Positions 1 to 64,000 of a DNA stretch of 64,000 nucleotides are shown in pieces. Under the pieces are notes generated by a model that was given only the letters and a program-made list of their open reading frames with translations, did no database searches and was not told the origin of the DNA. Both the position numbers and the translations under genes were made by a program. The first letter of the stretch is position 1. Every line of letters starts with the position of its first letter. Source of the DNA: a phage; the sequence record OZ335964.1; one strand, 5' to 3'.

Positions 1-739
1 CACACCCGTTATCAATAAACAATGAATCGATCGGACCTTCTAAGAAATACACTGGTTTGCTCGGATCGGCGCGTTCAAGACCATAGACCTTACTCGCTAA
101 CTCATGAGTTTTAATCGTCATATATTTGGTCTTTCCGTAATCCTTTCTCAATGCTCGCCCCTGAATGGATTCTATCTTGTTCTCACGGTTAAAGATAGGA
201 ATCACTAAACGCGGTTCAGGTTGTGGATTCTTGAAAGTATCAGCTTTAATGTGATTTGCTACCTTTTGCCATTCTCTCGTGAAATACAGAAGATCCCATT
301 TATCGTGAGGAATACAGCGATCACTAACATACTTTACTATAGGATGATTAGCCGGAAGAGTATCTAATCTCTCGCAGAAAGGCAATGTTTGCACTTTCTT
401 AATCTCCGGCTTTTCTACCTTTTTCAGTGGCTTGAACGTGGTGTTCTTGTGGTCGCCTTGTTCCTTCCGTCTCTCCATAAGCCATTCCCTGAATAGGTCC
501 GGCTTATACTGTTTGAGAAATTCACCTAACGGCTGATTGTAGTTACAGTTGAAACAACCACAACGCAAACTATCCTTATAGGTATAGATACGGAATCGCG
601 CCATTGTGCTATTCTTTTTGGAATCTCCGCAGATCGGACAACTTGCTACTAACGTAAATGAGTTAGTATGTAACCGCTTGAAATTTCGTTCGCCGTATAA
701 TGCTTTTTCGGCTATTTCATAATCTGCGTAGTAAATCAT
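1..739 (-). CDS. 61: DNA primase gp61, partial (C-terminus cut by window edge; ATG at 737-739)
   Basis: Reverse translation from 739 gives MIYYADYEIAEKALYGERNFK...CPICGDSK...CFNCNY (zinc ribbon) and ...PRLVIPIFN...YFLEGPIDSLF, matching recalled T4 gp61; lies downstream of gene 41 as in T4. Not in ORF track because open at window edge. Confidence 0.85.
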   Translation of the reverse strand, partial: MIYYADYEIAEKALYGERNFKRLHTNSFTLVASCPICGDSKKNSTMARFRIYTYKDSLRCGCFNCNYNQPLGEFLKQYKPDLFREWLMERRKEQGDHKNTTFKPLKKVEKPEIKKVQTLPFCERLDTLPANHPIVKYVSDRCIPHDKWDLLYFTREWQKVANHIKADTFKNPQPEPRLVIPIFNRENKIESIQGRALRKDYGKTKYMTIKTHELASKVYGLERADPSKPVYFLEGPIDSLFIDNGC

Positions 740-746
740 AAGATCC

Positions 747-1310
747 TCACTGTATATTTTTACTTCTTTGCTTTCCTATCCAGATCCGTCTAACTGTTTC
801 CGCATTAACATCATATATTTTTGCGATCTTTGCCGCAGATCCGGTTCCTTTTAGAGTTTTGATTTCTTCAATCTGATCTTTGGTTAATTTAGCCCAATGG
901 TGTGCATCACCATAACACGAACTCAGACCGTGTGTCAATGCATGAATCTGATTTTCTGATTGTGTAACCCATTCAAGATTATATAGGTCATGGTTTCTTT
1001 TGTTTCCATCGATATGATTAACAAACGGCAAATTGTTTACGTTTGGTATAAACGCTTCTGCTTTTGCTCTGTGTATGTATATCGATAGAGATTTAACCCT
1101 AGACCCTGAACTAGTTTTATTACCGTAAGGATCTCTGATTCTTGCTACGGCGTATCCACCGCTTCTTCCGGCTACAGATTCTCTATAAATCTTTCCTGTT
1201 TTCTTGTTTCTAATGCGTCCATATGAGCTAACCTCGTAGCCTGGCATTTCGACGCCCATATAAACAAGGTCTTTCCATTCTTCTGGATGTTCGTCACAAT
1301 ACCGTTTCAT
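747..1310 (-). CDS. free-standing HNH homing endonuclease (HNH_3-type with C-terminal HTH)
   Basis: Motif FVNHIDGNKRNHDLYNLEWVTQSENQIHA plus C-terminal helix-turn-helix AKIAKIYDVNAETVRRIWIGK; sits between primase and the 61.x-region ORFs. Confidence 0.8.
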   Translation of the reverse strand: MKRYCDEHPEEWKDLVYMGVEMPGYEVSSYGRIRNKKTGKIYRESVAGRSGGYAVARIRDPYGNKTSSGSRVKSLSIYIHRAKAEAFIPNVNNLPFVNHIDGNKRNHDLYNLEWVTQSENQIHALTHGLSSCYGDAHHWAKLTKDQIEEIKTLKGTGSAAKIAKIYDVNAETVRRIWIGKQRSKNIQ

Positions 1311-1325
1311 GATGTTATTAACCTC

Positions 1326-1529
1326 TTATAGCTCAAATTTCATGAAAGTTCCTACACTTTCATTTTCATTCTCTCCGTTCTCATCTAAGCCAAATTTGTA
1401 GACACTACCATCTGGCGATGTGTAAGAGAATACACGAAAACGGCCTACCGGATCAAGTTCCATGAACTCATATTCTTTTCCGGCTTCAAACAGTGCATAT
1501 GTGCTCTTAAGACATTTCATCGTAATCAT
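1326..1529 (-). CDS. hypothetical protein (67 aa)
   Basis: Co-oriented ORF in 61-41 interval; no recognisable motif. Confidence 0.35.
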   Translation of the reverse strand: MITMKCLKSTYALFEAGKEYEFMELDPVGRFRVFSYTSPDGSVYKFGLDENGENENESVGTFMKFEL

Positions 1530-1717
1530 TTAAGTGCCACCGACAACAGAATGAGAACTACACCAACATACATTGTGATCTCGGATAACTTTTCTGTTTT
1601 TGTTTTGTGTCCAGATAATCCGAAAACAACAACACCGATAATAGCGGACAGCAAGCCAACGATAAACATGATGATACTAAGCACCGTCTTTCTCCTTCTT
1701 GCGTTTTTCTTTACCAA
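1526..1717 (-). CDS. small membrane protein (63 aa)
   Basis: Two hydrophobic stretches (LSIIMFIVGLLSAIIGVVVFGL; MYVGVVLILLSVAL); stop/start overlap with neighbour. Confidence 0.4.
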   Translation of the reverse strand: MVKKNARRRKTVLSIIMFIVGLLSAIIGVVVFGLSGHKTKTEKLSEITMYVGVVLILLSVALK

Positions 1718-1849
1718 CTACACTAGGTCCACGATTGGTAATAGATCCGCTCGTTTCCCCCGCTGCGATCTTCTCAGGATTGCCGCCAGCATCGCCAGCG
1801 GTCATATCTTCTTTGAGTTTATTTTCTTCAACAAACTGTTTAAAGCCAA

Positions 1850-2224
1850 TCATAGAATAATCTCTTTCAGTAAGTCAACAATCTGGTCTTTCGTCAGTTT
1901 ATCCTGATTCTCTACAATCTTGATGACACAAGCGTTAACATCTTTGCGAGTCACGCGGGAGATCGTTTTAATACGATGAAACGGTTCGTAGAAATATACT
2001 GCTTCATTATAGAGCGCAGCAATTTTTCGACGCATTTGATCTTTATCAGCCAGAAAAACAATTGCAGTTTTCGGATCTACGCCAGCCACATCATAAAGTT
2101 CGGCGACTCCCCAGCGTCCTTCCGGTTCAATCATTCCGGCGTGTTTACCGTCGATAAAAATAAGAATATCTCCGTTGAATGCGGTTTTGAATGCTACATC
2201 TTCCGGCGTAATCATATTTTTCAT
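1850..2224 (-). CDS. hypothetical protein (124 aa)
   Basis: Co-oriented ORF in 61-41 interval (T4 61.1-61.5 region by synteny). Confidence 0.45.
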   Translation of the reverse strand: MKNMITPEDVAFKTAFNGDILIFIDGKHAGMIEPEGRWGVAELYDVAGVDPKTAIVFLADKDQMRRKIAALYNEAVYFYEPFHRIKTISRVTRKDVNACVIKIVENQDKLTKDQIVDLLKEIIL

Positions 2225-2254
2225 AATATAGTCTCCTTAGAGTTTCATTATAGA

Positions 2255-2890
2255 TCAAGCGAATGTAGAAAGCAAATGTTTTGTTTCTTTCAGTTGTCGT
2301 TCAAGATCTTTGCGTTTCTCTTTAAGTTGCATTTTAGCATTGTTTCGCTGTTTTTCAACATCTTTATCGATGTGCTTAGTCCAATTATCAATATCAGAAT
2401 AAGTTGGCATACCCAATTCTAAGCCTAATGCGGTTGGATACAGGGTAACAGTCCATAAACCGCTAATCTTCTTAAATAGGTCGGGATGTAGTGTACTACC
2501 TACATCTTCCGGTGTCAACTCTTTTTCTTCTTTCAGTGGTGGGATCTCGTCATATGGTTCCAGCGCATTTACTTTAATATCAGATACCTCATCAAAGAAT
2601 CCGCGTACATCCGCAGGAAATACACAGGCAATTTCCCAACCGTGATCACGCAGAGAAGTAATATTTTTCACTCCCCCACCATGCGTGATGATTGATGTGA
2701 CATTGCCATCAAGGTCCACCGAATTTACGAGAAATGGCTTATCGTCTGTCAGATCATTATAAAACTGTGCTTCGGCTGTAGTCATCTCCAGAAACAGATC
2801 TCGGATCGGACGACCATCAGGTGCGTTACCTTCCTTGAGAGTATAAAAGCGACTTACGATCCATTTTGGCGGTAAAGCATTAGCGATCAT
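2255..2890 (-). CDS. hypothetical protein (211 aa), 61.x-region
   Basis: Co-oriented ORF immediately downstream of gene 41; coding-like composition; no motif recognised. Confidence 0.45.
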   Translation of the reverse strand: MIANALPPKWIVSRFYTLKEGNAPDGRPIRDLFLEMTTAEAQFYNDLTDDKPFLVNSVDLDGNVTSIITHGGGVKNITSLRDHGWEIACVFPADVRGFFDEVSDIKVNALEPYDEIPPLKEEKELTPEDVGSTLHPDLFKKISGLWTVTLYPTALGLELGMPTYSDIDNWTKHIDKDVEKQRNNAKMQLKEKRKDLERQLKETKHLLSTFA

Positions 2891-2940
2891 GTTATATCTC
2901 CTATCAAATCATTCACCAGCGCCCCGTAGGGCGCATTTTA

Positions 2941-4353
2941 TTAGAAAGTCATGTTATTTGCTAGCTCGTCGAGTTTTTCTCGTTTCTCGGCTTGCTGTGC
3001 GCTTTGTGGTTTAACTTGTGCATTCTCCTGATCTGCGATCTGGTTTGGAACTTCATACCAACGCTGATTTCCTTTTTTCACACCAACGTTAAACCGTGAA
3101 TAGTAGTTCTTATCGCCGTAACGAGACTTGATCTGCTTCATGAGTTGAACGCCCATTTTAGCAAGGTCTTCGGTTTCGATAACACCCAACATAAAATCGG
3201 CTGTAGCCGGAAGACCTGCTGATTCAGCGGTATCACTCATGTTAAGGTCTGACGCATCCCAACCCGCGCGGGTAGTCTGTGCCGCAGTCCAACCAACAAC
3301 ATCCCACTTAACAAAAAAACCTCGCAGTTCTTCCGCAATCGCCTTAACTAGTGTGTAACTATTTTCAGAGTATACACGCAAGCGAGACGATGCGCAAATC
3401 CCCAGATAGTCAACAATCACAACATCAGGTTTAAACTGTTTCTTGAGTCGCAATTCATTCATTAACGCCTCAAAGTGATTGGAGTTCGCGCCACCAGTCG
3501 GATACTGCTTGATCATCAATTTTCCAACCGGACGATCTCCGATCTTCTTATTCTTAACACGCTTCATACGTGCGGAATATTCCGCAAAAGAAACATTACC
3601 ATTATCCAATTCATCTAATGTAATGTCAAGCAAGTTTGCGTCAATACGTTTGGCTACGACATGCTCTGCCATCTCCATTGAGATATACAATACATCATAA
3701 CCACATTCCATATAATCCGCAGCAAGAGAACACAATCCAAGCGATTTACCAACATTTACACCAGCAAGCAACACATTTAGCGTTTTTCTTTCCGCCCCTC
3801 CTTTCGTGATTTTATTCAACATCGGCAGCTTAAACGGGATCTTATTCGCTTTAGTCTGATATAGCAAGAATCGTTTTTCAAAGTCATTAAACCAGTCATG
3901 ACCTACATCAGAATCAAACGTAATGGATAGTGCTTCCTGCATGATCTCAGGAATAGCTCCCTCACCCGGCAATTTCTTATTCTGTTTCTCTTTTGGTAGT
4001 TGTGCGTTCGCTTGAATCTCTAGCGCCCGTGACATTGCATTGTACATAGCGCGGTCGCGGATAAATTTTTCGGTTTCCTTCATTAACCAATCAAGGTCTT
4101 CCGGTGTATTCTCCAGCGAATCGAGAAGAGTTTTAGCCCCTTCATATGTTGTCTGATTGCCTCTCTCCTTGTCTAAAGCAATCTGTAATGCAGTTGGCGT
4201 AGGAATGTTGGAATATTCGTCTACGTGCTTTTTAATCAGCTTATAAATCAGTTTTTCTTCGTCTTCGGTGAAGTAGTCCGCTTTAAGATGAGGCCATACA
4301 TTCGTAAAGAATGCGCCATTGTAAATCAACTGTGAAAAGATAGTTTTAATCAT
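2941..4353 (-). CDS. 41: replicative DNA helicase gp41 (DnaB-like)
   Basis: 470 aa; Walker A LLAGVNVGKSLGLCS; strong collinear similarity to recalled T4 gp41 (e.g. ...QYPTGGA..., ...WTAAQ..., ...IKSRYGDKN...). Confidence 0.92.
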   Translation of the reverse strand: MIKTIFSQLIYNGAFFTNVWPHLKADYFTEDEEKLIYKLIKKHVDEYSNIPTPTALQIALDKERGNQTTYEGAKTLLDSLENTPEDLDWLMKETEKFIRDRAMYNAMSRALEIQANAQLPKEKQNKKLPGEGAIPEIMQEALSITFDSDVGHDWFNDFEKRFLLYQTKANKIPFKLPMLNKITKGGAERKTLNVLLAGVNVGKSLGLCSLAADYMECGYDVLYISMEMAEHVVAKRIDANLLDITLDELDNGNVSFAEYSARMKRVKNKKIGDRPVGKLMIKQYPTGGANSNHFEALMNELRLKKQFKPDVVIVDYLGICASSRLRVYSENSYTLVKAIAEELRGFFVKWDVVGWTAAQTTRAGWDASDLNMSDTAESAGLPATADFMLGVIETEDLAKMGVQLMKQIKSRYGDKNYYSRFNVGVKKGNQRWYEVPNQIADQENAQVKPQSAQQAEKREKLDELANNMTF

Positions 4354-4667
4354 ACATAGCCCCCAACTACACGCATAACAAAGGTCTTGAGTTTATACCA
4401 GAAAGTTTCTTTTTTCAACTTTTCTTCTGCTTCTTTGATTTGCGCTGTTAACGCCTTAATGACGTGAGGATATACCACATCACGATCTGACGGCGTGGAG
4501 TAGTCGACCACAATACCTTTAGTGTCTGGATCGTATTCAACATTATGAATATAGACAATATGATGTTCTCCCTCTTCATCAACAATTATCAATTCCTGAA
4601 TAACTGTCTTCATTGCTTCTTGAATCAAGCCGTGTGCTTCTTCTAAACTGGTTGGTTTCTTATCCAT
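4350..4667 (-). CDS. 40: gp40-like protein (head vertex assembly chaperone by synteny)
   Basis: 105 aa ORF between uvsX and 41 exactly as T4 gene 40; stop overlaps start of 41. Assignment by position only. Confidence 0.45.
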   Translation of the reverse strand: MDKKPTSLEEAHGLIQEAMKTVIQELIIVDEEGEHHIVYIHNVEYDPDTKGIVVDYSTPSDRDVVYPHVIKALTAQIKEAEEKLKKETFWYKLKTFVMRVVGGYV

Positions 4668-4687
4668 AATATAATCCTCTCTAGATA

Positions 4688-4710
4688 TGAAAAAGGGGCA
4701 CGTAGCCCCT
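4688..4710 (-). terminator. rho-independent terminator after uvsX
   Basis: Minus strand reads GGGGC-uacgu-GCCCC followed by UUUUUCAU directly after the uvsX stop. Confidence 0.55.
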
Positions 4711-4722
4711 TTACTACCATTG

Positions 4723-5793
4723 TTATGCTAACATATCTTCGATTTCTTTGTCAACTGCTTCGTCGCTGATCACTTGCCCCAGCTTATAATGATCGTTGAT
4801 TGCTTCGTTAAACTTATCGTTTGTCAGAAGTGGTTTCCAGAACTCAATGCTATTGGTTTCTTTAGCACGGAACTTGCGTTCTTCGGTTTCCATCTCTCCG
4901 GTCTCCGTATTCAGGATTGAACGAGAATACCAGCCGTTTGACGGTTTCACTACCCAACCTAACTCTACAGCCAACTCCAGCAAACCGGAATAAGGATCGA
5001 TGCCACCGCTAAACGTTACGCTAATCGGGAACTTAGATTTTTCTTTAACGGTTCGTGATTTTTCCGCATTCAGGATAAAATCATAGCCAGTAATTTCGGT
5101 TCCTTCTTTCTGCTGACGACGACCAATAATGAAAACTTCATTGGCTGAATACATCGCGCCCGTACCGCCGGACATAACGGTCTTACTAAACATTTCTTGC
5201 GTTTCGTAAGTGTGGTTAATAGCGATGCACGGGATATCATTCATAGTCAGATATGGCGTCACCATACGGAACAAGCCTTTAAGTGCTTTAGCTCGCGTCA
5301 TATCCTGTGCGGATTTCTCATTAATCGCGTCTTCAACTTCTTTTTTACTTGCTAAGTTACCGATTGAGTCAATAAAGATGATCACTTTATCTTCACGGGT
5401 AATTTGCTCAAGCTGGTTCATGATTTCAAATTTAAGTTCTTCGATGTTCTTGATTGGAACATGCACCACGCGATCAGGATCTACACCCATAGATTCAAGA
5501 TAAGCGGATGTAATACCGAACTCAGAATCAAAGAACAAACACGCCGCATCAGGATTCTGTTTCATGTATGCACTAACGCAAGTTAATCCCATGTTTGATT
5601 TAAAGTGCTTAGACGGACCAGCAAAGAAAATCAGACCAGATTGAAAGCCTTTTTTAAGATCACCGGAAAACGCAATATTCAGCATCGGGATCTTAGTGCG
5701 AGTATTTGTTTTTTCGTTAAAGAAGCTGGATTTAGACAGTACCGCAGTAGTTTTCAGGGTAGAGTTCTTTTTCAGTTTTTCCAGTACAGACAT
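4723..5793 (-). CDS. uvsX: recombinase UvsX (RecA-like)
   Basis: N-terminus ...FFNEKTNTRTKIPMLNIAFSGDLKKGFQSGLIFFAGPSKHFKSN... closely parallels recalled T4 UvsX; P-loop GPSKHFKS. Confidence 0.9.
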   Translation of the reverse strand: MSVLEKLKKNSTLKTTAVLSKSSFFNEKTNTRTKIPMLNIAFSGDLKKGFQSGLIFFAGPSKHFKSNMGLTCVSAYMKQNPDAACLFFDSEFGITSAYLESMGVDPDRVVHVPIKNIEELKFEIMNQLEQITREDKVIIFIDSIGNLASKKEVEDAINEKSAQDMTRAKALKGLFRMVTPYLTMNDIPCIAINHTYETQEMFSKTVMSGGTGAMYSANEVFIIGRRQQKEGTEITGYDFILNAEKSRTVKEKSKFPISVTFSGGIDPYSGLLELAVELGWVVKPSNGWYSRSILNTETGEMETEERKFRAKETNSIEFWKPLLTNDKFNEAINDHYKLGQVISDEAVDKEIEDMLA

Positions 5794-5804
5794 TATTAAT
5801 ACCT

Positions 5805-6032
5805 CTATTCAGTTAATCCGTAATACTTTAATTGCTTCATTGTTATTCGATCTTTGTAGTGCTCTTGAATTAACTTTTTCATCGCATCAACATCGATCGT
5901 CACAAATACTTCGTTGCTGTGATTTCCGTGAACTTTCTTGAAATGCTCTATGCCTTCCTCACGTTCACGTTTAATCTTTTCAATGTCTCTCATAGTATAT
6001 TTCTCACGTTGGCGGGTATCGTCACCCAACAC
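5805..6032 (-). CDS. hypothetical protein (75 aa)
   Basis: Only ORF between uvsX and polymerase; T4 carries beta-gt/42/imm here. Confidence 0.35.
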   Translation of the reverse strand: MLGDDTRQREKYTMRDIEKIKREREEGIEHFKKVHGNHSNEVFVTIDVDAMKKLIQEHYKDRITMKQLKYYGLTE

Positions 6033-6054
6033 CCGCCATTATACACACTTTATC

Positions 6055-7239
6055 TTAAATGTCAAACAGGTCAGTCAGAGAAGCAACTTTTTCATATTGC
6101 AGCTTTGCAGCCGTGGTAATGTTCTCCAGTGGTTTGACGAAAGTCTTATTAAACAACAAAGGCCAGTCTAACCACTTTAACACCTCGCTTTCAATTTCTG
6201 GAGGAATACGAGTACCGGACAACCAACCAAAACAGATTTCTCCAAACGGATTTCGATCTTTAAGCGGTACGATCATAACCTTCTCGCCTTCACGAATCGG
6301 ATCTAGTCCGAATTTTCGAGCATTACGATTATAACACAATACACTCTTAACCGCATACGGACAACCCTTAATCGGATACCCGTTTGAATCGCTGTATTTC
6401 TGTAGGTTGTTTGCAGATGATACCGCAGCAACCTCAAGATAGTCAAGTTTTCTAAACTCTTGCTCAAAAATACCGTAGTATTCCTGTAGCGATTCTTCCC
6501 CTTCCTGCAACATACGGCGAATACATTCTTTCAGTGATTTCTGACATGCTTTAGGGGTGGAGCTACGTTGCGTTTCCAAGCCCATGATTTTTAGCTTAGG
6601 TTCAGCAAAGCGCGTTCCTTCCATATCCCAAACATTAAGAGCATAACGCTTTTTGCCAGTCCAGAATCCACCGATACCCGCAGATTTCAACGGAGGACCA
6701 GCAATTGCCTCACGGTCCATAAACATCAAGTGCTCATAGTTATTCATGTACTCGCATAACTCGCGATATCCCTTGTCGATAATAGGTTCCATCCGATGTT
6801 TACCGAAATTATCAAGGAAGTCAACAAGTTTTTCGGTATCGTCGAAACGGTCTTCCCCGCCAACCTTATCAACAACATTGTTAACCAGCACATAAACGGA
6901 GTCAGTATCACAATAACGAACATATGCAAAATCAGTTGTTCCGCAAAGCTCGTTTAAGTATTCGTTAATCTTACGCTCAATCCATCTAATAGCGACCTGT
7001 CCAAATAGCGTAATCGCACTAGCATTACGCAGATCGTATAGGCGGAAACGTGGATTCCCAAGCGCGCCATAAAGGCTATTAATCAATACCTTACGAGAAA
7101 GCTGGTTTGTATTACATAAAACCGATTCGTTTTGACAATAGGTTAATAACTGCTTTAACTCATCTACAGACATTGACTCGAATTGTTCTAGCTGTTCGTC
7201 GGTGAAGTCTGAACGAACATCAATATTTTTAATATCCAA
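6055..7239 (-). CDS. 43: DNA polymerase gp43, C-terminal fragment (polymerase domain; '43B')
   Basis: 394 aa; starts just before KVLINSLYG (motif A), contains YCDTDS (motif C) and WTGKKRYA; collinear with the C-terminal ~390 aa of recalled T4 gp43. Probable TTG start preceded by GGGGGTGA SD. Confidence 0.9.
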   Translation of the reverse strand: MDIKNIDVRSDFTDEQLEQFESMSVDELKQLLTYCQNESVLCNTNQLSRKVLINSLYGALGNPRFRLYDLRNASAITLFGQVAIRWIERKINEYLNELCGTTDFAYVRYCDTDSVYVLVNNVVDKVGGEDRFDDTEKLVDFLDNFGKHRMEPIIDKGYRELCEYMNNYEHLMFMDREAIAGPPLKSAGIGGFWTGKKRYALNVWDMEGTRFAEPKLKIMGLETQRSSTPKACQKSLKECIRRMLQEGEESLQEYYGIFEQEFRKLDYLEVAAVSSANNLQKYSDSNGYPIKGCPYAVKSVLCYNRNARKFGLDPIREGEKVMIVPLKDRNPFGEICFGWLSGTRIPPEIESEVLKWLDWPLLFNKTFVKPLENITTAAKLQYEKVASLTDLFDI

Positions 7240-7259
7240 TATTTCACCCCCATCAACGA

Positions 7260-7817
7260 TTAATGTATAATTGCATATTCGCCATGATATTGTACTATAT
7301 GCCTATTATACGCGTCAATAGCTTCTTCTTCCGAATCAAAGTATCCTATATGATGCGTCTCGTGGTTTACTGTTATTCGAACACGCCATTTATCATAACC
7401 TCTCACCTTTGAGATTCCTTTGTATTTTGAAGTCCTTCCCTCAATAGAAATTGATCCATTGCTATTAATCTGATTTTCGTTATGAGAAGCCGCCCTTAAA
7501 TTTTCAATTCTATTATTGGTTCGAACTCTATCAACATGATCTATTTGAGTTTTTCCATTAATAGGTCTTTCCTTGCTAGGACAATGACCATGAAACATAT
7601 GGTATATCACACGATGAATTTTTCTAGCTTTGCCATCTATCCAAACTTTGCAATATCCTTGCTTGTCAGGAAACCTCCCGATCACCTGACCTTTTTGTGC
7701 TTGACTGCTGGTAGATATCTTTCTAATCAATATTCCATCGTCATATTGAAATAATCTGTGATAGAGTTCATAAAGTCTCTTATCTTCGTCATTGTAATGA
7801 ATAACTTGATACATCAC
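7260..7817 (-). CDS. HNH-AP2 homing endonuclease inserted within gene 43
   Basis: HNH motif QIDHVDRVRTNNRIENLRAASHNENQ followed by AP2-like DNA-binding module YKGISKVRGYDKWRVRITVNHETHHIGYFDSEEEAIDAYN; start overlaps stop of 43 N-fragment. Confidence 0.8.
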   Translation of the reverse strand: MMYQVIHYNDEDKRLYELYHRLFQYDDGILIRKISTSSQAQKGQVIGRFPDKQGYCKVWIDGKARKIHRVIYHMFHGHCPSKERPINGKTQIDHVDRVRTNNRIENLRAASHNENQINSNGSISIEGRTSKYKGISKVRGYDKWRVRITVNHETHHIGYFDSEEEAIDAYNRHIVQYHGEYAIIH

Positions 7818-9331
7818 AACTCACCTCGCTTCTTCAATATTTCTTTTATTCGTTCAGCATTACGGTCACACGCCAACATCATGTTTTTGTACTGCTTACG
7901 CTGATCGAATACTTTCTTGATCTCAATCGGTATAATTCCATGAATATCTTTACGATACATCCAACCGTTAGGAGAACACGAGTATTCATCGCTAGGTCGT
8001 GGTGCTGTCTTATTAACATAATCATCAATTGGCGCGGCTTCAAACGATCCAGCGATTGTTTCCGGCGAAATGTTAACCTGTCGAATAATAGATGGGTACA
8101 GACTTGTTAAGTCAAAGCTCATCATCCAACGGTAAGCATTAGGTACTGGCTCTTTTACGAATGCGCCCGGATAAGTCTGCTTAGGCTGTATCTTATTTTC
8201 CGGTACTACTTTACCCTCAGCTTTCAGAGATCCGAAGATAATAGCATCCCATACTTTCATCGGGTTATAAACATGGTTAAATTTAATCTTTGCATAGAAA
8301 CATAGACTATACACAAGATCGATAAATCCACGCTTTTTATCAATCGCCAGCACACGATCAACGTCGCCGATGTTATAATCGATGTAAAGTTGATGGTTAT
8401 CATCACGCAATTTCTTTAACGGACCATCATAATCAACCTTACCGATTCCTGTCTCATATTCAGCAACATAATCTAATGCATATGTTGGTTGAGTCGTAAA
8501 GCTAAATTTCTTGTATAAGTCAATGTAGTCAAGGCTTTCGATCCCCATGATCGTAAATGCTTCACGCTCGTTGCCAAAATCATCCTGTGAGATTCGGGAT
8601 TTAATCTTACCGCACGGGCTTAGACGGTTAGCGGTTCTACTTCCGAACTTATTACTGATACGTTTAATGATATATGGAATATCGAATGTTTCTGTGTTCC
8701 AGCCAGTGAAACCAACGGGTCGGTTTTCCTCAAAGAATCGGATGTATTCTAACAGCAATTCATCTTCTGTATCATAGACGTTATAAACAACGCGCTCTAC
8801 AATATCAGGTCGAAGAATAGACTTTCTTGCTTCCCAGATTTCACCGTTTTTTCCTTTCAAATCAAACACAAAGAAACGATCATGTACGGAATCATAATGC
8901 GTAATTGCATCGATAGGATATTTCGCTTCTTCTGGTTTAGGAAATTCCGGTGCAGTGACCTCGATATCAACCCATGCTACACGGATTTTATTTCGGTCAT
9001 ATCGAATCTCGCCTTTATATGTATCGGACAGATAGGAGATGATAAAATCATCCATCCCTAGCGCCTCTTGCCCCATTTCCCCCATCTTTTTACGCCATTT
9101 GTTGGCCTCGTTCATAGATGGGAATTTTTTAGCAATGCAAGGCTTGCCATAGATATCTTTATAATTTGTAACCATACCAGGCGCGGCATGATGAAATAAA
9201 GTTGGCGTATATTCAACGTAACGCTCTTGTTCTTGTCCAGCATCATCAATATAACGCTCGTAGATCTTATCACCTACTCGCTCACATGACAGAAAATACA
9301 TAATATAAACTCCTTCACTTACGAAAGACAC
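7814..9331 (-). CDS. 43: DNA polymerase gp43, N-terminal fragment (3'-5' exonuclease/N-terminal domains; '43A')
   Basis: 505 aa; collinear with N-terminal ~500 aa of recalled T4 gp43 (ERYIDD...REVEY.P..F, FTGWN.E.FDIPYI, LDYIDLYKKFSFT.QP.Y.LDY, MSFDLTSLYPSIIRQVNISPETIAG). Confidence 0.9.
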   Translation of the reverse strand: MSFVSEGVYIMYFLSCERVGDKIYERYIDDAGQEQERYVEYTPTLFHHAAPGMVTNYKDIYGKPCIAKKFPSMNEANKWRKKMGEMGQEALGMDDFIISYLSDTYKGEIRYDRNKIRVAWVDIEVTAPEFPKPEEAKYPIDAITHYDSVHDRFFVFDLKGKNGEIWEARKSILRPDIVERVVYNVYDTEDELLLEYIRFFEENRPVGFTGWNTETFDIPYIIKRISNKFGSRTANRLSPCGKIKSRISQDDFGNEREAFTIMGIESLDYIDLYKKFSFTTQPTYALDYVAEYETGIGKVDYDGPLKKLRDDNHQLYIDYNIGDVDRVLAIDKKRGFIDLVYSLCFYAKIKFNHVYNPMKVWDAIIFGSLKAEGKVVPENKIQPKQTYPGAFVKEPVPNAYRWMMSFDLTSLYPSIIRQVNISPETIAGSFEAAPIDDYVNKTAPRPSDEYSCSPNGWMYRKDIHGIIPIEIKKVFDQRKQYKNMMLACDRNAERIKEILKKRGEL

Positions 9332-9383
9332 TCATTATAGGGGAATCGACTTAGTTTGTCAATACCCCTATCCCATCAGTATC

Positions 9384-9746
9384 TTATCGCCCGATCTGAT
9401 ATTTCTCGATCAGCGTCCACTCTTCTTTCTGTTTAAAAGACAGTACACGGAAATTATTAACTTCTGTAGTTTCAAAATCACTATCAATCAGGGTGCATAG
9501 ATTCCACTGCGCAAGAAGTTTTGCAATATTATTACGGCGCAATTCATCTTCCCACGTCATCTTAACACTACGACCATCTAATTTCAACAACTCCTTGAAA
9601 TGAACGATGTAATAGCGCCCCTTCTTCTGGAGAATATGACAAGACTGATACAGTGTCTTGTCTCGATTGTTGGCAATGCCGCAGCGGGTTAAAGTCTCCT
9701 TAATTTTAAGGAAGTTTTCAGGATTAATCAAATTAATTTCAATCAT
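9384..9746 (-). CDS. regA: translational repressor RegA
   Basis: 120 aa; MIEINLINPENFLKIKETLTRCGIANNRDKTLYQSCHILQKKGRYYIVHFKE... nearly collinear with recalled T4 RegA. Confidence 0.9.
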   Translation of the reverse strand: MIEINLINPENFLKIKETLTRCGIANNRDKTLYQSCHILQKKGRYYIVHFKELLKLDGRSVKMTWEDELRRNNIAKLLAQWNLCTLIDSDFETTEVNNFRVLSFKQKEEWTLIEKYQIGR

Positions 9747-9747
9747 T

Positions 9748-10326
9748 TTACCACCTTTCTATAATCTTTTTAAGTCGTTTCCTTTCTGTCTGATTCTTAG
9801 TAACACCCGCCAAAAGTTCATCGGTCGCATACGGTTTAATGTGCTTCAATAACTTGTCCATATATCCCTTTTCATTAGCCAAATCGAGATAAAATCGGGC
9901 GTCATCCATATTTACACAATATGCTTTCGCCACTGCCATTAAAACCAATTTTTGGTCTAATTCTTCTGTTAGTTTAGCCCATTTACCGTATCGTTTCCCC
10001 TTAGAAATACTCTGTAAGAGATAATCAAAATGCATTTGATCTGGGAGGCCATGACCGATTAAATTCATCACATACGCGCTATATAGGCAATCTGCGTGCT
10101 GGGAAAGAGCGGTATTAATCCATCTCTGATTGTATGCAGAATTATTCCCAACATTAACGCGCTGTTTATCTAAGGTGATATGATCCATCAGAGCAAATAA
10201 TGCATTGTCGGTTTTCTCGGTGAATGTGTCCGCTAGTTCAGACACTTTTTCCCAATCACGAGAGCGCCATGCAATTTCATGCTCGTTTAATTGTGTATCA
10301 TCTTCACCGAAAAATTGACCTAACAT
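9748..10326 (-). CDS. 62: clamp loader small subunit gp62
   Basis: 192 aa; ...QLNEHEIAW.S.DW..., ...YVMNLIGHGL..., ...KGKRYGKWAKL... match recalled T4 gp62; between regA and 44. Confidence 0.85.
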   Translation of the reverse strand: MLGQFFGEDDTQLNEHEIAWRSRDWEKVSELADTFTEKTDNALFALMDHITLDKQRVNVGNNSAYNQRWINTALSQHADCLYSAYVMNLIGHGLPDQMHFDYLLQSISKGKRYGKWAKLTEELDQKLVLMAVAKAYCVNMDDARFYLDLANEKGYMDKLLKHIKPYATDELLAGVTKNQTERKRLKKIIERW

Positions 10327-11300
10327 TATACGAACTCCAATTCAACCATTAATTGCATTAACAAAAAGACAATGTGAATCTCTTTATCAGCCGCGTGCGC
10401 AAACATCTGATTATTTTCACCGATAATCTCGGTCAGTCGGATAATCGACGCTGGCTTAACTTGAGTATACAACTCATTATAAAGTTTCTTGACAAATTGA
10501 GCGTATGTGTTGGTATATCGCGGTGCTAGTTTACGCACATTAGCAAACTGTTTAGTTTTAAGTGCTTCCACCACATCGGTTACTTCGGTATTGCTACTTT
10601 CGATAACCATGCTCAATACGCCAGCATCAATTTTACCATGTTTAGCGTAGCGGTCCAAAAGTTTCATTACGCGCCGGAAGTCTGGGAAGTTCTGCTTAAC
10701 CAGTTCCGCCAATACGCGCATTTCTTCTACTGGCACACCTTCTTTATCAAGAATTGCTTTACACCGGACGATCATTTCTTTCATCATGCGAAGCTGATCA
10801 TCTTTGGTCGGAGATCCAAACGTGATTGGGTCAAATCGAGATCGCAACGCTGGGATAATACCTTCTAGATCATTTGCTGTAATGATGAATGTCACATTGT
10901 TTGAGTATGCCTCAGAGAAACTACGCAAGTGTCTTTGAGCATCAGCCAGCCCCGCTCGGTCATACTCATCGATAATAACAACTTTGCCTTTTTCTCGTTT
11001 TTCTTCATCGAGTGATACACTCTGCGCAAAGCGTGTAATCTCATCGCGGATAAAATCAATCTTACAATCTGCGCCGTTAACAAACAGATAATCAACACCC
11101 ACATCTTCGCAAAGCGCCTTAGCAACGGTTGTTTTACCAGTACCCGGCGATGGGCTATGCAGAATCATTGAAGGGATTCGGCCTTGCTTAACAATCTGCG
11201 CGAAGATCTTTTTATCTGCTTCCGGCAGAATACATTCAGAAATTGATTTCGGACGGTATTTCTGTTCCCACTGAAACTCATTTTCATTAACACTCAGCAT
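10326..11300 (-). CDS. 44: clamp loader large subunit gp44 (AAA+)
   Basis: Walker A HSPSPGTGKTTVAKALC; near-collinear with recalled T4 gp44; start taken at internal Met (MLSVNENE...), ORF track extends to 11315. Confidence 0.9.
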   Translation of the reverse strand: MLSVNENEFQWEQKYRPKSISECILPEADKKIFAQIVKQGRIPSMILHSPSPGTGKTTVAKALCEDVGVDYLFVNGADCKIDFIRDEITRFAQSVSLDEEKREKGKVVIIDEYDRAGLADAQRHLRSFSEAYSNNVTFIITANDLEGIIPALRSRFDPITFGSPTKDDQLRMMKEMIVRCKAILDKEGVPVEEMRVLAELVKQNFPDFRRVMKLLDRYAKHGKIDAGVLSMVIESSNTEVTDVVEALKTKQFANVRKLAPRYTNTYAQFVKKLYNELYTQVKPASIIRLTEIIGENNQMFAHAADKEIHIVFLLMQLMVELEFV

Positions 11301-11365
11301 ATAATCACCTCTCACAAATTACATCATTAAAACGGGGAGTATTTACACTCCCCACAAACATTATA

Positions 11366-12055
11366 TTAGTCGGTGTAGCTGGAGTCAAGGTCACACGCGA
11401 TCATATAAGATACGGTTTCACTTGCCAGCCATACAGCCTTACGGCGAGTGAAGCTCAGTTTGTAATCGCCGAAGTCAGTAGCAACCAGTTTCATGTTATC
11501 TTTACGAATAAAGAAATGGAAGTCTGCGGTTCCGGCATATTCGCCCATATCAAGACAAAACATCTCATTAGGATTATTTTTGTCAATCTCTTCCCAACCT
11601 TTGATCATCAGACGACCATCAATCGGTAGAAACTCAAGTCGATCCACTTTAAGCTGATTGCTCATTTTCATAAGCTGTTTCAGATCGTCGTTGCTCAGTT
11701 CGTAATCTACATCGCTTGCAGGTGGAGTAACTCTGCCTTTCGGTGATACGATAGCGGCAGCACTAGCACCAGGATAATTAATTTTCAGACGATCGTTAGA
11801 CACACGAATGTTACCAGTGCGGTTATCAACCGTAATATCTGCTTCATCACCTACCAGATTCAGAATACCCAGGAAAGAGTTAAGATCATAGATCCCGATT
11901 TCGTGTTCCAGTTCTTGATTCAGAGTCGCTTCACCATATACAACGTTTGTCATGTTTTTGGTGATCAGGACGTTTCCTTTTTTCAGGATGATACCTGGGT
12001 TAATAGCGGAAAAGTTTTTCAGGGTAGCAATGGTTTCTTTAGTCAGTTTCATCAA
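11366..12055 (-). CDS. 45: sliding clamp gp45
   Basis: 229 aa; ...LKNFSAINPGIILK..., ...IYDLNSFLGILNLV... match recalled T4 gp45. Confidence 0.9.
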   Translation of the reverse strand: MMKLTKETIATLKNFSAINPGIILKKGNVLITKNMTNVVYGEATLNQELEHEIGIYDLNSFLGILNLVGDEADITVDNRTGNIRVSNDRLKINYPGASAAAIVSPKGRVTPPASDVDYELSNDDLKQLMKMSNQLKVDRLEFLPIDGRLMIKGWEEIDKNNPNEMFCLDMGEYAGTADFHFFIRKDNMKLVATDFGDYKLSFTRRKAVWLASETVSYMIACDLDSSYTD

Positions 12056-12082
12056 ATCACCTTTATCATGTTAATCAATTAA

Positions 12083-12481
12083 TTACGGGTTTACTTCGTG
12101 CTCGTTTTGAATCTTTAGCATTCTTTCGATAAATTTTTTCTCGGCTTCCTTGTCGGAAGAGTGAGTATACTTCAATCCAATGTAAGCTGTCAAGTATTGT
12201 TGCAGAGCATAGACAGTAACAGGATTCTTTGCGGTCTTTTTGCCGTCGAGATATACCAGATCACCACGAACATCAAACGCAAGTTTACGACGAATTACAT
12301 CATCAACAAATTTATCTAGGACAAAATACCACTCAATACATTCTATCCCGTGACGGTAGTTCATTACATCATTATCTTTGATATAGTCAAACGGAATATG
12401 ACATAATTTACGATTTTGTAGGATGAATAGCATTTGTTCTTTTAAGCCCATACGTTTCATTCTATCACTTCCCATCAGCAA
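12083..12481 (-). CDS. hypothetical protein (132 aa), possibly RpbA by position
   Basis: Immediately upstream of gene 45, where T4 has rpbA; no sequence motif verified. Confidence 0.3.
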   Translation of the reverse strand: MLMGSDRMKRMGLKEQMLFILQNRKLCHIPFDYIKDNDVMNYRHGIECIEWYFVLDKFVDDVIRRKLAFDVRGDLVYLDGKKTAKNPVTVYALQQYLTAYIGLKYTHSSDKEAEKKFIERMLKIQNEHEVNP

Positions 12482-12857
12482 TTGCGATCAGACGAGTTAC
12501 TACTACGCTAGCGGCTTCAATCAGCAGTTCATCGGTGTCAATCTGATAACCCTTTTCGAGAATATCTTTACCACGAATAGTTTTAGCGCCTTTAGCAATT
12601 GAATCATCGTAATACTTGCGCATTGCCGCGATCCATTCTTTTTGCACCATATCATCAATATGCGCATACAGTTCAAAGCGTGCTTGCTGCGGGATAACCT
12701 TCATTTTAGCTTTCTCACTTTCCGGCATTTGCAGTACCCACGCTTTACGGATCTTGTTCATTGCTCGGTCAAATTCGAGGCTGGTTTTCTTGTTCTGAAT
12801 GTCTGCTACAGTAATTTTAGCCAGGTTTGCGGAAGTAGTCATAATATTAATCTCCAA
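12465..12857 (-). CDS. hypothetical protein (130 aa)
   Basis: Co-oriented ORF between 46 and 45. Confidence 0.4.
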   Translation of the reverse strand: MEINIMTTSANLAKITVADIQNKKTSLEFDRAMNKIRKAWVLQMPESEKAKMKVIPQQARFELYAHIDDMVQKEWIAAMRKYYDDSIAKGAKTIRGKDILEKGYQIDTDELLIEAASVVVTRLIAIADGK

Positions 12858-12872
12858 AATAAAATCAGTATA

Positions 12873-13103
12873 TCACGTTCTAAAGTTTGTTGCAACCCCA
12901 GCATCAGGGTAATCAAGTTTATCAAAGTTGGGGACCAGCATAAACTCATGATGACGACAAGACAACATTTTTGTTATGTCTTCATCGCTGTATATGCTGT
13001 TTTTCATATCCCCCATACTAACTACATATTCTTCACCGGAATATAGATTGATTAATGTATACAATTCTAACTCCGGCTGCGTTACTCTGTCAAATGTTAA
13101 CAT
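12873..13103 (-). CDS. hypothetical protein (76 aa)
   Basis: Co-oriented ORF, 45.2-like position. Confidence 0.35.
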   Translation of the reverse strand: MLTFDRVTQPELELYTLINLYSGEEYVVSMGDMKNSIYSDEDITKMLSCRHHEFMLVPNFDKLDYPDAGVATNFRT

Positions 13104-14787
13104 TCATTTCAGTGAATCGCCCACGTTTAACCATCTTGAGATGACGGCTAAAATCATCAGGGTTATGGTCACGATGGCTGATAATATACACGTTATCATC
13201 TAACTTGTCAATGATGGAATCAAGTGCTTTTACGCCTTGAACGTCGGTCGCTCCATCATAAATTTCGTCGAGTACCAACAAAGAAATATTAGTACCAGAT
13301 ACCTTACCAGCAACATCACGCCATGTAAAGAGCATCGCAAGATCAATACGTGCTTTTTCGCCTTGACTGAATGATGTATACGAAAACGATTCACGCCCCC
13401 GTGATTTGATTGTTTCGTTAAACTCTTCATCTAGCGTAAAGATATAATCTGCTTCCATGATATCAAGATAATACGCAATCCGATCATTGAAATATGGAAT
13501 ATATTTCTTGACGATAGACGCCTTAACACCGGAATCCTTCAACATTTCTGTTACAAATCCACGATGATATTTTTCAAGAACTAGCTTTGATTTTTCATTA
13601 GTAATCTCTACCAGTTCGTGTTCCAGTTTAGCAAGTTCTTCGGAATTGTCAACCCTTTCTTTTTGTAATTCCTGAATTGCTTTCTGGATCTGTTTAGCAC
13701 GACCTACAGATGCCGTTAAATTCGCTCTCTGTGACTCTATAGCGCGTTTAATTTCCAAGACCTTAGTTTGTGCTGTCTGGAAAGAATTGGCTTTCTCTGC
13801 GTATTCTACGCGTTTCTCGTCAATAAGAGACAGTTTATGTTCCGCTTGTGCTTTTTGTTCGCGTACAGCCTGATCATTACCCTGAATGATCGGTTGTGTG
13901 CACGTCGGGCAGACCCCGCCTTTCTCGTGCATATGGATAACACGATCAAAGTTCTGGATCTGTGCACCAATCTGTGCGATAGCCGTATTAATTTTAGCCA
14001 ATGCCGCGCTAGGATCTTCCGGCATAACAACAGCCAATAGCTCATCGGTCAAGCGCGTTTCTTCGGCTTTGAATGCTTTAGCCGATTCTACCTCTTTATC
14101 ATACATATTCTGCAAACGCTGTAGATTCTCGGCACTCGCCTTGCTAGCGTCTTCTATGTACTTTTTATGAGTGTTGATTTGTTGCTGAACGTGATTAGCT
14201 TTCATTTCCTGCATTTGGATATTCTGGGTAATCTCGCGCACATACGCTTTATTCAGTTTATCCATTTCGCCTAGCGTAGCAATATCAAGCAAATCCTCGA
14301 CCAGTTTACGGCGACCCGCTGCCGGAAGACTCATAAACGGAACATAACCAGCAGTACCTAAAACAACGATCTGTTTAAAGCTGGCTAGGTTCATGCCTAT
14401 GATACCTTCAAAATATTCCTGAAAGTCTTTGGTGCTTGCGCTCTCGTCGATCTTTTGACCGTCGCGATGCACTTCGAATACTTCCGGTTTTTGACCACGT
14501 TTGATATAAAACTCTTTCCCGTCCAGTTCAAACCAGACTTCGACTAACAGTTTCTTTTTGTTGACGCTGTTAATCAATTGGCCTTTCTTGATACTACGAA
14601 ACGGTTTACCGAACAACACAAAGCAAAGAGCCTCGATCATGGTCGATTTACCAGCACCGTTAACACCAGTGATTAGTGTCTTTTTGAATCCGTCTAGCTG
14701 AATCTCAACAGGTTCAGCACCCACGCTCATTATATTTTGATAGCGCAAGGTTTTAAAATTTAACTTTGCCATTAATCCACTCCGCAA
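13090..14787 (-). CDS. 46: recombination endonuclease subunit gp46 (SbcC/Rad50-like ATPase)
   Basis: 565 aa; Walker A GVNGAGKST at N-terminus, long coiled-coil centre, C-terminal ...LLVLDEI... signature/D-loop region. Confidence 0.9.
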   Translation of the reverse strand: MRSGLMAKLNFKTLRYQNIMSVGAEPVEIQLDGFKKTLITGVNGAGKSTMIEALCFVLFGKPFRSIKKGQLINSVNKKKLLVEVWFELDGKEFYIKRGQKPEVFEVHRDGQKIDESASTKDFQEYFEGIIGMNLASFKQIVVLGTAGYVPFMSLPAAGRRKLVEDLLDIATLGEMDKLNKAYVREITQNIQMQEMKANHVQQQINTHKKYIEDASKASAENLQRLQNMYDKEVESAKAFKAEETRLTDELLAVVMPEDPSAALAKINTAIAQIGAQIQNFDRVIHMHEKGGVCPTCTQPIIQGNDQAVREQKAQAEHKLSLIDEKRVEYAEKANSFQTAQTKVLEIKRAIESQRANLTASVGRAKQIQKAIQELQKERVDNSEELAKLEHELVEITNEKSKLVLEKYHRGFVTEMLKDSGVKASIVKKYIPYFNDRIAYYLDIMEADYIFTLDEEFNETIKSRGRESFSYTSFSQGEKARIDLAMLFTWRDVAGKVSGTNISLLVLDEIYDGATDVQGVKALDSIIDKLDDNVYIISHRDHNPDDFSRHLKMVKRGRFTEMNVNI

Positions 14788-15016
14788 TCACACATTCCAT
14801 AATATTAAATGCTAACACATCTTCATCAATGTTGTAAACACTTGCTGCCTTCACTTTAACTAATGTGTCTCTGCGATCTGGCAGCATGATCACATAATCC
14901 AGTGTCGCCGGATCATATGTCATAAAGGGATCAATGTAAATCCCTTTATTCAATGCCAGATATTCGCGAAGACCTTCTATAACCCTGTGTCTAAGGTAGG
15001 TCATCGATAGAATCAT
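14753..15016 (-). CDS. hypothetical protein (87 aa)
   Basis: Co-oriented ORF between 47 and 46. Confidence 0.4.
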   Translation of the reverse strand: MILSMTYLRHRVIEGLREYLALNKGIYIDPFMTYDPATLDYVIMLPDRRDTLVKVKAASVYNIDEDVLAFNIMECVIAEWINGKVKF

Positions 15017-15609
15017 TTTAGTTTATGTTCCTCTAAAAATTCTTCAATTTCACCTTGCAGGTCTTCCGCTTGTTGTTCCAGAATATCGCGAAATTCACCT
15101 ACAGTCAAGCGATAATCACACTTCACCAGTCGATGTGGGAGAATATACCCTTTATACATCGTCTCTGACGCTTCCAGGAATACCCCACTATGCATGACAG
15201 AGATCCAACCTGTTAGCGTCAATGGAGTATTCGGAAAATAATACTTGCTGGATTGTTTCCACTGGACGAAAGCACCATATACAATCGGATTATATTCACC
15301 AACCACACTCTTAATAATGGCTTCTACTTTGTCTTTTACAAATACGCCAATGTCCATAGTTACCATCAAATCCTGTGGATGAATCACTTTAAGGTAACGA
15401 CGATAACCGTCATCATACCACATCTTAACCACTGGCTGACCCCACATTTTAGCAATACGCGCTTTCAGATAGCCATAGATCGGATTCTTGCAATGTGATT
15501 GTTTTAGTGTGTATGTGTGCACCAATTCAATAAAATGTTCCATTACCAGCGAATCAGAATCAGCCGCGACCATAGTCGTATTCATAATATGTTCCTCGTT
15601 CAATTTCAT
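15013..15609 (-). CDS. hypothetical protein (198 aa)
   Basis: Co-oriented ORF between 47 and 46; stop/start overlap with neighbours. Confidence 0.45.
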   Translation of the reverse strand: MKLNEEHIMNTTMVAADSDSLVMEHFIELVHTYTLKQSHCKNPIYGYLKARIAKMWGQPVVKMWYDDGYRRYLKVIHPQDLMVTMDIGVFVKDKVEAIIKSVVGEYNPIVYGAFVQWKQSSKYYFPNTPLTLTGWISVMHSGVFLEASETMYKGYILPHRLVKCDYRLTVGEFRDILEQQAEDLQGEIEEFLEEHKLK

Positions 15610-15904
15610 ATTGTTTCAGGTCTTCTAAAAGCTCATCCATTGCTTGTTTCAGCGTATGACGTAGCGTAAAGTAATAGCTTTCATCAAATTCTATTTCTGC
15701 GCGAGGGATAGAGCGAAACTTACACTTAACGGTAGTATCAGTGAGTCGCTTTTCGACCATCATCCGAACTTCTTCATGCTCTTTGGAATACCATACATCA
15801 ACGGAGATCCCCTTACGTCGAGCAAACATAGGCAAAGCTGCATTAAATTCTACTACTTTTTGTGCAAGTGTTTTCATTTTACATACTCCACGATTCACGG
15901 GCAA
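15560..15904 (-). CDS. hypothetical protein (114 aa)
   Basis: Co-oriented ORF between 47 and 46. Confidence 0.4.
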   Translation of the reverse strand: MPVNRGVCKMKTLAQKVVEFNAALPMFARRKGISVDVWYSKEHEEVRMMVEKRLTDTTVKCKFRSIPRAEIEFDESYYFTLRHTLKQAMDELLEDLKQYEIERGTYYEYDYGRG

Positions 15905-16136
15905 TCACATTCTGGGTAATATCAGCAATCTTACGGGATACGATGTTTGTTAGCCCCTCTTTGGTGATATTTTCACGATCAAATGGGATTTCGTCATGAG
16001 TCCATAACCCAGAGTTAGACCGAAATGATAGCATATACTGACCATCTCGCACAACCTCAAATACATGGATCTTTGTGAACTTCGCTAAACCTTCGTTGAT
16101 TTCTTTCAGTGCATTAGTAATCATAACAACCTCCAA
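15879..16136 (-). CDS. hypothetical protein (85 aa)
   Basis: Co-oriented ORF between 47 and 46. Confidence 0.4.
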   Translation of the reverse strand: MEVVMITNALKEINEGLAKFTKIHVFEVVRDGQYMLSFRSNSGLWTHDEIPFDRENITKEGLTNIVSRKIADITQNVIARESWSM

Positions 16137-16179
16137 TCAATTTTTTAGAGAGTATAACGGGGATTTCTCCCCGCGTCAA

Positions 16180-17205
16180 CTAACTTTTTGCGCTATTTAC
16201 TTCGGCTAAAAGTTCATCAGAAATACGCTTGACCGCCGCAAGTTCTTCTGGTTCTAGGTTTTGTTCTTCCAGATATTCATAGACCATCTGAATAGTGCTT
16301 TTAACTTCAATAACACCTGTTTCCTGTGATGCGCTACTCTCCAGCTTATGGACCACTTTTAGCTTGTGCACAACGGCCTCTAACGCGCTTTCTAACTTAG
16401 TTAACCCATTATCAGCGACCGTTGCGATAAGACGCACACTAAGCCCCTTAAAGCGTTCTACATCGATTTTATCATCTGACGGGTAAGTAATACGCACATG
16501 ATAAGTTTTGTCATTCTGAATAAACTCTTTTTTGTGTGTATCGGTATCGAATACCCAAAAACCACGCGGATCGTTTTCGTCACCCGCCGTTAGTGTGTAT
16601 GGTGTACCAATATATGTTACGTTACCGCCATCGCTGATAGTATGAAAGTGACCGGAAAACACTTCACGGTATTTCTTGAGGAAGTCCGCGCTATAACCTT
16701 CGGATTTTAGCCCTTTATAGAAATAGTAACCGGACAATTCCCAATGGCCTACACAATATTCGCTGAATGAGTTTTGAATAAACTCTAAAATCTCTGATTT
16801 ATTGTCATCACAAAACCACGGGAACAGATCAAATGATACACCATCAAAGGTAACTGTTTCCGGCTTATCAATGACCTTAATGCAATCATACTGGCTTAAC
16901 ACTTCACGCGGTGCGTTAGGCTGGATCTTATTGCGCTTAAACATATCATGATTCCCGACCGTGATATAACAAGTAATACCAGCCTCTTCCAGTAACGGGA
17001 TGACCTTAGTACGGTTAAATTTCATGGTTTCATGAGTAATTGCTTTTCGGCAATCAAACCAATCCCCTGTTTGAATCCATGTCTTAATATTATGCTCTTT
17101 GGAGTATTCAACCGCTTTCTTGATGGTATCAAGAATATACTCATGCACCCACGGATCATCGCCACCGATACCAGTATGCAGATCACCTAAAAGCAAAATT
17201 TTCAT
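16180..17205 (-). CDS. 47: recombination endonuclease subunit gp47 (SbcD/Mre11-like phosphoesterase)
   Basis: 341 aa; N-terminal MKILLLGDLHTG and GNHD metallophosphatase motifs. Confidence 0.9.
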   Translation of the reverse strand: MKILLLGDLHTGIGGDDPWVHEYILDTIKKAVEYSKEHNIKTWIQTGDWFDCRKAITHETMKFNRTKVIPLLEEAGITCYITVGNHDMFKRNKIQPNAPREVLSQYDCIKVIDKPETVTFDGVSFDLFPWFCDDNKSEILEFIQNSFSEYCVGHWELSGYYFYKGLKSEGYSADFLKKYREVFSGHFHTISDGGNVTYIGTPYTLTAGDENDPRGFWVFDTDTHKKEFIQNDKTYHVRITYPSDDKIDVERFKGLSVRLIATVADNGLTKLESALEAVVHKLKVVHKLESSASQETGVIEVKSTIQMVYEYLEEQNLEPEELAAVKRISDELLAEVNSAKS

Positions 17206-17249
17206 AGTCTCTTCCTCTCTTCGTTTTCGATGCTCTCACTATATCACAG

Positions 17250-17285
17250 AAAAATAAAAAGGGAAACCCCTTTCGGAGTCTCCCT
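17250..17285 (-). terminator. putative terminator upstream of gene 47
   Basis: GC-rich imperfect hairpin (GGGAGACUCCGAAAGGGGUUUCCC on minus strand) followed by UUUUUAUUUUU. Confidence 0.45.
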
Positions 17286-17295
17286 TATAAAGCCA

Positions 17296-17583
17296 TTACA
17301 GCATACTTAATACCGTTTGCCGTGTACTGACCCACATAGCAGAAAGCAGTTCTGGCGTGTGTGGCTGTTTGTAGATATCACGTAACTTTCCGATAGCGTA
17401 GATATACGCATCACGGTTATCATCGATGATAGCTTGTTCAGCCCACCGCTTAAGGCGTGCAATCTCTCGCGAGTTCTTACGCAAGATCTTTTCCGCTTTC
17501 TTAGCGGCTTTCGCCTCTAGTTCTGCTTGAACTTTGTCTACTTCATTCACTACAATCTGGTCATGTTGTTCATCGTAAGTCAT
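17296..17583 (-). CDS. hypothetical protein (95 aa)
   Basis: Co-oriented ORF between 55 and 47 (T4 has alpha-gt here). Confidence 0.4.
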   Translation of the reverse strand: MTYDEQHDQIVVNEVDKVQAELEAKAAKKAEKILRKNSREIARLKRWAEQAIIDDNRDAYIYAIGKLRDIYKQPHTPELLSAMWVSTRQTVLSML

Positions 17584-17584
17584 A

Positions 17585-17818
17585 TTATTTTCCTTCTGGG
17601 ATATAGTCGATGATTAAAGAAAATTCATCTTCTGATACATTATAGCTATGTGAGATTGTACCCGTAAAGACCTCAAGATCCGGTGACTTGATATTACACG
17701 GATCGATAATCACCGGAACGCCGCAATCTCTCAAAAATAATTTGGCGAAATACGGCACAAGGTCAGTTTCAAACTCTGCTTCTTCCAGCAAACGGGAAAT
17801 GTTAATTTTCAATCTCAT
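17585..17818 (-). CDS. hypothetical protein (77 aa)
   Basis: Co-oriented ORF between 55 and 47. Confidence 0.4.
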
Positions 17819-18335
17819 AAAATTGGTCCAGGCTAGGCAATTCCTCGGTCAATACATCTTCAACCTTTGGCGCTTTCGGTTTATTGACCGATTCCTCGTA
17901 GTTGTTGATTTTATCGTAAATGTCCTGTATGAATGCCTCATCCGCAATCTGGCACATATCAGCGTCGCGTTCGTCATATACATGATGCACAAAATATTTG
18001 TATTTTGCGGCTGTCGCTGTTCTTTCTTTTTTAATGCGCTGCACAAAAGCATTAAAGCACGCTTGCGTAATGTAAGCATGAGGATTTTTATACTTTGTCT
18101 CGTCAAAATTAATCAAACCCTTGACCGCCGCTTCGATTCCGTCGTCGATCATTTCTTCGCGCCATGTTTGACTATAGCCAGAAAAGTTAAAACGCCGTGA
18201 TAGATTTTTAGAGATTTGCATAATTGCTAGACCGATTTGGTCGCTCATTGGCACTTGCCGACCTTCTGCTGCAATTCGTTGTTTCCAACGGCAAATTTCT
18301 TCGTAAAGCTCTTTATTGTTTACATAATCAGACAC
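17802..18335 (-). CDS. 55: late-transcription sigma factor gp55
   Basis: 177 aa; ...YVNNKEL..., [50 protein letters not shown] near-identical to recalled T4 gp55. Confidence 0.92.
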
Positions 18336-18375
18336 TTCGCACCCTCGCTATTATTTAGGAAATAACCCTTTCGGG

Positions 18376-19845
18376 CTATTCCCCATTACCATTATACTTT
18401 CTTTGCTTAGTTATCCACACTCTAACCATTTCTACTGATTCGCCGTCAGACGGATCAAGAGTTTTTCCTTTTTTCTTCATGCGGTACTTAAATCCGTTAA
18501 ATCTTGCATTCTCTTGCTCGTTAAAGTCGAACATCTTTTTAAATGATTTTCGCCCTTTACGCTCACCACATTCTAGCGGAATCATTCGGTCTGTTATTAC
18601 ATTGGCATTAGGTAGAAACGTTTTTAGATAATCCACCAACGCCCAATCAGGAACATATAGATTAACATTCTCCTTGCTCTCGTTGTCTCTCAGGTTACAA
18701 CGCAAACATAATTGAAATGCTGGTTCCAGATAATCAGACACATGACGCGCTTTCAAAAACTCGTTTGTCGGGAGATCACAACTATTAGCAAGACCTTTTA
18801 AAATATCAATCTCCCATCGTTGAGGGTTAAAGCTGAACATCACAGCAACATTTTTATGATGAATGTAAGAGTTAAGACCATAAGATCCGTAAGGTATCCG
18901 CTCACCAATACCATTTGTGCACGCTTCTCGGTCCCGATTCACGGTATAAATGAAGTCATCACCACATTCATTTTTAACCATATCAACAAGACGTTCAAAG
19001 GTATTGTTTGTTTCTGACTGGTGACGCGACCATCGTTCAGAGTCCGTCATAAGGATGATGTTAACTCTATCTGTATTTTTATACTCTTTGAAATATAGTC
19101 TGGATTCTAGCGCACTCGGAACAAAATCGCAATTTGCATAGTATCGTAGATACTTCCCACTATATGTATCAAAGAGATTTGCACATGCTATCGTAACCTT
19201 TTTAAAGTCTCCCCACGTACCGTGTTTGTTATCGTTCAAGAAAACAATTTTCGACCCATTCTTCCGGTGTCCTTCGTTATGTTTTACCATAACGTTGATT
19301 TTCTTCTCTAATAACGCCTCATAAAGCCCTCTAAGCGAAGAATCGATCATATCAGTACCATCCTTCGCACTTTCTATCTTTTCTTTGATAGCGGACTTCT
19401 CAGAGTCTTTTAGAACTAAGTTCTGTAGGCATTCCGATTCGTCGGCGATTGGTTCGCAATGCTTCGTGATAAGTTCAAGATTAGACTTAAACGGATACTC
19501 ATTAAATTCAACCAGTTGAGGAACTTCATCAATGTAAAGAGCATAATCACCAAACATTTTTGAACGTTCCATATTAGATAACGCTGTATGTGTAATGAAT
19601 ATCACATCAGCACCGTCTTTAACTGATTGCATTATCGACGCTTGCACTGTCTTAAGGCTTCTTAGTCGTGTGCTATCAATCAAGACAGCACGACCGCCCA
19701 TTCTTTTAAACTTATTGTAAGATTGTTCACTTAAAACACGAGATGGCGAAGCAATAACCGCTTTTTCTTTTGTCTCTAGGACGTGGGAAAGTATAGCATC
19801 AGTTTTCCCCGCCGCTGGCAATGCGATTAATGTTTCAATCTTCAT
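18376..19845 (-). CDS. P-loop NTPase, helicase-like (489 aa)
   Basis: N-terminal Walker A LPAAGKTDAIL and Walker B-like YIDEVPQ; no close T4 counterpart recalled. Confidence 0.45.
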   Translation of the reverse strand: MKIETLIALPAAGKTDAILSHVLETKEKAVIASPSRVLSEQSYNKFKRMGGRAVLIDSTRLRSLKTVQASIMQSVKDGADVIFITHTALSNMERSKMFGDYALYIDEVPQLVEFNEYPFKSNLELITKHCEPIADESECLQNLVLKDSEKSAIKEKIESAKDGTDMIDSSLRGLYEALLEKKINVMVKHNEGHRKNGSKIVFLNDNKHGTWGDFKKVTIACANLFDTYSGKYLRYYANCDFVPSALESRLYFKEYKNTDRVNIILMTDSERWSRHQSETNNTFERLVDMVKNECGDDFIYTVNRDREACTNGIGERIPYGSYGLNSYIHHKNVAVMFSFNPQRWEIDILKGLANSCDLPTNEFLKARHVSDYLEPAFQLCLRCNLRDNESKENVNLYVPDWALVDYLKTFLPNANVITDRMIPLECGERKGRKSFKKMFDFNEQENARFNGFKYRMKKKGKTLDPSDGESVEMVRVWITKQRKYNGNGE

Positions 19846-20150
19846 TAGAAACCCTTACGTCGTGCTTTCTGGCATTTCTTGATCATTTTATCAGAAATTT
19901 CGCGCTTAGGTGCAATCTCTTTCACACCGAAAGCACTAATGCCAAATTCAGAGAGAATATATTCAACCAACAATTCACGCACACGCGCTTTACCGATATT
20001 CACGCCGTTATTTTTCAGATATGTCTGGCCTTCGACTTGCATCAGATCTAAATCTGCGTCGGTAATATTGATTTCTTCCATGCGCCCAAATCGAGAATAA
20101 ACCATGTGTGCGATTGCATTGTGTACTAACATAATATATTCCTCACTCAA
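19845..20150 (-). CDS. hypothetical protein (101 aa)
   Basis: Co-oriented ORF. Confidence 0.4.
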   Translation of the reverse strand: MSEEYIMLVHNAIAHMVYSRFGRMEEINITDADLDLMQVEGQTYLKNNGVNIGKARVRELLVEYILSEFGISAFGVKEIAPKREISDKMIKKCQKARRKGF

Positions 20151-20154
20151 GAAT

Positions 20155-20301
20155 TACTTAATGATACTTACTTTACCAGATCCATGACAATGAGCGCAAC
20201 ACCCATCACCACGCAATCCTGTTCCGTTACAGTGTTTACACTTCTTCAACGGTAAAGCCATTATAGCAAATAAAGCAATAATGAATACCGAAACTAAATT
20301 C
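20155..20301 (-). CDS. small membrane-anchored zinc-finger peptide (~48 aa; below ORF-track cutoff)
   Basis: Reverse translation MIIENLVSVFIIALFAIMALPLKKCKHCNGTGLRGDGCCAHCHGSGKVSIIK: one TM helix plus two CxxCxGxG motifs. Confidence 0.3.
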
Positions 20302-20571
20302 TCAATAATCATAAATCGCCCTCAGTTCTTTATAGCCTCCAATGTGCTCGTTGTCAATGAATATCTGGGGGTATACAAACCGGAGGCTCTTTGAGTTCAG
20401 CCTCCCCGCCAGTTCTTCAATCATATCACGGTCGGGAATAATGTCAACCCCGACCTGCTTGAATACTGGTTTAAGTGTATACGGAATACCCAGATCATCC
20501 AGTAGCTTCATTGCACTAATACAACCATAACAATGATAAGCCTCTTTCGGTATACCGTATATCTCGATCAT
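20302..20571 (-). CDS. nrdH: glutaredoxin-like protein NrdH
   Basis: 89 aa thioredoxin fold with CYGC active site and YPQIFIDNEHIGG; adjacent to nrd genes. Confidence 0.7.
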   Translation of the reverse strand: MIEIYGIPKEAYHCYGCISAMKLLDDLGIPYTLKPVFKQVGVDIIPDRDMIEELAGRLNSKSLRFVYPQIFIDNEHIGGYKELRAIYDY

Positions 20572-21068
20572 TTCTCAGCCTTTAATCTTTCTAGTTCTTC
20601 TTCCAGTTCCTTGATCCGTTGGTCACGTTCAAAGTCACGCTGTAACTTAGTGGCGAATACTCGTTTAAACTGATTGTAATCATCGATTTTAAACACTTCT
20701 TCTTCGCCATAGCGACGCACAGAAACTTCGTAGTTATTGAAGAATTGTTGCATCATTGCTTCGGATGATAGCTCTGCTGATACCACTTTAAAATATTGAT
20801 CTTCTGTAGGCGAAAACCAATTACAAGCATAAAGATAAACCTTTTCATTGTCTGGACACTGGTAAGCCTTACCATCGATTTCAATCACAGAAACATATTC
20901 AGGTATACTAGATGAATCAATAGCTAAGACTTTAAACGCACGGTCCCCGATAAACTCGGAGATCACACGATTCGCATCACTGGTTGCAAATGCTTTACGC
21001 GCTTGTTCGTTTTTCCACTGATAGGTCATACCAACAACAAACATATTACCATCCTCGCTCTTTACCAA
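20568..21068 (-). CDS. paralog family A protein (166 aa)
   Basis: N-terminal domain VVGMTYQWKNEQA...IEIDGKAY...NWF related to WEVGKTYxWKD domain of three upstream neighbours; coiled-coil C-terminus. Confidence 0.5.
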   Translation of the reverse strand: MVKSEDGNMFVVGMTYQWKNEQARKAFATSDANRVISEFIGDRAFKVLAIDSSSIPEYVSVIEIDGKAYQCPDNEKVYLYACNWFSPTEDQYFKVVSAELSSEAMMQQFFNNYEVSVRRYGEEEVFKIDDYNQFKRVFATKLQRDFERDQRIKELEEELERLKAEK

Positions 21069-21870
21069 TCAAAAATTCAACTTCACGACGTTTAATGTCT
21101 TCTTGAAGGTCTTTAATCTTCTGGCGATCTTGCATGATTTCATCCATCTTGTCAAGTGCCGCAATGAAATCATCGAAACGTTCAAAGGTTTTACCTTCAT
21201 TTGCTTCGCCAAATTTAACCATTGTCAGTCCGTAACGACTACTAAACAGACGTTTCAACTGTCCAACGATCTTAGAATCAGTGGTTATAACTTCCAATTC
21301 TTCTACTTCACGAAAGAATTTTCTATCAGAATCAATAAACCAGCTAGTTCCTTTATGGTCTCTATCTTCGGTTGCGCTCATTAGAGTATGGTCTTTACCA
21401 TCAATTTCAATTACATCAATTTGCCCACATGGACTAACATTTTTAACAGTAAAAGGTCTATAATTTATTGCTCGTGCAATAACATAATTAAGGTTAGATA
21501 CGTTTTCAGCATAATGGCAGAAGTCGGTCATAGCATTCGCATCTTTCCAAGTATAAGTTTTACCAACTTCCCATTTCTGGGGAACTTCTTCAACTTCACG
21601 AAAGAATTTTCGATCGAATGGACTAAAGAAATATGTTGCAGTCCAAATGTCTTTTCCTGTAGCAGTTTTCGCCGTATGATAAACACCGTCTAGCTCTATT
21701 GCATTAATCCAACCGTTACCCTCGATCTCGATGATGGTAAATGGCTTGTCACCAATAGCTGCACTAATATCGCTGTTAAGTGGAGAAAGAACACCTTCTC
21801 CGTTAGTAATAAACTCAGTTTTAGCGTTTTCATCTTTCCAAGTGTAAGTTTTACCAATTTCCCATTTCAT
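21046..21870 (-). CDS. paralog family A protein with internal domain duplication (274 aa)
   Basis: Two copies of MKWEIGKTYTWKDENA.../...KWEVGKTYTWKDANA... each ending ...DRKFFREVEE. Confidence 0.55.
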   Translation of the reverse strand: MKWEIGKTYTWKDENAKTEFITNGEGVLSPLNSDISAAIGDKPFTIIEIEGNGWINAIELDGVYHTAKTATGKDIWTATYFFSPFDRKFFREVEEVPQKWEVGKTYTWKDANAMTDFCHYAENVSNLNYVIARAINYRPFTVKNVSPCGQIDVIEIDGKDHTLMSATEDRDHKGTSWFIDSDRKFFREVEELEVITTDSKIVGQLKRLFSSRYGLTMVKFGEANEGKTFERFDDFIAALDKMDEIMQDRQKIKDLQEDIKRREVEFLIGKERGW

Positions 21871-21882
21871 AATATATTCCCC

Positions 21883-22362
21883 TTAACCGATTTTATCAAG
21901 TTCGTTTAATGCTTTCTCTGCTTCCTGTATAGCTTGCACCCTTTCCGGCATTTTGTCAAGAAAATCTTTCAACTCTTCAAAACTGGAGATATGACGCAAG
22001 GCGTTAGCACCGATAGCCGCATGTGATTTGCATTCAAAGCGAATTTTATAATTATCCATCGCCAACTTGAGAAGATCAATTAGTTTAGATTCTTCTGGAA
22101 TACTAATTTCTTCAAATCTGCTACGGTCGTGATCCAGAAACCAACAAGATAGACCTACATCGGTTGAACTCATATAAGTTCCATCATGAAGATATACAGA
22201 TCGCACGTATCCTTTTTTCGCATCAACCGACGCAACTTTAAACGGTAATCGCAGATATTTCAAATAATCAACATCATACCATTTAAAAAATTGGTTTGCA
22301 TCTTTTACATCTTTCCACGCATAGGTCTTACCAACTTCCCATTTCATAATATCATCTCTCAT
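21883..22362 (-). CDS. paralog family A protein (159 aa)
   Basis: MKWEVGKTYAWKDVKDA... domain plus conserved C-terminal L..L..M..Y.I...MP.R module. Confidence 0.5.
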   Translation of the reverse strand: MRDDIMKWEVGKTYAWKDVKDANQFFKWYDVDYLKYLRLPFKVASVDAKKGYVRSVYLHDGTYMSSTDVGLSCWFLDHDRSRFEEISIPEESKLIDLLKLAMDNYKIRFECKSHAAIGANALRHISSFEELKDFLDKMPERVQAIQEAEKALNELDKIG

Positions 22363-22885
22363 TTTTGATACGTGATTCTAATTGGATCATACGGTCTCGC
22401 GTTTGCTTGTATTCACGGATATTGCCGATCCGGCTAGGCATACCATCAAGCACGCTCTTAATCCCTTCTAGGGTAGTGATTTTAGCAATGCTATTATGTA
22501 ACCCCATCTTATCGATCAACTGAATGTCGTAGGCTTCCATAAGCAGACCCAGACGTTCTAAAGTTAGGTCTTCTTTTTCTTCCGATTCTGGAATCTTAGG
22601 TTCAATAGTAACTTCGGTAAAGAAACGACGCTCACCAGCCCAAAACCACACACCGGAAAAGCCAATAGGGGATTCTTTTAACGTCATAGAGTCGTAACCA
22701 CTGCCGATAATAGTAATTTCTCTAACATCACCATCATCGTCAATGTCTTCTACCCTAAACGGGCGACCAGCCAACAAGTCCACAATACGTCTGTTAATAG
22801 ACGACGAAAATTTAGTCAGTTCGGCTTTCGACGCTTCGCATTCAATCTTGTAAGTTTTACCAACTTCCCATTCCATAATAATCAC
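22352..22885 (-). CDS. paralog family A protein (177 aa)
   Basis: MEWEVGKTYKIECEA... domain; C-terminal module as in 21883..22362. Confidence 0.5.
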   Translation of the reverse strand: MIIMEWEVGKTYKIECEASKAELTKFSSSINRRIVDLLAGRPFRVEDIDDDGDVREITIIGSGYDSMTLKESPIGFSGVWFWAGERRFFTEVTIEPKIPESEEKEDLTLERLGLLMEAYDIQLIDKMGLHNSIAKITTLEGIKSVLDGMPSRIGNIREYKQTRDRMIQLESRIKNER

Positions 22886-22886
22886 C

Positions 22887-23396
22887 TCAAATAATTTTCA
22901 CTGGAATACTATTAACAATCTTGTATTGTACTTGATTGTCAGACCCCCGCCACGGCTTCTTCGTTGGCATATCTTTAATATAACGCCCATCGATGAACAT
23001 GTCAACTGATTCTACAATTTTTCTTTGCTCATCATTCAATTGGTCAAGGGTATAACCGGACCATAGCCAAATATCTTTATTTGGCATCCATGATTTTACC
23101 TCATCGATGATCCGCTGTACACCCTTTAAATTGCGTTTATACAGTGGATCACCACCTAAGAATGTTAGCCCCTGAATAAAATCAGGTCTAAGCAGATCCA
23201 GAATCAATCCCATTGTATCATCGGTGAATGGTTCCCCGTTCTTAGGATTGAGTAGGCTAGCATTAAAGCAACCATCACATGCGTGTGAACATCCGGTAAC
23301 GTAAAGGGAGACTCTCACTCCCTCACCGTTAACCATATCACAATCTTTAATATCGGCATAGCGTAGTTTGCCGTATGTATCAGAACTCATATTCAA
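22887..23396 (-). CDS. nrdG: anaerobic ribonucleotide reductase activating protein NrdG (radical SAM)
   Basis: 169 aa; CSHACDGC cluster motif near N-terminus, small NrdG-type length. Confidence 0.88.
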   Translation of the reverse strand: MNMSSDTYGKLRYADIKDCDMVNGEGVRVSLYVTGCSHACDGCFNASLLNPKNGEPFTDDTMGLILDLLRPDFIQGLTFLGGDPLYKRNLKGVQRIIDEVKSWMPNKDIWLWSGYTLDQLNDEQRKIVESVDMFIDGRYIKDMPTKKPWRGSDNQVQYKIVNSIPVKII

Positions 23397-23532
23397 TTAC
23401 CCCGAACTCGTTTACAATCTGCGCTTTATAGTAACCACCGCGAGATGCCAATAGATAAGCTGGGCTTAGGTATTCGCATTCACGGATTTCTACTTGTGCG
23501 TTTTCAGTTTCCCAAATCAGTAAAGTCCACAT
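23380..23532 (-). CDS. small hypothetical protein (~50 aa; start refined from ORF-track 23607)
   Basis: Conserved SD AGGAGAATCAAA lies at 23533-23545, so Met at 23530-23532 (MWTLLIWETEN...) is the likely start; the track ORF runs through the promoter cassette. Confidence 0.3.
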   Translation of the reverse strand: MWTLLIWETENAQVEIRECEYLSPAYLLASRGGYYKAQIVNEFGVIEYEF

Positions 23533-23606
23533 ATTTGATTCTCCTGTAAAGTTGTATCTCGTCTTGATGAATATAGTATAGGGGATCTCGCGATCCCCGT
23601 CAAGCA
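23533..23606 (-). promoter_or_regulatory. early promoter-hairpin-leader cassette (PeSL-like)
   Basis: Minus strand: TTGACG - GGGGATCgcgaGATCCCC hairpin in 17-nt spacer - TATACT - leader - AGGAGAATCAAA - ATG. Confidence 0.6.
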
Positions 23607-23607
23607 T

Positions 23608-24156
23608 TTATTTTAAATTTTTTCGAATGTATTCAGACCATTCTCTGCCAGTAAGTTCGGTCCCATTCTGGAAACTGAAATACTCATACGGCATCGAGTC
23701 AAGATAAAACAGGATCATACATCGCGCCATATAATACCAATCACGATTAAAGTAAACTACGTTATCACCAGTACCATCAACCCCTTTATCATAACCATCG
23801 CGGGTACGGGCGACCCATTGAATAGTATCATTTTTCTCACGGATCGTAACAGGTTCCCAATATCCAGCACATCCAGCATGACCACACGAACAAGTAAGGA
23901 AATATTGACCTTTTGCTTTGTTGTCATCCCATTCACGATGGATTGGTTCGATCTCGTGAAACAGTGCTAAGCAATCATGATTATGCAACACTGGCTTACC
24001 ATCAATCAATGCATGGAATGTATACAAACGACCAGTAGACAAATAGCTATCCTCACGCTCAACCAGTTCAATAGCAATCTTTTTAGCTCGTTCTTTGTGT
24101 CGTTGTGCTTTACGCTTACGGTTTAATGATTTCATATTCACCTCACACATTATCAA
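23608..24156 (-). CDS. hypothetical protein (182 aa)
   Basis: Co-oriented ORF between nrdD and nrdG. Confidence 0.45.
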   Translation of the reverse strand: MIMCEVNMKSLNRKRKAQRHKERAKKIAIELVEREDSYLSTGRLYTFHALIDGKPVLHNHDCLALFHEIEPIHREWDDNKAKGQYFLTCSCGHAGCAGYWEPVTIREKNDTIQWVARTRDGYDKGVDGTGDNVVYFNRDWYYMARCMILFYLDSMPYEYFSFQNGTELTGREWSEYIRKNLK

Positions 24157-24695
24157 AGGTCGCGATATAGTACATTATGAAAATGAGAACTTGCATTACC
24201 AATATTGTAGATAATAAATTCTTCATCCGGCGCTTGCGCTACAAATTGAGTATGAGCAACCGCCACAACCTTAAAAATACGATCCGTGATCTTGTGTTTA
24301 ATTTCGGCTCCTACTTCCATAGGAACATATTCATGTGTTTCTGTTTCAGTCGCAAAACAGCCATCTTCTTCATAAGCACGAACAAATCGATCGCAATCAG
24401 TACGCTTAACAAATTCAAGAGTATACAATTCTCGTGAATTGTCGGTATAGACCAATACAGAATTATTATGATAGCGAATCACATACAGGTTATTATCATC
24501 GTCAATTACGCAAAAGCTACGGATTCCTTCGCCTATACTCCAGCAGATATTAACCACCGTTCCTCTAATAAAAAAACTTTCCTTTAAATTAAAACTAGTC
24601 AATGTGCTAGCGTGCATTTTAACAACAACACCATCGCCAATTTCCAGTTTACGAAGTTTAACTTCTTTGCTCAGTACACAAAACATCATCATCAT
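24153..24695 (-). CDS. hypothetical protein (180 aa)
   Basis: Co-oriented ORF directly downstream of a promoter cassette; stop overlaps start of next ORF. Confidence 0.45.
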   Translation of the reverse strand: MMMMFCVLSKEVKLRKLEIGDGVVVKMHASTLTSFNLKESFFIRGTVVNICWSIGEGIRSFCVIDDDNNLYVIRYHNNSVLVYTDNSRELYTLEFVKRTDCDRFVRAYEEDGCFATETETHEYVPMEVGAEIKHKITDRIFKVVAVAHTQFVAQAPDEEFIIYNIGNASSHFHNVLYRDL

Positions 24696-24753
24696 GTTGT
24701 CCTCTCGTTGTTTTCGATGTGAGCATTATACATTAGCTAATCATGTTGTCAAC
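24696..24753 (-). promoter_or_regulatory. sigma70-type early promoter with conserved leader
   Basis: Minus strand TTGACA-16 nt-TATAAT, then GAGAGGACAAC-ATG. Confidence 0.6.
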
Positions 24754-24757
24754 ACCC

Positions 24758-24790
24758 CAAAACGAAAAAGCCGACCCTTTCGGATCGGCT
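24758..24790 (-). terminator. rho-independent terminator after nrdD
   Basis: Minus strand AGCCGAUCC-GAAA-GGGUCGGCU followed by UUUUUCGUUUU. Confidence 0.65.
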
Positions 24791-24795
24791 AAAAA

Positions 24796-26658
24796 TTACA
24801 TGTGCTTAACGCGGTTTACCATCTCGGAGTGTTTCCCGTGGTTAAATGGACGCAGATCAACAGATCCAAGATATCCACTAACGCGCCGGATAACATTCAT
24901 CTTTTCCAGATTGTCATTGCCGCAATCAGGACAAACAAAACCAGACTCGGTCGCTCTCATTTCCTTAGTAGATCCGCATACATGACATACATCAGAAGGA
25001 GTATTAACACCGAAGTAATGCAATTTATCCATTGCATAGTCTACTACAGTTTCAAGACCTTTCAGGTTGTTTTTCATGTCTGGGAACTCAACATAAGAGA
25101 TCATGCCACCGGACGCCAGCCAGTGATAATCTTTCTCAAAGTCGATTTTCTCAAACGGTGTGACTTTCCGGTCTACGTCAAGATGGAATGAGTTGGTGTA
25201 CCAGTCTTTATCGGTAGCACCCTTAACAATACCAAATTGCTCTCGATCCAGTCGATTAAATCGATAGCAAAGGCTCTCGGCTGGCGTACCGTAAAGACTA
25301 AACCCAAGTCCGGTTTCGTCCTTCCATTTTTCAGTATAATGACGCAAGATCTTAAGAATATGTTTACCGTATCGCTGCGCATCTTCCGAATCAAACGGAT
25401 GAACACCAAACAGGACGCTCAATACCTCATGTAAACCAATATATCCAAGAGAGATACTAGCGCGACCATCTTTCAACACTTCCAAAATTTCATCGTTTTG
25501 ATGAATACGGAAAAATGCACCTTCTGTATACAGCACAGGAGCAACATTGGCTTTAGCCCCTTTTAAAGCGTCTACGCGACTCATCAGCGCATCAAAGCAA
25601 ATAGGCATACGATTAGCTAGCTCTTGTTCGAATAGCTCAATTCTGCGCATTACAGACGCTTTACCAGCACGACGCGCGGCAATAAGAGCAATACGCGGAA
25701 GATTCAGAGTCACAACACCTAAGTTATTACGTCCGTCTAATACTTCTTCGCCTTTCTCATTATGCCACACACCCAGGAAGCTACGACAACCCATCGGGCT
25801 AACCGGAACACTAGATCCAGTGATACTACGGTTATTCTTCGCAGAGATATAATCAGGGTAAAGACGCTTACTAGAACATTCCAATGCAAGTTGCTTAATG
25901 TCGTAGTTCGGATCTTCCGGTTTAAGGTTTAATCCTTCTTCTAAGAACATCACCAGCTTAGGAAACACCGGAGTGATACCATCTTTACCTAAACCTTTAG
26001 TTCGAACGTTCAGGATCGCTTTCTGAATCAGTTTTTCTTCCCAGCTAGTACCCATACCAAAGGTTAAAGTCACAAAAGGCGTTTGACCGTTGGTAGAGAA
26101 CAAAGTGTTGATCTCATATTCCAACGCCTGATATCCGTCTAACGTTTCTTTTTCTGTCTTCTCTTGTGCATAGAGAGTATCAGCTTTGATTCCGTAGGTT
26201 TCGGCATCAGCAAGGTGTTTATGATATGTTTTCTCAACATACGGTGCTAACACCTGATCGATGTTTGCAATTGTGGTCCCGCCATATTGATGACTTGCCA
26301 CCTGTGCGATAATTTGAGCGGTTACAGCACAAGCAACGCCGATTGATTTCGGACTTTCGATTTGTGCACTACCCAATTTAAAACCATTCTCTAACATGTC
26401 TTTGAGATTAACAAGACAGCAGTTAGTAAACGGCATAGCGGGTGCATAATCCATATCATGATAATGAATATCACCGTCTACATGCGCTTTATAGATGTGC
26501 TCAGGTAACACGGTTTTAGCAATCTGTTTAGACACAGCACCAGCAATCAGATCTCGACGTGTCGGGAATGTTCGCGCGTCTTTGTTCGCGTTCTCTTTGC
26601 TTACTTCGTTTTCTTTACCCGTTGCGATCTCTGTAATGTCTTTGATTAGTTTTTCCAT
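24796..26658 (-). CDS. nrdD: anaerobic ribonucleoside-triphosphate reductase NrdD
   Basis: 620 aa; C-terminal Zn ribbon CHVCGS...CPDCG and glycyl-radical motif RVSGYLG; appears uninterrupted. Confidence 0.92.
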   Translation of the reverse strand: MEKLIKDITEIATGKENEVSKENANKDARTFPTRRDLIAGAVSKQIAKTVLPEHIYKAHVDGDIHYHDMDYAPAMPFTNCCLVNLKDMLENGFKLGSAQIESPKSIGVACAVTAQIIAQVASHQYGGTTIANIDQVLAPYVEKTYHKHLADAETYGIKADTLYAQEKTEKETLDGYQALEYEINTLFSTNGQTPFVTLTFGMGTSWEEKLIQKAILNVRTKGLGKDGITPVFPKLVMFLEEGLNLKPEDPNYDIKQLALECSSKRLYPDYISAKNNRSITGSSVPVSPMGCRSFLGVWHNEKGEEVLDGRNNLGVVTLNLPRIALIAARRAGKASVMRRIELFEQELANRMPICFDALMSRVDALKGAKANVAPVLYTEGAFFRIHQNDEILEVLKDGRASISLGYIGLHEVLSVLFGVHPFDSEDAQRYGKHILKILRHYTEKWKDETGLGFSLYGTPAESLCYRFNRLDREQFGIVKGATDKDWYTNSFHLDVDRKVTPFEKIDFEKDYHWLASGGMISYVEFPDMKNNLKGLETVVDYAMDKLHYFGVNTPSDVCHVCGSTKEMRATESGFVCPDCGNDNLEKMNVIRRVSGYLGSVDLRPFNHGKHSEMVNRVKHM

Positions 26659-26702
26659 TGTATCACCTATGAAAAAGCGGGATTTCTCCCGCTCGTTGAT
26701 AG

Positions 26703-27197
26703 TTATTTTACCAGTTCTGCTAATTCTTTTTCCGCCGCTTCCAGTTCAGCTTTCAGTTGTTTGATCTCTTGTCGCTTCTTATTAGCGGCTTCCTGCTTAC
26801 TATTTCGGATAACCTGATCTAGATACAACTCCCAATCCTGAATATTTTTGATAATGTAGCCGTCAACGTTCAGAGCTTTAATATTAAGAACTTCTTCCAG
26901 CTTACTTAAAGAACGTTGTGTTTCTGGGAAGAAATAGTCATATTCACCTCGGTCAAACCAGTAGCTTATGCCAGCTTTATCTAAACGACGATGCAATTCA
27001 TAAAAATCTCTACCATCTTCGACGATGAGTTTGTCTACATCGCCATTACAGTTAACAGAGACTTTGAATCTAATATTATCAACCCCACCAAAAACATCAA
27101 TAAGGATAGTTCCGATCGTGTTATCCGCGCTTCCAGTATCCATAAAAGATTCTAGTTTTTCTTGATTAGTAACGTACCAAACATCTTGTTTCCACAT
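26703..27197 (-). CDS. paralog family B-related protein (164 aa)
   Basis: Beta-rich N-domain plus C-terminal coiled coil (KKRQEIKQLKAELEAAEKELAEL); leader GAGAGGATTATATTATG shared with neighbours. Confidence 0.45.
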   Translation of the reverse strand: MWKQDVWYVTNQEKLESFMDTGSADNTIGTILIDVFGGVDNIRFKVSVNCNGDVDKLIVEDGRDFYELHRRLDKAGISYWFDRGEYDYFFPETQRSLSKLEEVLNIKALNVDGYIIKNIQDWELYLDQVIRNSKQEAANKKRQEIKQLKAELEAAEKELAELVK

Positions 27198-27258
27198 AAT
27201 ATAATCCTCTCGTTGTTAAGTGGGAGTATTATAGCATACTCCCTTCGCATGTCAAGCA
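27198..27258 (-). promoter_or_regulatory. early promoter-hairpin-leader cassette (PeSL-like)
   Basis: TTGACA - 16 nt - TATAAT, with TATAAT inside loop of GGGAGUA/UACUCCC hairpin; stop codon of upstream gene lies inside the -35. Confidence 0.6.
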
Positions 27259-28430
27259 CTAACTTTTTTCTTTACTGCTTTCACCTTCTGGCGAATTGCT
27301 CGAATCTCTTCGATCTCTTTTTCAGTCTCTTTAACAATTTCTTTGCGATTCTGAATATCTGTATCGAGATTATCATCAAGTTTAGGCAGCATGTCAATCA
27401 AGAACTTTTTAAAGTCTTTCAGGTTTCTGATAACAGCACCTTCACCCATTACCGCCACCCCTACACCATCCGGCAGATCGCCAAACAGTTTAACCAGTTC
27501 AGACAGATGATCATGATCTTCTAGTGCTTCTTCCGGTTCAGATGGCAGTTCAACAAAGTTATAACGTTCATCATTGCTGATGATGTGATACCAGCAAAGC
27601 CCGAATGATTTCGGTGTATATTCTACACCATCAATTTCAACCGAGTCAACACTTCCATAATCATCTACTTTAGTTACCTTAAATCCTTGTCCCAGCTTTT
27701 GAACAATTTCAACAACATGACTTGATACAGTTTCAGCGGTAAACCAATATGGCAAATTATGCTGATTTGGCTTGTAGCGTTCACCTACTTTAAATCTCTG
27801 ACCAGCCGCTTGCATAGCATGAAATTGTTGTTTCGTGATTTCCGCGAAGTATTCAAATTCGCTACCATCAAACAAGCAATTCCATTGATCACAAAAACGA
27901 TCCGCCTTGACGGTTTCACCTTTCGCGGTGATCACGGTAGCTGATCCGTGCAATTCTTCTTCAACTAAAAAGCCATATTCGACAAAATCGACAAGTTTCA
28001 TGGCTTCTTTGTGCTCTGGATCATTCTCTCCCCAGAATCGCTTAAATTCTTGCAAACCTTCCGGGGTAAACGAATAACATTTACCTTTTTCAAAGTAAGT
28101 CGGCATTGCATCCTCTTTCTTGTTCATAGCTTCGTATGCCTCTTTTGAGATACGTTTAAAGTATTTGCGCTCATTGTGCATAATCATAGTAGCCCAATAA
28201 TAAACGATATCCTCAGCGGAATAAACTACATCTCCAGCTTCAATAGTAATAACATGACCGTGGTCATCTTTTTCTAATACTTTAAAGCCCTTTTCTACGA
28301 TTTCAGCAACCCGAATATGACCACGGCGCGAAGCATCGGTCAGAATAATTGAATAGCGAGAAAAGTCTAGAAACTCATCTTTACCGCCTTCACGGAATGC
28401 ATAGTAATGACCTTCAAAGAATTTAGCCAT
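27252..28430 (-). CDS. paralog family B protein with three tandem domains (392 aa)
   Basis: Three repeats of ~100-aa module (e.g. ...GFKVLEKDDHGHVITIEAGDVVY...HNERKYFKRISKEAYEAM); C-terminal coiled coil. Confidence 0.5.
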   Translation of the reverse strand: MAKFFEGHYYAFREGGKDEFLDFSRYSIILTDASRRGHIRVAEIVEKGFKVLEKDDHGHVITIEAGDVVYSAEDIVYYWATMIMHNERKYFKRISKEAYEAMNKKEDAMPTYFEKGKCYSFTPEGLQEFKRFWGENDPEHKEAMKLVDFVEYGFLVEEELHGSATVITAKGETVKADRFCDQWNCLFDGSEFEYFAEITKQQFHAMQAAGQRFKVGERYKPNQHNLPYWFTAETVSSHVVEIVQKLGQGFKVTKVDDYGSVDSVEIDGVEYTPKSFGLCWYHIISNDERYNFVELPSEPEEALEDHDHLSELVKLFGDLPDGVGVAVMGEGAVIRNLKDFKKFLIDMLPKLDDNLDTDIQNRKEIVKETEKEIEEIRAIRQKVKAVKKKVSA

Positions 28431-28492
28431 AATATAATCCTCTCGTTGTTTAGACGGGAGTATCTTACTACTCCCGTTTCATCATGTCAAGC
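28431..28492 (-). promoter_or_regulatory. early promoter-hairpin-leader cassette (PeSL-like)
   Basis: TTGACA - hairpin GGGAGUAguaagaUACUCCC - conserved leader GAGAGGATTATATT-ATG. Confidence 0.55.
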
Positions 28493-29052
28493 GTTAAATG
28501 ACTTTTGGATCTCTTTCAGTTCAGCTACTTTATCGGCGCTGAATTTAGCGTAGGTATCATGTCGAATAATTTCACTTTCAAGAAAGGTTTCCAGCCGAGA
28601 TCTATTTTCAATAAGGAACTCTTTCAGGTCTTCCGCGTTCTTGATAAAGATTTTATTGTCGGTAATGTCATCTTCAATCGCAAAGGAGATAGAGCGAACT
28701 TTACCAAACAAGTTAATCAGATCTTCCAGAGATTCTTCTTTCTTAACTGGTTTCATTTCTTCAAACTGCTTTTTAGTGATGCGTTTAAAGTATTTGCGCT
28801 CGTTTGCAGCAATCAGAACAGATGCACCTTCATACTCATGAGTTTCTACCAGATACACACGACCCATCGCATCAACAGTGAGAACTTTAAAGCCGTTACA
28901 AAGCACGTCATACAAGAACTTATTATGTTGCGGACATCGTTTGATAAATTCCTCTGCGGACTCAGCATTACGGAAAGTGTAATAACGACCTCGTTCAAAA
29001 ACAGCATCAGTTGAAGACTTAGCCGGATACAATTTATACGTTTTCTGTACCA
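28487..29052 (-). CDS. paralog family B protein (~188 aa; start at MVQKTY)
   Basis: ...NGFKVLTVDAMGRVYLVE...ANERKYFKRITKKQFEEM matches modules in 27252..28430; SD GAGGATTATATT precedes ATG near 29052. Confidence 0.5.
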
Positions 29053-29067
29053 TAATATAATCCTCTA

Positions 29068-29340
29068 TCATTTCACTAATTGAACAGCACGAAACAGAAT
29101 GCGGTCACACGGAAGAAGCATAAATTCCCAACGCGGATCAAAGTCTTTAGCGGTATATGTTTTCCCATCAACCGAGATTTCACTTACATAACCAATAGGT
29201 GACACTTTAAGAATAGTAAATCCATTCTTGATGACTTCGTAGGTATCTTTCAATCCTTCGTAGTCATCCTCTAGGAAGTCTTTACGTGCTTGCTCAGATT
29301 TAAAAACATAGGCCACACCGGATTTAAACATCTTACGCAT
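29068..29340 (-). CDS. paralog family B single-domain protein (90 aa)
   Basis: ...NGFTILKVSPIGYVSEISVDGKTYTA... is a short version of the family B module. Confidence 0.45.
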   Translation of the reverse strand: MRKMFKSGVAYVFKSEQARKDFLEDDYEGLKDTYEVIKNGFTILKVSPIGYVSEISVDGKTYTAKDFDPRWEFMLLPCDRILFRAVQLVK

Positions 29341-29402
29341 TGTTGATTCTCCTTCTTGATTAGATGGGAGTATTTTACTACTCCCATTTCATGCTGTCAA
29401 CT
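29341..29402 (-). promoter_or_regulatory. early promoter-hairpin-leader cassette (PeSL-like)
   Basis: TTGACA - 17 nt containing GGGAGUA/UACUCCC hairpin - TAAAAT - AAGGAGAATCAACA-ATG. Confidence 0.6.
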
Positions 29403-29403
29403 A

Positions 29404-29877
29404 CTATCTTAATCTTTGTATAAATTGTTTCTTATACTTCTTCGTGATCTCTTCTCTTGTATCCGCGTCACAATAATCGAAACCTTCTGCGTCCATAATA
29501 GCAACCATCTCCGCGCGTGTCAAGCGTGAAAATCGTTTTACTTTATCAACAGCATATTGAGGATGTAAATGATTGTTGGTGTAGTCTCCTTTGATGTAAT
29601 TAACATAGTTTGTAGCCCAAACAACGAAATCAGCACCTAAAGCACCAACACCAAACCGTTTAAAGTCTCCGGTCAACGATCCTTCTAGGCGGTTGCAACA
29701 CGAATGAAGCAATCCCCTTACGCGGCCTTGCCCTTTCCCATCTAGATCGTGGTCGTGGTCAAGATGGTTTTTGCTCATATCCTCAAAAAGTGGCAATTGA
29801 CAAAGGGGGCAAATGCCCCCCTGTTTTTCGAATAGTTCTTGTTTGTACTCTTTAGCACTCTTAGCAGTCAGTAACAT
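29404..29877 (-). CDS. 49: endonuclease VII (Holliday junction resolvase) gp49
   Basis: MLLTAKS...GGICPLCQ...NHLDHDHDLDG...VRGLLHSCCN parallels recalled T4 endo VII (MLLTGK...GKCLICQ...NHLDHDHELNG...VRGLLCNLCN); start taken at internal Met. Confidence 0.85.
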   Translation of the reverse strand: MLLTAKSAKEYKQELFEKQGGICPLCQLPLFEDMSKNHLDHDHDLDGKGQGRVRGLLHSCCNRLEGSLTGDFKRFGVGALGADFVVWATNYVNYIKGDYTNNHLHPQYAVDKVKRFSRLTRAEMVAIMDAEGFDYCDADTREEITKKYKKQFIQRLR

Positions 29878-29901
29878 AAATTCACCCTCCAAAGAAGGTA
29901 T

Positions 29902-30195
29902 TTAACCATTAATCTTGTTTTTGACTACAAAGGATCGGAACTCATCAAAGCCACCAATATAATCACCATTATAGAAAATCTGCGGCATGGTGGCAATAAC
30001 TTCTACCCCTGCGCGATCCTGAATATCGGCAATGATAGAATCAATCTTTACAGGGCGACCGTTTTCGTCAACACCATCATTAACCGGAATGTAGATGTAA
30101 GGGATCTTACGCGATTCACAAAGGCGCTTTGCATTCTGGCAATACTTACAGTTGTAACCTTCAAAACCAAAAATTTCTACCATATTATACCTCAA
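29902..30195 (-). CDS. nrdC: glutaredoxin/thioredoxin NrdC
   Basis: 97 aa; CKYC active site, ...NAKRL..., ...MPQIFYNGDYIGGFDEF... as in T4 thioredoxin. Confidence 0.75.
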   Translation of the reverse strand: MRYNMVEIFGFEGYNCKYCQNAKRLCESRKIPYIYIPVNDGVDENGRPVKIDSIIADIQDRAGVEVIATMPQIFYNGDYIGGFDEFRSFVVKNKING

Positions 30196-31004
30196 TCTAC
30201 GTTAGTTACATAAACTTCTTGTGTATCAGAAGACTTGCCTCCTGAACGATCTAGGCAATAGGTCTTATTCAACAGGACGCAGTTTAGATCATTCCTCTTG
30301 ATAAAGTCAAGAAGATGATCATTTACCTTTCCCTTATGATGCGTGACATTACTGATACCAAACTGAAAACCACGCACCATAATAGATTCCACCCACTGAT
30401 AGAATTTAATCTCTTCCTCGTCACTCCAGAACTTATTATATTCCGCAGAAGTGATAAGGTACGGCGGGTCCAAATAAACGAAATCGCCTGGCAAGATCTC
30501 GATCTCGTCATATCGTCCAGAAGTAAAATTGATTCGACCGTCTTTGTTTTCTTCTTTAAAATTCAGGACACGCTCTACCGCGTTTTCGTTAAAAGTCCGG
30601 CGACCAAAATTAGCATTAAATTCGCCCTTCCGGTTATGTCGGTTAATGTTGCTAAAACTATGCTGAATCAACACAAACAGCGATAGCGGATCTGGATTCT
30701 CGTTATACTTCTTACGGAATGTCATGTAAGCGTCTTTATCTTCGCGAGACAAACCATTCTCGGCAATAATCCGCTTGATCGTAGAAACCGGATCAGGACA
30801 CTCGTCAATGGCCTTGTAAGCGTCAATTAAACGATGGTCGTAGTCATTAGCCAGCACATCACCTTCGACGTACAGAGACACGCTCAAGCCACCACAAAAG
30901 GCATCGACAAAGCGGTTATAGTGCTTAGGGAAATACTTACTAACACCAGGCAATAACTTTTCCTTATTGCCCGTATAGGGAATTAAACCTAATGCTTTCT
31001 TCAT
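30192..31004 (-). CDS. dam: DNA adenine methyltransferase Dam
   Basis: 270 aa; FVDAFCGGLSVSL (AdoMet site) and DFVYLDPPYLITSAEYNKFWSDEEE (DPPY) near-identical in pattern to recalled T4 Dam. Confidence 0.9.
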   Translation of the reverse strand: MKKALGLIPYTGNKEKLLPGVSKYFPKHYNRFVDAFCGGLSVSLYVEGDVLANDYDHRLIDAYKAIDECPDPVSTIKRIIAENGLSREDKDAYMTFRKKYNENPDPLSLFVLIQHSFSNINRHNRKGEFNANFGRRTFNENAVERVLNFKEENKDGRINFTSGRYDEIEILPGDFVYLDPPYLITSAEYNKFWSDEEEIKFYQWVESIMVRGFQFGISNVTHHKGKVNDHLLDFIKRNDLNCVLLNKTYCLDRSGGKSSDTQEVYVTNVD

Positions 31005-31435
31005 TATCCCTTCCTCAAATACGTTCGCTCAATCTCTACCAGTTCGAAAAATTCTTGCCAACCGCAAGGAAAATTGCAGTTTCCAAAATGATCCTCTTTG
31101 TAAAGTTCTTTACCGGATGGCAGCTTAATATCTGTTACGCTGTAGTATCCGCAACAATCGCAATCACCCTCTGTATATTCTGTTTTAGTCGGAATATCCA
31201 TCATTGCCAGATACAAAGGTACATCGTCTTGCTCAAAGTTCATGTAACCTTCATGGTCAAACGAAACAAAATTGTCATCACCGCCGAAAGGGATATAATG
31301 GTCATAATCGGTTACAGGTTGACCGTGTAATTCCCATTCTACAATTTTAACATTACCGCTAAAATTGATACCCATAATTTCAACAAGAAAATGAGTATCG
31401 TCAATGTAAATCTTACTAGGAGTTGGATAAACCAT
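31004..31435 (-). CDS. hypothetical protein (143 aa)
   Basis: Co-oriented ORF; Cys cluster DCDCCGYY...CNFPCGW. Confidence 0.4.
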   Translation of the reverse strand: MVYPTPSKIYIDDTHFLVEIMGINFSGNVKIVEWELHGQPVTDYDHYIPFGGDDNFVSFDHEGYMNFEQDDVPLYLAMMDIPTKTEYTEGDCDCCGYYSVTDIKLPSGKELYKEDHFGNCNFPCGWQEFFELVEIERTYLRKG

Positions 31436-31445
31436 TATATAATCC

Positions 31446-31742
31446 TCATATCTCAGAGAATAGAATCTCTGTTAATCGCACTGACTGCTCTCTGAATGTT
31501 AGCGTATACTCGAAAGGAAAGTCAACACCTAATTTCAGAAGAGAATAGCCTACCGCCTCTTTATGCTTATCTGTTAGGGCAATCCTAACCAATTCCCGTT
31601 GAATCTCTTTAGGCGGTGAATGGATAGTAACACGGGTATCATGTAATGTCCAGTCACCATTTCGAATTAAGATTAACGGTTTATCATCATTGAAGATCAC
31701 CGACCCCTTTCCGGTCGGTGAGTGTTTTATACTAATCATCAA
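31446..31742 (-). CDS. hypothetical protein (98 aa)
   Basis: Co-oriented ORF. Confidence 0.4.
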   Translation of the reverse strand: MMISIKHSPTGKGSVIFNDDKPLILIRNGDWTLHDTRVTIHSPPKEIQRELVRIALTDKHKEAVGYSLLKLGVDFPFEYTLTFREQSVRLTEILFSEI

Positions 31743-31953
31743 ATTCTAAGAAATATTCTGGAACGATATAACCGTTAAAGTCATTGCACTTATAAAAATG
31801 TGGTGCATTTAATGCTGGATGAGCATTAGTAAAGAGTTTACCCTCTAGAAACAGAATGTAATTAATAGGTCTAATACCGACAGAATCAGGATCTAATCCC
31901 TTTTCTCTCAGTTCAGCCAGCGTTAAAACTCGTCCAGATCGTAACTTAGCCAT
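31732..31953 (-). CDS. hypothetical protein (73 aa)
   Basis: Co-oriented ORF. Confidence 0.35.
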   Translation of the reverse strand: MAKLRSGRVLTLAELREKGLDPDSVGIRPINYILFLEGKLFTNAHPALNAPHFYKCNDFNGYIVPEYFLEFDD

Positions 31954-32239
31954 GATTTACCCCAAATTCATCAAGATTGTGTCGCAGCATTTCAGAGTAT
32001 TTTTCTACTTCCTTGATCTTAGTGTGGATATCCACGATCTCATCTTCACTATCAGATAGTTTAATGGCAATCGCGAGCGTGCTTTTACCAGCTTTCATAG
32101 TCTCTTTCCGTTCAACCAATAGATCCGCGTGTTTCAATAGCAATTCTTCACGTCGAACATAAGCGACGGTCAAAGCCTCATCAGCAATTTCTAAAGCATT
32201 TTCAGCGACACCAACAACCATTTTACGAGTAGACAGCAT
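31946..32239 (-). CDS. hypothetical protein (97 aa)
   Basis: Co-oriented ORF. Confidence 0.4.
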   Translation of the reverse strand: MLSTRKMVVGVAENALEIADEALTVAYVRREELLLKHADLLVERKETMKAGKSTLAIAIKLSDSEDEIVDIHTKIKEVEKYSEMLRHNLDEFGVNHG

Positions 32240-32253
32240 AAATTCACCTCACA

Positions 32254-32562
32254 TTATTTCACGTTAACGCCGTCATCAATCCAGCCGACGCTATTTGGTT
32301 TAACAGTTTTACCATAGGATGCATACTTAATCAAGCATGGTTTAACATCGTTATCAAATCTTCCTAAACGTACTCCAAAATCAGGAATATCCATGTATGC
32401 GGCTTTATATCCCCATGTGCCATATTCAGAATCAATCTCAACCGGACGGCCTTTAAAAGCATACACTACACCGTGACGGTCAACGATAACATAGCAATAG
32501 CCAGCCGGAAGATACACAGTTTCGCCGTAAACTTTAACTGGAGTAGCAGAAGAGATAAACAT
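32254..32562 (-). CDS. hypothetical protein (102 aa)
   Basis: Co-oriented ORF with GAGGATTATATT-ATG leader. Confidence 0.4.
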   Translation of the reverse strand: MFISSATPVKVYGETVYLPAGYCYVIVDRHGVVYAFKGRPVEIDSEYGTWGYKAAYMDIPDFGVRLGRFDNDVKPCLIKYASYGKTVKPNSVGWIDDGVNVK

Positions 32563-32631
32563 AATATAATCCTCACATCGTTCATTTGATGCGGTTATTA
32601 TAGGATAACCGCATTTTCATGTCAACAGTTT

Positions 32632-33006
32632 TTAAAAATCTTCTTCCGGTTTATATCGACCGTCATCGACTGGTTTTGGACTGAATCCTGTATGTGTGCG
32701 CGGTTTAACTTCCGGTTTGCCAGCAATCATCAAACCAAAACATTTCAATCCTTTATAGCACATAACAATATTAACCACTGTCCACGTTATAGGCCATACG
32801 ATTGCAGCAATACAAAATGCTCCTGTATCGACCTCTTTGGTGTCCTTGTCGAATCTGGCGTACAAGCAGAATACTAGATACGAGATCATTGCACCTGTAG
32901 GCCAGATATAAAGCACATTAACAATATCTTGTGTTGTCACGTTATCCTCCTTACATGTCTTGCAGTGCATAAAAGCATTTTTCTTCGTAGTCATAGAAAA
33001 TGTCAA
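32632..33006 (-). CDS. membrane protein (<=124 aa; start probably internal)
   Basis: Two hydrophobic helices (AMISYLVFCLYA; AFCIAAIVWPITWTVVNIVM). Confidence 0.4.
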   Translation of the reverse strand: MTFSMTTKKNAFMHCKTCKEDNVTTQDIVNVLYIWPTGAMISYLVFCLYARFDKDTKEVDTGAFCIAAIVWPITWTVVNIVMCYKGLKCFGLMIAGKPEVKPRTHTGFSPKPVDDGRYKPEEDF

Positions 33007-33229
33007 AGTATGCTTTTTCTACATACTCGCCATTGATCCAAGCGGCAGTAACAATCAGAGTGGTCCAGTTAGATCCGCTCTCAACGGTAAAGGTTTTAAT
33101 ACCCAGCTTCGCTGCTAAGTCGAACGCAAACCGGACGCAACCACGGCAGGAAGTGATATTGGAAGTTTTGATTTTAAAGCCACCGCGAGTTTTAGAAATT
33201 TCTACTTTAGCGAAAGACAGGTTGCTCAT
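32951..33229 (-). CDS. hypothetical protein (92 aa)
   Basis: ORF directly downstream of a promoter cassette with AGGAGAATCAAA-ATG. Confidence 0.45.
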   Translation of the reverse strand: MSNLSFAKVEISKTRGGFKIKTSNITSCRGCVRFAFDLAAKLGIKTFTVESGSNWTTLIVTAAWINGEYVEKAYFDIFYDYEEKCFYALQDM

Positions 33230-33302
33230 TTTGATTCTCCTTAAGAAAGTGTGTTTCGTTTTGATGTGTGTAGTATAGGGGATCGGTGATCCCCTGTCAA
33301 CA
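33230..33302 (-). promoter_or_regulatory. early promoter-hairpin-leader cassette (PeSL-like)
   Basis: TTGACA - GGGGAUCaccGAUCCCC (17-nt spacer hairpin) - TATACT - leader CAUCAAAACGAAACACAC - AGGAGAATCAAA-ATG. Confidence 0.65.
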
Positions 33303-33309
33303 ACTTTTT

Positions 33310-33639
33310 TTATGAGTTTAGTGAATTAACTACTACATCAAAATGATGTACAGAGTACACCTTATTAAACACATACTCATCGTGTTTAGGAATAGCCCCT
33401 AATCGCTCTATTTCGCTCGCTAACACGATAAACCGTTTATCCGGTGCATTTACCTTATATGCTTCAACAACGCACGGGAAACGCGTTTCAGAGAGTTCTG
33501 GATAGTTTTCTGAATCCATCAGGACAATGAATACCCTGTTACATTGATTGTAGAATCCTGTTTTTGATTTCATCAAGTTTTCTTCTCTGTACAATTCGTG
33601 CAATCTTCCTTTCATGATTTCGTTGGTTCTTGTCTTCAC
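33310..33639 (-). CDS. hypothetical protein (start uncertain)
   Basis: ORF overlaps 33539..33880 by ~100 nt in another frame; true start probably an internal Met. Confidence 0.35.
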   Translation of the reverse strand: MKTRTNEIMKGRLHELYREENLMKSKTGFYNQCNRVFIVLMDSENYPELSETRFPCVVEAYKVNAPDKRFIVLASEIERLGAIPKHDEYVFNKVYSVHHFDVVVNSLNS

Positions 33640-33880
33640 AGTTTACCCACTCAACAAGATCTTTACCTAACTCGAAAGCCCATTCTCGGTCTTGCTTTAC
33701 GTTTTGTAGGTATGGACTTTCTGACACTCTACGAAGTGATGTTGTCGTAACAAGAATGATCCCAAGAATGGTCGGATGTTCCTTTCCATATACAATAGGA
33801 CGCGAGTCACTATCAATACCTTGTAAGAAGGTGTATCCTGAATCACTTAGAATCATATACTTTTTCATTTCACACATCAC
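33539..33880 (-). CDS. hypothetical protein (113 aa)
   Basis: Co-oriented ORF. Confidence 0.4.
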   Translation of the reverse strand: MMCEMKKYMILSDSGYTFLQGIDSDSRPIVYGKEHPTILGIILVTTTSLRRVSESPYLQNVKQDREWAFELGKDLVEWVNCEDKNQRNHERKIARIVQRRKLDEIKNRILQSM

Positions 33881-34134
33881 AGTTTCCTCAACCAGTTATT
33901 AAAGCGAGCAAACCATGATGCTTTTCGTGCTTCTTTTACTTTATGTGCACGAAAACCACTGAAACACCATTCATAATCATCACCGAAACATGATTCAACA
34001 GGAACACCCGCATTTCGTAGTTCTCTGGTCTTTATCATAAATCCTTGACATAAGGGGCGACCTTCAACAATGATAGGAAGTTTAACTTTTTCCATGAAAG
34101 TATACCCAGCACGGTCAATAATTTCAATTTTCAT
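33877..34134 (-). CDS. hypothetical protein (85 aa)
   Basis: Co-oriented ORF, stop/start overlaps. Confidence 0.4.
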   Translation of the reverse strand: MKIEIIDRAGYTFMEKVKLPIIVEGRPLCQGFMIKTRELRNAGVPVESCFGDDYEWCFSGFRAHKVKEARKASWFARFNNWLRKL

Positions 34135-34379
34135 TTTACATTGTCTCCATAGATCTTTCCATCAATATCAATTTCACCAGCACGAACATCTAGGATAAGA
34201 TGCGGTAGGTGTATGCAGTTTTCCCACCCTACGCGCTTCATTTCTTCTACGGTAACGTAAGCCCATCCGTTCGCTGTAATAAAGTCTACTTCAACCTTGA
34301 GAGGAAAGCAAGACTTTTTTATGTCTTCAAATCCGACAATGTGTTTTGTCGTTGAATATGGAATATATCCGGTGATCAT
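34131..34379 (-). CDS. hypothetical protein (82 aa)
   Basis: Co-oriented ORF. Confidence 0.4.
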   Translation of the reverse strand: MITGYIPYSTTKHIVGFEDIKKSCFPLKVEVDFITANGWAYVTVEEMKRVGWENCIHLPHLILDVRAGEIDIDGKIYGDNVK

Positions 34380-34837
34380 TTTGTGATCTCCTTATACTCA
34401 ACACACCATAAGCGGGTAGCCCATGATAAACGCTCATAACGCTGGCAGAAATCGGACCATAGATATTGTGTACCGTCTTGCATAGTTGAAATATGCGTTT
34501 TCTCTCCTACTTTCACGAATGAAGTATTCGATTTTGTGATCTCGACCGGAGTATATCCGAAAGCTGGTTCCAAGTCAACATCTGAACTAAATGCTAATTT
34601 AACAGAATTTGTTTTTCTGACCGCTGTCCGGTTTCCTTCTGGGTACAGCACAGCAGGTTTAGCGCCTAAGCGGATAAACTCAGTGTTTTTAATAAACAGA
34701 ATATCATGATAACCGTCATATTCCGACACTTCCATAGTAACAGGAAAATCGACATGTTCTAAACCCGGTAGATCTCGCATATCATGAAATGTAGCCATCA
34801 ACTTTTTCATTCTATATTCCTCACTCTTCTGTTTCAT
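34376..34837 (-). CDS. hypothetical protein (153 aa)
   Basis: Co-oriented ORF. Confidence 0.4.
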   Translation of the reverse strand: MKQKSEEYRMKKLMATFHDMRDLPGLEHVDFPVTMEVSEYDGYHDILFIKNTEFIRLGAKPAVLYPEGNRTAVRKTNSVKLAFSSDVDLEPAFGYTPVEITKSNTSFVKVGEKTHISTMQDGTQYLWSDFCQRYERLSWATRLWCVEYKEITK

Positions 34838-35057
34838 TTCTTTTATATGGTACTATAACAGGATTAATACAGCAAGCACCAATTACGTTATGAGCACCAC
34901 AATTTAAACATTTATAGTCATGGAACTTATTAAGGAATCGACCAAACTCATAACCGACTAGCGCCGCATGTACTTGAGTCTCGATCTCATCCATATCAGC
35001 CAATGTTTTAGCCTTCATAGTATAATCCTCAAACGGTAGTTTTGCGAAGATGGTCAT
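34821..35057 (-). CDS. hypothetical Cys-rich protein (78 aa)
   Basis: CLNCGAHNVIGACC cluster. Confidence 0.35.
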   Translation of the reverse strand: MTIFAKLPFEDYTMKAKTLADMDEIETQVHAALVGYEFGRFLNKFHDYKCLNCGAHNVIGACCINPVIVPYKRNETEE

Positions 35058-35319
35058 TACATGCTTTTAATGCATCAGTCGCGGTGTCATAGCGAGTATT
35101 ATCATAGCACCAGTAACCATCGGTCAACTGATAAATCAATCCATCCCTTTTAGCTTCGATGAAAGATAACTCTTTGAAAGTTTCTACTTTCTTTGCTGAT
35201 ACTCCACGGTCACGGCGCTTATAGAGTTTAGCTAAAATGCGTTCAGCTTGTTCCTCTTTATCACCAGACAGATCCCAAATAATGTTGCGGATATGTTTGA
35301 TTAATTGTTCAGTGGTCAT
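35029..35319 (-). CDS. hypothetical protein (96 aa)
   Basis: Directly downstream of promoter cassette at 35320-35378. Confidence 0.4.
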   Translation of the reverse strand: MTTEQLIKHIRNIIWDLSGDKEEQAERILAKLYKRRDRGVSAKKVETFKELSFIEAKRDGLIYQLTDGYWCYDNTRYDTATDALKACNDHLRKTTV

Positions 35320-35378
35320 CTTTGATTCTCCTTAGTTGGTATGTGTGCATTATAGCACTATGACTTTCATTGTCAACA
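35320..35378 (-). promoter_or_regulatory. sigma70-type early promoter with conserved leader
   Basis: TTGACA - 16 nt - TATAAT (flanked by GUGC/GCAC mini-hairpin) - AAGGAGAATCAAAG-ATG. Confidence 0.6.
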
Positions 35379-35380
35379 AC

Positions 35381-35412
35381 TAAAAACAAAAAAGGCTACC
35401 CCTAAGGATAGC
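35381..35412 (-). terminator. rho-independent terminator
   Basis: Minus strand GGGCUAUCC-UUAGG-GGUAGCC followed by UUUUUUGUUUUU, right after stop of 35421..36221. Confidence 0.6.
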
Positions 35413-35420
35413 CCATAAAA

Positions 35421-36221
35421 TTACACGCGAGCACCGTAGATCGTGCCTACTTTATCCCAGCGAGGGGCATTGCCAGTAACAGCCTTACCAGCTGCACCAG
35501 CACCACTGGCATTATAGTTTGATGTACGAACGGCAGCACCACCAGCCGCACCAACGTTACCACCAGCACCACTCATGTTATTACCATCAACGGTTACTTT
35601 ACCACCTGCGGCGGTTAACGATGCATTACCACCATTACCACGACCACCACGACCACCTGTACCGAAAGGACGACCACCACCGCCGCCTGCAACGCCAGCT
35701 AATGTGAAGTTATAGTCTATGGACCATCCGCCGCCGCCACCGCCACCGCCAGCAATTGCACCATTATTCGTAATACGTAAGCGTGTACCGATGCCATTAT
35801 TGATCGCTGTACCCCCGGCGGTCGCACGAACTAAAGCATCTCCAGATCCACCACTAGACCCAGATCCGTTACCGCCACGACCATATACAGTGACGCCGGA
35901 ATTAATGATAAGAGTTACATATTCATTAGTTAATGAGCTAGGGAAATCCAGACACGGAACACCAGCAGAATTAGAAACAAGATCCCCGGTAATAGTAACT
36001 ACTACCGGAGTAGACCCCTGTGATTTTAGATAGTTAATCAGAGTATCTTTATTGTAGTTGTGGTTTGCACCAATGCTATAATGAATCTCTTTAGAGCGTC
36101 CGACCATCGCCGACATATACGCCGGACGACCTAAGCGAACAGCTTGCATTGCGGCGCTCATCCACCGTTGACCAGTCTCAGCAACAGCCGATGATCCTAC
36201 CCAACCTGCTTTAATTGCCAT
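35421..36221 (-). CDS. glycine-rich protein resembling T2-type gp38 tail-fibre adhesin
   Basis: 266 aa; N-terminus WVGSSAVAETGQRWMSAAMQAVRLG...IGANHNYN...VVVTITGDLVS...VYGRGGNG then poly-Gly runs (AIAGGGGGGGGW, GGGGGRPFGTGGRGG), C-terminal WDKVGTIYGARV; matches my recollection of gp38 adhesin architecture. No alignment run. Confidence 0.5.
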   Translation of the reverse strand: MAIKAGWVGSSAVAETGQRWMSAAMQAVRLGRPAYMSAMVGRSKEIHYSIGANHNYNKDTLINYLKSQGSTPVVVTITGDLVSNSAGVPCLDFPSSLTNEYVTLIINSGVTVYGRGGNGSGSSGGSGDALVRATAGGTAINNGIGTRLRITNNGAIAGGGGGGGGWSIDYNFTLAGVAGGGGGRPFGTGGRGGRGNGGNASLTAAGGKVTVDGNNMSGAGGNVGAAGGAAVRTSNYNASGAGAAGKAVTGNAPRWDKVGTIYGARV

Positions 36222-36275
36222 AAGGTTTCCTCACAAGAAAAGCCCCATTTAAGGGGCATTGATTGATAATATTAC

Positions 36276-36497
36276 TTAGATGATCTCTGCTTCACCATTC
36301 AGGAAGAAAGACCATGTTTTGTTAGGATAGCGAAGCGCCCATGATTCAGCAGTTTTAACACCAGCTTCGAACAATTGACGGCTGGTCACTTTAGCCATAC
36401 CATCTTCGATGGCAACGTTTTCAATAATCATCGGGTACTTAGCTCCACGCATGAAACCGAAGCCAGCGGAAGATTTGATAATTTTAACAGTTGCCAT
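36276..36497 (-). CDS. hypothetical protein (73 aa)
   Basis: Downstream of promoter cassette at 36498-36575. Confidence 0.4.
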   Translation of the reverse strand: MATVKIIKSSAGFGFMRGAKYPMIIENVAIEDGMAKVTSRQLFEAGVKTAESWALRYPNKTWSFFLNGEAEII

Positions 36498-36575
36498 TTT
36501 TGATTCTCCTAGAAAGTGTATCTCGTTTCGATGGGTGTATTATGCAATAACACCGGATCGCTGTCAACACTTTCT
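36498..36575 (-). promoter_or_regulatory. early promoter-hairpin-leader cassette (PeSL-like)
   Basis: TTGACA - 17 nt - CATAAT within GGUGUuAU/AUaACACC hairpin - leader CAUCGAAACGAGAUACAC - AGGAGAATCAAA-ATG. Confidence 0.6.
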
Positions 36576-36585
36576 AAGAAAAATT

Positions 36586-36870
36586 TTAAATTAATCGAAT
36601 ATAGCCCAGAATTTCAGCACTTTTAGCCAGTCCTAAAACTTCCCATTCAAGGTCGCCGTAGTCATAATTTGCAACCATCAGTTCACCATTTTTCATGCAG
36701 CAATCATGAGAGAAAATTTGCCCCGCATAAACTACGATAGTGATAAACTTTCCTGATTCTGGCGGTGTGGAAGACAAAGCGACCATATGACCATTCAGCT
36801 TAGTCACCAGTGATGGAACAATAAAATTCGGGCTTACCTGAATACCGTTAAATTCGTTTGTGTCTTTCAT
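36586..36870 (-). CDS. hypothetical protein (94 aa)
   Basis: Co-oriented ORF. Confidence 0.4.
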   Translation of the reverse strand: MKDTNEFNGIQVSPNFIVPSLVTKLNGHMVALSSTPPESGKFITIVVYAGQIFSHDCCMKNGELMVANYDYGDLEWEVLGLAKSAEILGYIRLI

Positions 36871-37217
36871 GCCAGACCTCGCAAAACACTAATAGCATAA
36901 TCATGCTGGTTATTCATAATATCAATTGCATTGTGATAACGAGCTAAACCATCAAGAATAAATTCTTGTTTATCCTGTTTTAGCTTAGTATCACGCGCAG
37001 CCATAAGAGCATCAAGAACAGGTCCAAAGTGATTATCTAATTCATCTTCGGTTGCAATGTTTCCTATTGCCTCGTCGATCCGTGATTCTAATTCTTGCTT
37101 TTCGTTGATCACTTGCTGGGTATATTCCAACACATCAAGAATATCGCGGGTAACGTCGCCATGATAAGGTATTCCCGCATGAAGGTGATCAATTAGTCGT
37201 TGAATGTCAATGTTCAT
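36867..37217 (-). CDS. hypothetical protein (116 aa)
   Basis: Co-oriented ORF. Confidence 0.4.
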   Translation of the reverse strand: MNIDIQRLIDHLHAGIPYHGDVTRDILDVLEYTQQVINEKQELESRIDEAIGNIATEDELDNHFGPVLDALMAARDTKLKQDKQEFILDGLARYHNAIDIMNNQHDYAISVLRGLA

Positions 37218-37552
37218 TCGTAACCCTCCTCTGAAAGCACATCCCAGATCGTTGCGTCAAGGTGCATTAAATTCCACATAATAGAGTCATAACTACCGAA
37301 GCCAGAAGTAAAAATTACATCACACTGGCGATAGGTCTTATGAAAATCGGTGGCTGTCTCTGCATCAATCGGCATATCGTCACCGGAAAGCACCAGACAT
37401 TTAAGAATCATAACTCTGTTAGCCGTTGGCGCTTGCTTAGTCTTTTCAGCATATTTTTCGATGATCCGTTTTGCCTTTTCTTCTTTGATACGTCCAGAAT
37501 AGACACGGTTTCGGTATTGATTCATAATAACTTCAATTACATCATTTTGCAT
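37214..37552 (-). CDS. hypothetical protein (112 aa)
   Basis: Co-oriented ORF. Confidence 0.4.
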   Translation of the reverse strand: MQNDVIEVIMNQYRNRVYSGRIKEEKAKRIIEKYAEKTKQAPTANRVMILKCLVLSGDDMPIDAETATDFHKTYRQCDVIFTSGFGSYDSIMWNLMHLDATIWDVLSEEGYE

Positions 37553-37751
37553 TCTTCACGGTCTCCATAATTGTTTTGTAAGCCAGTTTAAGATGATCAC
37601 CGAAAAACTTTGCAGTGTTACCCTTCGGATCGCGAAGCATGGTTTCTACGATCTCATCGGCAGTAACAATTTCACCTTTCTTTGCTGCGTGTTCTACCAT
37701 ATACTTCAAAGTTTCTTCGGAAGCAAGTGCTGCGGCTACTGGATTAATCAT
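37542..37751 (-). CDS. hypothetical protein (69 aa)
   Basis: Downstream of promoter at 37752-37812. Confidence 0.4.
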   Translation of the reverse strand: MINPVAAALASEETLKYMVEHAAKKGEIVTADEIVETMLRDPKGNTAKFFGDHLKLAYKTIMETVKNAK

Positions 37752-37812
37752 TTTGGTTCTCCTTTGTTGTCGATGTGTGCATTATGCTATACCCTATTCT
37801 TGTTGTCAACAC
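37752..37812 (-). promoter_or_regulatory. sigma70-type early promoter with conserved leader
   Basis: TTGACA - 17 nt - CATAAT (GCAUaAUGC mini-hairpin) - leader - AGGAGAACCAAA-ATG. Confidence 0.6.
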
Positions 37813-37814
37813 CT

Positions 37815-37846
37815 AAAAACGAAAAAAGCCACCCTTTCGGATGGCT
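37815..37846 (-). terminator. rho-independent terminator (possibly bidirectional)
   Basis: AGCCAUCC-GAAA-GGGUGGCU then UUUUUUCGUUUUU on minus strand; plus strand also has hairpin + TTTTG. Confidence 0.65.
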
Positions 37847-37855
37847 TTTGATTAA

Positions 37856-39994
37856 TTAAGGATTTCGGCCAGGGTAATGCTTAAATCGACCGTAACCAGT
37901 TTCAATGCTCATATCTCGTTGACGCACAATCGCCCAATAACCGTTGCAGGAATCTTGAAGATATAGATCCTTACCTTTTAGGAACTCATTAAAAATAGTG
38001 ATCTGCCAATCATAATAGACCGCATCAGCAAGACTACCCATCCAACCGTGCGGATCTTCCATCAGTTCGACAAGTTCATCAATTACCCAATATGGACAAG
38101 GGCTAAATTTACCCTTACTAAAATCGCTGAACATAGTAACGATCTTGACTTCCGGTCGAGGCTGATCGGGAATATCTGGACGTTTGTTAACTACGACTTG
38201 CACATATTTTGTGTAGCCTACAATTTCACCTTCATCTAAGTTAGTGTTATTGTTTTTGTCGGCAAATGCAACAAATTTGTAAACACCAGAATCATTTAAT
38301 GTTGCATTAGCTTTACGATATACCGGAACACTGGAATCTGCAATAGGTAATTTAATACCACTTTTACTAAATTCATAGGTCGGCACATAGTTAGATGGCG
38401 GTTTAATCATGGTTGCTTCCAGCACCAACGGATCACCCTCAGTAATTTGCACCGGATGCGGACCGTCAAATTCCATATTAGGAATTACTTCAACTTTATA
38501 GGTTGCACGTCCTGCAATATCATATCCGGTATGCGCACTATGAGGATCTCGGCTAGGACTATCGCGATATTCATGCGACCAGATACCATTATGTTCTTTA
38601 TCCGCCGCATCAGTGATCTTATATTCTTTCGTTTCAATCGGCAATTCTGTTACAAGAACATCGTTTTTCAAAATTGCTAACGAACGAGTTTGAGTCGGAT
38701 CATTACTTGCTGGAGGTTCTGGATCAACAATTTTAATAACAATAGGTTCCCCAACCTCAATACCGCTATAATCATGCTCGACGTCATAGATATCTAACAT
38801 ACGGCGATCATAAAATAACGGGCGAGAAGTTGGAGTTCTCTGCGGATCATCATCACGCGCAGGAGCTACCAACAATTGCAGGGCTACACTATTATCATAT
38901 TGCAATTTCTCAAGACTAATACGGTCATAACCAGGATCACCATATTTCTTGCTTTGTAATTGCGTACCACCTAACATCCACGTAAAGTAGACATTATTTG
39001 TTAATAAACCATAATGTCGGTTCCATGAATTATCAACAGGGGAAACTGGCATATCAATACTAACAGAAGACCCAGAAGGATAACGAAATTCAATAGCAGA
39101 AAAATCTCGGCTAAAAAATTCGTTTTCCTTGACGTTAACGCGGAATCGATGGCGCTGACCTTCCAGATACGATTCACTACTACCAGGACCATTTTCAACC
39201 TTATAGGAACGAATACAAGCGACATAATCACCTGCATCTGCTTCGGTAGCATGTTTCGTCACATATAAAGTTTTATTCTTTGATTCATAAACCAAAGTAC
39301 CATCGCCACGTTCCAGACGATAACGAACTATGGTATGTTCAGCGTCATTTGGGGCATCGTCTTCTACAGTATAATAGGCAGGTGCATATTTTTGTACATT
39401 GAATACAGCTAAATTTTCTCGAATTGTTGCTGTAAACGGATATACAAATTTAACATCACCTGTTTCGTCGCTTAATTCCATTCGATAAAGACCGGAAAAT
39501 TCAGGCCATGCGAATTTTGCAATTTTAAATTCACGATGGTCCAATCCCAAATCACCATCTACGGAATCAACTAGACCATTATTATAATACAAGTCAACAG
39601 AGATATTAGCAGGAATATTACTACGAAAAACAATTTTCGCTTTAAGTTCATCACCAATATTAAATGATGTCGGAGGATATACATGTTCAACATATGGATT
39701 ATCAAATAACTTAAATGTAAAGTTTTCCGTGCCAATATCGATAGAATCACCACTAAATGATGTGTCGCCTAGCGCATAACCTCGAACGTTTACAGACCAT
39801 CCGGTAACATCGTCTTCTTTAACGGAATCCAATGTAAATGTCGGAGAGGCACTTGTTGCTATAATCTGGTCATTTTTCTTCCAGACATAACCTTTTTTCG
39901 GTTTTGTTGAATCAGGGCTTTCATCAACAATACAGCAGCTAAAATCGTGCGGCATCCAAATCATATTATTGACCGTGGTGTTTACTACTGCCAT
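37856..39994 (-). CDS. large beta-rich protein with Ig-like motifs (712 aa)
   Basis: At least two Ig-domain-type D-x-G-x-Y motifs (EADAGDYVACIRSY; LNDSGVYKFVAF); rich in N/D/Y/T; no catalytic motif recognised. Confidence 0.5.
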   Translation of the reverse strand: MAVVNTTVNNMIWMPHDFSCCIVDESPDSTKPKKGYVWKKNDQIIATSASPTFTLDSVKEDDVTGWSVNVRGYALGDTSFSGDSIDIGTENFTFKLFDNPYVEHVYPPTSFNIGDELKAKIVFRSNIPANISVDLYYNNGLVDSVDGDLGLDHREFKIAKFAWPEFSGLYRMELSDETGDVKFVYPFTATIRENLAVFNVQKYAPAYYTVEDDAPNDAEHTIVRYRLERGDGTLVYESKNKTLYVTKHATEADAGDYVACIRSYKVENGPGSSESYLEGQRHRFRVNVKENEFFSRDFSAIEFRYPSGSSVSIDMPVSPVDNSWNRHYGLLTNNVYFTWMLGGTQLQSKKYGDPGYDRISLEKLQYDNSVALQLLVAPARDDDPQRTPTSRPLFYDRRMLDIYDVEHDYSGIEVGEPIVIKIVDPEPPASNDPTQTRSLAILKNDVLVTELPIETKEYKITDAADKEHNGIWSHEYRDSPSRDPHSAHTGYDIAGRATYKVEVIPNMEFDGPHPVQITEGDPLVLEATMIKPPSNYVPTYEFSKSGIKLPIADSSVPVYRKANATLNDSGVYKFVAFADKNNNTNLDEGEIVGYTKYVQVVVNKRPDIPDQPRPEVKIVTMFSDFSKGKFSPCPYWVIDELVELMEDPHGWMGSLADAVYYDWQITIFNEFLKGKDLYLQDSCNGYWAIVRQRDMSIETGYGRFKHYPGRNP

Positions 39995-40015
39995 GAATCC
40001 TCCTTATAACTGACA

Positions 40016-40414
40016 TTAAGCCAGTCGAGTGAGTTTATAAATTGTTTTAAAGCATAAAACTTTAATATCGTCTAAAACGCTCTGCAAAGAGCTATCAACA
40101 TCATTATAAATCTCACTAGCCATTTGCGTTAATTCCTGCAAATAGGCAATTTCGTTAATCTCCTTACGGACGACCAACGTTGGTTGATACCGACCAGTGA
40201 TCCCAATATTGGTTTCTGTGAAATTATCAACCAATTCTTGCATTTCAAGATAGAACTCTTCTAGAGCCTTATGTTTTGAATAAGACCCAGGTCCAGTTAC
40301 CCCAAAATGCGCAGAATGCATATAAGTAACGCTCATTAGGCATTCACCAATAAAGCGGTCTACTTTATTAGCTTTTCCTCCCTCGGAAGTCTGCCTAAAT
40401 TCACTGAATTTCAT
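40016..40414 (-). CDS. hypothetical protein, possible ferritin/Dps-like fold (start at internal Met)
   Basis: Segment YMHSAHFGVTGPGSYSKHKALEEFYLEMQELVDNF loosely resembles the Dps helix-A/B signature; weak. Confidence 0.3.
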   Translation of the reverse strand: MKFSEFRQTSEGGKANKVDRFIGECLMSVTYMHSAHFGVTGPGSYSKHKALEEFYLEMQELVDNFTETNIGITGRYQPTLVVRKEINEIAYLQELTQMASEIYNDVDSSLQSVLDDIKVLCFKTIYKLTRLA

Positions 40415-40700
40415 TATATCGATTCTCCATTTTATTAAGCACAATAAATTGATTTGCGGCATACTCTCCCATCATGAAACAATGTTTAGCATCCATACAT
40501 TTACTACGTGCGTATGTTTTCATTATGTGGTCATGAAATTTTTGACTTGTCTCCACCGATGGTTGTATTTTGTTTATATACACGATCATAGCACCGTCGA
40601 AGTAATCAGTAAAGTCACCAACAGGACACTGATCGGCACTTACGCTACCAACTGCCATAACGCATATACCCGCAACGAGTGTTTTACGAATAAATGACAT
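40401..40700 (-). CDS. rI: lysis-inhibition antiholin RI-like periplasmic protein
   Basis: 99 aa with N-terminal signal-anchor (LVAGICVMAVGSVSA); C-terminal ...QKFHDHIMKTYARSKCMDAKHCFMMGEYAANQF... parallels recalled T4 RI (...EQFYSFMRTTYKNDPCSSDFECIERGAEMAQSY...); adjacent to tk as in T4. Confidence 0.65.
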   Translation of the reverse strand: MSFIRKTLVAGICVMAVGSVSADQCPVGDFTDYFDGAMIVYINKIQPSVETSQKFHDHIMKTYARSKCMDAKHCFMMGEYAANQFIVLNKMENRYNEIQ

Positions 40701-40732
40701 AAGTCATTCCCCCAGATTAAAAATTTCAAGTA

Positions 40733-40740
40733 TATTTATA
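40733..40740 (-). promoter_or_regulatory. late promoter TATAAATA upstream of rI
   Basis: Exact T4 late consensus on minus strand ~33 nt upstream of the rI ATG, inside the loop of a 9-bp inverted repeat (40711-40747). Confidence 0.5.
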
Positions 40741-40761
40741 ATCTGGGGATATATTTACGCC

Positions 40762-41358
40762 TTAGTGGGTAGATCCATCAATAAAATGTTTACGACAAAC
40801 AGAAATATATTTATCTTCCGCACCAATTTCGATTTGAGCACCATCGCGAATAACATTACCATCTTTATCTACGCGAAGGACCATAGTTGCTTTCTTTCCA
40901 CAATGACAAATACCCTTCATTTCGACCAGTTTATCAGCAAATGCCATCAATGCCGCAGATCCTTCAAATAGATTGCCCTGAAAGTCGGTGCGAAGGCCAT
41001 AGCACAGTACAGGGATATTTGCATCATCAACAAGCGCACACAAGCCTAAAACATGCTCTTTAGTCATAAATTGGGCTTCATCTACAAATACAGCATCAGG
41101 ACGCCATCGATCCGATCTACGCTTACCTAGTGATTCACGATAAACTAAGTCGAAAAGATCATCCGATTTAGTGAACGTAATAGCCGGAGCACTTAGACCA
41201 ATTCGGGAAACAACTTCACTATCTGAATCACGATTATCAATCGCTGGTTTAAGAATTAATACTCGCATATCACGTTCGGTATAGTTATAAGCACTTTGTA
41301 ACAGGGAAGTTGATTTGCCAGCGTTCATAGATGCATAGTAGAAATATAGTTGCGCCAT
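40762..41358 (-). CDS. tk: thymidine kinase
   Basis: 198 aa; MAQLYFYYASMNAGKSTSLLQSAYNY... and ...PVLCYGLRTDFQG...ISVCRKHF near-identical in pattern to E. coli/T4 Tdk. Confidence 0.95.
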   Translation of the reverse strand: MAQLYFYYASMNAGKSTSLLQSAYNYTERDMRVLILKPAIDNRDSDSEVVSRIGLSAPAITFTKSDDLFDLVYRESLGKRRSDRWRPDAVFVDEAQFMTKEHVLGLCALVDDANIPVLCYGLRTDFQGNLFEGSAALMAFADKLVEMKGICHCGKKATMVLRVDKDGNVIRDGAQIEIGAEDKYISVCRKHFIDGSTH

Positions 41359-41651
41359 TAATTAATCTCCAAAAATCCAGCAAGACCTAAACCAACATAA
41401 ACCCAGATGCAAAGGAAAAAGAAGCAAACACCCATAGCAAAGATAAATCCGCGTAGTGTCTTTGGATAACCTACCCAATATTCCCGACCATCTTCTAACC
41501 GGATCAGTTTATTGCCTTGAGAGTCCATGTCAATCACAACATGCTTATTTCGAGATTGCAATAGATATTGTTTTACAATCTCTACACCCGCCATAATAAC
41601 AATAACGAAATTAAAAGTCCACATAACAAGGTTAATGATAGTCTCAAGCAT
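41358..41651 (-). CDS. small membrane protein (97 aa)
   Basis: Hydrophobic helices at both ends. Confidence 0.4.
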   Translation of the reverse strand: MLETIINLVMWTFNFVIVIMAGVEIVKQYLLQSRNKHVVIDMDSQGNKLIRLEDGREYWVGYPKTLRGFIFAMGVCFFFLCIWVYVGLGLAGFLEIN

Positions 41652-41886
41652 TTTCTATCACCTCCACCCAATCAGGCGTTTCCTGAAATACTCCTTCGCC
41701 TTCGTGGTGGATGCATCCTTTATTGCTACAATACATCCACCAATCCCACATTCCCCACGGTAAACGCTGCATATCGTCGTTACAGCAAGTGAAGATGATA
41801 GGCCAACCACATCTAACACATCGGCAGTTTTCTTTCATGTGAGCGGTATTAGGCTTCTTCATAGATGACTCCAATATAATCGACAT
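41644..41886 (-). CDS. Cys/Trp-rich hypothetical protein (80 aa)
   Basis: CRCVRCGW...FTCCND...YCSNKGCIHHEG. Confidence 0.35.
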   Translation of the reverse strand: MSIILESSMKKPNTAHMKENCRCVRCGWPIIFTCCNDDMQRLPWGMWDWWMYCSNKGCIHHEGEGVFQETPDWVEVIENA

Positions 41887-42089
41887 TTACATTTAGGGCA
41901 ATGCGGTTCTTTAATATAATACCCGTCTGTCTTTGGAACACTAACAGGAGCGGTTTTTATATTGTATTCAGTGAAACAACGAAAACAAGTTACGTTTTCT
42001 ACAGACTGACGTTTCACCCAATCACCGGAATAGAGATCATTTTTATTTGTCATATTCAACCACCACAATGTTAATGTCTGGAGTAGCAA
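41859..42089 (-). CDS. zinc-ribbon hypothetical protein (76 aa)
   Basis: CFRCF...CPKCKC motifs. Confidence 0.35.
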   Translation of the reverse strand: MLLQTLTLWWLNMTNKNDLYSGDWVKRQSVENVTCFRCFTEYNIKTAPVSVPKTDGYYIKEPHCPKCKCRLYWSHL

Positions 42090-42498
42090 TATTAATGATC
42101 TCTTCTACACATTCCCACTCAAGGCCACCGATACCGCAACCGATTTTAGGAATATAGAAAGGCTGTATAGCACCTTCAAAAACATCATTGATAGTCTCAA
42201 ATCCTTTCAGGATAGCACCATATTCAGCATTTGGACCCGGTCGGAATTGGGTATAGAGATTCACCCCGCACCAGTTATAACCATTAACTTGATGCGTCCA
42301 GACACTAAACCCACCCAGCTTTTCTACCTTACCGCGAGAAGTTTGCTTGTCAATTTCTAACGCTTGCGGGAACTCTTTCGCGATATCCGCAGCAATACCA
42401 GCGCCCATAGTATGAAAACAATTACAACCATGAATTAAATGACCGTTTCCTTGTTTAAACAGGGCGATGAGATCGCCCTTTACAGTATCAATAATCAT
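42043..42498 (-). CDS. macro domain protein (TARG1/OARD1-like)
   Basis: 151 aa; GDLIALFKQGNGHLIHGCNCFHTMGAGIAADIAKEFP and C-terminal FYIPKIGCGIGGLEWECVEEIINI match the pattern of TARG1-type macrodomains as recalled. Confidence 0.55.
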   Translation of the reverse strand: MIIDTVKGDLIALFKQGNGHLIHGCNCFHTMGAGIAADIAKEFPQALEIDKQTSRGKVEKLGGFSVWTHQVNGYNWCGVNLYTQFRPGPNAEYGAILKGFETINDVFEGAIQPFYIPKIGCGIGGLEWECVEEIINIATPDINIVVVEYDK

Positions 42499-42513
42499 AA
42501 TATAAACCTCTCA

Positions 42514-42873
42514 TTAGTCACGGGAAGACAACCCAGCCATAAAACGGCTTAAAAGCGTGTCACGATAAGCAAAGCATAATTGCTTATCAGGGGCAGTATC
42601 ACACAGGTTGCGTTTTGTTTTAGCAAAGCTGGCAATACTCAGATCCCACGCTCGATTTTTTCGTTTTTCATCTCGACCTTGTTTGTATGCCTCGTCAAGT
42701 TCAAGTGCGATAAAATCGCTACACATGTTATCATCATCACAGAAGGTTTTAATGATCTTTTTGTTGATCTCAAATCCTTTGTATTCGACCTTTGGATAAG
42801 GGCGCTCATTACTAGCAAGCGCACCAGCCGAGAACATCATAGCAATCATAGCAATTATTGTCAACTTTTTCAT
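42514..42873 (-). CDS. secreted/periplasmic protein (119 aa)
   Basis: N-terminal signal peptide MKKLTIIAMIAMMFSAGALA. Confidence 0.45.
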   Translation of the reverse strand: MKKLTIIAMIAMMFSAGALASNERPYPKVEYKGFEINKKIIKTFCDDDNMCSDFIALELDEAYKQGRDEKRKNRAWDLSIASFAKTKRNLCDTAPDKQLCFAYRDTLLSRFMAGLSSRD

Positions 42874-42880
42874 ATATTCC

Positions 42881-43471
42881 TCAATAGCGTTTAGTTTTAA
42901 GAATGCCTTTACTCTTTAGATGGTTAGCCTTTTTTAGTACGTCATCAGCATAACCCAATCCGGCTTTATAGTTCCATCCAGCATTGTAAGAAGCTAGCGC
43001 GAGTCGGATATTACCGTTTCGAACATCCAGCCAGTATGCTAACTCATCCATCGCGTAGAATGCAGAAACCTCGCGATTCATGATAAATTTGATAGTCTGG
43101 CGATCACTCATTTTAACACCGCGCTTTGCATTTTTCGCTTTCACCGTTTTAAGGTAATTTTGAAATAATCCATAAGCATGATGATTTTTCTTTGGTGCTA
43201 AGTTTGCACCCGCGCTTGATTCTTGCCATGCTATACCCGCCAGGATGTGGCCTAAACCCTTTCCGTCATAGCGAATATTCGGATGGTCATTTTTCAACTT
43301 ACCGCTTTTCTCGAATTGTTCGCCATATTGATAGGCGAAATGTAAATTATCTAGTTGGTGTGCTGTAAAGTTGTCTATCGGCGCTTTTTTGATCGGTGCG
43401 CTAGTCGATGCGTGTGTAGCACCAACGGCTAGTGACAGACTCAATACTATCGCTTTTAGAACTTTTAACAT
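42881..43471 (-). CDS. secreted lytic transglycosylase (SLT-domain) protein
   Basis: Signal peptide LKAIVLSLSLAVGATHA; SLT motifs ILAGIAWQESS (catalytic Glu-Ser), YGLFQ, ASYNAGW. Confidence 0.55.
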   Translation of the reverse strand: MLKVLKAIVLSLSLAVGATHASTSAPIKKAPIDNFTAHQLDNLHFAYQYGEQFEKSGKLKNDHPNIRYDGKGLGHILAGIAWQESSAGANLAPKKNHHAYGLFQNYLKTVKAKNAKRGVKMSDRQTIKFIMNREVSAFYAMDELAYWLDVRNGNIRLALASYNAGWNYKAGLGYADDVLKKANHLKSKGILKTKRY

Positions 43472-43556
43472 TAATTTCTCCTGTTTGGCTTAACTTTCTG
43501 ATTCCATAATATAGCCCTATCACCAGAAAGTCAAGCATTATTTTAACCAATCTCCA

Positions 43557-43979
43557 TTATTGGTCCACTTTCAAAACAACAGCCGACATTTTACCCGCCA
43601 GTCGTTTTGGATTCTCTATAATCATTCGACAGCATAGACCGTGATATGGCTTGCCGTCTTCAATTAGGTCTACTGTCATCCCGATCCACATGTTACCGTC
43701 AGTAATTTCTAATCGATTAGGTCGGTCTTCCATTTTCAGGAAGTCGAAGATCTCCGGCAAACGAGTTTCTACCTTATTGAATAGTTCCATTGTCTTATGT
43801 TCATCGATATGACGATCGGTTAGACGGTCGATCATATGCGGACTAAAGCGAATGAAAATATACTCACCGTAACCATCATTCAAGCACTTTTCTTTGATCT
43901 GCGCATTGGTTTTGCGCATTTCGGTTTCGAAGAATCTACGCAGCTTACTACGGCGAACGTGTACATTAATTGTTTCCAT
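43557..43979 (-). CDS. regB: endoribonuclease RegB
   Basis: From internal Met: METINVHVRRSKLRRFFETE...RLEITDGNMWIGMTV...CCRMIIENPKRLAGKMSAVVLKV parallels recalled T4 RegB (...RLEITDGNLWLGFTV...CRMAIINSRRLPGKASKAVIKT). Confidence 0.75.
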   Translation of the reverse strand: METINVHVRRSKLRRFFETEMRKTNAQIKEKCLNDGYGEYIFIRFSPHMIDRLTDRHIDEHKTMELFNKVETRLPEIFDFLKMEDRPNRLEITDGNMWIGMTVDLIEDGKPYHGLCCRMIIENPKRLAGKMSAVVLKVDQ

Positions 43980-43980
43980 T

Positions 43981-44319
43981 TTATTCTCCTTTCTTAAACA
44001 AATTGCGAAGCCAGTATACAAACGGGATTTCTTTAAACTTGAACTTGTCAATAGTTAATTCTTTAGTAGCAAGATGAATACCATAAGCATCATGTGTCAC
44101 GATATGCCATTTTCTATAGCCCAAATGTGAACAACCGTCTGAATCTAGGTTAATAAGAGTTTCTCGCTCACTAGGATTATTTTTCCACAATTTTGTAACC
44201 GGGTCGCACATAATTCGACCTAGCGTACCATGAATAATCTCACAACGGTAAAGTTTTCCAGCAGTGAGATAGGCGCACCCGTCATAGTCGGTATAAACAA
44301 ACACTTCTTTAACACTCAT
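43981..44319 (-). CDS. paralog family C protein (start at MSVKEV)
   Basis: ...YTDYDGCAYLTAGKLYRC...DSDGCSHLGYRKWHIV; preceded by promoter cassette and SD. Confidence 0.45.
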   Translation of the reverse strand: MSVKEVFVYTDYDGCAYLTAGKLYRCEIIHGTLGRIMCDPVTKLWKNNPSERETLINLDSDGCSHLGYRKWHIVTHDAYGIHLATKELTIDKFKFKEIPFVYWLRNLFKKGE

Positions 44320-44380
44320 TTTAATACTCCTTTGTTGTTTCGATGGGGGTATATTACTACCCCCGATCATGTGTGTCAAC
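44320..44380 (-). promoter_or_regulatory. early promoter-hairpin-leader cassette (PeSL-like)
   Basis: TTGACA - 9 nt - GGGGGUAguaauauaCCCCC hairpin - leader CAUCGAAACAACA - AAGGAGTATTAAA-ATG. Confidence 0.6.
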
Positions 44381-44640
44381 TACTTTTTCAAGAATTTTTT
44401 AATTGCGTTCCAAAGACCTTTATTCTCAGGTTGTTTTGGTTCTTCGATCAGCGTCCATGTTCGACCGTCTAAGTGTGCACAATTTTTAAGGCAAATAAAA
44501 ATCTGGTGTCCCTTATCATCACGGATATAACCACTATTCGCAAATCTTTCATGTGGTGTATATTCATACAGTGTATTTGGTGTAATATACTTGCGGTTAC
44601 TATAAGGTGTCATCACATACATCATGGTACTAACTCCCAA
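44380..44640 (-). CDS. paralog family C protein (86 aa)
   Basis: ...NTLYEYTPHERFANSGYIRDDKGHQIFICLKNCAHLDGRTWTLI. Confidence 0.45.
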   Translation of the reverse strand: MGVSTMMYVMTPYSNRKYITPNTLYEYTPHERFANSGYIRDDKGHQIFICLKNCAHLDGRTWTLIEEPKQPENKGLWNAIKKFLKK

Positions 44641-44816
44641 CGATCACCGCGAAGATGAGAACATCCACCATCAAGAAGGATCGTAATACGAAACCCCGCA
44701 TCATCTTCAATATACCCGATAGTCGGTGGATGTTCGTCGTCTCGTGCCGGGGTAAAATCATACATCTTTCCGGGCGTAATATCTTGTCCTTTATTGCTAT
44801 TGGTATAAACTTGCAT
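44622..44816 (-). CDS. paralog family C protein (64 aa)
   Basis: ...GKMYDFTPARDDEHPPTIGYIEDDAGFRITILLDGGCSHLRGDRWELV. Confidence 0.45.
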   Translation of the reverse strand: MQVYTNSNKGQDITPGKMYDFTPARDDEHPPTIGYIEDDAGFRITILLDGGCSHLRGDRWELVP

Positions 44817-44837
44817 TTTCTTAATCTCCTATATTAA

Positions 44838-45536
44838 CTAACCACGGGTATAGTGTTCCAGAACAACGGTCAGATGAATATATTCTAATAAATCTTTCCA
44901 AAAGTCAACATCTGGTTCTTCCGGCATACCGTTTTTCTTTGCCTCTTCACGCGCGAGTTTAACACGCTCGTAGAGATCTTTCAATTCTTCCCGCACATTA
45001 TCAAAGGTTCTTTCTCCTAACTTACACGCTAAAATAGAAGAACGTCGCGCGAGTGGGAATTGTAGATCACCTGTCTGATAGATTTCAAGTAGCTGATAAC
45101 CAACACGCAGAGCATGAGAAAGATCTTTCCAGTTACTGAAATACTTTTCAGATTTTGCTACCTGCTTTTTGAGATAACCAGACAAACCCCACATCCCAAC
45201 ATGATAGAATTTATCGCGATGTGTTCGGATGTATTCCCATTCTCTGGAGGATTCAATCAACATGTTACTAGGCGCGTGCACCATGTCAATAGCGCCAATA
45301 TCACCTTTACATGCCAGATTGATAAACCGTTTTAGACTGAACATATTAACGTCAATATCGTCTTTGGTGTTCTTGATACCTTGACCGCTAGTGCTTTGGT
45401 CATAGTGTTCTTTCATCGTTCCTAAGATAATTTCTTTCGCAGTCGGAACAAAGATACCACGATAATCTTTATCGGAATTTTCAGTATCAAGACCGTATAA
45501 GTGAGATCCGAAGACCATTTTAACCATTGTATGCAT
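44838..45536 (-). CDS. nucleotidyltransferase-fold protein (Pol-beta superfamily, minimal NTase motif)
   Basis: N-terminal FGSHLYGLDTENSDKDYRGIFV fits GS-x3-G-x5-SD-x-D; 232 aa. Confidence 0.5.
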   Translation of the reverse strand: MHTMVKMVFGSHLYGLDTENSDKDYRGIFVPTAKEIILGTMKEHYDQSTSGQGIKNTKDDIDVNMFSLKRFINLACKGDIGAIDMVHAPSNMLIESSREWEYIRTHRDKFYHVGMWGLSGYLKKQVAKSEKYFSNWKDLSHALRVGYQLLEIYQTGDLQFPLARRSSILACKLGERTFDNVREELKDLYERVKLAREEAKKNGMPEEPDVDFWKDLLEYIHLTVVLEHYTRG

Positions 45537-45578
45537 AATTAAACCCTCAGTTGATTAAGAGATTGCATCATATCATCA

Positions 45579-45612
45579 TAAAACGAAAAAGCCAACCCTT
45601 TTCGGATTGGCT
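45579..45612 (-). terminator. rho-independent terminator
   Basis: AGCCAAUCC-GAAAA-GGGUUGGCU followed by UUUUUCGUUUU on minus strand. Confidence 0.65.
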
Positions 45613-45622
45613 TGATGAAAAA

Positions 45623-46039
45623 TTAGAGAGATTCGGTAAAGGTGCGCGAAATAACATCACGTTGTTGGTCTGGAGTCAGACTATTGAATCTTACGGCATA
45701 TCCGCTAACGCGAATGGTTAGTTGCGGATACTTATCAGGATTAGCAACCGCATCAAGAAGAAGATCGCGACTCATCACATTGATATTCGCGTGCTGACCT
45801 CCTTCGACAACCGGAGCACCAGTATCTACAATAACAGGACGGAAGCTAGTTGTGTGCAGTGCCAGCGAATCGACGTCTTCTGCGGTGATCACATGGTCTT
45901 CTGCGAAAGTTTTACTAACAATTACTTTAGCGCCGATCAGTGCTTTCGGTTCGGATACCAGAATCATAGGCGCGAAATGTCCACCAATAATAGTACCTTT
46001 ATGCTCACCTTTCATGATTTGAATTGCTTTAAATTCCAT
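45623..46039 (-). CDS. autonomous glycyl radical cofactor (GrcA/YfiD-like)
   Basis: C-terminal [11 protein letters not shown]...[35 protein letters not shown] nearly identical to E. coli GrcA C-terminus (glycyl radical motif RVSGY); a T4 homologue (Y06I) is described in the literature. Confidence 0.88.
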
Positions 46040-46174
46040 AATTCACCTCTTATAGATCAGGACGTTCGTCATTAATTTTACCAACCAAAACACCATAGAG
46101 TTTATCAGGTTGGACTTTACGATTCTTATTGATTGTAGCACGAAATCGACGAGCTACGCTATCTTTATTTTTCA

Positions 46175-46660
46175 TCAGTTGATACCTAAGCCAATGAAAA
46201 TAGGTTGGTCTTCTACATTACCCATTCCAACACTACGTCGATTTAATTCTAAAAACTGCAATACGCTGTCAGTAAATCCGCGCATGGTAGTATCTAGGAT
46301 AAAAATTGTTTTGTCAAGACTACGACCTCGCCAAGTGATCGGATTCAGGAAAGTTCGGATCGACGTGCAATCTACATTTGAAATGTTGACATTTTCACCG
46401 CGACCGCGATCTCGGATCGTTTTGGCATGTTCCCGCGTCGTTGAAACGATAAAGACACTATAGCCCTTTCGCGTATAATGGTCATATAACTTGATTGTAG
46501 CGTCTGTATGCCCTGTCTGACGGCCTAAATTGATTGAGACAATGGAATCTAGGTCATCAGCAAAATTGCGTCGCTTACGACGTTCTATGATGTCATTTAC
46601 GGCAGATACACACGCAGCATAAATCAAATCTTTACTTTCTAATTTTACATCAATATTCAT
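46175..46660 (-). CDS. hypothetical protein (161 aa)
   Basis: Co-oriented ORF. Confidence 0.4.
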   Translation of the reverse strand: MNIDVKLESKDLIYAACVSAVNDIIERRKRRNFADDLDSIVSINLGRQTGHTDATIKLYDHYTRKGYSVFIVSTTREHAKTIRDRGRGENVNISNVDCTSIRTFLNPITWRGRSLDKTIFILDTTMRGFTDSVLQFLELNRRSVGMGNVEDQPIFIGLGIN

Positions 46661-46722
46661 GGTAAAGTCTCCAGTGAACGGGGAGAGATCCTTAGATTGT
46701 CTCCCCGTTGATGGTTAATATT

Positions 46723-47112
46723 TTATTTTGGATCTGGGTATTTGCTGTGTGGCAATTGTAGATGAGGACCATCTTTAAACGATACCCAATCCCCACCCCA
46801 TTCAACAGGAACACCCAATTCTCGACCAGCTTGTTTAAATGCATCAGCGATCATGCGGTAATATTTCATGTTCCATGTATCCTTATCTTTCGGATACGCT
46901 ACAACGTCAACCGCGAAACCGTGAAGATGACGAGATTTCATAGTCTTAGATTTACCTTCCGCAACATATTTCTTTTGCGTTTCTAGACTACGCACACCTT
47001 CCGTAATACCAAAATCGACCGGAGTCAGTTCTAATGCACGATGAACGACTTTTACCAGGTCTGGATGTACACCAACAAGCCGATCTTTGCTTCTTTGAGA
47101 TAATTTAAACAT
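46723..47112 (-). CDS. peptidase M15-family cell-wall hydrolase (candidate endolysin)
   Basis: 129 aa; SRHLHGFAVDV (His...Asp zinc ligands) and DGPHLQL (third His) as in L-Ala-D-Glu/D-Ala-D-Ala peptidases; occupies the position of lysozyme e in T4 gene order. Confidence 0.6.
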   Translation of the reverse strand: MFKLSQRSKDRLVGVHPDLVKVVHRALELTPVDFGITEGVRSLETQKKYVAEGKSKTMKSRHLHGFAVDVVAYPKDKDTWNMKYYRMIADAFKQAGRELGVPVEWGGDWVSFKDGPHLQLPHSKYPDPK

Positions 47113-47140
47113 TATTCACCCCCTTTGTGAGTGATAATAT

Positions 47141-47332
47141 TTAGATTCCAGTGATCCTGCATAGAGTTCTTGTATTAGCACCAATCAGGATCGCATTAAC
47201 GACAACCATTCCCCAATCAACCCACTGATTATTATAAATGCTAAACCCGTTTGCAAGACCAAATACAAGCATTCCGGTACACATACTCAGAGCAATAATC
47301 AACATCACGGTAAAACCAAATGCAAATCTCAT
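47141..47332 (-). CDS. small membrane protein (63 aa)
   Basis: Two TM helices. Confidence 0.4.
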   Translation of the reverse strand: MRFAFGFTVMLIIALSMCTGMLVFGLANGFSIYNNQWVDWGMVVVNAILIGANTRTLCRITGI

Positions 47333-47333
47333 A

Positions 47334-47600
47334 TTATTTTCCTTTTCTCTGTTTACGTTTATAAAAGTAATACATTACCTCATCGCGTCCGGTGATCCAA
47401 CATGCTAGGGCGGTAAACAGGTTTACAATTCCCAACACACCTACGGATGCGGCGCTGTCAACAGACATAGGAACAGTAAAGGCCATAGCTAACATAGCAA
47501 CGCCACAAATGACATTAAGCACCATTATAATAAGACCGAAGAAAACCATTGTCAATCCTCCCAAATAAGAAAACCAACAATCACGCCAGTGATAAGACAT
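47334..47600 (-). CDS. small membrane protein (88 aa)
   Basis: Multiple TM helices; basic C-terminus KRKQRKGK. Confidence 0.4.
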   Translation of the reverse strand: MSYHWRDCWFSYLGGLTMVFFGLIIMVLNVICGVAMLAMAFTVPMSVDSAASVGVLGIVNLFTALACWITGRDEVMYYFYKRKQRKGK

Positions 47601-47743
47601 GATGCGCCGCTAATCAGACAACCCGCGCCAAGTGATTCCCACCAGATCAGAGAAGCGACAATAACGCAAATTCCCCAGACTACCGCAATCACAACATAGG
47701 CAATGGTCGCCAAAAACATATATTTGTTCATAATAAATCCCAT
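47552..47743 (-). CDS. small membrane protein (63 aa)
   Basis: Two TM helices. Confidence 0.4.
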   Translation of the reverse strand: MGFIMNKYMFLATIAYVVIAVVWGICVIVASLIWWESLGAGCLISGASCLITGVIVGFLIWED

Positions 47744-47916
47744 TCACCAAACAAATAAGAAAAAAGCCATATCAACAGAAACGAGGCAATTGATCCGGCA
47801 AGCAAAATGATATTAGAGAATCCACCGTTTATCCAGTTGACAAAACAGAATACGCCAGTATAGAAGCATAAACCCATTACAAAGCATACTATAAGCAACC
47901 ATAGATAAAACGCCAT
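47728..47916 (-). CDS. small membrane protein (62 aa)
   Basis: Two TM helices. Confidence 0.4.
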   Translation of the reverse strand: MAFYLWLLIVCFVMGLCFYTGVFCFVNWINGGFSNIILLAGSIASFLLIWLFSYLFGEWDLL

Positions 47917-48138
47917 AGAAAGCCCTCCAGCGAGATAAATTAGTGCGGGTAGGGGAATGTACTACCCGCTTTGTTAATCAACGCAGGGCTTGTTCTAGCG
48001 CGATCCCAAACCATCCACAAACAACGCCCATACAGACAGCTACAAGAAGATTCATTCTCTCTTTAGGGATCATTGCAATCATAACAACAACCATACAGAA
48101 AGCCATTACCATTGAAGTTAACATTTGTTCAACCATTA

Positions 48139-48477
48139 TCACACCTTTAAAGTCATAGACGCATAAACATTAACACCAGGCCAGTTAGGATCGCAATTAT
48201 ACTCAACATCCCACAAATAAAGCGGTTTAGATGTATCAGCCAAGTTTTTAAAATCTTCTACCCACATTTCAATGCTATATGATGGATAAACTAGGCTGTC
48301 ATATCCTCCGTAACGTTGGCCTACTGGTCGGTCAGTAAAAACTACCTCAAGATCCGGTAATTCTTTTTCAAGGATAACCGCCAGCGCATAAATCAGACGG
48401 TCTTCCTTGTTACGCTGCCGAAGGACCGTTGTCAGTTGGCTTTTCTGGTTCACTAGCAAGCACCTCCACATTTTCAC
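48139..48477 (-). CDS. hypothetical protein (112 aa)
   Basis: Co-oriented ORF. Confidence 0.4.
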   Translation of the reverse strand: MKMWRCLLVNQKSQLTTVLRQRNKEDRLIYALAVILEKELPDLEVVFTDRPVGQRYGGYDSLVYPSYSIEMWVEDFKNLADTSKPLYLWDVEYNCDPNWPGVNVYASMTLKV

Positions 48478-48730
48478 AGAATGAAATTTTCACAGACACA
48501 ATTTTACCATAAGTGAAGAATGAATATACATTATCGAGATATTCAACGTCACCTACAATCACATCAAACTGCGGATCAGCAACCGCCGCAACATATTCTA
48601 CCAGTTCATCAAGAGAATGCAACTTAATTTCATCAATTCGGCTGTATTTGGTTGCATCTTTGATTTTAAAACCACGTTCTTTCAGCTTATCAATTAGAAT
48701 TTCACGCGGAGTTTCAAACAGTTTGCTCAT
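48410..48730 (-). CDS. hypothetical protein (106 aa)
   Basis: Co-oriented ORF with GAGGATTATACT-ATG leader. Confidence 0.4.
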   Translation of the reverse strand: MSKLFETPREILIDKLKERGFKIKDATKYSRIDEIKLHSLDELVEYVAAVADPQFDVIVGDVEYLDNVYSFFTYGKIVSVKISFCENVEVLASEPEKPTDNGPSAA

Positions 48731-48752
48731 AGTATAATCCTCACATAGTTAA

Positions 48753-48947
48753 TCAATGGTCAATAATCTTGCACATTATAACAGAAAGAACAAAGACCGC
48801 AACCCACATATAGATCCCAGCAATCAATGCAATTTCAATATCACAATATCCAAGATATACAACAGGAATAAAAACAAACATACAGACCAGCGCAAAGAAA
48901 CTAGCAAAGGCGCTAGAAAATCCGATAGCAGTATTAGTAATATTCAT
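48753..48947 (-). CDS. small membrane protein (64 aa)
   Basis: Two TM helices. Confidence 0.4.
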   Translation of the reverse strand: MNITNTAIGFSSAFASFFALVCMFVFIPVVYLGYCDIEIALIAGIYMWVAVFVLSVIMCKIIDH

Positions 48948-48948
48948 A

Positions 48949-49131
48949 TTAACAATCCTCGCGGCTTAAGTCAACAGCAATTGCATACAGCATAATGAAT
49001 ATGCTAGCCGATCCGAGAATCAATACACCCTCACATTTTGAAACTCGCTCATCAAAATGTAACATTATCCAACCGAGGATGTTAAAGGCGCAGACCGCGC
49101 CTATGTTCGCTAACCAATTAATCTTTTTCAT
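48949..49131 (-). CDS. small membrane protein (60 aa)
   Basis: Two TM helices. Confidence 0.4.
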   Translation of the reverse strand: MKKINWLANIGAVCAFNILGWIMLHFDERVSKCEGVLILGSASIFIMLYAIAVDLSREDC

Positions 49132-49139
49132 AATATACC

Positions 49140-49466
49140 TTAGAAAGAAACAGTTTTCAAGAAATCCAGATTTTTAGTACCGAAAACAGAAAAGTAGTGT
49201 TTTCCTTTTTCGGTTTTAGAGAAAGCGATTGTCTTCTCTACATGGTGACGGAAGCCAGACAGACGATCACCCAGGTCAAGGCGGCAAGCGTAAGTAGTGC
49301 CGTTTTCGAAAGTAACCTCGATTTGAGTTTTGTCATATTCGCTTTCATAGGCTTTTGCTGCCGCGTCCTGTGCTTTACGCTCGAAGTCTTCGAAGTGGAA
49401 TACTTCGTTTGCGTTAGCGAATACAGAAGATTCAGAGAAGATAACTTTAACAGATACTGGTTTCAT
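49140..49466 (-). CDS. hypothetical protein (108 aa)
   Basis: Downstream of promoter cassette 49467-49545. Confidence 0.45.
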   Translation of the reverse strand: MKPVSVKVIFSESSVFANANEVFHFEDFERKAQDAAAKAYESEYDKTQIEVTFENGTTYACRLDLGDRLSGFRHHVEKTIAFSKTEKGKHYFSVFGTKNLDFLKTVSF

Positions 49467-49545
49467 TTTGATACTCCTTAGTAGTTCGTGTTTCGTTTCG
49501 ATGGGTGTATTATGCTATACACCCTCTCGCGTGTCAACAACTTTT
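49467..49545 (-). promoter_or_regulatory. early promoter-hairpin-leader cassette (PeSL-like)
   Basis: TTGACA - 17 nt - CATAAT inside GGGUGUA/UACACCC hairpin - leader CAUCGAAACGAAACACGAAC - AAGGAGTATCAAA-ATG. Confidence 0.65.
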
Positions 49546-49734
49546 TTAGTCTTTTTTCATAATTTCTAGAGCAGTTTCTACAGCACCTTTCCAACCTTCC
49601 CACATAATGGACATAGTAAGGAAGTTAAAGCACCCGCAGGAATCAACCTTTTTAGAGATAAACCATTCTACAAACGCTTCGCTCATACCATGCTCTTTAG
49701 CGGATTCGCGTAATTGTTCAATTTGGTCTTCCAT
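49546..49734 (-). CDS. hypothetical protein (62 aa)
   Basis: Co-oriented ORF. Confidence 0.35.
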   Translation of the reverse strand: MEDQIEQLRESAKEHGMSEAFVEWFISKKVDSCGCFNFLTMSIMWEGWKGAVETALEIMKKD

Positions 49735-49756
49735 AGTATCACCTCAACACTTAACG

Positions 49757-49951
49757 TTATTCAAACTCAAACGGTCTATTCAACCTATTGTAAAAGTACA
49801 TATAACAAGCAAAATTATGCTTTGGCTGTACCGTATCAGATAGACACGCTTTTACAGCCTCGCGGTCCGATGGGTCTACACCCTCAGCTTTAAGTAATGC
49901 TAAAATCTGGTTATAGCGTACTCTTAGTTGTACTAATGGTTTATCCCCCAT
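49757..49951 (-). CDS. hypothetical protein (64 aa)
   Basis: Co-oriented ORF. Confidence 0.35.
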   Translation of the reverse strand: MGDKPLVQLRVRYNQILALLKAEGVDPSDREAVKACLSDTVQPKHNFACYMYFYNRLNRPFEFE

Positions 49952-49960
49952 ATTACCCCC

Positions 49961-50188
49961 TTATAGTTGATCAGCAATGTATGCGGTGCATTTGCGGAGT
50001 TTAGCCATAGCACCACCTTTCATGTCGCTTGCGCCTACAATGTTCATGATCTCTAAGCGATCAGCCGGATTCAGTCTAGTAGCCCAGATCTGGTTAGCCA
50101 GTTCCATTTTACCCATCTGCGGTTCCATCTCAAACATTTCACGCTCAAAGTCGATAATTTCTTTTGCTGCGTCTTTAAAGTTAATCAT
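49961..50188 (-). CDS. hypothetical protein (75 aa)
   Basis: Downstream of promoter cassette 50189-50248. Confidence 0.4.
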   Translation of the reverse strand: MINFKDAAKEIIDFEREMFEMEPQMGKMELANQIWATRLNPADRLEIMNIVGASDMKGGAMAKLRKCTAYIADQL

Positions 50189-50248
50189 TTTGGTCCTCCC
50201 GTTTCGTTGATGGTTGTATTGTAGGGGAGTTATCCTCCCCTGTCAACA
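50189..50248 (-). promoter_or_regulatory. early promoter-hairpin-leader cassette (PeSL-like)
   Basis: TTGACA - GGGGAGgauaaCUCCCC (17-nt spacer hairpin) - TACAAT - leader - GGGAGGACCAAA-ATG. Confidence 0.6.
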
Positions 50249-50254
50249 CTTTTA

Positions 50255-50440
50255 TCAGAAATATGCAATATAGTTTGCCAGTCCTACAGAGTCATCATTC
50301 GGCATTGCTTTTACCGCCAGTTCAAACCCTGCTTCAACTTTCTGTTTAGCGGATTCTTCGTTATAACCCCAGATGACCAGAATAGCTACTACGTTTTCTT
50401 TGCTTACTGCTTTCAGTGCTTTAGTGATGCGACGTGCCAT
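50255..50440 (-). CDS. hypothetical protein (61 aa)
   Basis: Downstream of promoter cassette 50441-50517. Confidence 0.4.
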   Translation of the reverse strand: MARRITKALKAVSKENVVAILVIWGYNEESAKQKVEAGFELAVKAMPNDDSVGLANYIAYF

Positions 50441-50517
50441 AATTTGATTCTCCGTTTAAGAAAGTGTGTTTCGTTTCGATGGGTGTATTATGCTATAGGC
50501 GTGATCTGGTGTCAACA
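50441..50517 (-). promoter_or_regulatory. early promoter-hairpin-leader cassette (PeSL-like)
   Basis: TTGACA - ~17 nt - CATAAT/ATAATA - leader CAUCGAAACGAAACACAC - GGAGAATCAAA-ATG. Confidence 0.6.
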
Positions 50518-50540
50518 ACTTTTTTAAAAAATTTTAGGCA

Positions 50541-50569
50541 ATAAAAAAGCCACTCCGAAGAGTGGCTTA
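50541..50569 (-). terminator. rho-independent terminator
   Basis: AGCCACUC-UUCG-GAGUGGCU followed by UUUUUUAUU on minus strand. Confidence 0.6.
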
Positions 50570-50575
50570 TAGGGA

Positions 50576-50716
50576 AGGTAGCGAATCTTCCTTGTCTCCA
50601 ACCTGCTAGCGGCCTAGCAAGTGAATGCTTTAGCGTACCGGATCACCCCATACGCTGCAATAAATGCGGCTAGGTGACGTCCAAATCATTCTAACCGCGC
50701 TGTCTTTAGTTCACTA
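50576..50716 (-). ncRNA. candidate small structured RNA (ORF-free 140-nt interval)
   Basis: No ORF on either strand; several compact hairpins (GGAAG...CUUCC; GCUAG-gccg-CUAGC; GCGUA...UACGC; GCGGUUAG...CUAGCCGC); a terminator lies just downstream on the minus strand; T4 carries tRNAs/small stable RNAs at the syntenic e-57B interval. No tRNA T-loop signature found. Confidence 0.3.
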
Positions 50717-50935
50717 TTATTTATATCGCTTTCTCTCGCGACGTTTTTGATCTTCTTCCTTGATAGAGTTAAATGCATCAAAAAGACACATGACACTGAT
50801 AATGAACATAACCGTATTTTCTACGATATCCCACGGCTTCGCATCAGTACAGATCCCCCAAACGGTAAGAAATGCAAATAGTGCAGAAGAGATCACAAGC
50901 ATGATACTTGCTAAGATATAAAAAGTCATTTTCAT
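50717..50935 (-). CDS. small membrane protein (72 aa)
   Basis: Two TM helices, basic C-terminus. Confidence 0.4.
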   Translation of the reverse strand: MKMTFYILASIMLVISSALFAFLTVWGICTDAKPWDIVENTVMFIISVMCLFDAFNSIKEEDQKRRERKRYK

Positions 50936-51126
50936 GGTTTTACCTCAATTCTTCGATATTCATCACACATCCACGCAGTAAGCAAGAATCCCAGCACATA
51001 AGCAACAAAATACGTTAATGCTTCTTCTGGTTCTGTGCTGTGTATCATCATTAAACCAGCTAGAACGGTCTTAACAATTACATTTAAAATAATTAGCCAC
51101 GCAAATAATTTCATCGTTTGCCCCAT
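50932..51126 (-). CDS. small membrane protein (64 aa)
   Basis: Two TM helices. Confidence 0.4.
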   Translation of the reverse strand: MGQTMKLFAWLIILNVIVKTVLAGLMMIHSTEPEEALTYFVAYVLGFLLTAWMCDEYRRIEVKP

Positions 51127-51350
51127 TTCGGTCGAGTCTTTTCAAACTTATACATTCCGTAACAATCTCGAATCATCCACGTAACAAGAGCACCAGTCAA
51201 CACAGACAATACACAGAAGAAGTAAAACGGTCCGGTTGCATTATCAACATGAGCAAGCCAGGTAAAGAAAACACATGCTAAGAATGTGAAGAACATCATA
51301 AAACACAAGAAAGCAAAATATTTTATGCTACTCATAGCGCCACCATACAA
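51111..51350 (-). CDS. small membrane protein (79 aa)
   Basis: Two TM helices. Confidence 0.4.
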   Translation of the reverse strand: MYGGAMSSIKYFAFLCFMMFFTFLACVFFTWLAHVDNATGPFYFFCVLSVLTGALVTWMIRDCYGMYKFEKTRPKWGKR

Positions 51351-51438
51351 CAGATCATAAGAAACCCCAACGCAATAAGAATTGCATCAAATTTAGTGAA
51401 CTCAGGTCCACCTATCAACATCATTCGTTCCTGTTCAT

Positions 51439-51681
51439 TCATAGATCACAGAGCCATCTTAAAGCACCACATAAAGCGAGCAGAATACTAGGTATAAAAG
51501 AGACCAAAACAAGTTCGCAAAAATCATCTAAGGTAACACCGGAATAGCTACCTACTGTAACAACACCGATCATCAGACACAGAAAGAAAACAAATGCAAT
51601 CAGAAACAAAGTATTGCTAAACAGTTTAGTGATCATTAGACACCCCACGACGATCAATTTCAAAAACTTTTTTATCATCAA
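51439..51681 (-). CDS. small membrane protein (80 aa)
   Basis: Three hydrophobic stretches. Confidence 0.4.
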   Translation of the reverse strand: MMIKKFLKLIVVGCLMITKLFSNTLFLIAFVFFLCLMIGVVTVGSYSGVTLDDFCELVLVSFIPSILLALCGALRWLCDL

Positions 51682-51829
51682 CGAAGCATGTCACAACTGC
51701 CTCGTTGACTTCCGCAAATTGTTGTGTTACCCACTTAAGGTCAGATCGAAACAATGTTTTGTTAATAACAAATGTTTTACCGCTCTTATCCTTACCCATA
51801 AATTTTGCTTTAACCATATCCAATTCCAT
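51626..51829 (-). CDS. hypothetical protein (67 aa)
   Basis: Co-oriented ORF. Confidence 0.35.
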   Translation of the reverse strand: MELDMVKAKFMGKDKSGKTFVINKTLFRSDLKWVTQQFAEVNEAVVTCFVDDKKVFEIDRRGVSNDH

Positions 51830-51838
51830 ATTATCACC

Positions 51839-51997
51839 TTATTTGCTAATCGCTAAACCCAATCCGAAGAGAGCACCCGATGCTACAGTATACCCGAAAG
51901 TTTCAAATGCAGTAAAGATATCTAAGCCACCAGCTAACAGAGTTGCAGTAAACAGAGTACCAGCTACGAACATAAAAGTTTTACCGATAAATTTCAT
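51839..51997 (-). CDS. small membrane protein (52 aa; below ORF-track cutoff)
   Basis: Reverse translation MKFIGKTFMFVAGTLFTATLLAGGLDIFTAFETFGYTVASGALFGLGLAISK; immediately preceded by conserved SD and promoter cassette. Confidence 0.4.
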   Translation of the reverse strand: MKFIGKTFMFVAGTLFTATLLAGGLDIFTAFETFGYTVASGALFGLGLAISK

Positions 51998-52058
51998 TTT
52001 GATTCTCCTTTCGTTTGTTTGTGGGGGTATCTTACTACCCCCGTTTCATGTTGTCAAC
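51998..52058 (-). promoter_or_regulatory. early promoter-hairpin-leader cassette (PeSL-like)
   Basis: TTGACA - 9 nt - GGGGGUAguaagaUACCCCC hairpin - leader - AAGGAGAATCAAA-ATG. Confidence 0.6.
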
Positions 52059-52063
52059 TGTTT

Positions 52064-52438
52064 TTAAGAAAATTTTACTTCGTCTACAATGTCTTTCATG
52101 ACATTGATTTCCATTCCGGTCAGAACACGTTGGAACATGTGCTGCACATACGCTTTCAGATATTCATTTGATGGCTTGCTATCAAAAGTCTTTTTAGTAT
52201 AGTAGTCATCACCGAAAGCTACTGTAATTACATTTTCGTCGTCGTTCCAAGCGATATAAGCAAATTTGCCGTTATCCCAGAAGCGAGCACTAATTGCTAC
52301 TTTTGTTGAATCGAATCCTACTTCGCTGTGAGATTCAAGAACTACTTGCGTGCCAGTTTCTTTATGAATGTAGTAGCGGGATACTAAGTCAAAGTTACGA
52401 GTGTAGTGACATTCGAATTTATCTTTAAACATCATCAT
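52064..52438 (-). CDS. hypothetical protein (~124 aa; start at MMMFKDK)
   Basis: SD GGAGAATCAAAA lies at 52441-52452, so the triple-ATG at 52430-52438 is the start, not the upstream Met of the track ORF. Confidence 0.45.
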   Translation of the reverse strand: MMMFKDKFECHYTRNFDLVSRYYIHKETGTQVVLESHSEVGFDSTKVAISARFWDNGKFAYIAWNDDENVITVAFGDDYYTKKTFDSKPSNEYLKAYVQHMFQRVLTGMEINVMKDIVDEVKFS

Positions 52439-52440
52439 TT

Positions 52441-52508
52441 TTGATTCTCCTAGTGTGTTTCGTTTCGATATGTGCATTATGATATAGTCGTTTATGGTTG
52501 TCAACACC
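52441..52508 (-). promoter_or_regulatory. sigma70-type early promoter with conserved leader
   Basis: TTGACA - 17 nt - CATAAT - leader CAUAUCGAAACGAAACACAC - AGGAGAATCAAAA. Confidence 0.6.
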
Positions 52509-52539
52509 TAAAAACAAAAAACCCCGAAAAATTTTCGGG
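52509..52539 (-). terminator. rho-independent terminator (palindromic; possibly bidirectional)
   Basis: CCCCGAAAA-A-UUUUCGGGG followed by UUUUUUGUUUUU on minus strand, directly after stop of 52548..53018. Confidence 0.65.
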
Positions 52540-52547
52540 GTATAAAA

Positions 52548-53018
52548 TTACAGTTTGGTCGTCCACTCCAGGTCTAGATCTTCGACATACTCATGAGATC
52601 GGACAATCTCTAAATCGAACTCTAGGTCAGTGCCAAATTTACGCGCACCAACATCATAAGAAAGCGTGATATGCGGTACATATTCAGGATAATCCCACGT
52701 CGCGCCTAAAGCAGTTCCGATATCGTGTCTGAATTGCATGTAGTCGCTTTCAAATGCCAGCACAAGTGCATTAGTACCGGATTGAGTTTCAAACACTTTC
52801 AGATGACACAGAGAGCCTAAGAACTTTTCCCCTTCTTCTGGGATAAACGGAACATAGACACGAGAATATAAGATAGTGCTATGAAGTTTATCACGAGGAA
52901 CGGCATTAGGCAGATCGTAGAACTCCTGCAATTTTTCAATGCGGTCTAGTGTATCCTCAGTGAATTTAACCGCCGCATATGTACCTTTAACGGATTCTCG
53001 AAACGGGGTCATAATCAA
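52548..53018 (-). CDS. 57B: 2H phosphoesterase (gp57B/Acb1-like cyclic-nucleotide phosphodiesterase)
   Basis: 156 aa with two H-x-T/S-x motifs (LHSTILYS; PHITLSY); immediately downstream of 57A as T4 57B. Confidence 0.6.
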   Translation of the reverse strand: MIMTPFRESVKGTYAAVKFTEDTLDRIEKLQEFYDLPNAVPRDKLHSTILYSRVYVPFIPEEGEKFLGSLCHLKVFETQSGTNALVLAFESDYMQFRHDIGTALGATWDYPEYVPHITLSYDVGARKFGTDLEFDLEIVRSHEYVEDLDLEWTTKL

Positions 53019-53272
53019 GCCTCCGTGATCAGTTCTACTTCCTCTTCTGCGTCTTCGCCTTTAGGGAGAAGTGATTTCACTTCTTCGACAATAGCATCAA
53101 GGGAAACAGTGCCGTTTTCGTCTGGCTGAATACCCAGAATGCGTACCAGTTCCATCAATACACGCTCACGATCTTTCAGTTGGCCTTCTAAGAATGCGGC
53201 CTTTTCTTGAGTGTCAAACAGACGGACTTTCAGGACATTAATCATTTGTTCATGCTGATTGGACATATTCAC
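53015..53272 (-). CDS. 57A: gp57A-like tail-fibre assembly chaperone
   Basis: 85 aa coiled-coil ORF upstream of 57B and downstream of gene 1, as in T4; weak pattern match (...LFDTQEKAAFLEGQL...). Confidence 0.55.
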   Translation of the reverse strand: MNMSNQHEQMINVLKVRLFDTQEKAAFLEGQLKDRERVLMELVRILGIQPDENGTVSLDAIVEEVKSLLPKGEDAEEEVELITEA

Positions 53273-53299
53273 ATCTCCTACTTGTTGATAACTTTTTTA

Positions 53300-53956
53300 T
53301 TAAATGTTCGCGAGAATCGCGCTTTCAAATTCTTCTAATGTACCATTATTTATGATAATTGTTTCACCGTCAATAGGCACAATTCCTTTTTCGGTGGAGT
53401 GAGTAGATACAATACCAGTATCACGCTGAATATGCAACACCTTAGCACCCATAGAACGCATGAGAGCAATTTCAATAGGCTGGCGCACATCAACCACTAC
53501 AAAATACCCTTCTTCATTTTTGCGCTTCATAAACTCATTCACGAAGAGATTACACCAATAAAGCGGATTGATCAAGTTAACCATTATATCAGTACCGAGA
53601 GTGGTTAACATGAGACGAATAGACCAGACGTTATTATGTTTTTCGCCGATCTCATTAACGACCTTGTAAATCTCAGCCAGACGATCACAAGTAAAGGAAC
53701 TACCGCCATACTTCGAATCTAGCATAAGCAGACACTGAATAAACCACTTATGCGCGGTGTAGGTATCAATACCTAGATCGGCTTCTCTGTCACGCCCTAA
53801 CCCGTCAAAGTCAAGATAAGTCAGACCTAAGTCTGGTTGACATTCGCACAATATTTCTTTGATCGGTGCTGCCAGTTGATAACTATGTCCATCAATGATT
53901 AACGCGGCAGTGTCTTTTCCTACTCGCTTTTTACCACAAAGTGCAATCAATTTCAT
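53300..53956 (-). CDS. 1: deoxynucleoside monophosphate kinase gp1
   Basis: MKLIALCGKKRVGKDT P-loop start as T4 gp1 (MKLIFLSGVKRSGKDT); ...LMLTTLGTDIMVN... ~ T4 ...LMQALGTDLIVNN... Confidence 0.8.
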   Translation of the reverse strand: MKLIALCGKKRVGKDTAALIIDGHSYQLAAPIKEILCECQPDLGLTYLDFDGLGRDREADLGIDTYTAHKWFIQCLLMLDSKYGGSSFTCDRLAEIYKVVNEIGEKHNNVWSIRLMLTTLGTDIMVNLINPLYWCNLFVNEFMKRKNEEGYFVVVDVRQPIEIALMRSMGAKVLHIQRDTGIVSTHSTEKGIVPIDGETIIINNGTLEEFESAILANI

Positions 53957-53971
53957 TATATAAGCCTCTTA

Positions 53972-54562
53972 TTACTTTCTAAAAGCAGGGTGCATAGCTT
54001 TAATACCTTCCACCCGCTGACGATCCGCCGCCTGAATTGCAGGGCGAGGAACGATCAGTTGACCATCACGTTCAATGCTCATTGTTTTAAAGGGAAGAAT
54101 TGCAGTACACACCAGAGATTCATGCATATCATCGGTGTATGTTAACTCAAGTTCCCCCAATTGTGAACACCAACAACCATAAAAGTTAAAAGTGCACACA
54201 ATGTTACGGCGTTCGTTGTCCATCATGTGAACTTGAACGGCTTCCGGCATTGAATCCTTCCACGCAGTGGAGTTACCGTTATTGTAGTCTACTATAGAAA
54301 GCATCCATGTGTAAAGGTTTAGATAGCTTTCTAGATGTTCATCGACAATAAACCGAACGACCAACGGGTCAAACTCCACATGACTAGACGGATAATCAGC
54401 GACCGCCAAACCATATTGACCAGCAACTTGCTTAGTCGGTGGAATGGTTATAGCCGGAAGTGTAACACCTTGACAGTTTAAAGTAAAGCCTTTTGTTAGC
54501 TGTCCATCTGGAATATTGATCTGCCAGTTGCTAGGGTTAGCATAGTTAAAGAGATTAGACAT
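53972..54562 (-). CDS. 3: gp3-like tail completion/sheath stabiliser protein
   Basis: 196 aa ORF between genes 1 and 2, as T4 gene 3; by position and size. Confidence 0.5.
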   Translation of the reverse strand: MSNLFNYANPSNWQINIPDGQLTKGFTLNCQGVTLPAITIPPTKQVAGQYGLAVADYPSSHVEFDPLVVRFIVDEHLESYLNLYTWMLSIVDYNNGNSTAWKDSMPEAVQVHMMDNERRNIVCTFNFYGCWCSQLGELELTYTDDMHESLVCTAILPFKTMSIERDGQLIVPRPAIQAADRQRVEGIKAMHPAFRK

Positions 54563-54584
54563 TACTGATTCCTCAAATGAAAAT

Positions 54585-54592
54585 ATTTATTA
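54585..54592 (-). promoter_or_regulatory. late-promoter-like AATAAATA upstream of gene 3
   Basis: 7/8 match to TATAAATA on minus strand ~23 nt upstream of the gene 3 ATG in an AT-rich intergenic region. Confidence 0.35.
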
Positions 54593-54717
54593 ACAATTGT
54601 CGCTTCGCGACGTGCCGTAGGCACTGACTACTTTTTAACCGAAACAAATTTTTATTATTCTAAAGATCTTTCTTCGTTTTGGTTATGTTTTAACCAATAA
54701 CTATATTTTTATACAGT

Positions 54718-54725
54718 AATAAATA
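54718..54725 (+). promoter_or_regulatory. late-promoter-like AATAAATA upstream of plus-strand ORF
   Basis: 7/8 match to TATAAATA ~27 nt upstream of the ATG at 54752. Confidence 0.3.
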
Positions 54726-54751
54726 AAACGGGTACTATACGAGGACTTCTT

Positions 54752-55006
54752 ATGACAGAAGACATTTTGTTAAAACTCTATGATCGTTTGGATAACGAAT
54801 TAGCAACATTGCGGGGTGAAGTTCTCTATTTGTCTAAATGCAATACAGATCTGCTTAAGCAGATTGCAGAAAGGGATGATCAAATAAAATCCCTTTCAGG
54901 TGCATTACGTGATCGCGACAAGGCATTAGAGATTTTACAGCGTGTTACCAATAAGGAAGAATTAAAAGACTTCTTACATGGTTATGCTCATGCTATCGAT
55001 CTATAA
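54752..55006 (+). CDS. hypothetical coiled-coil protein (84 aa)
   Basis: Only plus-strand ORF in the early block with its own start, SD-like GAGGA and a following hairpin; convergent with the endonuclease-like gene. Confidence 0.4.
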   Translation: MTEDILLKLYDRLDNELATLRGEVLYLSKCNTDLLKQIAERDDQIKSLSGALRDRDKALEILQRVTNKEELKDFLHGYAHAIDL

Positions 55007-55009
55007 TAA

Positions 55010-55032
55010 AAAAGCCCGTCAATGACGGGCTT
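55010..55032 (-). terminator. terminator between convergent genes
   Basis: GCCCGUC-auu-GACGGGC followed by UUUUUUAUUAU on minus strand; weaker T-run on plus strand. Confidence 0.6.
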
Positions 55033-55036
55033 AATG

Positions 55037-56179
55037 TTAACTATTGATCATATCAATGACGTTTTGTAGCTCTGATATGGATAGCGTTTCTGTATATCCA
55101 TCGGGCATATCTTCTTTACTAACATAGAAACCTTTATACTTTTTCTTTATTGCACATTCCATAGAAAGAGCATCATCACCGTTATCGTATTTTTTATAAA
55201 ATGTCAACTCATGACGAAATATAGATTTTGAAGATTGGTTTTGTATTCTTTTTATTAATCTGTTGTTGGTTATACCAAATTTTATAGCAACCGCAACATC
55301 TTCTTTGTATAAAGTTTGTACATAAATGTATGCAGGTTTATTCCTCTTAAATCCATGATTGCTACACATAGGGCAACCGCTATTTTTTGATACGTAGTCT
55401 CCTAAGTTTGGCGTAAATTCATGTCCGCTACTACAACGCATTACCAATTTTGTTTTTAGCATTCCTCTATACTCACCGCCAACAAAATCAACAAATGTAT
55501 CACCTTTATCAATCGCCTTATCTGTTATTTCCTTTACTACTTGCTCAGTTGACTTCTTGTTTTTACCTGAACATAGTTTACATCTAGATCCATTAACTAA
55601 AAACGAGTGACCAGATGCAGTATATTCATGTCCATTAGGACATTTAACTAAGATATTTCTTTCATAAAAATCTTTATAATCAGACACATAGCCAATAACT
55701 TCGTGGTCTTTTTGGGCATTCCTCATCTCTGTTAGCAACTCTTCGCTATTCCAGCGTTTACCCTTAACGCAGAGACAACCATGACCTTGATAAAGATATA
55801 TAAATTTCTTAGTAAAGTTTTTGTTACAGTCAGGGCAGTGCATTAGTAATTCTGTCATTTGACCTGTATACCCTTTAGGAATATCGATCAATGTGTATTT
55901 TCCGCATATTGTCTTTAATGCATCATCTATTCTTTCTTTGGTCCAGCGTAAGCGACCAGTGCATTCATGACATTTTACACCCAGTCTAAGAGTATCTAAA
56001 CTAAATATAGTTGACGTATGTCCTTTATCACATTTTAACTTAAATCTAGTATCCTTTGCGTTGGTGTATTCTCCAACTAGACCATACCATTCATAACCAC
56101 ATGGGATATGTTCTTTTACCTTCTCTAGATATACACCGAACGGTCTAGGAACTGAATTAGGTTTTCTTTCTTTAGTCAT
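55037..56179 (-). CDS. zinc-ribbon-repeat protein with C-terminal T5orf172 (GIY-YIG-like) domain; putative free-standing endonuclease
   Basis: Four ~55-aa repeats each with G-H...C-x2-C (e.g. KCDKGHTS...KCHEC; KCPNGHEY...CKLC; RCSSGHEF...CPMC) then ...PAYIYVQTLYKEDVAVAIKFGITNNRLIKRIQ...; inserted between genes 3 and 2. Confidence 0.45.
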   Translation of the reverse strand: MTKERKPNSVPRPFGVYLEKVKEHIPCGYEWYGLVGEYTNAKDTRFKLKCDKGHTSTIFSLDTLRLGVKCHECTGRLRWTKERIDDALKTICGKYTLIDIPKGYTGQMTELLMHCPDCNKNFTKKFIYLYQGHGCLCVKGKRWNSEELLTEMRNAQKDHEVIGYVSDYKDFYERNILVKCPNGHEYTASGHSFLVNGSRCKLCSGKNKKSTEQVVKEITDKAIDKGDTFVDFVGGEYRGMLKTKLVMRCSSGHEFTPNLGDYVSKNSGCPMCSNHGFKRNKPAYIYVQTLYKEDVAVAIKFGITNNRLIKRIQNQSSKSIFRHELTFYKKYDNGDDALSMECAIKKKYKGFYVSKEDMPDGYTETLSISELQNVIDMINS

Positions 56180-56234
56180 ATTTTATATCCTGTAAATTAA
56201 AGCGCCGTCACCAGCGGCGCTATTTTTATAATCA

Positions 56235-57056
56235 TTAAAACAATTTCCACACCTTACGAGCATCATATTTCTTGTCTTTGCTCATAAACTGGTAGGTCGG
56301 AAGATACACGACCGTGCTCCAATCTTTTGGTGCGATCTCAATCAGTTTTGTTTGGATGTGTCCAGGCAAATATGCTTTGATCATGTGGTCTGCGCCTCTC
56401 ATACCTTTAACATCACTCCATTTAATTTTTAAACGAGTTTTATTACTAAGAGTAGGTGTACTCGCGTATTGTCGCAACAACGCTTCTAAGAACTGCTGGC
56501 GAGCTTTAGGTGGCGCATAGTGCAAGTTCAAACCTAGCATAATCTCGTTTCCCGCTTTAGATGTACCAAATCCTAGACAGATAATCAAGGGGTATCGGTC
56601 AAAGAATGGCAAAGAATCCCGATATTTTGGGTTATACGCATAAGTATAGATCCGTCCCACTTGTGGTTTTACTACCTGATGACCTTTTACACCCGCCTTG
56701 ATAGTCTTCATAAACCATTCTTGCGACTTCTCTTTAGGGCGACTCTTTGATACAGCACGCATAGACGCACGAAAATCATTAATCATCATCATTGCGCGTT
56801 GCTGCTTATTGAGACCCTTTGCGCCTTTCCCTTTTAGTTTTTCAACTTCTATTGCTGTTTTAATTTCGCTGGCATAACGAGACATACTTTTAGTGAAAGT
56901 TGCATAGGCTATTCCCTTAGAATCTGCAAATGCTTTAGCTGTCATGCCTTTGGCTTTTGCTTTCGCAAATTCTACACCCAATTCGACCCACTGTTTAGAC
57001 TTTCGTTTTTGGGGAGACGGCTTTTCGTCTTCTGTGATTATTTCAAATACGCTCAT
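56235..57056 (-). CDS. 2: gp2-like DNA end-protector protein
   Basis: 273 aa (T4 gp2 ~274 aa) immediately upstream of gene 4; assignment by synteny and size. Confidence 0.55.
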   Translation of the reverse strand: MSVFEIITEDEKPSPQKRKSKQWVELGVEFAKAKAKGMTAKAFADSKGIAYATFTKSMSRYASEIKTAIEVEKLKGKGAKGLNKQQRAMMMINDFRASMRAVSKSRPKEKSQEWFMKTIKAGVKGHQVVKPQVGRIYTYAYNPKYRDSLPFFDRYPLIICLGFGTSKAGNEIMLGLNLHYAPPKARQQFLEALLRQYASTPTLSNKTRLKIKWSDVKGMRGADHMIKAYLPGHIQTKLIEIAPKDWSTVVYLPTYQFMSKDKKYDARKVWKLF

Positions 57057-57067
57057 AATATTATCCT

Positions 57068-57541
57068 CTATTTGTTAAGCCCTTTAAAGCCAAATACTTT
57101 CTTTAATGCATGTTCGGTGATGATCTTAAACTCCATGTTATGCTTTTGGCATAATTTCACGGCAGCTAACCATTTTTCAGTATTTTTTGTGTACGTCCAT
57201 ACTTCATGCATATATCGTTGCTTTGTCTTTGCGGTCATTCTTTTTGGCTTTTCCGGTGGCCTTGTCTCTTTAGCTGGTTTAACTTCCCATAAATGCTCCT
57301 TGCCATCATCAAACTTAACGTAAAAATCCATAAAGTATCTGTGTCTTTTTCCGTCTGTTGATGACTCATAAGGAATTACTACGGTCTCAGATCCCCATTT
57401 TGCAACTCTAGGATTGCGGTCTAGCCACTGCATGATCCATCTTTCCCAGCTTGAACGGTATGTGATCTTACGTATATCCCCTTTATACTTTTCCTTATTC
57501 TCAGGAACATACTTACCCTTATAAGTGTTAGATCCTCCCAT
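57068..57541 (-). CDS. 4: gp4-like head completion protein
   Basis: 157 aa; divergent from gene 53 across a late-promoter region as in T4. Confidence 0.6.
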   Translation of the reverse strand: MGGSNTYKGKYVPENKEKYKGDIRKITYRSSWERWIMQWLDRNPRVAKWGSETVVIPYESSTDGKRHRYFMDFYVKFDDGKEHLWEVKPAKETRPPEKPKRMTAKTKQRYMHEVWTYTKNTEKWLAAVKLCQKHNMEFKIITEHALKKVFGFKGLNK

Positions 57542-57556
57542 TTTAGCACCCTTTAT

Positions 57557-57564
57557 TATAAATA
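57557..57564 (+). promoter_or_regulatory. late promoter TATAAATA for gene 53
   Basis: Exact consensus 32 nt upstream of the gene 53 ATG; a mirror-image GATAAATA on the minus strand (57573-57580) is 32 nt upstream of gene 4. Confidence 0.55.
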
Positions 57565-57596
57565 CATAATACTATTTATCAATTGAGGGTGCTAAA

Positions 57597-58151
57597 ATGC
57601 TCTTTTCTTTCTTCCCTGCCATTGAATACAACGGCAAGATGATTACTGACATTGTGCGCAATTACCGCGCATATTTCAACGCAATAATTTCTGATTATAA
57701 CATACAAACATATTACATTCAAGGTAGTCCACGACCGGAACAAGTTGCATATGAAGTATACGGAAACCAACAACTTTATTGGATCTTGCTGATGCTTAAT
57801 GACGTATACGATCCGTTCCATGACTGGATCACCGATCAAGAGACAGCATATGAATCAGCCGAACAACGATATGCAAACGTAGGAGGAAATCAAGTATTAT
57901 ACCACGTTGATATTGACGGAAACAAGTATTGGAATCTTACCGAATATCCGAAAGGATCAAGCAATTGGTATGATAAAGGGGATATTCATCACCGTTATTT
58001 GCAGTTTCATGGTGCATTATCGGCGGTAGACACACTGGAAGATGCGATCCTCCGCAATGAGGAACGACGCAAGATCAAGATCATAGATCCTACACAAATT
58101 AAACAATTTATTAACGCATTCATTCGAGAAATGGAAAAGGCTGATGTGTAA
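57597..58151 (+). CDS. 53: baseplate wedge protein gp53
   Basis: 184 aa; first late gene after divergent promoter, immediately upstream of gene 5. Confidence 0.65.
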   Translation: MLFSFFPAIEYNGKMITDIVRNYRAYFNAIISDYNIQTYYIQGSPRPEQVAYEVYGNQQLYWILLMLNDVYDPFHDWITDQETAYESAEQRYANVGGNQVLYHVDIDGNKYWNLTEYPKGSSNWYDKGDIHHRYLQFHGALSAVDTLEDAILRNEERRKIKIIDPTQIKQFINAFIREMEKADV

Positions 58152-58162
58152 GGTGATTAATT

Positions 58163-59962
58163 ATGCTAATGTTTAATAACTCCGTTAAATGGTTTACCGG
58201 AATTGTAGAAAACAGGGAAGACCCATTAATGCTGGGGCGCGTTCAGGTTAGGATTCATGGTATACATCCTTCGCTATCCGCACACGGTGACATTCAAGGT
58301 CTTCCAACCGAAGATCTATTATGGATTACGCCAGTACAAGATATTACAAGTGCGGCGATCTCCGGTATAGGTCAAAGCCCTACTGGTATTGTTGAAGGTT
58401 CAATGGTATTTGGTTTGGCTTTAGATGAACGTTATTTAAACTGCGTTATTCTTGGTACTATTGCCGGACAATATACAGAGAAACCACTCACGACAGAAGG
58501 TTTTTGTGACCCTTCTGGTGCATATCCTCGTTATATTGGTAATGATGTTAATATTCTTGCTCGTGGCGGTATTAACCCAGAAACCGGACAAACAACAAAA
58601 CCTGATAGTGTCTATATTCGAGATGAAAACACTGGAGTTGCCGTAAATCCAGACGACGAGCCATTAGACCAAATTCCGGTTGATGATAATCCTGATTTTA
58701 CAATAGAAAAAATGCTGCGGGGCGATGAGGGATATCGCGAGAAATGGTATCTTGATTCAGAAGGATATCCGACAATAGGCATCGGGCATTTGATCATTTA
58801 TAAGAAAACCAGTGATCTTGGTATTATCAATAATGAACTTTCTAAGCTGGTAGGGCGTGAAGTTACAAACGGAAGACTTACAGCCGAAGAAGTTAGTAAA
58901 GTATTTGCTGACGATATAGAAAAGACTCGTCGTGATATGCGCAAACATCCACGAATTGCACCTGTCTATAATAAATGTAATGCCTCACGTCGTATGGCAT
59001 TAGAAAATATGGCGTTTCAAATGGGTGTTGGTGGATTGGGTAAATTTAAGAATAGTCTTGCTGCGATGTTAGCGGAAGAATGGAAACAAGCCTATGATGG
59101 ATTACGTCAATCTGTATGGGCTAATCAAACTCCAGGACGCTCCAGCCGTGTTTCTAAAATTATTTTAACTGGTAACTTAGAATCATATGGCGTAATTGCT
59201 CCAAAGAAAGAGGAATCAATTTCGGATGATCCGCGAGCACGTTTAAGAAATGCCCGTATTGCTGCCTATAAGACACAGAGAGCAGAAGAAGACCCAGAAG
59301 CACCGTTTACCCCACAAGACACACGAATCATGTTTAAAGAGCCTAAGAGTTCGTATTCTGCAAGGTATCCTTATAACCATGTGTACGAGTCAGAGAGCGG
59401 TCATATTATCGAGATTGATGATACTCCTTCTCATGAGCGATATCATCGTAAACATCCTTCTGGTACATTTGAAGAAACCAGACCGGACGGAACGAGGGTA
59501 GAAAAGATTGAAGGTGATGATTATCTAATCGTTAAACAAGGCCGTAAAGTAAACGTTAAGGGTAATTTGCAAGTTGTTGTTGAAGGTGACGCGCAAGTTT
59601 ATTATATGGGTAATGTGATGCAAACCGTTGATGGTAACGTCACTGAATTTATTCGTGGCAATGTTAATCAGACCGTTGAAGGTACTGCTAACATGCATGT
59701 TGTCGGTGATGTTATCGCACAGCTTGACGCTAATTTGACGGCTAATGTCAAGGGTAATGCTGAATTAATGATCGAGGGTAACACTACAGAGACAATTAAA
59801 GGTAACTATGATTTAACCGTTGAGGGTAATTTTAATATGACCGTCAATGGCACTAAATCAGATCAGGTTAATGGTGACTGGTCCCGTAATTGTGGTGCAA
59901 GCGTTAAAGATATTGCATCTGGTACAGTTAAAATTGATGGTAGCCGTATTGATCTTGGGTGA
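58163..59962 (+). CDS. 5: baseplate hub/cell-puncturing protein gp5 with lysozyme domain
   Basis: N-terminal OB region, lysozyme domain YLDSEGYPTIGIGHLI and ENMAFQMGVGG (T4: WDTEGYPTIGIGHLI; ENMAFQMGVGG), C-terminal beta-helix repeats VxGNxxxx, ending DGSRIDLG (T4: DGSRIDIG). Confidence 0.95.
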   Translation: MLMFNNSVKWFTGIVENREDPLMLGRVQVRIHGIHPSLSAHGDIQGLPTEDLLWITPVQDITSAAISGIGQSPTGIVEGSMVFGLALDERYLNCVILGTIAGQYTEKPLTTEGFCDPSGAYPRYIGNDVNILARGGINPETGQTTKPDSVYIRDENTGVAVNPDDEPLDQIPVDDNPDFTIEKMLRGDEGYREKWYLDSEGYPTIGIGHLIIYKKTSDLGIINNELSKLVGREVTNGRLTAEEVSKVFADDIEKTRRDMRKHPRIAPVYNKCNASRRMALENMAFQMGVGGLGKFKNSLAAMLAEEWKQAYDGLRQSVWANQTPGRSSRVSKIILTGNLESYGVIAPKKEESISDDPRARLRNARIAAYKTQRAEEDPEAPFTPQDTRIMFKEPKSSYSARYPYNHVYESESGHIIEIDDTPSHERYHRKHPSGTFEETRPDGTRVEKIEGDDYLIVKQGRKVNVKGNLQVVVEGDAQVYYMGNVMQTVDGNVTEFIRGNVNQTVEGTANMHVVGDVIAQLDANLTANVKGNAELMIEGNTTETIKGNYDLTVEGNFNMTVNGTKSDQVNGDWSRNCGASVKDIASGTVKIDGSRIDLG

Positions 59963-59970
59963 GGTAACTA

Positions 59971-60537
59971 ATGGTTGAAATTCTTCCGATGAGTTCAAAA
60001 TTGGAGGATATCAGCGAGCGAGAAATCTTTGAGGTGGTGTTCTCTTATAAAGCAACGCCACCGGATGCAAATACCACATACACGATTAAAGAGTTTAAGA
60101 TCAGCGAGTATCGCCCTAATAAGGGCGTTACCGTTGAAGAAACTAAAATATCTGGTGAGTATCGGGATAGTTTTTCGCTTGGCGCGGATTCTCTTAAATA
60201 TATAACGAAAGATCGAATTAAAAAATCTGCCGGAAGTTTTGATGATTTACCAGATCCAACTACCGCAGATCTATATTATTTTAACGCTCCTACACGTCTA
60301 CAGGAGGTGTATACTTATAAAGTAACCCTAACCTATATCCAATCTGTTTCAGAGTCTTCTGGTGGTTCCGGTGAAGGAAATAGTGGTGGTTCCAATAGCC
60401 GAGAGGGTGCTGGTGAAACTAATCCGCCTCCGGTAGTAACCGAGCACACAATAGAGAAAGTTTATACTCAAACCGTTTTTGGAAATTGGGATGTGTGGGC
60501 GCAGCAACTAAGAGATTATGTACATAGGGGTGTTTAA
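59971..60537 (+). CDS. gp5.1-like baseplate-associated protein
   Basis: 188 aa ORF between 5 and 5.4; Gly/Ser-rich C-terminal stretch; assignment by position. Confidence 0.4.
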
Positions 60538-60830
60538 TGGCTGGATTATCCTACGATAAAGCTAAAACTACAGGGCACGGAAACTACCCACCTACGGTAA
60601 TTAATGCAACTCAATCTAAGGTATTTGTTGAGGGTATCCCTGTATTAGTCGAAGGAGACCCAATTACACCACATACAAAAACAACGAAGCCTTATGATAC
60701 ACACGGGGGAACTACGGTCGCCAGTACCCCGAAAGTATTTGTTACCGGAAAGAAAGCAATTCAAATGGCAGATCGTATTAGCTGTGGCGATACCGTCGCT
60801 GTGGCATCACCGAAGGTATTCATAAAATGA
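60537..60830 (+). CDS. 5.4: PAAR-repeat spike tip protein gp5.4
   Basis: 97 aa, repeated ...[10 protein letters not shown].../...PKVFVTGK.../...PKVFIK; same size and position as T4 gp5.4. Confidence 0.65.
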
Positions 60831-62731
60831 CAAAGCAAAAGATTACACAAATTCCTGATATTTTTAATGCTGCTACATTCGATGAAATTAAAAGCGCATT
60901 AACAGACTGGATGAGAAACCAGGAAGAATTTAAAGATTTTGATTTTAATGGTGCTGGTATTAACGTATTGATGGACTTGCTCGCATATAATACCCTTTAT
61001 ATTCAGCAATTCGCCAACGCCGCGCTATATGAATCTTTTATCAGAACAGCAATTAAGCGTAGTTCCGTTGTTCAAGCCGCGCAAGATTTAGGATATTTGC
61101 CAGCGAGTAAAACTAGTGCATCAACTACTATTATGTTGCACGTATCACATCCGCGAAATCCGGCAAGTATTCGAATCCCACGAGGAACTAAATTTATTGC
61201 AAGTGTGGATCGCCAGACGTCTTATCCGTTTGTGACTACAGAAGACGTTGTGAGCGTTTTAGGTTCAAATGGTTTATATACGCCTATGCTTAAAGTCGCA
61301 CAAGGTCGTATTGTTCGTACAGAAATGTTATTTGATCCGAAGAAACAAATTCTGATCCGTGATCCTGATATTGACCGCGCTCAGGTTAAATTGTGGGTGG
61401 ATGGTGCTGAATGGAAAGACTGGACACGAGAAAGCATTGTTAATGCAACTGGTGCAAGCAATATTTTCTATATGCGTGAAACCGTAGACGGTCATACAGA
61501 AATTTTCTTTGGTGAAGGTGAATCAACTTTATCTGCTGCTGGCGGTGCACTGGAAGCAAATTATATTGGTGGACTTAAACCGTCAACTGGTGCTAATATT
61601 GTTATCGAATATATCAGCACTAAAGGCGCGGAAGCTAACGGATCTGTCAATTTCACATACGCGGATACCCTTGCATCCATCTCTATTGTTAAAATTATTG
61701 AGAATCCGACAAATGACCGTGATTATGTAGGTGCTGATGGTGGCGGTGATCCTGAATCAATCGAACGTATTCGTGAACTTGCTCCGGTAATGCGTGAATC
61801 TCAGCGTCGTTGTGTAACTGCTTCCGACTACGAGGCTTTTGTGTCTAGCCGTTTTGGTAGTATTGTTCAGGCGGTACAATGTTTCACCGACCGAGAAAAA
61901 CCGGGTTATGCTTTTGTTGCTGTTAAGCCTAAATCTGGCTTGCGCTTGACAACTGTTCAAAAAGAAGATATGCGGGATTATCTGGCAAAATATAATCTTG
62001 CTCCTATCACGCCGAGCATCATTGACCCTAACTATCTGTATATTAAACAGAATATTAAAGTTTCCTATTCAATCAATGACTTGTCAGAATCAGAGCAGTG
62101 GTTGCGCGGTGCGGTTATTGATCAGATTGATGCATATTATACCGACGAAGTGGAAATTTTTAACCAGACCTTTAGTAAGTCTAAAATGCTTGCGCGTATT
62201 GACAAAGCTGATGTATCTGTGATAGGTTCTAGTGCAGAAATCGAGATGGTGCGAGAGATCGACAACTTCTATAAAGCACCGATGGCTGGAATCAAGTTTT
62301 TAAACCAGTATAAGAGCGGAATCAAGTCTAGTTCATTCAACTTCGAAAAGGACGACAAGCAATATCCGATCCATTATGTAAGTACAGAAATGAACAAAGA
62401 ATCCGGTTTAGCTAAATTGCTGGTTGGACCTTTCCCTGTTGGTTCTACAATCGCTTTACCGCACTATTCCGGCACTGATTTTGATAAAGAGGTTATCGAC
62501 GGTGCGGACCTATACTTTGAGGTTGGAGAGGTTCAGCATTATGAAGACCTTATTTCATGGGATCTGGGTAAACTGAATATCAATAGCGATCGCTTTACTG
62601 GTTCATATATTGAGTTGACAGCTAAACCGATTGCTGATAACATCTTTACTAAAGACGGTTCTTTGATCGTGTTTGAAAACGATCTCCGTCCTCAGTACAC
62701 AACTATTAGTCTGGAGGCAATTGCTCAATGA
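60827..62731 (+). CDS. 6: baseplate wedge protein gp6
   Basis: 634 aa; long collinear matches to recalled T4 gp6 ([68 protein letters not shown]). Confidence 0.92.
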
Positions 62732-64000
62732 TTAAAGCGCCTAGTGTAACTAGCTTGACAATAGAAAAATTGTCTGCTAATCAGGCGTATATCACATGGG
62801 ATGACGTAGGCGAAAACTTCTTTTATTTTGTGGAGTTAGCCGAAACCAGAACACGAGACGGGGAGATCATCCCCGTCGATGAGTTAAGCTGGGTAAACCT
62901 GGGATATACTGCCGACCAAAACTGGTTTGAGGATAAAAACCTTTTTCCAGAATATTATTACAAGTTTCGTGTAGCAGTAGCCGCAGAAGGATTTGAACAA
63001 AGTAAATGGGTTGAGACAGAAGAGTTTCAGACATTTAAAACAAACGCATATAATTTTTCTATGATGCGAGAGTTCAACCTTGCAAACGAGTTTATAAAGG
63101 AAAAATTTACATACGATAATAGAGAGTATGTCAAGTTTAATACCGACCTTATTCAAGCATCATTGATGAAGGAAGATTTTGTCTTTAGTCCTGAATATGC
63201 AAACATGACAAATATCTCAAACTACATTGTAGTTGATGAGAACTTTCATGAAATACAGGACCACATAGAAAAAGTTTGTACTGATATAAACCGCACAATG
63301 TTAGCGGAAATGAACGGTGTTTTGTACCTTTTCGAACGGTTCCAGCCGATCGTGAAAGTGTCAAATGATAAAGGTCAATCATGGAAAGCATACAAGGCTT
63401 TTAATGATCGTGTAGGCAATCCGGTTTCCCGTACATGCGTTTATCAGTCTAAAACCACTACTTACGTTTTAGGATATGACCGAATCTTTTACGGACGACA
63501 AGCTAGCGATACTCGATGGAGCGCGGACGATGTTCGATTTAGTGATGATACGATCACTTTTGCAAAGGTTGGTGACGAGAACGATTTAGGCTTTGATGTT
63601 GAGGTATTTGGCGTATTTTCCAGATTAACAGGTGATACCACAAAATACGCCGAAGCTATGGCGTGTAGCGATGACTATTTGTGGGTTGGTGCTAAAGATG
63701 TTATTCGCCGGATTCGTCTTAAGAATACTCCGGTTGATACCGTTCAGGGTTCGCCTACGTTTGGCGAAAAAATATTCGATCCTGATGTTATCCGAGTAAC
63801 AGGAAATGATAAAGCTGTCATTCAGAAAATGGATGTAATCGACGGTAAATTGCTTGTATTTGTTACTGGTGAAGTTAAACAGCGTTATCAAGATCCAACT
63901 AAACCGGAAAACGTTGTTCCGTCAGATGATGCGGGTGTATACTTAATCGGGAGTGATGGTCTGTCTTTTCAGAGAGTATTTGGCAACACTCCGCAGGAAA
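62728..64000 (+). CDS. 7: baseplate wedge protein gp7, partial (3' end beyond window)
   Basis: ATG overlaps gp6 stop (ATGA); translation [45 protein letters not shown]... matches recalled T4 gp7 N-terminus; open to window end. Confidence 0.9.
   Translation, partial: MIKAPSVTSLTIEKLSANQAYITWDDVGENFFYFVELAETRTRDGEIIPVDELSWVNLGYTADQNWFEDKNLFPEYYYKFRVAVAAEGFEQSKWVETEEFQTFKTNAYNFSMMREFNLANEFIKEKFTYDNREYVKFNTDLIQASLMKEDFVFSPEYANMTNISNYIVVDENFHEIQDHIEKVCTDINRTMLAEMNGVLYLFERFQPIVKVSNDKGQSWKAYKAFNDRVGNPVSRTCVYQSKTTTYVLGYDRIFYGRQASDTRWSADDVRFSDDTITFAKVGDENDLGFDVEVFGVFSRLTGDTTKYAEAMACSDDYLWVGAKDVIRRIRLKNTPVDTVQGSPTFGEKIFDPDVIRVTGNDKAVIQKMDVIDGKLLVFVTGEVKQRYQDPTKPENVVPSDDAGVYLIGSDGLSFQRVFGNTPQE

Follow-up and report, generated by a model that had tools for sequence, protein, structure and literature searches.

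The gene for a 380-aa protein that lies immediately downstream of gene 2 in this phage is most probably a free-standing homing endonuclease gene of the T5orf172 class (GIY-YIG superfamily), a reading to which we assign a probability of about 0.8. The window, by which we mean the whole 64-kb stretch of DNA analysed, was assigned to Krischvirus, the RB49-like, T4-type coliphages. The gene is an ordinary and clear example of an already known kind of mobile gene and does not represent a new kind of system.

An inserted gene between gp3 and gp2

The interval between gp3 and gp2 occupies exactly 54563-56234. An earlier note on this DNA had pointed out that genes 3 and 2 of T4 are adjacent, and they are indeed separated there by a 106-bp gap without any ORF; the ORFs and the terminator that it described in the interval were likewise all recovered at their positions. 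The elements of the locus are the following:

53972-54562, minus strand: gp3 (ORF; identity by Pfam/PHROGs)
54584-54591, minus strand: AATAAATA, candidate late-promoter variant, resident, 21 nt upstream of the gp3 start
54718-54725, plus strand: AATAAATA, candidate late-promoter variant, resident, 26 nt upstream of the start of the 84-aa ORF
54752-55006, plus strand: 84-aa ORF, resident and outside the mobile element (phrog_17832, PHROG match 2.1e-57)
55012-55032, no strand assigned: resident hairpin terminator at the left boundary of the insertion (terminator scan and folding z-scores)
55037-56179, minus strand: putative free-standing homing endonuclease gene, 380 aa, JSE-type allele (ORF; PHROG 681)
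56180-56234, minus strand: 55-nt spacer from the gp2 stop to the endonuclease start, absent from RB49
56235-57056, minus strand: gp2, the DNA-end protector, an essential late gene (ORF; identity by Pfam/PHROGs)

The 380-aa gene is carried by 5 of the 64 Krischvirus records, the ORF being intact and at least 99% identical at the amino acid level in all five carriers, and a homologue of 28% identity (Phi1/ECD7-type) that ends at the same nucleotide is found in 11 of the 64. The site was verified as empty in RB49, JK32, MIZ4 and kvi, and at least 28 of the 40 Krischvirus records listed have the length expected of an empty site; by these comparisons, the empty site is the majority state in the genus. 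Such presence/absence polymorphism at a single site among close relatives upholds the earlier suggestion that the 380-aa gene is a mobile insertion of the homing-endonuclease type.

Among Krischvirus genomes, the variable part of the gp3-gp2 interval is confined to 55037-56234. Its left edge falls exactly at a stop codon beside the resident terminator, where the TTA at 55037-55039 ends the endonuclease gene in the window but gp2 in RB49. On the other side, the spacer arrived with the insertion, and it contains both a Shine-Dalgarno AGGA, 9 nt ahead of the endonuclease ATG, and a terminator-like hairpin at 56201-56221, which was detected on both strands in the scan (MFE -13.1 kcal/mol, with a z-score of only -1.55) and at whose position the depositors of G37-3 annotate a terminator. 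No flanking or terminal direct or inverted repeats and no target-site duplication were found, which rules out a transposon-like element; a PeSL mobile regulatory cassette was also ruled out, since the spacer hairpin is present but 56180-56235 holds no promoter-like site.

The composition of the insertion is distinctive. The endonuclease ORF has a GC content of 0.340, whereas the window averages 0.402 +/- 0.017; a value as low occurs in only 0.6% of windows of the same size across the 64 kb, and 54301-56300 is the sole stretch in which GC falls to 0.36 or below over 1 kb. The region had been described as AT-rich relative to its flanks, and since it is in fact the lowest in GC of the whole window, the ORF can be regarded as foreign in composition.

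The remaining elements of the interval are resident. Every Krischvirus examined has the 84-aa ORF, the terminator and the 189-bp intergenic region containing AATAAATA, and this holds for the empty-site genomes RB49, JK32, MIZ4 and kvi as well; because the ORF is kept in all relatives, a pattern that the earlier note had itself named as speaking against an insertion, we consider it resident. It is 100% identical at the amino acid level in RB49, Phi1, JSE, AV108, ECD7 and JK32 and occurs at 95% identity or more in 59 Krischvirus records and in none outside the genus; a simple heptad check for a coiled coil gave a weak result. The copy of AATAAATA ahead of this ORF is kept in RB49, JK32 and AV108, and the motif occurs only twice in the 64 kb, versus 8.35 times expected by chance. 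A late-promoter-like sequence had been proposed at this position: the variant is present at 54718-54725, but the exact T4 late-promoter TATAAATA, found three times in the 64 kb, is absent from the gp3-gp2 locus, leaving the variant as the only basis for a late promoter ahead of the 84-aa ORF. The terminator proposed between the convergent genes is well supported, with z-scores of -5.5 and -4.6 on the two strands; it is strong on the minus strand, where a 9 bp stem is followed by TTTTTATT, and it is the same in RB49, Phi1, JSE and JK32 save for 1 nt in the loop.

Zinc-finger array and predicted nuclease domain of the 380-aa protein

The 380-aa ORF matches PHROG 681, labelled "endonuclease", with a value of 1.1e-81 and has no paralogue in the window. 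Two parts can be distinguished in the protein:

55352-56137, minus strand: four tandem CapR/DUF4379-type zinc-finger modules, predicted to bind DNA, residues 15-276 (Pfam, ligand pattern and repeat alignment)
55946-56137, minus strand: module R1
55742-55945, minus strand: module R2
55550-55741, minus strand: module R3
55352-55549, minus strand: module R4
55040-55360, minus strand: predicted T5orf172-like (GIY-YIG superfamily) nuclease domain, residues 274-380 (profile-profile and fold comparison)

The N-terminal part is matched in four stretches by Pfam CapR (E 5.7e-13, 49.3 bits, cut-off 24.2) and by the Pfam DUF4379 treble clef (E 3.9e-8, 33.8 bits, cut-off 24.5). With scores above the Pfam cut-offs and four predicted metal ligands in each module, this part of the protein probably belongs to the CapR/DUF4379 group. 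It had been characterized as four G-H...CxxC repeats; the four repeats are real, and the C..GH...CxxC arrangement holds in three of them (C50/H54/C70/C73, C180/H184/C200/C203 and C249/H253/C269/C272), whereas the second module is a CxxC...CxC variant (C115/C118/C135/C137). Nor can the repeats be called unusual, as the earlier note had done, given that CapR/DUF4379/DUF723 modules are known and typical of this endonuclease class (PMC10448857, PMC8096241). At the nucleotide level, a degenerate repeat with a spacing of 207 nt is detectable between R3 and R4. The full-length AF2 model gives a pLDDT of about 70-93 for each module and a pTM of 0.42, and it depicts the protein as an extended multi-domain chain, its modules arranged like beads on a string.

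The C-terminal T5orf172 domain claimed from the sequence finds support in profile-profile and fold comparison but remains below Pfam's own threshold. T5orf172 (PF10544) scores 17.3 bits (E 0.0069) against a gathering cut-off of 20; only 5 of 42 family members match it at E<=0.01, and none of 44 homologues has a precomputed PF10544 match. A profile search of this domain had been set beforehand as a test, and it did recover the T5orf172/GIY-YIG relationship: hhalign aligned the C-terminal profile with ICP1 TcgB/Gp130 (probability 98%, E 2.2e-13, residues 295-391), and TcgB passes the T5orf172 cut-off, with 21.2 bits, in the region covered by this match. Similarly, tblastn of the 380-aa protein against ICP1 tcgB gave an E-value of 2e-12. 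The canonical GIY-YIG family (PF01541) had no match in the Pfam search of the 380-aa protein and a weak one in 1 of 42 relatives, NCBIfam gave no match, and sequence and profile searches of the PDB returned no relative of the nuclease domain.

A Foldseek search with the full-length AF2 model yielded no match at E<=0.001, the top ones being unrelated. Because the full-length chain is extended and multi-domain, the C-terminal domain was re-predicted alone, and fold comparison of the resulting model supports a three-stranded beta-sheet/alpha-helix arrangement of the GIY-YIG fold. Across 40 sequences, Y286, R311, E341, K300-F-G-I-T304 and G361-Y-T-E-T365 are invariant. Judging by position, Y286, R311 and E341 would correspond to the conserved Tyr of strand 1, the Arg and the catalytic Glu. 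Our findings suggest placement of the domain in the T5orf172 family of the GIY-YIG superfamily, within a "KFGITN...DGYTET" subgroup that lies below the Pfam T5orf172 cut-off.

The divergent gene 2 tract and a proposed route of homing

Divergence from RB49 extends beyond the inserted gene into gene 2, where two regions are of interest:

56235-56739, minus strand: donor-type 3' two-thirds of gene 2 (gp2 nt 318-822, 505 nt), putative co-conversion tract, recognized by the identity drop against RB49
56250-56304, minus strand: equivalent of the proposed recognition/cleavage region (gp2 nt 753-807), deduced from nested partial tracts of the sister allele

Nucleotides 318-822 of gp2 are 55-88% identical to RB49, and nucleotides 1-317 together with all other flanks are 95-100% identical. 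The tract contains 148 nucleotide differences, with 72 synonymous and 33 non-synonymous codons, and this divergent allele is found only in the five endonuclease-positive records, the next best being JK32 at 80%. The exchanged block covers the endonuclease gene plus some 500 nt at the 3' end of gene 2. Its far edge lies within nt 261-318 in the window and within nt 339-347 in JSE, G37-3, PTE-Eco09 and AV108, which are donor-type from nt 347; these endpoints are consistent with a co-conversion tract of variable length adjoining the gene. Over 20-40 kb, the window is 96.0% identical to RB49 and 94.9% to JSE, so the carriers are not its closest relatives elsewhere, and this, together with the difference in tract edge, argues for separate acquisition events in the window and in the other four carriers.

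The Phi1 ORF130.1/ECD7 gp128-type endonuclease (343-344 aa) shares family, architecture and insertion point with the 380-aa protein, its stop lying at the identical nucleotide by the terminator. Its start codon and the gp2 stop region share 8 nt, whereas the window has the spacer with its hairpin, and its linked gp2 tract measures about 70-85 nt, as against about 500 nt in the window. ORF130.1 is not mentioned in the main text of Arbiol et al. 2010 (PMC2839356). Carriers of this sister allele depart from RB49 solely within gp2 nt ~741/753-819. This patch is 100% identical in nine records with the endonuclease, and the endonuclease-less kvi (nt 753-795) and MIZ4/MIZ5 (nt 753-807) contain nested parts of it. 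The nested tracts point to the last ~70 nt of gene 2 as the likely target of the sister allele; those in MIZ4 and kvi could equally be what was left when recombination removed the endonuclease gene. Since endonuclease-less genomes showed no partial tracts of the JSE type, the target proposed for the window's enzyme is borrowed from the Phi1/ECD7-type allele. The window differs from RB49 throughout 56250-56304, and its own variant of this region is presumably uncleavable.

During co-infection with an endonuclease-less Krischvirus, the four zinc-finger modules would bind a long, asymmetric sequence close to the 3' end of gene 2 in the rival genome, and the C-terminal GIY-YIG-type domain would then cut there. 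T4-type recombination-dependent repair would copy the endonuclease-carrying genome across the break, installing the endonuclease gene and a variable length of donor gene 2, that is, intronless homing with co-conversion. The carrier itself would be protected by the diverged sequence of its own gene 2 3' end, and the endonuclease may be expressed by attenuated read-through from the gp4-gp2 late transcript. According to Barth et al. (PMC10448857), homing is experimentally unverified for the putative homing endonuclease genes of ICP1.

Alternative explanations and related systems

The gene and the gp2 3' segment might have travelled as passive cargo by ordinary recombination, homologous or illegitimate, between mosaic genomes of the T4 type (hairpin- or PeSL-mediated cassette shuffling is one example), with the endonuclease inert in its own spread, but we regard this as unlikely. 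JK32 has exchanged its whole gp2-gp4 module (76-78% identity versus 96-99.6% in the flanks) while lacking an endonuclease gene at the site, so that a resident endonuclease is not strictly required for modules to be exchanged here; the left junction, a conserved terminator hairpin, could serve as a recombination linker, and cassettes are shuffled at promoter-stem-loop elements in RB49 and phi1 (Arbiol et al., PMC2839356). However, no sigma-70 promoter-like element of a PeSL cassette flanks the gene, two very different endonuclease alleles and a nearby HNH endonuclease gene are clustered at one spot, and the divergent tracts begin at the endonuclease gene, decay outward and have nested endpoints, as expected for break repair near the 3' end of gp2. 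The view of the earlier note, in which all 1.7 kb between gp3 and gp2 form a single mobile insertion that takes in the 84-aa ORF and terminator, is highly improbable. The entire interval is extra with respect to T4 and AT-rich throughout, yet the 84-aa ORF, intergenic region and terminator are essentially identical in all Krischvirus genomes, empty-site ones included, and the exchanged block reaches into gene 2; on this comparison, the 1.7-kb unit is already refuted within the genus. The 84-aa ORF could still be an ancient acquisition of the Krischvirus ancestor.

Quite improbable, too, is a domesticated or re-purposed relative that no longer homes and either acts as a sequence-specific DNA-binding regulator in the manner of CapR or is turned against competitors or satellites in the manner of ICP1 Odn. 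By its title, one study describes a chimeric phage nuclease conferring sequence-specific immunity to subviral parasites, and we take this nuclease to carry a T5orf172 domain and to be the one named Odn. An intact ORF at 99% identity or more in all five carriers fits either selection or recent spread, and CapR is a domesticated DNA-binding derivative of the same family (PMC8096241). Against domestication, all invariants of the nuclease domain are kept, whereas CapR has no such domain; the gene is tightly linked to the divergent flanking tract; and it is missing from most close relatives, so it must be dispensable. A role as a weapon receives no support from PADLOC, none of whose defence models was matched.

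As a homing endonuclease gene, the 380-aa gene has well-described counterparts. Homing endonuclease genes of the T5orf172 family that carry arrays of CapR/DUF723/DUF4379 zinc fingers were described by Barth, Dunham & Seed 2023 (PMC10448857) and Netter et al. 2021 (PMC8096241). The ICP1 TcgB/Gp130 class shares the order of N-terminal repeated zinc-finger modules followed by a C-terminal T5orf172-type nuclease, as well as variable presence beside an essential gene, at a genetic-exchange boundary with other endonuclease classes nearby; the host here differs in being a T4-type Straboviridae coliphage. T4 itself lacks the T5orf172/CapR class (Barth et al., PMC10448857), and RB49, JSE and Phi1 are absent from the text and supplements of that study. 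CapR, the capsid-operon repressor of the Vibrio cholerae PLE satellite after which Pfam PF21817 is named, has a homologous zinc-finger module, and its cysteine-dependent DNA binding has been shown experimentally (PMC8096241). It is a single-module repressor without a nuclease, whereas the 380-aa protein combines four modules with an apparently intact nuclease domain, and three of its four fingers have C/H/C/C ligands instead of the CxxC...CxC of CapR.

T4 SegF, SegG and SegB (Belle et al. 2002; Liu et al. 2003; PMC2988022) are likewise free-standing genes between conserved T4-type genes, with a GIY-YIG-superfamily fold; the likeness extends to a cleavage site, here a proposed one, in a neighbouring conserved gene away from the insertion point, and to co-conversion of flanking markers (PMC2988022). 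The 380-aa protein differs in having no canonical GIY-YIG Pfam match, and its activity is predicted whereas that of the Seg proteins is experimentally proven. Seg proteins bind DNA through an I-TevI-like linker/NUMOD/HTH part; the corresponding part of the 380-aa protein is a tandem CapR-type zinc-finger array, and no NUMOD/HTH-type family was reported for it in the Pfam search.

With this gene, Krischvirus joins the phage lineages that carry T5orf172/CapR-type homing endonuclease genes. It offers a cleanly resolved case in which such a gene marks a genetic-exchange boundary, rewriting two-thirds of the essential gp2, and it explains the local identity drop and the "extra" gene in genomes of therapeutic phages such as JSE. 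It also provides a tractable system for testing homing by the T5orf172 nuclease class. The gene-2 site exists as empty (RB49), as empty with partial tracts (kvi, MIZ4/5) and with either of two 28%-identical endonucleases, each accompanied by its own gp2 3' allele. Tentatively, and with some doubt, these states might form a natural allelic series in which RB49 is sensitive and kvi and MIZ4/5 are "resistant", the two endonuclease lineages possibly competing for one site and spreading functionally different gp2 C-terminal regions; the window's endonuclease allele is accompanied by 33 non-synonymous codon changes in gp2. If so, the system could yield the first experimental demonstration of T5orf172 homing in an easy E. 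coli setting and reveal how a tandem CapR array reads its target.

Layout of the gp3-gp2 interval and its resident ORF

The window belongs to a Krischvirus, a T4-type coliphage related to RB49. The 4.2 kb around the locus share 98.4-98.6% identity with the phages G37-3, JSE, AV108 and PTE-Eco09. Pfam and PHROGs assignments give the minus-strand order gp1 (dNMP kinase), gp3, the interval, gp2 (DNA end protector) and gp4, with genes 53 and 5 on the plus strand beyond gp4. The earlier note read 54563-56234 as an AT-rich insertion separating two genes that are adjacent in T4, with a terminator between convergent ORFs. These coordinates coincide exactly with the gp3-gp2 gap, which in T4 measures 106 bp and is empty of ORFs, and the terminator is a strong hairpin. 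The AT richness is also borne out: the 380-aa ORF has a GC content of 0.340 versus a window mean of 0.402 +/- 0.017, and within the 64 kb this is the only locus with GC <= 0.36 over 1 kb.

Features of the gp3-gp2 interval
54584-54591, minus strand: AATAAATA copy in the 189-bp gp3/84-aa-ORF intergenic region, 21 nt upstream of the gp3 start
54718-54725, plus strand: AATAAATA copy in the same intergenic region, 26 nt upstream of the 84-aa ORF start
54752-55006, plus strand: 84-aa ORF (phrog_17832)
55012-55032: strong hairpin terminator
55037-56179, minus strand: 380-aa ORF, the endonuclease gene
56201-56221: second, weaker hairpin, within the 55-nt spacer upstream of the endonuclease gene

The 84-aa ORF protein is 100% identical in seven phages (the window's own, RB49, Phi1, JSE, AV108, ECD7 and JK32), and matches at >= 95% identity occur in 59 Krischvirus records and none outside the genus. 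Given this near-identical presence across Krischvirus, including RB49, where the endonuclease gene is absent, we regard the 84-aa ORF as a resident, genus-specific gene outside the mobile element. Its DNA is 99.6% identical even in JK32 (2707-2961 of the extracted locus L005), a phage with just 76-78% identity to RB49 in the adjacent gp2 and gp4. The window holds two copies of AATAAATA versus about 8 expected by chance, and their placement suggests a divergent pair of candidate variant late promoters. Exact TATAAATA is also rare (3 copies versus 6 expected), with one copy upstream of gene 53 at 57557-57564. For gp4 (57068-57541, minus strand), the head completion/closure protein, Pfam gives a hit to the N-terminal domain of Tn7 TnsA-like endonucleases (E 4e-21).

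Domains of the predicted endonuclease

The 380-aa protein matches phrog_681, “endonuclease” (E 1e-81). In Pfam, four stretches of it match the CapR homology domain (E 5.7e-13), and it also matches the treble-clef zinc finger DUF4379. The four zinc-ribbon repeats previously described are present, each of ~65 residues with four metal ligands; the proposed G-H...CxxC pattern does not extend to the second, which reads C-x2-C...C-x-C, the other three following C-x3-H...C-x2-C.

The T5orf172 (GIY-YIG-like) C-terminus proposed in the same reading fell short in Pfam, where the last 107 residues score 17.3 bits against a cut-off of 20, and none of 44 database homologues has a precomputed T5orf172 match; the assignment was therefore tested independently. 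A profile of the domain aligned with the T5orf172 region of ICP1 TcgB/Gp130, itself above the Pfam threshold, at an hhalign probability of 98% (E 2e-13). An AlphaFold model of the domain alone (pLDDT 95.4) has a beta-beta-alpha-beta-alpha-beta-alpha topology, with modest structural scores, and Y286, K300-F-G-I-T304, R311, E341 and G361-Y-T-E-T365 are invariant in 40 homologues. The domain is therefore of the T5orf172 type within the GIY-YIG superfamily, and its predicted active site is apparently intact. Many metagenomic homologues have a nearly identical nuclease domain (...SKFDHEIFYELTLQDGQKILELENKIKEAMKGKTSYISKEDMPDGYTETVAPSELSTIMYIVKSFEKELTA in the C-terminal alignment columns) and only about 28-33% full-length identity to the window protein; a possible cause is the process reported by Barth et al., in which DNA-binding modules are shuffled onto a constant nuclease domain.

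Boundaries of the exchanged block

RB49 provides the empty-site allele for comparison of the junction: it contains both the 84-aa ORF and the terminator, lacks the endonuclease gene, and has 30 bp between its gp2 stop and the ORF. Within the genus, this refutes the view of the whole 1.7-kb interval as one insertion. The endonuclease stop codon occupies the same nucleotide position as the RB49 gp2 stop, which places the insertion's left edge at the stop codon by the resident terminator. On the right side, identity to RB49 is 95-100% outside the insertion and gp2 nt 318-822, and 55-88% within that tract, which holds 148 nt differences, altering 72 codons synonymously and 33 non-synonymously. Such a gp2 3' allele is confined to the five records with the same (JSE-type) endonuclease gene; the next-best match, JK32 (80%), has an empty site. 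The exchanged block thus reaches into gene 2, and sequence comparison delimits it at ~55037-56739: the endonuclease gene with the hairpin spacer upstream of it, plus two-thirds of gene 2. Neither flanking repeats around the insertion nor a promoter-stem-loop cassette signature at the endonuclease gene was found.

The tract edge lies between gp2 nt 339 and 347 in JSE, G37-3, PTE-Eco09 and AV108, and between nt 261 and 318 in the window. Elsewhere in the genome, over 20-40 kb, the window is nearer RB49 (96.0%) than JSE (94.9%), so the history of its JSE-type block is discordant with that of the backbone. In the JSE record (NC_012740; about 4185-4262 of locus L003), the reading frame at the 5' end of gene 2 departs from that in all other Krischvirus, with gp2 annotated at 747 nt versus 822 in others, probably through an indel or sequencing error; the window gp2 is intact.

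A homologue of the same architecture, only 28% identical, sits at the same nucleotide position in 11 further records, including Phi1, ECD7, FL37, FL38, pEJ01, ELT3, Cognac, Skers and G2248. These carriers differ from RB49 in gp2 only in the last 70-85 nt, and the ECD7-type patch is invariant (100% identity) across 9/9 ECD7-type records. ECD7 combines a patch at gp2 nt 753-819 with the endonuclease gene; parts of it occur in the endonuclease-less phages kvi (nt 753-795) and MIZ4/MIZ5 (nt 753-807). Endpoints nested in this way are expected if a break within the final ~70 nt of gp2 was repaired, and would fit later loss of the endonuclease gene equally. The MIZ4 and kvi patches may represent “resistant empty” alleles, or else traces of incomplete conversion or of a lost endonuclease gene.

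Proposed homing, its alternatives and known relatives

We propose intronless homing at gene 2, a process established for the T4 Seg endonucleases (PMC2988022). The zinc-finger array would recognize the gp2 3' region of an endonuclease-less phage, the GIY-YIG-type domain would cut it, and recombination-dependent repair would copy the endonuclease gene together with donor gp2 sequence, the carrier being immune via its own diverged gp2 3' end. By analogy with the sister allele, the predicted target corresponds to window positions 56250-56304. The gene has its own Shine-Dalgarno sequence and is probably expressed from the gp4-gp2 late transcript, by attenuated read-through of the hairpin at 56201-56221.

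Passive recombination cargo fits less well than homing. In its favor, JK32 has swapped its gp2-gp4 module with no endonuclease gene at the site, but this reading explains less well why endonuclease genes cluster here and why the tracts are nested. The JK32 module (about 3001-4316 of its locus) is ~76-78% identical to RB49, with 57B, 57A, gp1, gp3, the 84-aa ORF and gp53 at 96-99.6%, and has sharp edges at the terminator by the gp2 stop and in the gp4/gp53 intergenic region; by this comparison it is a second module exchange, sharing the left boundary of the window's block. It is unlikely that the gene now serves as a domesticated regulator or weapon, since it is dispensable, its active-site residues are retained and a conversion tract is linked to it.

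AV108 has an additional gene, coding for a 177-aa homing endonuclease of HNH_3 + AP2 type, inserted between gp3 and the 84-aa ORF (1794-2327 of locus L004), which marks the neighborhood as a hotspot for such genes; two unrelated endonuclease genes thus lie inside 2.2 kb.

The locus shares its architecture and genomic behavior with T5orf172 homing endonuclease genes bearing repeated CapR/DUF723/DUF4379 fingers (Netter et al. 2021, PMC8096241; Barth et al. 2023, PMC10448857). Barth et al. stress that T4 lacks this class, and homing by the putative ICP1 genes has no experimental verification, according to the authors (PMC10448857). RB49, JSE and Phi1 are absent from the text and supplements of that paper, and ORF130.1 from the main text of earlier RB49/phi1 comparisons, which describe the unique genes of phi1 as mostly ORFans; the RefSeq label of both the JSE and the Phi1 gene is just “endonuclease.” This is a known kind of gene, a clear instance of a nuclease gene sitting where an exchanged segment ends rather than a new system. 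T5 (AY587007; 1486-2283 of locus L007) has a homologue of 265 aa, annotated “RB49ORF238c-like,” just upstream of the tail gene pb2, and further paralogues of the family lie elsewhere in RB49 (~139.4-140.4 kb) and other Krischvirus.
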